From positions 434,001 through 498,000 of the forward strand of contig JAQGDQ010000122.1 in the NCBI GenBank assembly GCA_030141605.1: a stretch of DNA of 64,000 bases, written 5' to 3'. Below are positions 1-64,000 of this stretch, piece by piece; positions within the stretch are counted from its first letter, which is position 1, and each line of letters opens with the position of its first letter. This DNA is from Tubiluchus corallicola (lineage: Eukaryota > Animalia > Priapulida). The position numbers were made by a program, and so were the translations under genes. A model generated the notes under the pieces. It was not told the origin of the DNA. It made no database searches and saw nothing but the letters and a program-made list of their open reading frames with translations.

Positions 1-843
1 TGGAATTATCCCGCATTGGCATACGTAATTATGCTAAAACTGGAATTGCAAAACATTTCACGAAACAAAATTTCAATTTTCTTTTTTTGTGTTTTTTGTA
101 GCATACATGGACATCAGATTTAGTATGTTCTATTTCTTGTCTCATTATTTTTTCTTGTCCGTGTGCACCAGGCTTTAGCACTCTACGAAGTCTAAAATTA
201 TGACTTTGAAAACATAAACCAGTTTTAGCATAATTGCACAATTATTTATATCAACAAAAAGATTCCCCATGAAGCCCTGACTGTTTTGTAAAGACATAGA
301 ATTCGTTAAAATCTCTCATTAAAGGAAAAGACACGAATTTTCACTCCACCACTGTGGACTAACTTTAGGTGATAATGACAAATGATCACTAAATGTAACC
401 CACCACAAACGGTTTGCGTGCATCAAACAGTTTGTTGCTAGAAGTTATTTACTTCTGTCCTGTGATCCTGTCCTAGTGCTTTTGTAACGTTTTCTGCTGC
501 TTGTGTTCTGTGCAACGTACGCTGTTTTATGTGACTGTGTTCTTATGGTGTCTTCTGCTATTGATATTGAATGTGTTTACCTTACAAAACCAAATGTAAT
601 AATTAAATTTTACATTTATTGCAAATGCAATTGTAGATTACAATTGTTAGTATTTTGTGATTGTCTCTGTCTTTTTTCACGTGAAGATGGTCTACAGTGG
701 TAAGATTAAACACTACCTTTCTTCTTTTTTGTGGCATTTTTTTATGAATTTTCTCCATGTTATTAGGACATGCAACTCGGCGAATGACAAAAATTAAAAG
801 TTTACAATGGAAATGATTAGTTTTTTAACAAAGTGCTTCATGG

Positions 844-1472
844 TTAACCCTTTCACTACGTAGTTGCTTTTTAACAGGGCTGCTTTGGCTTCTGCACATT
901 TGACAATAACTTCATGTGGTGTTTTACTAAAAAATAATATTGTAAATAAACAAATAACAGTCATATTATAAAACACTAATATTGAATGTTAGTTTTATTT
1001 GTATACATGCACACACACCCATGCACGTACACATGCACTCATGCACGCATATATGCACGTACACGCCCGTGCATATAGGACATACATATATTTAGAAGCT
1101 AATTTTCACAAAAGTCATATTACTGATCCATAATATGCAATTATTTTATAAGGATGCAGAATAAGTGACTAAACATGCGTTTCATCAATGATCTGCAAGT
1201 GATTTTGCATGGAAACAGACCATACAGTACAGTATTATGGAATGCACCTGGCTTTAGATGCTGATTGGCTGGTTAGCGTTACTTGTTGCAAAGCAATGCC
1301 AATCCCACCGCTGTTAAACTCTTCTAAATTGTTTTTGCATGACCGTAGCAGCAAAAATAAGCAGACCTGGGTAACTTAACTGCGCTTACCTCTGGCGGCA
1401 ATCTGTCACCTTCAGTTCCTTACAAGAAAAATGTAGGCGACAGTGTGCCGCCATCCGTAGTGAAAGGGTTAA
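844..1472. mobile_element. Non-autonomous piggyBac-like element
   Basis: TTAA|CCCTTTCACTACG ... CGTAGTGAAAGGG|TTAA: perfect 13-bp TIRs with a TTAA target duplication and no ORF. Confidence 0.85.
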
Positions 1473-2065
1473 TCACATTCCATATAATCACTTGTTCTCC
1501 AGTTACTTATTTTCTCTTATCATGCCATTGTTTTTTTACCATGAACATTATCATGCCATGTTCGGTGTCGATATATTCTGCAGTAACTATGTACAGAGTT
1601 ATAGTAACCTTTTAACACAAAGTGCTCTAATGATGAAAAGAATCTCTCTAAACTGGACTAAAGATAAAATATTACTGTATTTCTTGAAGAAATTAACTTT
1701 TGTCAAATTTTAAATTTGTTATTGATGATGTTGTCGTGACTTTCAAAGTGTCTTGTGCTGTTGTGTCATATGTTATGTCATGTTATATGACTTAAAAAAA
1801 TCAAGCTATATTGTTGCGTTTCTATTTGTTTTGTAATGAAATTTTTTCTATCTGCGTTTTTCTTATTTACATCTTGTAATTTAGTATCAGTAAAAGTATT
1901 AATATTATACTTTTCCTGGTTGGCATTTTTTAAAAGCATTTAAATGAAAGAGCGAATTTGGAATTGTTTATTCTGACCAACAGTTACTGTACAATTTCCC
2001 TGCTTTCGAGTTTACTTCTCTTGCTAAACTAAAGCACAAACATGTAGTATTTGATAACTTTGTAG

Positions 2066-18143
<16,078 letters not shown>

Positions 18144-19468
18144 TCACAGCTCTTGCTTGTTCTATTCTGACCTCTGGTGACGGGATACTGTACTCTTTTC
18201 TGTCTGTTTGTTAATGCAACATGTCGCACTTCTGGTCATACTTTTTACTAATCATCATTGACTTATGCGCTTCTCGTGGTAGTTTTAGTTACTAACATTT
18301 TTAACCAATTAACATTATTTGTACTGATGGTTTGATTAGGACAGTATGCAAAAGAGGCAGCTTTTTTAAAAAAATACGATAAAATATTCCTCCTTCGTAT
18401 GTGTGATATGTGAAGTTTAATCATGTGTACATTTTTATGAGTAAGTTAAACTTGAAAGTATTTGTAGTATTTGGGTACAACTGTATTTAATAAACTATTG
18501 AGTCCTAGTCATTTGAGTTATTTTTTTGCATACGGATGTATGAAAAACTTAGCAGTTGTTGATTTTTTTATTACAATTTGTGTAGGAAGAGTAAAGCTTT
18601 CAGTCATTGTACAAAAGCCCAGTGGCATTTCTTTTTGCGTTTTATGTACAAAAGTTTTGTTAGTGACAATTGTTTAAGAAAATAAAGTTATTTGTACAAA
18701 GTTTAATTTACCGGTGTACCGCATCGTGCAACATAAACGTTTTTCTACATACAAAATTTTTGTCTACCATTCTTGAAAATCTTGATTTTAAGAATGATTT
18801 TCGATGTTGTATGCAGGTAAACTTGGTGATAGAAAAATTTTACACAGTTACTTTGTGTATAGAATTCTTATTAATATTTAATGTTTGTGTTTGTTTTAGA
18901 ATCACTAGATGTATAATATCATGATTTGCAGTATTATTATTAATATGCCTATAACTACAAGAATGTTATCATCTTTTTTGAGCTTCTGGTGGAAGTACTT
19001 TTGTAAAAATAGCTCATTATCTTATGCATTCACGATGAATTTTGATAATTGTTATATAGAGTTATCATTGTAGCCATAATTAGGTGACTATTATTACACT
19101 GTATCTTAGAACTTGAGTGACAGCAATATGGTTCAAGTTCAGTTCCTGATTTTTCTAGTTTTCAAACTAATTAACTACAAGTGATCAGTAAATTAGCAAA
19201 AGAGTAAGTTTATCTTATTAAAGCTACTTCTGATGCATGAATAATTTCACGTGGAACTAAAAAACTATTTGCGATGATGTCACGATATATGATAGTGTAG
19301 AAAAGTATGCTTAATATCTTGAAGTAAAGGTACGTTGCTTTCATATCATAGAGTAAATTATAGTAAATCAAAAGTAAATTTCTGACACTGCCAATAACCT
19401 GTAAAAAAGAAAAATCTAAGATATTACTTTAAGATCTCTGCAGTACTTTATTTACCTATTTACTGGTT

Positions 19469-19864
19469 CACTCATATCTAGGTTTGCCGGACAAAAGCAG
19501 GAAGACATCGGTCCGAAATTTTGCCGACTGTTCGTATTCACTAAGCTAATGCAGTAGGCGCCGTGTATTAGACTCACGGTAATGTAGAATCAGTTGTCTC
19601 AAAAATGTCTAGTACGGGCCTATGCAAAAGTAAATAAAAACTATCGGCAATTGACTCGAATAACTCCGTATCATTGACTCTATATTTTTTCTGCACATGC
19701 ATAAATGGTGTAAACAAAGTGACGGCCTGCGAATTAGCATAGATTAAAGTCATAGATTAGCATAGGACTGTGTCTGTAGTATGCGGGACTTTTTAACGGT
19801 CGAGATTTTGTCCAATTCTTCCAATTTCTGTAAAAGCTAGGTCCGGCAAACCGTGATATGAGTG
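19469..19864. mobile_element. MITE with 24-bp TIRs
   Basis: CACTCATATCTAGGTTTGCCGGAC ... GTCCGGCAAACCGTGATATGAGTG (2 mismatches). Confidence 0.75.
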
Positions 19865-19996
19865 TATTCAAAACGTCCCAAGTTCAATTCCCGGACAGGA
19901 AGTTAACTACTTATTCTGGACGAAAGCTATTTCTAATGAAAAATACTTTGAGATATTAAAATATTTAATTATTTATCTATTATTCTGCATTGTTAC

Positions 19997-19998
<2 letters not shown>

Positions 19999-20034
<36 letters not shown>
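19999..20034. repeat. (TAT)n microsatellite
   Basis: Direct reading of the sequence. Confidence 0.9.
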
Positions 20035-20035
<1 letters not shown>

Positions 20036-21114
20036 TTGTTCTTATATATTAGGTCCGTCAGCATTTTAAATTGAGTATGTGTAGCTATGTTTTAGTTGTG
20101 TAGAGAGAACATGTTTTGTTTATTATACATGTTCTCTGCAAATACAGTATTCTCAGCTTTTTGCGAAAGTGATTTTGTTTCTGTAAATAACTTATATCTA
20201 CCAAAAACTAGTCTGTGCTTTTATGATAATATTTAACAAAAAAAAATCTGTTTTGGAATTTGATCTTTGTTGAAGAGTTGGAATATCTGTGTAAACTGGA
20301 AACATGTCTAGTTTTTAACTTTGGTATTTCCTTGATTGAATTTGTATTTGTTTTCTTAAAAATCGTTATTTTGGATTTTCTCGTGATCATTCACTTTTTT
20401 GATTCAGAATTTGTTTTTGTATATATTTGTTATTATTGTTGTTTGTTATTTACTCTGCAATTGTAAATAACTTGACGCATCTAAAATATGTTGTTAGCAT
20501 TGTTATTTCTCTGTCTAAGCACATAACTACTATTTTTATTTAACATTTAAATTGTCTTACATGTAACCTGCGTAGTACTTCATTTGAAGACGAATCATTC
20601 TTAAACCCTGATGTATAATGAGTGCTCTCGCAAGTGACAAATTATCTACTCATTTTAAGGGTTATTCCTGTGTAGGAAAGGCATGATTTGATCAGTAATT
20701 TTTGGGGAAAGGTTATTTGCAGTGATATGTAATTTTGCATGTCATGTTGAACGGTTAATATACATGTCTGCTATTGTAATGTTACTGTGCAATTATGTAC
20801 AATAACAACAGGATTGAAGAACTATTGTGCATATCCAGGGTAGTTTTAAAAGCAACAATTGCATCAGGTTTTTCTTAAAAAGAAACTGTCGAGATTCGTT
20901 TGCAGTTTTTCTGCATGTTTCTGGCATTTTTTCGAAAGTCGTCATTAATGTATCTTTTTAATTGACATGTCTGTTGCATGTATTATACTTCATGTTTAGC
21001 TATTGTATTACCTTAAACTTGCTGAAAATCGTCAAGGAGTTTGTCTTGGAATCATGTTATAATAACACTGTTCTCTTGTTGAATAATCCTGTTCACTTGT
21101 TTGTTTCTGTAAAG

Positions 21115-21183
21115 GTGATTGGCGGTGAACGTTCGGACCGTTTGATGCCGCTACCGCTAAGCAAGCGACCGACGGATCAGGCA
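21115..21183 (+). CDS. PMCA: PMCA alternative cassette exon in the CaM-binding domain (VIGGERSDRLMPLPLSKRPTDQA, 23 aa)
   Basis: Pyrimidine-rich acceptor ttgtttctgtaaag|GTG and donor GCA|gtaaga; 69 nt, phase 0/0. The peptide resembles the VIGG...TDQA insert I recall from insect and nematode PMCA splice forms. Confidence 0.8.
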
Positions 21184-21870
21184 GTAAGATATCGTGATCT
21201 TATTCAGAGATTAATGGGATGCCATCTTTGTCACTTGGTTCCTAACACGGGTCTAATTATGCTCTACTTTCAATTCAAAAATTGCGTACTTAATGCAAGA
21301 ATTTGATGCTGTTATGCAAGTACAAAATTGAAAATCACACTAAATAATGCGATGTACAACAGCTTTATTTGTATTCTATTTTGTACTGCTAGTTTTTTTC
21401 CTCATGGCTTCATCATTTTCAACTATTCACACATTTAGTGACGCTTGTTGATCTAGCTCAAATTGTGTCAAATTAGGACCCGTGTAAGGACCATGTGGAG
21501 CTTTTGTCTATTAAGGTGTGGTGCCATTTCTTTGCCGGCATGCTGTTTTTTCCAAGCTTCCTTTGTCGTGGTTGTGCTTTTATTTTCTTGATGTATTGTT
21601 TATTTCAGTTTTGAGGTCTCGTCCAGAGTTAGTCGATAAAAAATTACAGAAATAGGAAAACTAATTATCGTCTTAGTAAAGAGACGAGTAGAAAACAGGA
21701 CAGTAATATTTACTATAATGAATAGTGATGAAAGTTGATCTTACTTTTTTAGACTTTGAGCAAAGCAGAGCGTACTTTTTAAAGAATGTACCAATTGTAG
21801 TGACTTTCTCTGTCCCTCCCTTCCCATCTCTCTCACATTCTCTTTCCCTTTCCTTTTCTATTTCTTCCTT

Positions 21871-22043
<173 letters not shown>

Positions 22044-25000
22044 GTCAATATGGTATTGTAGACTAATACTTCATTAATTTTATTATTTCTTGATCTTACA
22101 ACTGTGAGCTTGCGCTGCTCCTTCCTTTTGTACTTTTTCGTCATTTTTAGTGTGTAGGCTAGCTTTATTCAGACTAGTTTTTGTTCTTTACTTGTATAGT
22201 GGGCATTTTGAATCAATTCTTTAATTCTTTTAGACAGTAGCGTAAAAGTAGAGTAGCTGTTGTTGTTTTTTTCATTCATTGCGTTGTCATTCATCACACA
22301 ATGGAGTTTTTTGTATTTTTACATGGAGATGAATATCCGTAAATCTTTTTGATACCTCTATATTTTTTACAGCTTGTGAGCTTGAGTACAAAAAATGTTT
22401 TCAGTTTTTAATATTTATAAACAAATCTAAAGGGAATGTTGCATTTATTGATGTCAATGCAAAATTTCTGACTGTCAGAAAAAAGATGCATAGTGTAGGG
22501 ATGTCAGGTCATACAAATCTGGCGATACAGTAACAATAATCTTTTTTTTGGATGATGCAGTACGATACGATAAAAACGATACTGAAGTTAGACAATTTTT
22601 TAACAACAGAAGAAGTATGATTAATAATTAAAATTATTAAGTGTTTCAGTGCATTCAGTGCTTCATACCTAAATGGCTGCTAGTTACGAAACTCAACTTT
22701 GTTTGTCATAGTGATTCTTAAATATGTAAGCAGCGATAGACAAATAATTACCTATGCAAGCTGCACATGACTGGAAAAGTGACACTAAAAATACAGTACA
22801 GGGTAAATAATGATAAAAACAAATTTTTCATATCTATACGATAATCGATGATTATAGATAATAATCGATGCTTATTGTTAACTTATCTAGCGCAGTAATG
22901 CTAAAATATTTGCTCTTTTTTTTTAGTGACTTTCAAAACACACGTGATCAAGCACAGCACTAACTATTATTCCTGCTCAATCCTTTGATCCCAACCTTAT
23001 TTTTGCGTGTCTGATAAGTACTACGTAAGAGAGATTACTCTAGTAAGGCACACCCATTAATTTCTGTTTAAAAGCGTATCTTTTAAAATTACACACGTGA
23101 GCATGAAAGCACGTCATTCCAATAAACTTCTCATTTTCTTCTTAAATATGGTGCTTGTTTAACAGCAGGTTTCTAGAGTAATCTAGGGGTTTTTATCAGC
23201 TAAAACTGAGCTAAGAAATCATGATTGATTAATCACTTTATTGCTATTCTGGGCTGCAGTAAATGTGATATTATTTTATATTTTATTTATTTTTCATTTT
23301 GTTGTTATTTTCATGAAGCAGTGTCTTTCATTTACATGCATTGTGTATTGTATGTCAAAGAGAAATATCAAACGTCATTTTTTTTTGCATTAATGTAAAT
23401 TCTTTGTCTGCTGTCCTTAGTAGTTGTCTTTACTTAGTGTTTTATATCACTTTAGTAATTTATACGCTTCAACATAATGTAGTAGATTTTATAAGTAAAC
23501 TTAAAAAAGTTAATTAAGAATACTGGTTTAGCATAGTCTATAATTAATAGCATGTGCCAAATTATTTCACTGTTAAAATCCAGTTGTCGTTGTTCGAAAC
23601 AAAGTATTTTACCTTGGTAATTAAGACAAAAAACAAGCCTTATTTGTTTTACGTCTAGATTTGGCTTAGTTTTTGTGGCACCAGGTTGCAGCACAATACA
23701 CTGATAACAATCGGGTTGACATGAAGCACCCATTGTTTTTTTGTGCATTGTGTTCCTTTATTTTCCATTGTTTTATTGAGGTGAACTGGTTTTCTTACAG
23801 GCGATTGCAATGATACAGACACAGGTACATAACCCTGGTATTGCATGCGCCCCGTTTTACTTTCTTTTTACCATATATGTGCATAAGCCAAATCTCTTGT
23901 TGACATTTCTGCCGTTCAAGATCTGCGTTTGTCTTAAGCAACTGCTTTTTCTGCAAAATATGTGCTGATCATAAACATTTTCACTTACTTGAGTTCACAA
24001 ATTTGAACTATATGTTTAAAGTTCATATTCTTCGATGCAACTTTTACATGAGTTTAAAATTTTAAAATGGCAGAAACATCATGTCAGCACTTTGTATGTA
24101 AACCTATTGTCAGTGACCTATTAGAAATTTATGAAGCTTGGCTTGCTAAGCTCTTGCTATGGCGGCAATACCTCTTTTATCTGCTTTTGTATCGTTTCTT
24201 TGTGTTCCCTAGTAGTTATTAGCATTTTTTATATACTGTTTATCTTAAATATGTCATGTTTATACTGCTTGTCTTATGAGGGAAGGCAAAGGTGTACTTG
24301 AACTTTGACCTAAGCATGCCTGTAACTGAAATACATTTTCTATGACATGTTATCTTCTACTTAGTAGAAATGTTTTGGTTTCGTGCATTTTGAAGTACAC
24401 ATATAACTATATAGTAGTACTTCCTAAGCAGTATTTAATGTCTTTTAACAACTGAAATATCTTGACTTATTTCTTCTAGTCTTTTTCTAGTTATTCAGAA
24501 ATGCCTGAATATGATATGCATGTAATAAGACTAATATTTTTACCAATACTGCATTTTTACAAGTTTGAGCAGTGAGATGCATTAAGAGCATTAGATGGGC
24601 ATTATGAAGTAGTAGTCTTTACCTCTGTAAGAGTGTTTTGCTTAATATAAGAAGCATTTTAATAGTGTAGTTAGTTTTGGATGATTTTCATATCGTATAT
24701 GAGGGTAATTTTTTTTGTTTAAAATAGTTATTTGAGTATTTTGAATTCTAACGTTACTCTGTGTAAAAAAGTAAGTCATTCATTCAGCTGGCAAATGAAG
24801 TAAAATGCATTAAATAAACTGCTAAATGAAAGTCAGGAAGAATGTTAACGTATTAAATTTCGCTTCATGACGTTATAAACTGTCACAGAAATTTCCCGTT
24901 TGATAATTTGCAAATATGGCTAAATAGTTTTAATTTGGTTACTCTGCTTTTACGACGAGCACTTGTGTGGTCAGTTCAGGCAGGTGTTTGAGTCTCTGTC

Positions 25001-25585
25001 TGACTAATCTTTCGTCCCAACTGATACCCTTGTCCCAGTGTACACACTTGTGTCTTGCACTTAAATTAATTGATCTACAATAGGAATCAGTGCATCGTTA
25101 ATTCATCTTCATTCACTGTAACTGTTTTGTAATCTATTGTTTGCAATGAATTCTAGGTCTATTGAGACCGTTCAGTTTTCACTGTTAACCCGTGTGTGCA
25201 TCCACTGTTGCAAAATGCCATGTTTTCTAACATTTAGTGTCTAAACATTAGTTAATTTCTACCATTTTGTAAAATGATCTAATGGGCCAATCAGAGATGG
25301 CCGAGCATTGTTCAGAAAGATTTTTTGGGTCTATAAAGCTTCGTTGTGATTTTTAATTTTTTGATATTTCAGTAAGAGGTTTAACATGTTTGTAATAATT
25401 AAATTTTAAGTTTAGTAAAATATTGTGTTGATTCTTAGCAATATTGTTAATCATGATTGGTTTTTGCTTTTAACCTTTGCAAACAATTGACGATTCTTCA
25501 CGTTTTTGCTTAAAATAAACATTTCAGGATGAACATTTTTTGACAAAAAAACTTCCTGATTTCCAGCTTCTTTTCTTTCTTTCAG

Positions 25586-25780
25586 ATTCGCGTTGTTAAC
25601 GCATTTCGCATGGGAGTAGATTCGAACCGATACGAAACAAGTCAACTAGCAAACAATCCTTCCTTGCAAAACGTTGTGACTCATCTGCAAGCAAAACGTC
25701 TCTCCCTTATGCACGGTTCTCGTCCGTCGGGCGAAAGCGTGCCCACGACAAGTGCACCCTCGGCAGCCACACCTGTCTGA
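25586..25780 (+). CDS. PMCA: PMCA distal alternative terminal exon (IRVVNAFRMGVDSNRY...SAATPV*)
   Basis: Strong acceptor ttcttttctttctttcag|ATT. Begins with the canonical second half of the CaM-binding domain (IRVVNAFR), runs 64 codons to TGA and ends in T-P-V (class I PDZ-type motif). Absent from the ORF track. Confidence 0.88.
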   Translation: MRVVNAFRMGVDSNRYETSQLANNPSLQNVVTHLQAKRLSLMHGSRPSGESVPTTSAPSAATPV

Positions 25781-27564
25781 GGCTAACTGAACTGCAAATT
25801 GTGGTAAATTGGTAGACTTTTCCGGCTTAGACAGATGTGTGACCATTGAGCAAGCGTTTCTCTTTGCTGTCAGACTGCGTGGACGCTAAGTCCTACATAG
25901 TGTTTCAAAATAAAACTTTTATTACTGTGACGTATAGTGCATGCTATCAGTAATTCGATATAAATGTCTTTACATGATAAGCTTCTCGAATCTAAGTATT
26001 TCTTATTCGCGATAGAAATTTAAAAAATTATATAACTTAGGTGTTATTATTGGATTAATAGCTTATTCACTTTGTGAGCAATGTTATAAAATTCTTAAAA
26101 ACAGTTCTAAACACTTAGTCCATTATATCCATTTTCATTGCATGTAAGGTGATATTTGCTTAGTCTGGAAACATAAATGTGTAAAGTTTATTATCGTTTA
26201 TAATAATAATAATTACAAGTGTAATGGTAAAATACTATTACGACGTTGGGTTTATTTAATTAATTTTCCTCGGTCATCCCTAACTTTTCATCTCTGCATG
26301 TTATGTGATCTTCGCCTATGTCTGTGGTCATTTAGAATAACGATGTGTGAATGTAGATAAAACTAATAACAGATGTTGACATGTGGCCTTGACGGTATAA
26401 AGCTGTACATGTATATATTTGTGTTGTTAAATCATTATCCTGTTTTTAAGCATTCATTAGCGTAGAAGATGTAAACGTTAATCTCTAATAGTACCGCAGA
26501 TTTCTAGCGAGTTGTTTTCTTTTAATGCTTCCTGGTGAGCATAGTCTTTCTAAAAATAATTATTTGTTTAAACGAGATGCTGCAGATTCGATCTGATTGA
26601 TCAGTTTTCTAACACTGCCAAATTTCTTTGGGTTAGTAACACCAGCATGGAGCATCGTGCAATTTATGTAAAAGTGCAGAAATGTGCAACGATATGGAAG
26701 TTAGAAATGGTACAAAAGTGTTTTGGAATTGATCCAGCTTCGTTCCAGCCAATAGGTTAGGTTATGTATGCATCACATTTGCTGATACCCTTAGAATAAG
26801 CTGATGCAAGTACTGTGTCTGAGGTCCACGTGTGTTTCGCTCTGTTGTAAAGAGTGTCTTCTGCTAGTGAACTTTCAATAGTGGAGTCGATTTCAGATAC
26901 GTTGTTTTGTCAGAAAGCATAATGGTGATGCAGTCTCACTCACGATAGCATGTTCACTTGTTTAACTGCAGCATGTTCACTTACTTAACTGTCCCGGAAA
27001 CAATTAAAGACATTCCTTTTACTGAACATTTGCTTTGTTTTTATACGAGATGCGTTTGTGTTTCATGTAAATTTATTTTCTCTATTTTTTGAACTTTTTG
27101 TTGTATGTTAATGATAACACAGTTTAGAACAAGCCTGTATATATTAACCACAGTTAGCTGTTGTGACATTTACCGGTGGTGTTGTAAGAAAGGATAATGT
27201 TATTCGCATTATGTGCAATGCGTTGAACAATACTTCGTGCAATGCTAACATTTACATCGAATTCCTCAGTTCTTGGCTAAACAAAGTGTTATATTATGTA
27301 TATATTATATTATTAAGTAACTGTTACTAGTGTATACTGGATATGTAATTCTAGTGCAGGGTTTTTTATTCATTGTTTATTTCCACTAATTATTTTTATG
27401 TGTTAGGAATATAGATGAACTTGCCATGTTTATAAATTTTACTTAGGTAAGTAACTAATACCCAAGCGGAGGCTGGATGTGTGACGAGTATGTATAGCTT
27501 TAGCCTAGCTGCATAAGCTTTCATTGTTTGTTTCATTGTTCATAGCGCTATGAGATAGGGAGAG

Positions 27565-27721
27565 TACAGTAAACTTTCGGATGGCTAGGGGCCAACGAAA
27601 CTGTCCGACTTGCTCGATAAAGCGAATTCAGATATATAGAAACAAATCCATTCCGCCGAGTGTGTCTGAGATGAACAATATTCCGATTTACGCAGAGCCA
27701 AATTATGCGTAGTCTACTGTA
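27565..27721. mobile_element. Short Tc1/mariner (pogo/Tigger-like) MITE
   Basis: TA|CAGTAAACT ... AGTCTACTG|TA termini with TA duplication. Confidence 0.5.
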
Positions 27722-30700
27722 TTACATTCTGAATTTGTGATCATCATCCACTTTCTTGTCTTCTGATTAAGCTGATCATATTGTCTTTCTTGATATTGTC
27801 TAGAAAATGTAATTTAAAGACAACAGTTTTATTTCATATGCCTGTTTCTTAATAGCCTGCTCTGTTCCAATGTAACTATAATAAAAAACGGTTGTATTTT
27901 ATTCTTTTAACTGCACAGTGGATTTGTAATTTGTGTGATAGTATTTGTTCCTCAGTCAATATAAAAAAATGAAATATATAAGAGCTAATCGCTTGCTGTT
28001 TTGGAGATAACAGAAGTCTGCATTGCTTACACTTGCTCTTGCATTGTTGTAGGACTTTACTTTTGTATACAGGTAGTGCAGTTGCTGCAAGAGAAGTAAT
28101 AGTTTTTAGTTCATAGGTTGTTATTTAATTTAATGATATACATTTAAAAAAATGTTAATATTGTTCATTTGACTGTGAGAGACATTACAGTCGTCATATT
28201 CAGCTGACTACAGATTCTGTAAATTGTTCAATATTTGAGTTTTGTGCAGGCGTATCAGACTAAGATTTGCTTTATTCAAAATGCAACTACCTTATTAATG
28301 TACGTTGGTCACTAGTGCGGCAGCGTTTTGCATTAAAACAATTATGTGTGATTACAGAAATGATTAACTACTGTAACTATTCTATTAGTTTGGTTATCCT
28401 TGTATAGATGGCAGCATTATGAATCTCAATGGTGAGTTTGTTTACTGACGCTGACTTTGTTTTAATAACTATAGTTGTAGTATATGTAATGTATATATAG
28501 CAGGAAGTTTATTTTCACTGTATGTAGTGTGTGCGCCGTTTTTGCGAAATGCGTTCAGACAAAATGTTTAAAACTCTGTAGTAGTTTTGCTCTAAATTAC
28601 TTTGCATATTTTAGTGCTAATAAGCGATGAAACTACAATGTGCCGTATATGCGCAGAATATTGATAATAGTTCGTCTTTTTTCTTTGTTCTTTTTTTGTT
28701 TGCAGGGATTTCGGTAACATTGTATGTTTTTATGAGATAATAAAGTTTTTAAATTTAACATAATTAAATAGGCGAAAGTTTCGTCTGACTTATTTTGTGT
28801 TAAACATTTATTATGAATAGTTTGTTCCATTCAGACAACGTCAGCAGTTATTATTAGTAGGAATATTATTCATTAACATTTTATTAGTATTATATGCCTA
28901 TTTACAAATCCTTAATAACTTTATTGTAATGGACTACAAATTTCATTAAATTAAAATGAAGATTTGTAGCTATACAATCAGTTTTATAAAACACGTTTGT
29001 TTAACACAAAGCTACTAAACAAACAGAGAAACAACATAATTTAACTCGAATGATCTTTGGACATAACCAAGTTGAAAGTGGTGACAATCAACGCTGCCTC
29101 ACCACTGAAAACGTGCAAACAAATAAATTTTGTAGAGTACTTTGACTACAAAACTGTCTAACTGTTTGCCCAACCTAACTGTAGCATCGATAATAACGGA
29201 AGAACTCAAAAAACGTACGATCGTTGGAAGTTGTTGAATAAACATTTCTAGTGCAATAATGCAGTTTATGAGTTGTTGTGTAGCAGATGTGAATGTAATT
29301 ACATTGGTCAAACTACTAAACAATTACGTATTTACAACAGAGAACTGTATTGAATTCTGAACACGGTGATATTGTTATTTGAACCAATAACCGAGAATTT
29401 CAACGTCCAATTATCCAAAGCGTTGTTGTGTGTGGATGTACTGTTAAATACACTAAACACAATGCACATGGTTTTATAATGACGTTATTTAATTGTCAAA
29501 AGCCAATTAGGCATTTGCTTGTTGGTGTGAATTTAGTTAGGCCTATAGATTAGATTAGATCACTAGATAAATAGCTAAGAGCAATAACTAGAATCTGCAC
29601 TAATATTACAACATCATACATGTATAGCAAAATAATAACGCATAAAAATAGAAAATGATCTACTGGTAATGTTTTACACATGAGTCAAACCTACCGTTTT
29701 CAAATATTGCATCTCCACCAGATAAAATTCCCTTCAGGAAATGCAGTGAGGATGATTACAGTGATGGTGTAGGACATCTCAAGTATATGTTAACATTCAC
29801 TGTCAGCAAAAATTATAGGCAATACAGCATAGAGCAGATTATGGTTTTACCTGGAACGTGTGTATTAGGTGTTCAAGGCAATGGTAATTTTGATTTCTTA
29901 TTTTTTGCAATTCGTGGACAGCATGTGAATCAAATATAAAAATGATCATCAATAAATCAATAACCAATTATGATCTTCTATTTACAAACAATTTTCAATC
30001 TATTCTCACTGCTATGATGTGCGTAAGTAAGTACATAATGAGTTTTCATACACAAACAGCTACTGTTCACTTTCTACTTAGAAAAAACAAAATGAGATAT
30101 TATTCCCAAGAAAAATGCAATTAAAAGTAAAAAAACAAACACTGTACAAATGGCACCAAAATATAAACGATGAGTGTCAGAGCTTGCAAAGTGTGAAACA
30201 GTATAAAAAACTCTTCAGAAGAAATAAAAATTAAAAGTCTAGAGACATGAGATATAAAGACCACTATTTACAAAGGCAGTAAATTGTTTCACTACATAAG
30301 TGCAATGAGTCACAAATGTAAACACCAGCAAAACCAATATAATAGAAAACCATGATAATAGAGGACTACAAAAAGGCTGCTGTCAAATAGTTTATACATA
30401 AAGGGCATATGTCTATGTATCTATAAGAGCAATACATCTGAGCCACCTATGCAGTACGTGCTAAAATCATGTATATATAAAAGTATTTACACACAACTTG
30501 AGCTCACATTCTAAAATTCTGACTACAGAGATTATACTCACCAAAACATCTGTCAGTACGCGGAACAGACTAAAAAACCTAAATCACAGCAACATAGATT
30601 CGTTAAGGCCACACCCTATCCAGATCGTACACTACTACACCACACCTGATGTGATCAGCAGGAACCTGACCAGGATATCTCAATAATCAAACGCTGCCAG

Positions 30701-31562
30701 GCGTGGACAGATGTACGATTTCACTAGAATGACACAAAATTATCATTTGAAGCAAAATTACAAAATTTTACAATTCTTGCTTCAGCAATTACTGAAGCCA
30801 TTGATGATTACATATAAACAGTGTGAAATGACGAAACCTATGACAAATTAAAATCAAGTAACTATTTTATTACAGGTATTTACAAGTTCTACAAATATTC
30901 CAAAATTTGCAGTTGAAATTCAATTGATGATAAGAAAATAAAATTAACAGTTAACAGAAAATTTCAATGCTGCAACAACGAGCTACAAATTTACAACTAC
31001 TAGCAAATCTAATTTATAAACTGATCTCTCGTTTTCACCTAGTAAGTCCATTGCTTCTTCCAAAAATACTTCAATTTGCAAACTCTAAAGTTACTTTTTC
31101 AGCAGTTGTGAGGTGAATGCCTGAAAGTTGAATGGTATCGCTTCAGCACTACGCAAAAAATTTTCTACTGCATACGAGGCAGAAAACTTAATGTAAAACT
31201 TAATGTAAAGTGTTTATTACAGGAATGCGATACAATTTTTCCTGCAATTTTTCAGCTGCAGTTCTTCTAGACTGTTAAAATTCCACGAAATCAGGGCTAA
31301 CAACAATGAAACCTTTGTTGAAACATCATATTCAGTAGCCCATTATGATTAACCAATATTTACATAACATGTAAATATAACAACAAGGATGATACAGTAG
31401 AACAAATTCAAATGTACTAAAACCTGAGCAGACTAATTTGATCAATGGTAAAACTAATGTAATGATTTGATTTGTGTTCAATTTCTAAGTTTTTAATATG
31501 CTGTCCAGCACTAATATACAAGCACATAACATGCAAAGCACAATGCAGTCGTCATAGAAACG

Positions 31563-34500
31563 TTACCCAACTTTCTGCTCCATCATCAACTTCATGTCAT
31601 CAAGTGGATGTAGATTATCTGTAGGTTGAATGTTGTATTTGTCTACAAGAATTCTCAACACATTGGGTGTCAGGAAAGCCGGCAATTTGGGACCCAGTCG
31701 AATGTTCTTGATTCCCAGATGAAGCAGAGTCAACAGGACAGCAACAGCTTTCTGTTCAAACCAGGAAATAGCAAGGGATATAGGCAGAGAGTTGACATCG
31801 GTGTTGAAAGCATCAGCTAAAGCCGAAGCGACGACCACAGCTCCATATGCATCATTACATTGTCCCATGTCCAGCAAGCGAGGGATTCCTGACTCACCTA
31901 ACATGCCCAGGTCTTTGTAATTAAACCTGTAGAATGAAAGCAATTTGTACAATAACTTTTTCAATTACTTCTCTACATCTTCGTCTGCTTGCAGTTTAAT
32001 CAACTGTGTTGTGTTTCCTTATACGACCTGACATGCAGCAAGCTAGAAACTGGTGTGCAACAACACAGTCCTACTTAACTGGATTTTCATGAAACATGAC
32101 TCTTTGCCAAGGTGTCTGTAAGATGATGTCACTGACCATCTTAGCATCATTCGGAGGTGAATACACACACACACACTCTATGAGGCAAACAGCAAGAAAC
32201 AGTATGGCTACTAAAACCACCAACAACGAGTATTTTTTGAAGCAGTTCACCCAAGAAGCCTTGGAACAACAGTTCTTAACTACGATTGACTAGTCACCAA
32301 TCAGAGCACCTTGCTACTCGGCAACACATTTTCCTCAAAATGATGTTGACGAGAATGCTCAATGACTTTATGCTACCAGGATTGCAAAGCTTCATATACA
32401 ATTCTGACAGCCTTTCACCATCAATCAAATACAGTGCTTTTAAATTCTTATTAAACAGCAGCAGCTAAAACATTTGTAAGATAAGCAATGGGTGGCTGCA
32501 AATAGTTCAAAATTAGCAAACATCTTTTCATAGAAGTTATTACTGTGATGCTAGTGTTGCAACAGATATTTGATAAGCAAGAAATTACAGCATTGAACTG
32601 AAATCTGATCTGACCTATACTAACAATACAACTTTGAACAAGTCTTAAGTGGGTTAAGATCATTGAAGTCGGAAACAATGAAGTAACTGCATTACTCAAA
32701 GCAATAAAACGCAATACACTTATACACAAAAACTAGAAAAACATTTCCCACAGTTACAATATAATACAATATAATATATGTAAAGTAAAAATTCACCTGT
32801 ACTTGGCACAGCCCAAGGTCAATACGACTGTATCTTGTGGTAAACTTTCTACAAGTGTGGAGTAATAACTTCTACGATTTTCTGAGCCATCGCATCCGCC
32901 CACAACAAAAATTCTTTTAAGTCCTCCACTTTTTACTGCATCTATTACCTGAAATGTATACAAAGTGAAAAAACATGAGCTACATGTCAGTGTTAGCATA
33001 GCATCCAAGTCATTCTTTGCTATTCTTTTTAGTTTAAGAACAAACATTTGTGCTGTAACCTGTGTACATTATATACAGTAAAACTGTTACAGTGTGTAAA
33101 TAATTTATAAGTAACTACTTCCTATCTGAGAAGTTGTGGGATCGATTCCAAGTTGGGTATCTTACTCTGACAGACGAGTAAATTCTGAGAGTAAACTCAG
33201 AAGCGTGAACGGTTTTGCAAGTTCTGCCGGTAAGTTTTTGCGAACTTTCCCAAGAGTTGCTGCAAATTCTCTCCAACAGTAAGCATGAGTTTACACTCAG
33301 CAAAACTCAAGACAGTTCTTGCAAAGCCGTTCACACTTGCGTGTTTACTCTCAGAGAGAATTCGCTAGAGGAAACTTGATAGTCTGAATGTGCCGTAACT
33401 GTGTAGTGTTTTCGACAATTATGACATGTCACAATAAACACAATAAACTAGAACATTAAAGCAAAAAAATGATGCAAGTGTAATACATAATCTATTTTAC
33501 AGATCAAACCGTTACAGCAAAATGTGAGATTTAAAACATAAATGAAAATACCCTGAATGCTTGGCCTCCTCGAAAATTACTTTAAGGGTGTGCACAAACA
33601 ATATGTAATCTGTCCCTGTTGCTTCAAGAGTAAGATTACAGTCAAAATTATATTAATTCACCAATATAATTACTTGGGATTAAAACAAAACAACAAGTGG
33701 GTGTGAGTACCCAGCAATAGTGATATGATATGAAGCACATTTCACTATTATTTCTAAAAGCAAACTTTATTAAAATCACAAAATAAGCAAATATCTATAA
33801 AACACGCTCTAATTTAATACCAGAAATTGGACCAGTTGACTGCAGGCATTCACAATGGTGGATATTTACCTTTTTTGCATAAACTCATGAAGGTAAAAAG
33901 TTGTAAAAATACTGTAGTGATATGCTTCATTTTCTAATTTCCTTTTTAAAAACAGTGTCTACAATCAACAACATTTTGAGACATGCATACCTTTCCGGCA
34001 TTAGCAAGCAGGAAGTCGTGCCCAAATCCTACAGTCAACTTCCCGTCTCTGTCTTTGTAGGAATCACAAAACTCCCGAGTATAGCCTTCGCAGCTCATAG
34101 CAGAGGACAGCAGGTCTGCCATGTGATCGTCACGTGATAAATCCAAGTGTTTACAGCCTTTAACAAATGGGGAATTCTCATCAAGTGACAATTTCAATTT
34201 TATATGGATATGTAACAAAACAAGGTTATGTAACATTAACACAAATTATGTCAGCAAACAACAACAAAATTTGCGTGTAATTCTTAGGTCACGATAATGA
34301 ACCTTTTACAGTACACAACTTTTTCCATTTTGCTGTTGTTACTCGTGCAGGTGTTGTCCAAATGTTTATGAAGAGAAGTTAACAGCTCCGACATTTTGTA
34401 AAGGATGGTAATCACAATTTATAAGATAAATATTTGTCATGAACAATTTAATTAATGAAATTACCTGACCACCCGACATCGTTTAGGGTGAAAAGTCTGT

Positions 34501-37500
34501 CCTTGTACGAGTGATGTGGTTCAATGATGCAGTTTGTTGTCACGACGATCGGACCGGGAAATCTCGGAAACTCAAATTTCTGCAGCATCCAAGCTCCTCC
34601 AAAATGTCCCACCAGATTCTGAGAGATTGCAGTGATTAGCGACAAATCATCAAATTCTTTAGCCAAATTAAACTCAAGGAATGGAATTTGCAAAAACTTG
34701 AGCTAATTTGAACTCAGCGCTCTGAATGTATAGACAAACTGTATTCTATGCAATTCAAATTTTTGAATAAACCATTTTGTTTTTTGCTTCTTTTATTGAA
34801 AATAATATGATATATAAAAAAAAACAATTGTATTCTAACAATGTAACAAATATGACATTCTCAAGTAAGAAGCAATGAAATTTCTATAACAGCACCGTCA
34901 ATCCATAACATGTCTAACATAATACCGTGATGACAGATTTTCATACTACAATATCTAGATCACAAAAGGCAACAACTTTTGCTATCTTGGTCATGCGACC
35001 ACATCAGCCTAGACTAACCTTAATGAATTTACCTTATATTTGCGCAATTTGGGATATCCGTGAGCTGGCAGCATCTCTCCGTGTGTATAAACATTGATAC
35101 CAGTTTTCTCAGTAGCTTTCAGTACAGCCAAAAGATCAACAAGATCATGGCCAGACACAAGGATCGCCTTAAACGATAAAGGAAAAGAAGAATTATAATC
35201 GAGCTATTATTAAAACGTACAGCTCCTAGGAAAGTGACTCTCGAAGATATCGCATGATACAAAATGCATCACTTTTCATGAGCACATTCATGTCTAATGG
35301 CACGTTCAGATTAGCGAGTTTTCAGGTCTTGTGAACTTGCTCAGTCACTCGCCAAGTAATTTCCAAGCGTGATCAGACTAGAGAACAAATCTTGCTGCGA
35401 GTTAATCTCCGAAGTGTCGAGAGTTAACTCGACAAGGCATTCATACTAGCTTGTAGGAAATCAACTCGCAGCACCTGTTACAGAATTTGCAATAACTTGC
35501 CAACAGTAACTCACAAAGCAGTTCACACGTGTGAGATTGCTGTCACGGAGGAAACTCGTATCAGAAACTCACTAATCTGAATGCACAGTAATAGGTAGTG
35601 ATAGTACTATGAATACGTTTAACGCTTGGCTGTTAACTTCCTTCAAAGAAACAAAATAATCCTTTTTGTGGAGTTTAGTGCAAGCACACTGCAAACTAGA
35701 ATCCAACACTCAATGGTAAGGTCTACGCAAAGCTGATATTTGTGGCAAAACAGGATCCTGGCTAAATATAAAGGCTAACATTCTAAGATGAGGCACTAAA
35801 ATATGACATAAAAGACATATTTCTATTCAACTAGGACTACAAAACTAATTTACGTAGTGAGAGACTAGTGTTCACCAGTCATTCACCAGTCTCTCACTAT
35901 GTAAATTAGTTTTGTAGTCCTAGTTGAATAGAAATATGTCTTTCATGTCATATTTTAGTGCCTCATCTTAGAATGTTAGCCTTTATATTGAGCCAGGATC
36001 CTGTTTTGCCACAAATATCAGCTTTGCGTAGACCTTACCATTGAGTGTTAGATTCTAGTTTGCAGTGTGCTTGCAGATACCATTCTTCTGAAAAATCTTG
36101 TAAAATTTTCGGGATTTTGTAAAATTTTCAAAAATTTAATTCACTTTGAATCATAAATATTGATAAAAATAGCTTGAGACCACATATCTTCATCAGAAAT
36201 GCAGGAAGTTACCCCAACCATTGATCTCCTTACTAATTCTTGCAGTTATTATATCATGCAATCAAGTTTTCAATTAAAACAAGAAGTAAAAGACAAAGAT
36301 CAGGAACCAATGACAGAAATTTCAAATTATACCTTTCCAGGCACAGGAGCTGTTGAGACCTCGTGGGGAGATGGAGTTCCAAACTGGTCACGATGACCCT
36401 TGTCCAGCAGTTCCATGCCTTTCAAATTTACTTCACCAACCCGCAAAGCCAATCCCAGGTTCGTGGCCAAATTGGTCCTGTCAGATTCTGCACTAGTTTC
36501 TAAGAAATCGACTGCCTAAATGTTTTTCACAAAAATCGGTAGAAATCATTCAACTCATTATAAAGTTCTTCACTGGGGAGTACCATGAATGGAAAAGATG
36601 GCTGCCTGTCTGATTATTGACAGCTGTTCGTAAAGCATGAGCTAAACAAATGTTCATTCGTAATGTTAACTTACGGAATAGTTATCATATACTGCTGGCA
36701 GTTTCTATACTCACACTACTTTTACTGATGTGCTGAATTGATATGAAGGATCAGTAGCAGTTTAGATGGATTATGCTCAATAGGATTGACATTTTTGAAG
36801 TTTTTTTTTGGTACGATACTGCCAGAGAATCAAACTTATAAAATGACTTTTCAGAAAAAACACGCCAGGCTGTTTTACCAACATATTGATCTATTCGATA
36901 TATTTATATTGAAATATCCACGTAATTATTTTCCTCTGCATGCAATATCAGTTACAATTTAAATCACAGTTATTCAGTACTACTATGCTTTGTAACTTTA
37001 GTTCCTTAAATACAGCAATAGCAATGATGCAACTGCTGTGAACAAAATCTTAAACTGAAAATCTTTAATCCTGCTGATCGATACTGAATGGCACGGAACC
37101 AAGTTGGTTTAACCGTACATCATCAGCAGCTGGTAGTCTTGAAATTTTACGAACTTTTACAAAGATCTTTCAGCAAAACAGCCATTTCTGTGTGAGAGCA
37201 AAGGAAGAAGCTAAATGACCAGATCAAATACGATTACTTTTATGAGATCTGATGATGTGATTAGTGTGTGTAATCAATTAATAACTGGCCAACCTGCAAA
37301 AAGAATTTTGTGCATAAACTCACAACACACAACCACCCACGCCCCACTCACAACACACCATCCACACTAACCCACTGCACCAATCATAACACACCATCCA
37401 CACCGCACCACACCTCCTACGCCATACAACAACACTAGTGTTGATATTGAAACCAGTGTAGACATGGAAAACAAGTGTTAATATGGAAATAGTCAAACAG

Positions 37501-40500
37501 TCATACATTGGCAAAGCAAATCATCTTTAATATTTTACACAATCTTTCATTTAATTTATATTATTGATTTTACTTGCATATATATATATATATATATATA
37601 TGTATTGCCACCCACACCATAGCACACCACCCACATAAAATGAAATGCAACCTTTTGCAAATAGTTACCTCAAATACAAATGCAGAAATGTCTCGTGACT
37701 CTTGTCCCAGCAAAGCTGCATGTCTGGCATAAGTCGCCATTCCCTTCAAGCCAAAGATAATCATCTGCCGAACTCCATGCAAATCTGCTCCGTAAATGGC
37801 TTCTTCAAGGCGCAGTCCAAATTTCTTACCTGCCAAAGATGTAAAAGCCACTTTAGTGAATCGTCCTTATTTAGAGTATTAAAACTGATTATTTAAAACA
37901 AAATCATGATTACATTTCAATTTAAAAACGACTGCCAGTGCAATATACTTATTAACTTCTAGTCCTGATGTCGTTTTCAAAGTAAAACGCTTTTAATATT
38001 TTTAATAAAGACATTCATATATTTTTAACCAAATGACTACGAGTGTATGAAGTTAATCAATGCGAACCTGGCTAGTGAATGGACACATGACCGATGGGTT
38101 CAGTACTGTTTTGAGGTGTCTCAACTGCCACGCTATATAAATATTCAATTTGTTTAGAGGACAATATATATCAAGTCAGTTCAGTGTTTGCTCGTAACGG
38201 ATTTTCCTTGATGAGTTCTGGTCCTGCCACAAACAGCAACACTGAGCAGACCATGTCATTAAGTGCATGATCCCAGTTTGCAACACGCCAAACTGTATAA
38301 AAAAATGACTCGGCTTACAAGGAATTTGTTATAACATTTTATATGCGACCAACTGGTATCATTGCTCAACAAATGAAGAAGCTATCTCTTCCATTTCTAC
38401 AAAGTTTTCTACAGTTATAGAATCCACAGTACTTTTCCTTTTTTTAAAAGTAAAATTGTTCATTTATTATCCACAATAAGTAACTCTTCCTGTGACTTAC
38501 CTTCTTCTGCAAGAGTATGTACATCTTCCGCAGGAGGGCGATATGTGGCTGGACCTTCAGGAAATGCTTCAGGTTTTGCTCCTTGTTCCTACGAGGTAAA
38601 CCGTTTTCAGACAATTAGTGTTTAAAAGCACGTGAAAGGAATTTCATACTCTCACAGATTTATGACACATGTATAAGCTAAATTCAGTTAAGCAGAATGA
38701 CAGCGTTAGTCATTTTATGGTGAAACTGTTATGGTCTGTTTATGACACGAGCATTTCTTAATATAATGTCTTGTCATTGTTTACTTTAAGGTCTGTTCTT
38801 TATAAGATAAATCAAAATGAGACAGATCCAATCATCAGTGAATAGGAATGGAAGTGTAAATTACTAGTGTGATATATTAAACTGATGTGATAAAGGTAAT
38901 TGTCAAGTATTTTTATTATAATTATATTAAGTCTGACCTTGCAAGTAGAAAAATATAGTTCTTTTACAGCATCCCTGTGTTTGAGTGCCTCAGAAATGTA
39001 GACAAGAAACCTATCTGGGTCAAAGTTCACATTTGTTAGTGTGCTGCAAAAAGAAACAAAAGTAAAATTAACACAAGCAGAACAATAAACAAACAAAAAC
39101 GCTGTTTTCTTTTTGGAAATAGTTACCCAAAATAAGCCTAGTGAACATTTTGGACAGATGTTACCACAGAATTCGAGCAGTTTTAAAAGATTTAAACCAG
39201 ATCCAAAAAAACAGAAAACTTCGTCTACAGATTTCTTAAAATTCACGAAGCATGATATTGAAGTTGTGTCCAAGCAAGCGAGCGGCGTAGAATGATGCGT
39301 GACAATAAATGTGATGGTCAATAAATCTAGTTCCTCCTTAATTCCATTGTTTGAAATAAGAATAATAATTTAGATAATTTGGAATAATTTAGAATAATTT
39401 AAATAATTTGGAACAATATAGAATAATTTGGATAATTAATTGTGCCAGACAGACTTTAAGCAGAATGTATAAGTATTTTAGAGAGCACCAATTGAATTAT
39501 GATCATCGAACTTTATTGTCACTGCCACATTCTCATGTTTGATCACACTATATATTGTACTAATTAAAATTTCTGAATGCTAATTCATAAAATTTTCAGA
39601 ACTACTTGAATCATAAACTACTACAGCTGTTGCTGCTAATATGTCAAGTTACATACCAAAACAATTCCAATGAATTTAATCAGAGAACATTTGTACCAAA
39701 TTAAATTAATTAAATGAACTTACAATATCTACTCATATTAGCATTTATTGCAGTAATTTGATGGCTACATTGCTGTGATGCATGCAGTTCATCATCATTC
39801 ACAAAGAATATGCAAACTGTGGTATGTATTATTGGTGTGCAAATAACAGAATTAGTCAGTGTAACATATACATTGGCACACAATGGATTATTGTAAAACA
39901 TACGCTGATAGTCTCTTATACGTTGGCATACAACGTGAATGGGTAATATAAAACTATGATCTATAATTTAATGCTCACTCTAAAAGAACAGGTCTAAGCA
40001 ACTTTAAAATACTCATTAAAGGGATCATGGAAGTTCTAAAGTACTTGCTCACCTGAACAATGCTGAGTACATAAAATCGTACACTTCATTATTAAGATGT
40101 CTGCCCAGCTTGTTGACACGATGCCCGTACAAGGCCAGACCACGCAAGATGTACGTCAACAAATCTTGCAGGTGCGAAACCTCAGCAGTTTTTCCGCAAA
40201 CTCCGATCGTAGTGCACCCCTTCCGATTCTTGGTTTGTTCACATTGAAAACAAAACATGTCTGAAAATAAGTAATGAAAATCATAAAAAATCTTGTGCAC
40301 AAAGCTGTTTTATTACATTGGTCAATTCGTAATGTTTTAACTAGTGAAAAAATATGTGAGCCAATTAGAGCTATGTGCTCTGCTGTGCTGCAGTAGCACA
40401 AATAAGATAACCTCACTAAATAACATAGAGGCAACAATTTGTTTTCTACACTACCCACAGTCATGAAAGCTAATTCATTCGAAAATCAGACATATGATAT

Positions 40501-41341
40501 ATGCACGATTTCAGCTGTAGTAGACCGGACATAACTGACTGTGGCACACGTACAATATCAGTCAAGTAAATTGCAAGTGAATAACAGAAAGAAATGGACA
40601 GTCAGTACCATTGCGACCACTTAGCCACAACTTACTAGAGCCTAGTTATTAGCCTTTTCACATGGCAACAAGAACTTTTGTTAAACTTACATTTCATACT
40701 AACTTTCATAGTAATAATATAACTCTCTTATTTTCATATTAATGAAAATAATTAGTTAACTAACTAATTAATAAAGCAAGATTGATTATCAAGTTATTAA
40801 TGATATAAGTCTTCCATCCTAAGGAGAAATTTTATGACTAGCATGGAAAAAATGAATAAAAAAATCATTCCACTGCCAGATTCTGAAACCTGTGCCTCTC
40901 GCTTAGAAGTTGCCAAAAATGCAATAGAGTTGGCAAGAATACCTGCTAGAAAGCCACTGGTTCAAATCCAGATTTAGAACATTTTTTACTATTTCTTTTG
41001 CAAGCCAATCATAAGTTCACCTTTACATAATAGAAAATTCATAATGTCATACAGATTAAGTGAAAATTAACAAAACTTCTCAGTATTTCACTAAGAAATT
41101 TGAAAGACATGAGATCTGAATAGCACTAGAAGCTGCGCTACAATAATCATATAATACCTTCAGTATCGGCATTCGCTGCTCTGGCTTTTGTGGTATAGCT
41201 TCTCAACTTAACCTCTCCAAGATTTCGCAAAATAGTCCTGTTAAAGGGAGCCACGTGTCTCTCTAAAACACTGCATCGCCCTGCTGTTAGATAGCGCACA
41301 GTTGTGGCACGTAACAATGCTCTCAACAATGTGGAAGCCAT
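31563..41341 (-). CDS. hcp: Hybrid cluster protein (HCP; hydroxylamine/NO reductase, prismane), complete, ~633 aa. Exons: 41341-41158, 40260-40053, 39043-38938, 38588-38501, 37829-37669, 36515-36333, 35167-35033, 34618-34465, 34157-33991, 32948-32797, 31926-31563
   Basis: Ten GT-AG introns join into an open 1902-nt CDS. Motifs: [24 protein letters not shown] (Cx2Cx8Cx5C), [115 protein letters not shown]. Confidence 0.96.
33160..33398. mobile_element. Partial MITE copy related to 35295-35591
   Basis: Shares the 3' end: caaagccgttcacac...gaaacttgatagtctgaatgtgccgtaa versus caaagcagttcacac...gaaactcactaatctgaatgcacagtaa. Confidence 0.55.
35295..35591. mobile_element. PIF/Harbinger-like MITE in an HCP intron
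   Basis: Imperfect TIRs GCACGTTCAGATTAGCGAGTTT / AAACTCACTAATCTGAATGCAC, flanked by TAA on both sides. Confidence 0.6.
35679..36075. repeat. Long near-perfect inverted repeat (192-bp arms, 13-nt loop) in HCP intron 6
   Basis: 35679-35870 is the reverse complement of 35884-36075 with about 5 mismatches. Confidence 0.95.
39361..39438. repeat. Degenerate ~9-10-bp tandem repeat (GAATAATTTR)n
   Basis: About 8 imperfect units. Confidence 0.75.
41158..41341 (-). other. Exon encoding a putative mitochondrial targeting presequence of HCP
   Basis: [24 protein letters not shown]...[10 protein letters not shown]: 9 Arg and only 2 acidic residues in the first 54 aa, rich in A/L/S/T, with an R-S-Y-T motif resembling an MPP cleavage site. 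Splices in frame (phase 1) to the D-MFCFQC exon. Confidence 0.75.
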
Positions 41342-42468
41342 CTTCTTCGGAAGTTATTTTATCTGTGCTAGCACAATATCTGCAATTACCAACCAAAAAG
41401 GTTATAAAATTATACCTTTATTTCCCACGTTTCTGTCAGCAACTGCTTTAAAGTAACTATAGCAGGTGTTTATGTGGTCAATTTAATAAAAGAGAAAATT
41501 TGCAAAATTTTCATTAACTTACGCAAAAATGCGAATTGACAGCATGTTGTGGCTGGTAAACACACAAAAATAACAAGCAATTAAAAATGAAGTCATTGTT
41601 ACTGTTATTTTGTTATTTGTGTAAATGTCAAGACAAAATGTTTATCCTCATTTTAGCATCTTGCACCAACACTGAAAGAAGATAACAGTTTTATGTTGAC
41701 CTGAATTTGTCTAGTTTAGACAAGAGAGAAATGTTGAAGACTGGTATGTTAATAGAACAATATAAAGTGATTTATTATAATTAGCCAACACCTATGCGCA
41801 TGCATATACCCCTGGAAATAAGATGTAAATGGGAAATTAAGGGCTGCTCGTCTTAGAGCTTTTTCGTACTGCACTGTTTACAGACAAGAGACTAAGAATG
41901 GTGAATGGCCATTACTTTATTTTGAGAAAAACATCAGAGAAATACATAGTAAACATAGCTAATTATTTCTTGAGAAACATGTTATTGCTATTTATTGTTA
42001 TTTCTAGCATACAAGTTCTTATTTAAGCAGGTATCACAATGATCACGATGTTCTGCTAAAAAGAAATGCCATGGTAACGTTTGCTTCTGTGCTTCATCTG
42101 GTAAACATCAACAAGTATAGATTTAATCTATTCTAGGGCATGCATTGTGTTCAGCTTTATATAGTAATATTGACCCAATTACAATATATCTATACAAACA
42201 TATTTAATCAGTTCACACTGTACTTCATGTGCGTGTGAACAATCTACTATGTAAGCAGTGAGGTGCTGGGTTCAAATCCTGGTCAGTCTGCAATTTTTCA
42301 GTGCTTCCTTCCTCAATTAATTAGATGTTAGGCTTTCCTAATGTGTATGTGCGCGTGTGTGTGCATGCGTATGTGAACGCAGTTGAACAGCTTGTCCTGA
42401 TAGCAATCTACATGGCACGTTACAAGGTAATAAAGATATTTTGTTGTAAAATCCAATATTGCACAGCA

Positions 42469-42613
42469 GGGCGCGTTGTTCTAATGATCTGAGCGCACAG
42501 GGCAACTTGTTCCACTGATAATAATGTTAATGGTGCATCTTGTTCTAATGCTCGTACATTATGGGGCATGTTGTCCTAGTAATGACATGTATATAGTGCA
42601 CCTTGTGCTACTG
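42469..42613. repeat. Degenerate 31-32-bp-period minisatellite (5 units)
   Basis: A core resembling GGGCAYCTTGTTCTAMTG recurs at 42469, 42500, 42532, 42563 and 42595. Confidence 0.6.
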
Positions 42614-44131
42614 AGGGCAGATTGCACTTTTAATGAGGTCAGTAGTGATGCATGAACTGAACTTGCGCAATGTTTCATGTGCAATGGTAATGATAACAGT
42701 AAAAATACTGACGCTGGTCTCGTAAATTCATTTCAGTCAAGTTCCTGGAACGCTAAAACTTTAATTTTTGACTAATCTGCTAGAAGCTGGTGCACAGCGT
42801 GTTTCTAATGCAAATAACTAAGATTTTCTACTGCAAATTATTAATGGTGGCCGGGAGATTTTTTGAGGTGAGAGATTTGCATTTTTTTCAAAGATGCGTT
42901 AAACTTCAGAAGTTCAAATTTCACGATTATTGAGCATTACATGCTGATTTTTGTAAGGCTGTGTTTAAGTTAAATAGACAAGATAATGTGAGACGATGTA
43001 GTTTTTGCCTTCTTTGCTGTGCCGGCAATAAAGTTCAGTGAATCTACATAAAATGAAAATTACAGTGAATTTTAAACAATTTTCATGCTGATATAAATCT
43101 ATAGTCACTATAATGTACTTTGTCAAAAGATTTAACATAATTATGTCATTTTAATTTCAATTCTAATGTCAGCTAATTCAAGATTTTTAAAACAAATGTG
43201 TATCTATGAGTATCTAACAAATTTCAGAATATTATAAAACTGTCTATTTCGCCATGATTTTGTTCTCGATTTTGTTCATGTAATAAGTTTTAGCCATTGT
43301 TTTATTATGACATCATAATAAAGTTCCTCCGTGTTAAAAGTTTACGATAAAAGGGATACCACAGCAACAATAAATGGTGTTCTAAATGGCAAGTTCACAA
43401 AGAGTCAGATTCATGACAACAATAAATGTCATTCTAAAAGACATATCCTGGCAGTTGGCAAGCAAAAACTCAATAAGCGAATAACTTAATGACTTGCAAT
43501 CTAGACTAAGTGCTTTAAAAACTCAGCATTTGAAAGGCTACTGAAAATTGGTCAAAAACGTTCAGTTTAATAATAATGTCAATGAAACATGTTGCATAAA
43601 ACAGACAGTGATAATATTAAGCTAAACACAACATATGTGCTGGAGTACATCAAATCCATACTTGTTGAGACTTACCAGATGAAGCGTAAAGCCAAAACCG
43701 ACAACTGCACGATTTGATCCAGAAGCCATGTCATTACTGATTTGATTACAAAACATTTCATGCTTTGTAATTTAAGAATGGGATTATGGGACTACTACAA
43801 CATTTTGTGACATAACACGTGCACTAGCTGACAACAGTACATTTACATTGTAATGATTATAAACGGAAAATTACAATGTCATGTTACATGGAAACATGGA
43901 CAAGTTAGTTAAAAAGGAATGCAGCAGTATCCGACACAACACATTTCTAGAAAAACACACCTGTGTACATACCTTTAGGTGCTTAAACTACTCTAAACGC
44001 TATTGTAGGTAAAACACTTCTATAGTGCTTTAAACACTAATTTACTAAACACTACGTTACTGCAAAAATACACAAATTCACAGATGTGTGATATTACTCA
44101 CTTTATTGGGTAATCGCTATTCAGACACCGT

Positions 44132-44266
44132 CTCTGATACACTATCAGACTGTTCACAATACTCTGATACACTCTAACAGACTGTTCACTATACAGTAAA
44201 GTAGGGCCTGTTTTTAATCTGATTAAAAATCCGCCTTGCACGAAATTAACTGTTCACAATACTCTG
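44132..44266. repeat. ~30-bp tandem repeat (ctctgatacact...cagactgttcac), 2 copies plus a partial third
   Basis: Copies at 44132 and 44162, partial copy at ~44249. Confidence 0.7.
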
Positions 44267-44439
44267 TCACTATGGTGATCACTGCAAGCCAAATGCAATG
44301 TTGCAGTATCACTGACAACGTAAAGCCATGGTCATAATCCGCAAGGGCTAAACAGTAACAAAATCTCTGCTTCCGTAACAGCTTCAAGCTATCCAGCTTT
44401 ACGATTTGAGCGACTGCAGACAGATCAATAGAGGGATCC

Positions 44440-44490
44440 GGGAAACGCCAATCAGCTGGCAGGGATCCACCTCGCAATAGCCAATCAGAC
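44440..44490. promoter_or_regulatory. Two CCAAT boxes in a GC-richer patch; possible HCP promoter region
   Basis: gccaatcag occurs twice (~44447 and ~44480), upstream on the - strand of candidate 5'UTR splice donors at ~44101 (aaa|gtgagt) and 43675 (ctg|gtaagt). Confidence 0.3.
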
Positions 44491-46096
44491 GTTGTAGCTG
44501 GCTCACTGCCAGCACTGCTTTGAATGAATCAGCTGCCTCAAAACTTACACACAAACAGCAGGGTGAACGCGAGTTCAGAATATAAAAATTATCATACTTA
44601 AAATAATGATAAATAAATATAAAAACTTAACGATACCAACTATACTGCGAAAGTGAGATTAAAAATCATTAATTAATTTTAGTCTGACAAAAAAGCCACA
44701 CAAAAGTTTCAGATGAACCAAACATGCAGGAAATTCTACAAAAAACTGAATCTTTTCAAAATTCTGTCTGTTCCAAGACAGTTGGCTTTCTATTTTGTCA
44801 AATTTGAGAATTTGACTTTGTATAAAGAAACAATTTAAAAAATATACTGACTTCAAATTTCTAGACTTCATTGGGGGGTCAAGGTTCAGATAGGGATTTG
44901 CTGCTGCTCGAGGTCGGGGTTCAGAACGCTAACTGAGTTCAAGGTCGAGATATTTCGGGTTCAGCATGAAGTGAACGTGACCCGGATTCGGGTCAGGACC
45001 AAAAATTCAAGACAGGAGTTCCCAACCCCGAATACAATTATCAGTAGCCCGATAAGAAAGTTACAGCAGAATTATTTCATTCTTTCTCTCACTTCCACAG
45101 TTTTAGCTCTGACCAGCTGAGGTAGTTCAAATCGTTTCGATTCGTCTACAAAAGGCTACCCTTCTCTTTTTCCCCGCTTTGCCCTTTTTCTTGCATTCTT
45201 ACTTTGATCATTACACATCTACTATTTTGAATCTAATAGTACAGAATTAGTTTGTAAACTGCACAGCAGAATTCACGTGCCTCTGGAAAAACTGACAGAA
45301 AGAAAAGGTGACTGAATTCCCATGATACTTATACAAAGTCTTCCATTAAAAACCAAATGTCAATTAAAGAAAAAAGTCTACAGTTCTCAATTTCATCATA
45401 AGTACAACAGTGTATTTACAATACATCATAACAGTGAATGATCATCTTGGCTGAAAAACGACATCTTAGAAATACAGCAACATGAATTTAAGAAAAATAT
45501 AGATTGCCTGAGATACAGATTGTTAGAATAATTTGAAATACGCGAAGCATTATAACGTGCCTCCTTATAAGTTTTCAGTTTTCCTAAGTTAATAAACGCT
45601 TCATGTTATAAATTATTTACAGATAAAAATGCTCAAAATTAATGTGGAAACAAATTTCCACTAGTTATTAGTTTAATAAAATTTTAATAGATGGCGAGAC
45701 TTATACTGTAAACAGTGGCAATAATATTATAATAGACACAACATGATAACATCTATTGGCAAGAAACAGGAGGCACTGTAAGTTAGAGATCAACAGACAA
45801 GTAGAAAGTAGTTTAAACTGCAAAATGTTCCAGTAATAGAAAAGAAAAATTCAGAAAAACCGATTTATCACACAGTCTACTTGCAATTTTATAATACATA
45901 TTTGCCTTCTGACATGTAAATATATGTTAAAAACATGTAGGAAAAAATGAGTCATAATATTAAGTTTAAGTCTCGCATAAAAAACGCACTTCAACAATAG
46001 CATTGATGTATTAGTTAAATACATGAGAAAATGTTAGGAAACAATAAAATCAAATTGCAAGGATATCTAATTTTGTTATGTTCTCACACTGCTAGT

Positions 46097-46706
46097 CTGT
46101 GGCGGCTCGTAGCTAAAATTAGTGGGGGTGCTCCTTCAGAAAATTTTTAGCCATTGTTTTACTACTGTGTAAAATGTAACAAACATATGTAATTTTAATG
46201 TTGCAGCTATATTTGAAGATCAGGTATTGAACGGCCTCTTTTTTTCACTGAAACTTTTTCATGGGGAGACAATTGCAAAAAAATAAGCTGTTGTAGTTCA
46301 CTTACAATCACAAAACTTATTTGTTGGGGATGTAAGGCGTCCATTATTAAATAATTTGTTTTAAGCAAACACGCTAAATTTACACTATCATATCCAAGAA
46401 TACGACGGTAGACGGTAAGCACGTGGCAATTGTTACTGTGATACAGACAGTGCTTTTCTACCTAGCAGCAGACGATATCGTACAGCGTGTTAGTTCAGAC
46501 ATGTGCGCATGGCCACATGTGCACAGCAGCCAAACACTGCGTTGCTTGGGCAGGAAAGCAAATTGTACTTCCCTCACATGCTCCAGTTGCTCACAAGTAT
46601 AAAAAAGAGCTAAAGAAAAAAGATCATATATTGAATATTATCGATAATAATGAGTGAAAACAGGGGGTGCTGCAGTACCACAGTACCTATGCACGAGCCG
46701 CCACCA
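46097..46706. mobile_element. hAT-like non-autonomous element
   Basis: TIR cores GTGGCGGCTCGT ... ACGAGCCGCCAC and subterminal GGGGGTGCT at both ends; no TSD recognisable. Confidence 0.6.
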
Positions 46707-47412
46707 CCTTGATACAGTAATTGCTAAACAAGCAGAGTAAAAATTTTACAGCATACATGATCACGGACACTACCTATCCTGCAGTGCAAAAACTCCTAAA
46801 TCTTACACTTGCTAAGTGAAATTACATAAGTTCACAGTCACTTTGCAGCAATGTACGCAATACAGCATTGTCAATCAGACTGTAGTCAGTACATTAAAAC
46901 AACATCTTAAATAATATTTTATACACGGAACACTGGCCGACGAGAACAATATTCAACGAAAATAAAACAGCAAATCTCAATTACACTGAATATTTATATG
47001 GGCTGATATGGGTTTCAACAACTACATAAGTTTATCATCATGACAGATATGCAATTTTTCTGCAATAGCAGTTAAGCTCTACATTTAAGCATTTAGAATG
47101 TACACAATTGCAGGGAACTAAGTACTTCTGTTCTACAAACACATTTCAGTAATGTGAGGCGAGAGTTAACAACAATTCGCCACTACAAGAATCAAAGGAT
47201 TGTTCACGAATCCTACAAATTTACAATAGTTGAAGAAATATAAAGGAATTCCTTACATGCTGTAGTTTCCCAGAAAGTTACCTCATTATTGCCAAATGGT
47301 TGTTGTGCTTTTGTGAATCAGCTAAAACAGCTATTTATTTAAAATGTAACTTTTATAAGGGCAAACTGATGACAACGTATCGCCTACTCGGTACAATGTG
47401 TGTGAAAACACC

Positions 47413-47616
47413 CTAAGGTGGAGTTTACCCAGCATCCGGATGCGTATACATTTTGGGGGTGCGGAATAAATAAAATTGGTTTATATATATTTTCAATGCA
47501 CCCGTTTAAGCTGCCTGCATTTGCGTTACTCTTTTTCTGCAGTTATTTCCTATTGATTTTTTCTCCGCGGCTATTCTGCAAGATGGAAAACCGGATGCTG
47601 GGTAAACACCACTTAG
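47413..47616. mobile_element. MITE with ~27-bp TIRs
   Basis: CTAAGGTGGAGTTTACCCAGCATCCGG ... CCGGATGCTGGGTAAACACCACTTAG; same family as 14522-14733. Confidence 0.8.
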
Positions 47617-49647
47617 CCCTGCAGCTTTCTTTAAAACACTAACCTTTGTAAATGATCAAAAAGCCTAAAAGGCAATACACACTTATCTAGCTACAGTAGC
47701 AACATATAAGCTTAAAAACTAACTACAAATCCAGAAATGAAAATCGGGTTTCAAAAATCTGTATGCAAAATGGCAACGGATCGCATAATCTATTCGTAAT
47801 TATTACAAAGCTGACAAAAACAAATCATAAACTACGAAAAGGAAACCTTCTGAAAGAAATACTAGTTTTTAAAGTTTAAAGCACATAAGCTAACCTGCAT
47901 AAAACAGTAAAATCAGCTGCTATTGCAAAGCAATAATGTGCGCAAAATTACAAGCTAGCCATATTTCTAACAATACAAGTCAAACCAATAATAGCATCAT
48001 TTTTAACATTAAATTAGCTGGTCCCTTCAAAGACTTGTAAAAAATATAGTCCTTTGATAAGACTTCCTGAGACATACTTTTTCAAAGCAGATAAGTCATG
48101 CTTTCAGAGTGTGAATCAAGGATAAAAGGATTGTTGAAACTCACAAAATACGAATTAAGTAATAAAGCAGAAGAAATTATTTCCTTCATTTGATTAGAAC
48201 ATAGGCAAATGAACTCAACTAATTATTACGAAAACATTAAATAAATGTACCAAAACTGATCAAGTTCAAAAATAAAAATTTAAGCAAAGCAATTAAAAAC
48301 AGTAAAATCAAAAAGTAAAAAAATAATTTGGAATAATTAATCTCTTCCTGATTGTCTCGTATAACTTTGATTGTACAGTGAAGCTACTGTCTACCCTGAC
48401 ACAGGCTAAAATCTTACACCTTACACCCATCTATCTCAAATATATATTACATATTAGATAAATAACCAACACTGTATAACATTTCTGTACGGGAAGACTC
48501 GATGTGGATGAAAAGTAATTAAAACTTGCTGATGTATCAGAAATCAGATTAAACCACATGATTAGAAGAAACCCTAATTCAGTCATCAATGCTTTTCACA
48601 AAAAAGCAAAAAATGGTTACTTGGAAGAAACATACCAAAATACCTATGGCAATTACAATTTCTAATATTACCGGGTTTCATGTAAAGCACCCTATGCTAC
48701 GTGACTTAAACACCTAAGTGACCCAACAGCTGACTCTAATATCAGAACATGTGTAGCGTCTATGACTAGCAAAATGCAACAAAATTGTTAGGACAATCAC
48801 AACATACAGTGTCTGTAAATTGCAACAACAATAATGAAAAATATCCAAAAAACATGATATATTTGTACTGCTTAACTACACCATTAAACGCATAAAATCA
48901 TTTGAAGTGTCTACTGATTTATGCGCAAGAGTACCATTGCATTCACGTTGATAGGAAGTCATGCAAATCAAGTTGTCATAACACACAAATTCACGAATTT
49001 TAACTTCAAGTTTAGGTATGAATTTTTGAACTAAGTTTGACTGAAAGAAAGGAAATATTTGAAAATCCCGACAAAGGTCCCATTTGATTCGGGGGACATT
49101 TACACGTGTCGCTGGTTAAAATCTGGCCTAAGTCCCAACTTTGTGGTTAATTTTAATCAGAGTTTAATGACTCCGGGTTGACTGTATTGAATCCATTCCA
49201 ACACTGCTAACATATCATGCCCCAAGATATACTATGAGATGCAAATAACCCAAGCATACAACTCGGAAATGTCTTGTATAACAAAGGTAAAGTTTAGCAA
49301 AAGGAAGCGGGAAATCCGTAAAGGCAATATTGGTGATATAGAAAATCCACTGATTTTGCAAGAACCACAAGCAATTACGTTTGCATAATTATGTTAATAT
49401 TTTGCACTTTAGTAATGCACTAAGATATTTGCACCTTGAAACTTTTGCTTCTTTCTACTTCTAACCCTGTTAGGAAAATATGTAAAAATACTTACGGCAA
49501 ACAGGTACACCGTCTGCCATCTTTTCGTTTCAACAACACAGTGAATTCTCTTCTAGTACCTCTATTACCTAACACATTTAGGCTGTTTGCTGTGAAATTT
49601 AAAATGTTTTCCTAAACTCATTAATTTCAAACAATCACATACTACCA

Positions 49648-60263
<10,616 letters not shown>

Positions 60264-62111
60264 CTGCAAATGAAATGGTAAATAATAGGCTCATAAAAAA
60301 TAACTGTTAAATTTAAACAAACTTTATACTGACACTTTTTTCAGCTTAAAAATGTATATTGATGATAGGATACTCAACCAGTGGTGGTGTAGTGGTTTCA
60401 TTTCACATATGGACTAAGCCAGTAAAAGTGTACCAGCACTTAGACCAAGCTATCATTTTTCCAGCGTATTAATGTCTGATTTTGATGATGTTAATAACAT
60501 AACGTCATATTTAAAGAATATTTTATTGCATCAGGTGTGGTAATTTAAAACACACACCATAAGACTACATAAGTTAGTCTAAAATAGTTTAACGAGTATA
60601 TATATATATATATATATATACATTAAAAGAGAATGTTTAACGCTAATTGGCAAGAATAACAGTCCACGAATTAATTAGATAGGTGCCCACTGGTATAAAG
60701 AAATAGTGTTGGCTGTGGAATCCGTGAATTGCATGTCTTGTCATCGCATGTTGGTTCAGCCTCTTGGGTTCTTTCCATCTTTCCAGTCGAGTCATTGCCG
60801 GCACATTATAGAATGCCAGCTCTATTGAGTGTACCTTATCTTCGACATTTTCTAAATATTTGCAGAATTCTCGAGTCCGAGGTACTTATAAATTTCAATG
60901 CTGAGCCTTTCTATATTACACTTTAATGTCATGCGGAATGTCTCCAATTAATACAAAGCCAAAAACAAGTATTTAGTGATCCCTCCTAGCCTCAAAGCTC
61001 AGCATAAAATACCAGCTACCAATATACAAGCTCCAACAAAAACGAACATTTTTGGCAGTTGCTCCAATAACATTCAAGTAAAATTTCTTTGACATTAATA
61101 AAGATTTTAACCTTCAGAATCATGCTGGCAAAGATAAGAATCTACAGAAACAAACTTTGATCAATGTGATAAACAGAAATGACAACCAAAAGATCAAGCA
61201 CATCTTTGTTTTGATACCTTTTCAGCATCAAAGACAACAGTTTAACATTCAGATTGGATGACCTCAGGTAATGACAGCTCAAGGTCACCTTCAATCTTAT
61301 ACAATTTTAATTGTGCGAAACAAGCTAATGGTTGCCCGCGGCAACAAATGACATTACCTATACCTGTTATTTCGATTATCACATCAATCAAAGCGTCAGG
61401 GCGAAAAAATGACTGAACCGGGATTGATCCAGAGACCTTCATGGCTCATTAACGAATGCAAGTGTTTATATTCTCATGTTACTGACAAATTATATATTTT
61501 TGCATTAACTAAGAGATATCGGTGATCATAAGTGCCTATTTGGCCTAGTGGTTGTGGTACTGGTCATGAGCAATCCAAAGTTTTTCATCAAAATCCAAGC
61601 TCATTCCTGACTTTTTCACTTTTCCTTCCTTTCGGTCAAGTTTGGTTTCAAAAATTTACAAACTGTGGGTCCACTTTATCTCACCCATAAGATATGTCTC
61701 TACAAAATAACGTATTGAAAAAATTTCTCATCATAACTTCTAAAAAGGATCAAGTTATGTTTCTAAATAATACCAGCAAATATTTAAGATATTAGTCAAA
61801 ATATACGGTTTACAATTTAGAATGAACTACTCAGACAATATTTACAGAAATAATAATTTAAAATTTTGTCAGATTTGGTTGGTCTGTGGCTAACCTATGG
61901 ACAAAATAAACTTACTACTATTATTTAAATGGAGTCAGAAACTGGTAGCAAACTACTAAATGCCACAGTAAGTCTAACTAGGTAAATCACACAGAATACA
62001 CGCAGTTTTCCATCAGCAAACTAGCCTCCAGTTAACAATGACTTTACATTGCTTCAAGAACGATCCATTCATCTAAATATACTTCTTGCGCAGTCCCACA
62101 ATCTGGCATAG

Positions 62112-62120
62112 TATATAAAG
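62112..62120 (+). promoter_or_regulatory. Candidate TATA box of the nested GPCR
   Basis: TATATAAAG about 100 nt upstream of the ATG at 62212. Confidence 0.45.
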
Positions 62121-62211
62121 ACAACAAGTCTAAAACTGATGAAACACTTGAAGATCATCAAGAGTCTGTGGGTGAAGATAGTGAACTAACTAAACATTAT
62201 ATGAATTTAAA

Positions 62212-63183
62212 ATGAATTTCACGGTGTCTGAGATGAATGTAACCTTGACAAACACGGTGGCAGATGGAAAAGGTACTTCAATTGCCACCATCATTTACAT
62301 GATCGTGTTTTTAACAACAGTAATCATTATGGCAGGACTGAATACTTTTGTCGCTGTGGCTGTTATATCTGTGGAATCGATACGGACCGGGGCAAATCTT
62401 CTTTTAGCAAGCATGGCAGCAGCTGGAGGTATTTTTGATATTGTCGTTACGACACAAACTATTCGGGGTCAAATCCTTCTGAATTACTCAACAGAGCTTT
62501 GTGCTCTTACGGTGTTCGTCAGTTACTGTGTATTCCTACACATTATCGTAACTGACGCTTGGATAACAATCGATCGCTTCATTGCCATTGTCTATCCTCT
62601 CCATTACCCACAAATCTGCACAAACAAGCGTTTTACCATACTTATTGCTTCTACATGGATATATTGCATTATTGCAGGATTCATGGCTACGATACGCCTG
62701 ATGACGGAAGAACCACCTGCAGAAATCCCAAAATGCATGATTAGCAAGTACGTTACTCCTTGGTTTGGCTATTTCTTCCGACTGCAGTTCGTTGCCTCCG
62801 TAATAGTTATGATATTTGTTTATGTGACAATAGCCAAGATTGTTTTACAGCACAAACGAATGATAGTACCCACTGGACAAGAGACGTATCTGAGCATAAA
62901 GGAGAGACTGAAAATATCAGCACCGATGTTCATGCTCACGATAGGAAACGTGTTACTTATGGGCCCAAAGTTCCTGTTTACTACTCTAATGCAGGCCGGC
63001 ATCGTAAAACGCAAAGGAGCAGAAATAAGCATGTGGAGACGCATCACTCACGTTACAATTACCATATGCATGATTGCAACAGTTGCCACATACTTCTGGA
63101 AGATAAAAGAGTTACGCAATTTACTAAGGCGAATATTTTGCAGAAAAAATCGTGTTAGCAACCAACGCTTTGTCCAAAATTAA
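62212..63183 (+). CDS. Intronless divergent class A (rhodopsin-like) GPCR, 323 aa, orphan
   Basis: Seven hydrophobic segments; N-terminal N-glycosylation sequons (NFT, NVT); TM1 Asn; TM3 Cys and ITIDRFIAIVYPLHY (DRY-like); TM4 Trp; ECL2 Cys; helix 8 KELRNLLRRIFC. Confidence 0.9.
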   Translation: MNFTVSEMNVTLTNTVADGKGTSIATIIYMIVFLTTVIIMAGLNTFVAVAVISVESIRTGANLLLASMAAAGGIFDIVVTTQTIRGQILLNYSTELCALTVFVSYCVFLHIIVTDAWITIDRFIAIVYPLHYPQICTNKRFTILIASTWIYCIIAGFMATIRLMTEEPPAEIPKCMISKYVTPWFGYFFRLQFVASVIVMIFVYVTIAKIVLQHKRMIVPTGQETYLSIKERLKISAPMFMLTIGNVLLMGPKFLFTTLMQAGIVKRKGAEISMWRRITHVTITICMIATVATYFWKIKELRNLLRRIFCRKNRVSNQRFVQN

Positions 63184-64000
63184 TTGCTCTAACTTTGAAA
63201 GAAAATTATTATCTTGTGTTAGCCAGTTATGGCCAATAATTATTTAACAATGATAGGGCTGCTTTTAATTATTGTTTTTGTTTTTGGCTTTCAGTGTTTA
63301 AATGTTAATAGTTTTAAAGTAACTTTCAGTAAATGTGGCACACTTTATACGATTAACACTCTATTCATTCCCAAGTGAGCAAATGCTCCACAATAAGCAA
63401 TCTGACGAACATGTATTCTATAAATCTAGCCAAGCTGACAATACACGCTACAATTTCTTACACACTAATTCTGCTATTAATTATACATCCGTTGGCAATC
63501 TATATGGGTAAATGTGTCTATTGTATTTAGTGTAGTACCATAGTTTTTATTTTGATCACAACTTGTGTGTAATTGTCTTCGACTATAAGTTTGGTATATG
63601 TTCTGATATTCTAGCTGTTAAATTTTCCTTATAGTTTTAGATTGTTGAGTATTAATTTAATTGAATGTTTAGTAAATTTTGCTGAATTGTTTAAAAGGTA
63701 GCAGAAGTGAATAAAACAATACAAGGCTTGAAAGACGAAAGAGTAAAATAGCTGTGCAAGTGTGTACCGAAAGTTAGAATCCGTACCATTCAACATCGAC
63801 AAGATTGCTGTAAGGAGCAACTCCTAGAATTTGGGTTCATAAAGTGAATCTGAAGAAAGTTTCAACAAAACTGGATTACTAATCTAATTGGTTATTAATT
63901 ACTCTAGCATGAAATACTAATAAATGGAATTGTTAAATTGATTAGTGAGTCACTAGAAATGAAAAATACCTTACATGATCACAGTTGATTGTGTGCAGTG

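Follow-up and report, generated by a model that had tools for sequence, protein, structure and literature searches.

The window analysed here, a stretch of 64 kb in all, contains on its minus strand an intact intron-containing nuclear animal gene that encodes a hybrid cluster protein (HCP) of class I. The protein is an ordinary one, and it is the host group that surprises. The first-pass annotation had placed this gene between those for PMCA and SLC23, and sequence matches of both flanks confirmed the position. The PMCA gene, at approximately 1948..25780 on the plus strand, is convergent with HCP, and one of its exons matched human PMCA1 with an E value of 2e-26. The SLC23/NAT-family transporter gene (approximately 49648..60340, minus strand) lies upstream of HCP in the same orientation, and one exon matched Xan_ur_permease (E value, 1e-20). 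An intronless 7tm_1 GPCR is found at about 62.2-63.2 kb of the window.

The predicted structure of 11 exons and ten introns encoding about 633 amino acids held on reanalysis, with a CDS of 1902 nt that specifies 633 residues followed by TAA. The reading frame is open throughout, with no internal stops, an in-frame stop lies five codons upstream of the ATG, and all ten introns, of 307 to 1165 nt, are of the GT-AG type. Exon 1 (41158..41341; this and the following exons are all on the minus strand) carries the ATG and an N-terminal extension of 61-62 codons, a predicted mitochondrial presequence. Exon 2 (40053..40260) holds the start of the HCP domain, MFCFQC, and the cubane [4Fe-4S] ligands C65, C68, C77 and C83, whose codons span 40252 to 40196. 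The STLTNVNFD helix region is encoded by exon 3 (38938..39043), and exons 4 (38501..38588), 5 (37669..37829), 6 (36333..36515) and 9 (33991..34157) were placed by the gene model. The hybrid-cluster ligands are distributed among exon 7 (35033..35167; H317 and E341), exon 8 (34465..34618; C385, together with H360 at the position of Asn287 of Desulfovibrio vulgaris), exon 10 (32797..32948; C481 at the persulfide position and C509) and exon 11 (31563..31926; C536 and E570, followed by the conserved K572 and the TAA stop).

All the ligand motifs claimed from the raw sequence, including the Cx2Cx8Cx5C cubane motif, are present, but K572, which had been counted among them, falls outside the set of seven metal ligands that PMC10502027 gives. 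According to that list and to the alignment with D. vulgaris, the hybrid-cluster set (His, Glu, Cys, persulfide Cys, Cys, Cys and Glu) is complete, with a spacing of 24-44-96-28-27-34 in the window protein versus 24-44-86-28-25-34 in one HCP of solved structure. The Prismane profile, PF03063, scored above its cut-off in 6 of the 11 exon peptides, among them that of exon 6; the exon 5 peptide scored below it, and exons 1, 3, 4 and 9 gave no match. Exon 11 matched HCPs of the PDB with an E value of 1e-33. A match of exon 2 to Toxin_TOLIP (E value, 0.02, below the cut-off) was rejected as a chance effect of the Cys spacing.

The assignment to class I follows from the short cubane motif (19 residues) and the full-length helical middle region; from M63 onward the window protein has 571 amino acids, versus about 428 for class III. 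Class II (Hcp-Hcr) was discarded, since the four-residue cubane insertion is absent and the neighbours are PMCA and SLC23, with no hcr, and class III because the middle region is present where that class has an internal deletion of about 100 residues. Ni,Fe-CO dehydrogenase was likewise ruled out: its C-cluster has a Cys at the HCP Glu position and lacks the seventh Glu (PMC10502027), whereas E341 and E570 are present in the window protein, and the matches to these dehydrogenases were far weaker. As a stand-in for the window protein we used the structure model of the Owenia orthologue, which is 65% identical to it (pLDDT, 79). Its top Foldseek hit was 1e1d, and it superimposed on D. vulgaris HCP with a TM score of 0.93 and an rmsd of 2.3, so by this model the window protein is predicted to adopt the three-domain HCP fold.

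The claim that the introns carry transposon remnants was in agreement with a MITE-like foldback in intron 6 (35679..36075; 192-nt arms, 97% complementary, 13-nt loop) and with high read depth in two intron bins of run X1 (130-158, versus 0-19 in the other 28 bins). Spliced contigs of a related run gave direct support for two of the ten junctions and none for the other eight, and among the listed sequencing runs that hold the gene, none is recorded as RNA. Exons 5 and 6 are joined in a contig of run X2, and a loose end of an X2 contig agrees with the 3' end of exon 4 in 24 of 28 letters by eye. Of the exon differences listed for run X2, 22 of 27 are synonymous, versus 23% expected at random. 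A scan for hypoxia elements revealed nothing notable, with five sites in the 2 kb upstream and one in intron 1, versus 1.58 per kb across the window.

These data bear on a rival reading in which the locus stems from contamination or a chimeric contig, is a pseudogene, or was recently transferred from bacteria. No listed contig of runs X1 and X2 spans the whole gene, as such a reading would allow; against it stand the ten canonical introns, the spliced contigs, and the coding GC/GC3 of 0.455/0.427, which resembles that of six exons of the neighbouring PMCA gene (0.451/0.441). Furthermore, in 16 loci of animal type all but two of 48 junctions (46) fall at the intron positions of the window gene, and AU tests rejected grouping with two bacterial sets (p of 7e-86 and 0.002). 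The earlier judgement that the gene is not bacterial contamination is therefore sustained, and the contrary reading is largely refuted and barely credible.

Annelids, bivalves and the brachiopod Lingula yielded orthologues, the named genera being 12 in number (Owenia, Lingula, Helobdella, Lamellibrachia, Ridgeia, Mytilus, Dreissena, Mercenaria, Mactra, Solemya, Sinanodonta and Potamilus), those listed being 51-65% identical to the window protein. They are auto-annotated in databases, in several genomes as hydroxylamine reductase-like. According to PMC5499747, the gene is missing from the bivalve Crassostrea. In the phylogeny, a check that the first-pass annotation had proposed, animal HCPs formed one clade with support of 99-100, with P0132 and P0080 as early-branching members. 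Each of the 26 animal-clade proteins keeps the seven hybrid-cluster ligands, and 25 of them have the cubane Cys as well, the exception being an N-truncated sequence. Intron positions of the window gene are common to annelid-type and bivalve-type loci, although the annelid-type loci examined lack introns 3, 8 and 10; in contrast, four loci of amoebozoan or other protist type have none of six intron positions in common with it. The single clade and the shared intron positions indicate that the gene is older than the annelid-mollusc split. Thus, what had been presented as a feature of this animal is indeed a genuine nuclear animal gene with complete ligands, but it belongs to an old lophotrochozoan gene family.

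The animal clade, on a long stem and mostly with His at the Asn287 position (a residue also found there in green algae and Amoebidium), was placed among eukaryotic HCPs, algal, amoebozoan and holozoan ones included, in trees built without the Acanthamoeba sequence. The nearest relatives of animal HCPs were thus other eukaryotic HCPs, and a grouping with the sampled bacteria was rejected, with a prokaryotic sample of 2 of the 64 parts of the genome collection, outside which a closer bacterial donor may lie. A search for shorter homologues gave 120 partial proteins, and for none of them was an animal-clade sequence the best match. Descent from early eukaryotes, accompanied by many losses, is an evenly balanced proposition, and an old transfer from another eukaryote is a serious possibility. 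The animal genes bear on a proposal in the literature that the last eukaryotic common ancestor had HCP in its mitochondrion.

The exon 1 extension, which the first-pass annotation had overlooked, is probably a mitochondrial presequence, judging from its composition. The first 40 residues contain seven R/K and one D/E (net charge of +6), versus a maximum of +5 in 531 windows of the mature part, and a presequence-like extension occurs in 21 of the 22 animal-clade proteins parsed. R47-S-Y49 is similar to an R-2/R-3 cleavage-site motif. In the accessible part of the Riftia proteome study (PMC6918071, Table S1a), four of the five localisation tools in its row called the host HCP mitochondrial and DeepLoc called it plastid; for a shorter isoform, four of five did not call it mitochondrial. 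Acanthamoeba HCP was mitochondrial by microscopy and increased in hypoxia and anoxia, according to the portion of PMC13632651 available.

We consider it moderately likely that the product enters mitochondria and reduces NO to N2O there. Exon 1 would be cleaved on import near residues 47-50, and the [4Fe-4S] and hybrid clusters would be loaded by the mitochondrial iron-sulfur assembly machinery. A low-potential matrix donor, either a ferredoxin or an NAD(P)H flavoprotein, could then pass electrons via the cubane to the hybrid cluster, where two NO would yield N2O. Such an oxygen-independent NO sink would shield complex IV and Fe-S enzymes from damage by NO during a fall or fluctuation of oxygen. 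No electron-donor gene was found among the neighbours in the window, and donors of class I HCPs are not known in the literature. The first-pass annotation inferred an NO-reducing system, and among HCP functions NO reduction has the best support according to the available part of PMC10210160. The same source judges the millimolar Km and low turnover with hydroxylamine or peroxide incompatible with a physiological reduction of either, and in an archaeal class I HCP peroxidase activity was undetectable; a role as hydroxylamine reductase, peroxidase or general redox sink for electrons is accordingly rather improbable, despite the database names, the antioxidant role proposed for the Manila clam protein (PMC5499747, in part) and the proposal that algal HCP4 oxidises ferredoxin (PMC8003979, in part).

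In hypoxic gills of Mytilus, which has the HCP gene, NO builds up and is linked to complex IV inhibition, as far as the accessible text of PMC6411825 goes. The signalling roles that it describes for NO in these gills would also suit a mitochondrial S-nitrosylase or NO-signalling enzyme that passes NO to protein thiols and does not mainly destroy it. For E. coli HCP transnitrosylation has been reported, and for algal HCP it has been a matter of speculation, but the accessible part of PMC10210160 calls the nitrosylase role debated, and the sequence of the window protein holds no specific pointer to it. In Riftia, host HCP was detected as protein and was highest in the plume (PMC6918071, Table S1a), an enrichment consistent with a regulatory function, the plume being an exchange organ; even so, we regard such a signalling enzyme as unlikely.

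For the NO reductase that we favour, a link with hypoxia or sulfide is plausible. In the Riftia trophosome, hypoxic per the authors and home to a NirS-bearing symbiont, host HCP was undetected in the available data of PMC6918071, and its level was the same in sulfur-rich and sulfur-depleted worms. This pattern is at odds with simple induction by anoxia and with removal of symbiont NO. Since the level does not track sulfur status, it also counts against an undescribed substrate tied to the sulfide or nitrogen chemistry of animals that live in sediments and at vents, as do the occurrence of the gene in a freshwater leech and unionid mussels and of the Asn287-position His in green algae and Amoebidium. 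Tubeworms of vents and seeps, Solemya and infaunal clams are among the named holders; these hosts and the long stem with its mostly His residue would suit such a substrate, for which the HCP of a methanogen, expressed without a known NO source and hence evidence that other HCP functions exist, leaves room; we find it distinctly improbable.

A broader version of the NO-reductase reading is tentative and somewhat doubtful: annelids, bivalves and brachiopods may have kept an anaerobe-type NO reductase of the earliest eukaryotic mitochondrion, lost in most other animals, with which their own mitochondria make N2O and lift NO inhibition of respiration without oxygen. If it were true, an animal source, and not a microbial one, would account for part of the N2O that worms and shellfish release. 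Such emission is usually attributed to microbes of the gut and shell, and the gene makes the share of animal tissue directly testable; functional tests are practical because farmed mussels and clams carry it. With a conserved, expressed and probably mitochondrial HCP in three of their phyla, the range of an Fe-S-O enzyme associated with anaerobes extends to animals, and the protein is a candidate for the removal of NO without oxygen in invertebrates that tolerate hypoxia.

A literature search found no functional study of an animal HCP, as had been stated beforehand, nor activity, EPR or localisation data for one. Three papers touch on animal HCP in passing, one of them calling it probable contamination; two structural papers of 2023 confine HCP to bacteria, archaea and unicellular eukaryotes, and an analysis of 2006 predicted that it would stay mostly microbial. 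Eight supplements of the MitoTOL paper contained no match to "hybrid" or PF03063. The 673 species that it covers include Lingula and Helobdella, so animal HCPs may already be in it.

Comparable known systems include the class I HCPs of D. vulgaris, D. desulfuricans and Methanothermococcus thermolithotrophicus (PDB 1e2u, 1e1d, 1gn9 and 8cnr), whose fold is alike as seen via the Owenia orthologue (about 40% identity) and with which the window protein shares the insertion-free cubane motif, the seven hybrid-cluster ligands and the absence of an adjacent reductase gene. It differs from them in its 11 exons, the presequence-like extension of about 62 residues, the His for Asn287 and the animal host. 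The class II Hcp-Hcr of E. coli, from which the evidence for NO reductase and S-nitrosylase activity comes (PMC10210160, in part), has the same hybrid-cluster ligands, whereas its cubane motif is four residues longer (23 versus 19) and hcr is adjacent, both of which the window gene lacks. Acanthamoeba castellanii HCP and Chlamydomonas HCP1-4, as described in the accessible parts of PMC13632651 and PMC8003979, are nuclear encoded, as is the window protein, and organelle targeted, as it is predicted to be. Their hosts are unicellular, with PFOR/hydrogenase pathways and with HCP localisation or induction measured.

The HCP gene was read on the minus strand from an ATG at 41341 to a TAA at 31563 in 11 exons, and its 1902-nt coding sequence translates into 633 amino acids with no internal stop codon, all ten introns being of the GT-AG type with compatible phases. 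This translation bore out the first-pass annotation, which had described an intact gene of 11 exons and about 633 residues with ten GT-AG introns, and every HCP motif that it had named was found in the spliced protein. The profile check that it had proposed placed 6 of the 11 exon peptides above the Pfam cut-off for Prismane. The setting was likewise as described, HCP being flanked by a plus-strand PMCA gene and a minus-strand SLC23-type gene, and the GC and GC3 of the HCP coding sequence were those of six exons of the adjoining PMCA gene. The HCP gene of the window is real, intact and native.

Beyond the SLC23-type gene lies an intronless plus-strand ORF (62212-63183, ∼323 aa) for a rhodopsin-family GPCR (7tm_1, E 2.8e-17). 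The PMCA gene apparently has two alternative last coding exons (17757-18143 and 25544-25780, plus strand), each of which carries on the region that binds calmodulin (in the VVRAFR and VVNAFR frames, respectively), an arrangement that recalls site-C splicing in vertebrate PMCAs. Within the HCP gene, intron 6 carries a near-perfect foldback of 397 bp with 192-nt arms (35679-36075), and a 58-nt stretch of intron 4 (38225-38282) resembles the end of a foldback arm at 72%. A short dispersed repeat of high copy number, inverted internally, was observed in two copies, one in intron 9 (∼33184-33360) and one in intron 6 (∼35310-35530), where the depth of X1, one of two matching sequencing runs, was 130 to 158, with many loose ends.

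Every sequence criterion tested identifies the protein as class I, and as an HCP it is ordinary. Its cubane motif spans 19 residues, the length seen in the majority of 75 extracted prokaryotic proteins, and unlike that of the enterobacterial class II proteins of that set (23 residues), and it contains the middle region that is absent from class III HCPs. The seven hybrid-cluster ligands given for a solved HCP in PMC10502027 map with nearly equal spacing to H317, E341, C385, C481, C509, C536 and E570. These seven and K572 are conserved in all 26 animal-clade proteins, and the four cubane cysteines in 25, the sole miss being a record truncated at its N terminus. Exon 11 matched solved HCPs at an E value of 1e-33, compared with 1e-6 or weaker for CO dehydrogenases, and the latter identity was rejected. 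For the fold, the Owenia orthologue was modelled in place of the window protein, to which it is 65% identical; the model had a mean pLDDT of 79, with low confidence at residues 1 to 61 and in part of the cubane loop (70 to 84), and its top structural match was the D. vulgaris HCP (TM 0.93, rmsd 2.3).

Two sequencing runs matched the HCP region, neither of them on record as RNA. X1 covered 27 of 30 bins, introns included, and may represent the source sample. The second run, X2, which bears the same species label and whose nature as RNA is a guess, gave six contigs, five of them 90 to 95% alike, and the pieces listed within the gene fell in exons 5, 6, 8, 10 and 11, plus two short repeat matches. 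In one contig exon 6 continues into exon 5, with 1156 letters skipped and 3 lying between, which corresponds to the 1153-nt intron 5; the loose end of this contig, compared by eye, matches exon 4 in 24 of 28 letters. Thus, splicing of introns 4 and 5 in a related population or species is supported, and the junction support that the first-pass annotation had listed as a check covers these 2 of the 10 introns. Among the 27 X2 exon differences found in 40 listed difference rows of 82, 22 were synonymous, versus 23% expected at random.

Other animals have the gene as well, and its orthologues are already auto-annotated in databases. Searches with exon 11 and the Owenia protein as queries, together with cluster look-ups, yielded named orthologues from at least 12 genera in three phyla among the matches listed: the annelids Owenia, Helobdella, Lamellibrachia and Ridgeia, the brachiopod Lingula, and the bivalves Mytilus, Dreissena, Mercenaria, Mactra, Solemya, Sinanodonta and Potamilus. 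Among the best 120 of ∼8000 scored candidates per search, many of them unnamed, no HCP was assigned by name to a cnidarian, ecdysozoan, deuterostome, gastropod or cephalopod. More than one record was observed for Sinanodonta (P0013/P0408), Mytilus galloprovincialis (P0246/P0251) and Lingula (P0007/P0404); some of these records seem to share a chromosome or scaffold, and they are possible tandem duplicates or haplotypes.

Intron positions were compared in 20 metagenome loci with several exon-like matches, selected from 80. In 16 animal-type loci, which are not independent since most belong closely to a single annelid type, 46 of 48 junctions shared codon and phase with window intron 2, 4, 5, 6, 7 or 9; of the other two, one could not be mapped and the other was at a different position. 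A bivalve-type locus has introns 5, 6 and 7 in common with the window gene, and single-exon ORFs of the tubeworm and bivalve clusters, compared by eye, have edges at introns 2, 7 and 9. In four annelid-type loci the position of intron 1 was compatible but shifted by one codon, and none of the six junctions in four protist-type loci was shared. These shared positions show that the HCP gene and its introns predate the annelid-mollusc split. An annelid-type locus (L008:1062-2973) has an extra 1411-nt phase-1 interruption at window codon 525, not observed in its relatives, which is either an intron gain or an insertion. In the Helobdella gene model (P0128), additional sequence is present precisely where conserved intron 2 lies, so that a splice site was probably mis-called.

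Animal-type HCPs formed one clade in both a 176-row FastTree and a 70-row mixture-model tree (support of 100 and 99, respectively), with Owenia nearest to the window protein (97 to 99), a placement that would suit an annelid or close lophotrochozoan host. Records P0132 and P0080 were sister to all named animal HCPs (99 to 100); their source may be a further animal phylum or a non-animal lineage close to animals. In the 70-row tree, the 43 eukaryotic or unnamed eukaryote-like rows all fell on one side and the 27 prokaryotic rows on the other (support of 91). Named relatives nearby included the holozoans Salpingoeca, Amoebidium and Pigoraptor, as well as Fabomonas, Gefionella, amoebozoans and green algae. 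The trees did not unite animals and these holozoans in one clade, yet such a clade was not rejected (p-AU 0.22). Grouping animals with the top-scoring bacterial set (p 7e-86) or the proteobacterial set (p 0.002) was rejected in a 47-row subset under LG+G4, the groupings having been picked after the tree was seen and the prokaryotes sampled in 2 of the 64 parts into which the collection is divided. Vertical descent from early eukaryotes fits, in agreement with the HCP inferred in the ancestral eukaryotic mitochondrion (PMC13777428), but requires many losses within animals, and an old transfer from a eukaryote to animals is nearly as likely.

The animal family is probably mitochondrial. The stretch encoded by exon 1 coincides almost exactly with the extension preceding the usual MFC start of HCPs, and residues 1 to 40 contain seven R/K and one D/E, a net charge above that of all 531 windows of the mature part. 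An extension of 55 to 72 residues with the same make-up was found in 21 of 22 parsed animal-clade proteins (23 examined). A complete Riftia host ORF annotated hcp (length 640; PMC6918071, Table S1a, rows 1922-1923), whose orthology we infer from the 639-aa Ridgeia protein, was assigned to mitochondria by four predictors (TargetP, CELLO, WoLF PSORT and SLP-Local) and to plastids by a fifth, DeepLoc. In Acanthamoeba, microscopy places HCP in mitochondria, and the protein is induced when oxygen is low (PMC13632651).

As to function, HCPs are favoured to reduce NO to N2O physiologically, their hydroxylamine and peroxide kinetics being considered non-physiological and S-nitrosylation debated (PMC10210160). 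Animal HCP would act as an oxygen-independent NO sink in mitochondria, a prediction that we hold slightly more probable than its negation. Such a sink would suit the NO build-up in hypoxic Mytilus gills, where NO rose 1.6- to 2.4-fold, was linked to complex IV inhibition and was stabilised because less oxygen was available to oxidise it (PMC6411825). Riftia HCP amounted to ∼0.04 %orgNSAF in the plume and ∼0.01 in the vestimentum, was undetected in the trophosome and showed no effect of sulfur (PMC6918071). This tissue pattern counts against a simple anoxia story; it may track mitochondrial content, as respiratory-chain protein is more abundant in the plume (PMC6918071). No electron-donor gene near HCP is encoded within the window.

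A full-text literature search, with most subscription journals outside its coverage, returned no paper describing or testing animal HCP as such, in line with the first-pass statement that no functional characterisation was known. Three passing sightings of animal HCP were found. In 2007, a cDNA from Riftia plume was treated as HCP and judged possible bacterial contamination (PMC2175520); given the orthologues in tubeworm genomes and the plume-enriched host protein, it (EST EF648468) is probably the worm's own gene. A hydroxylamine reductase/CODH family, with a suggested antioxidant role, was reported in Manila clam and as absent from oyster, snail and octopus (PMC5499747, section 9), and Riftia HCP is listed in the supplement of PMC6918071, the main text making no mention of it. 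HCP is described as restricted to microbes in PMC1484493 (2006), PMC10210160 and PMC10502027 (both 2023). The notable point is that three animal phyla have an old and conserved family of HCPs, probably mitochondrial, which lies outside the range stated for the enzyme.
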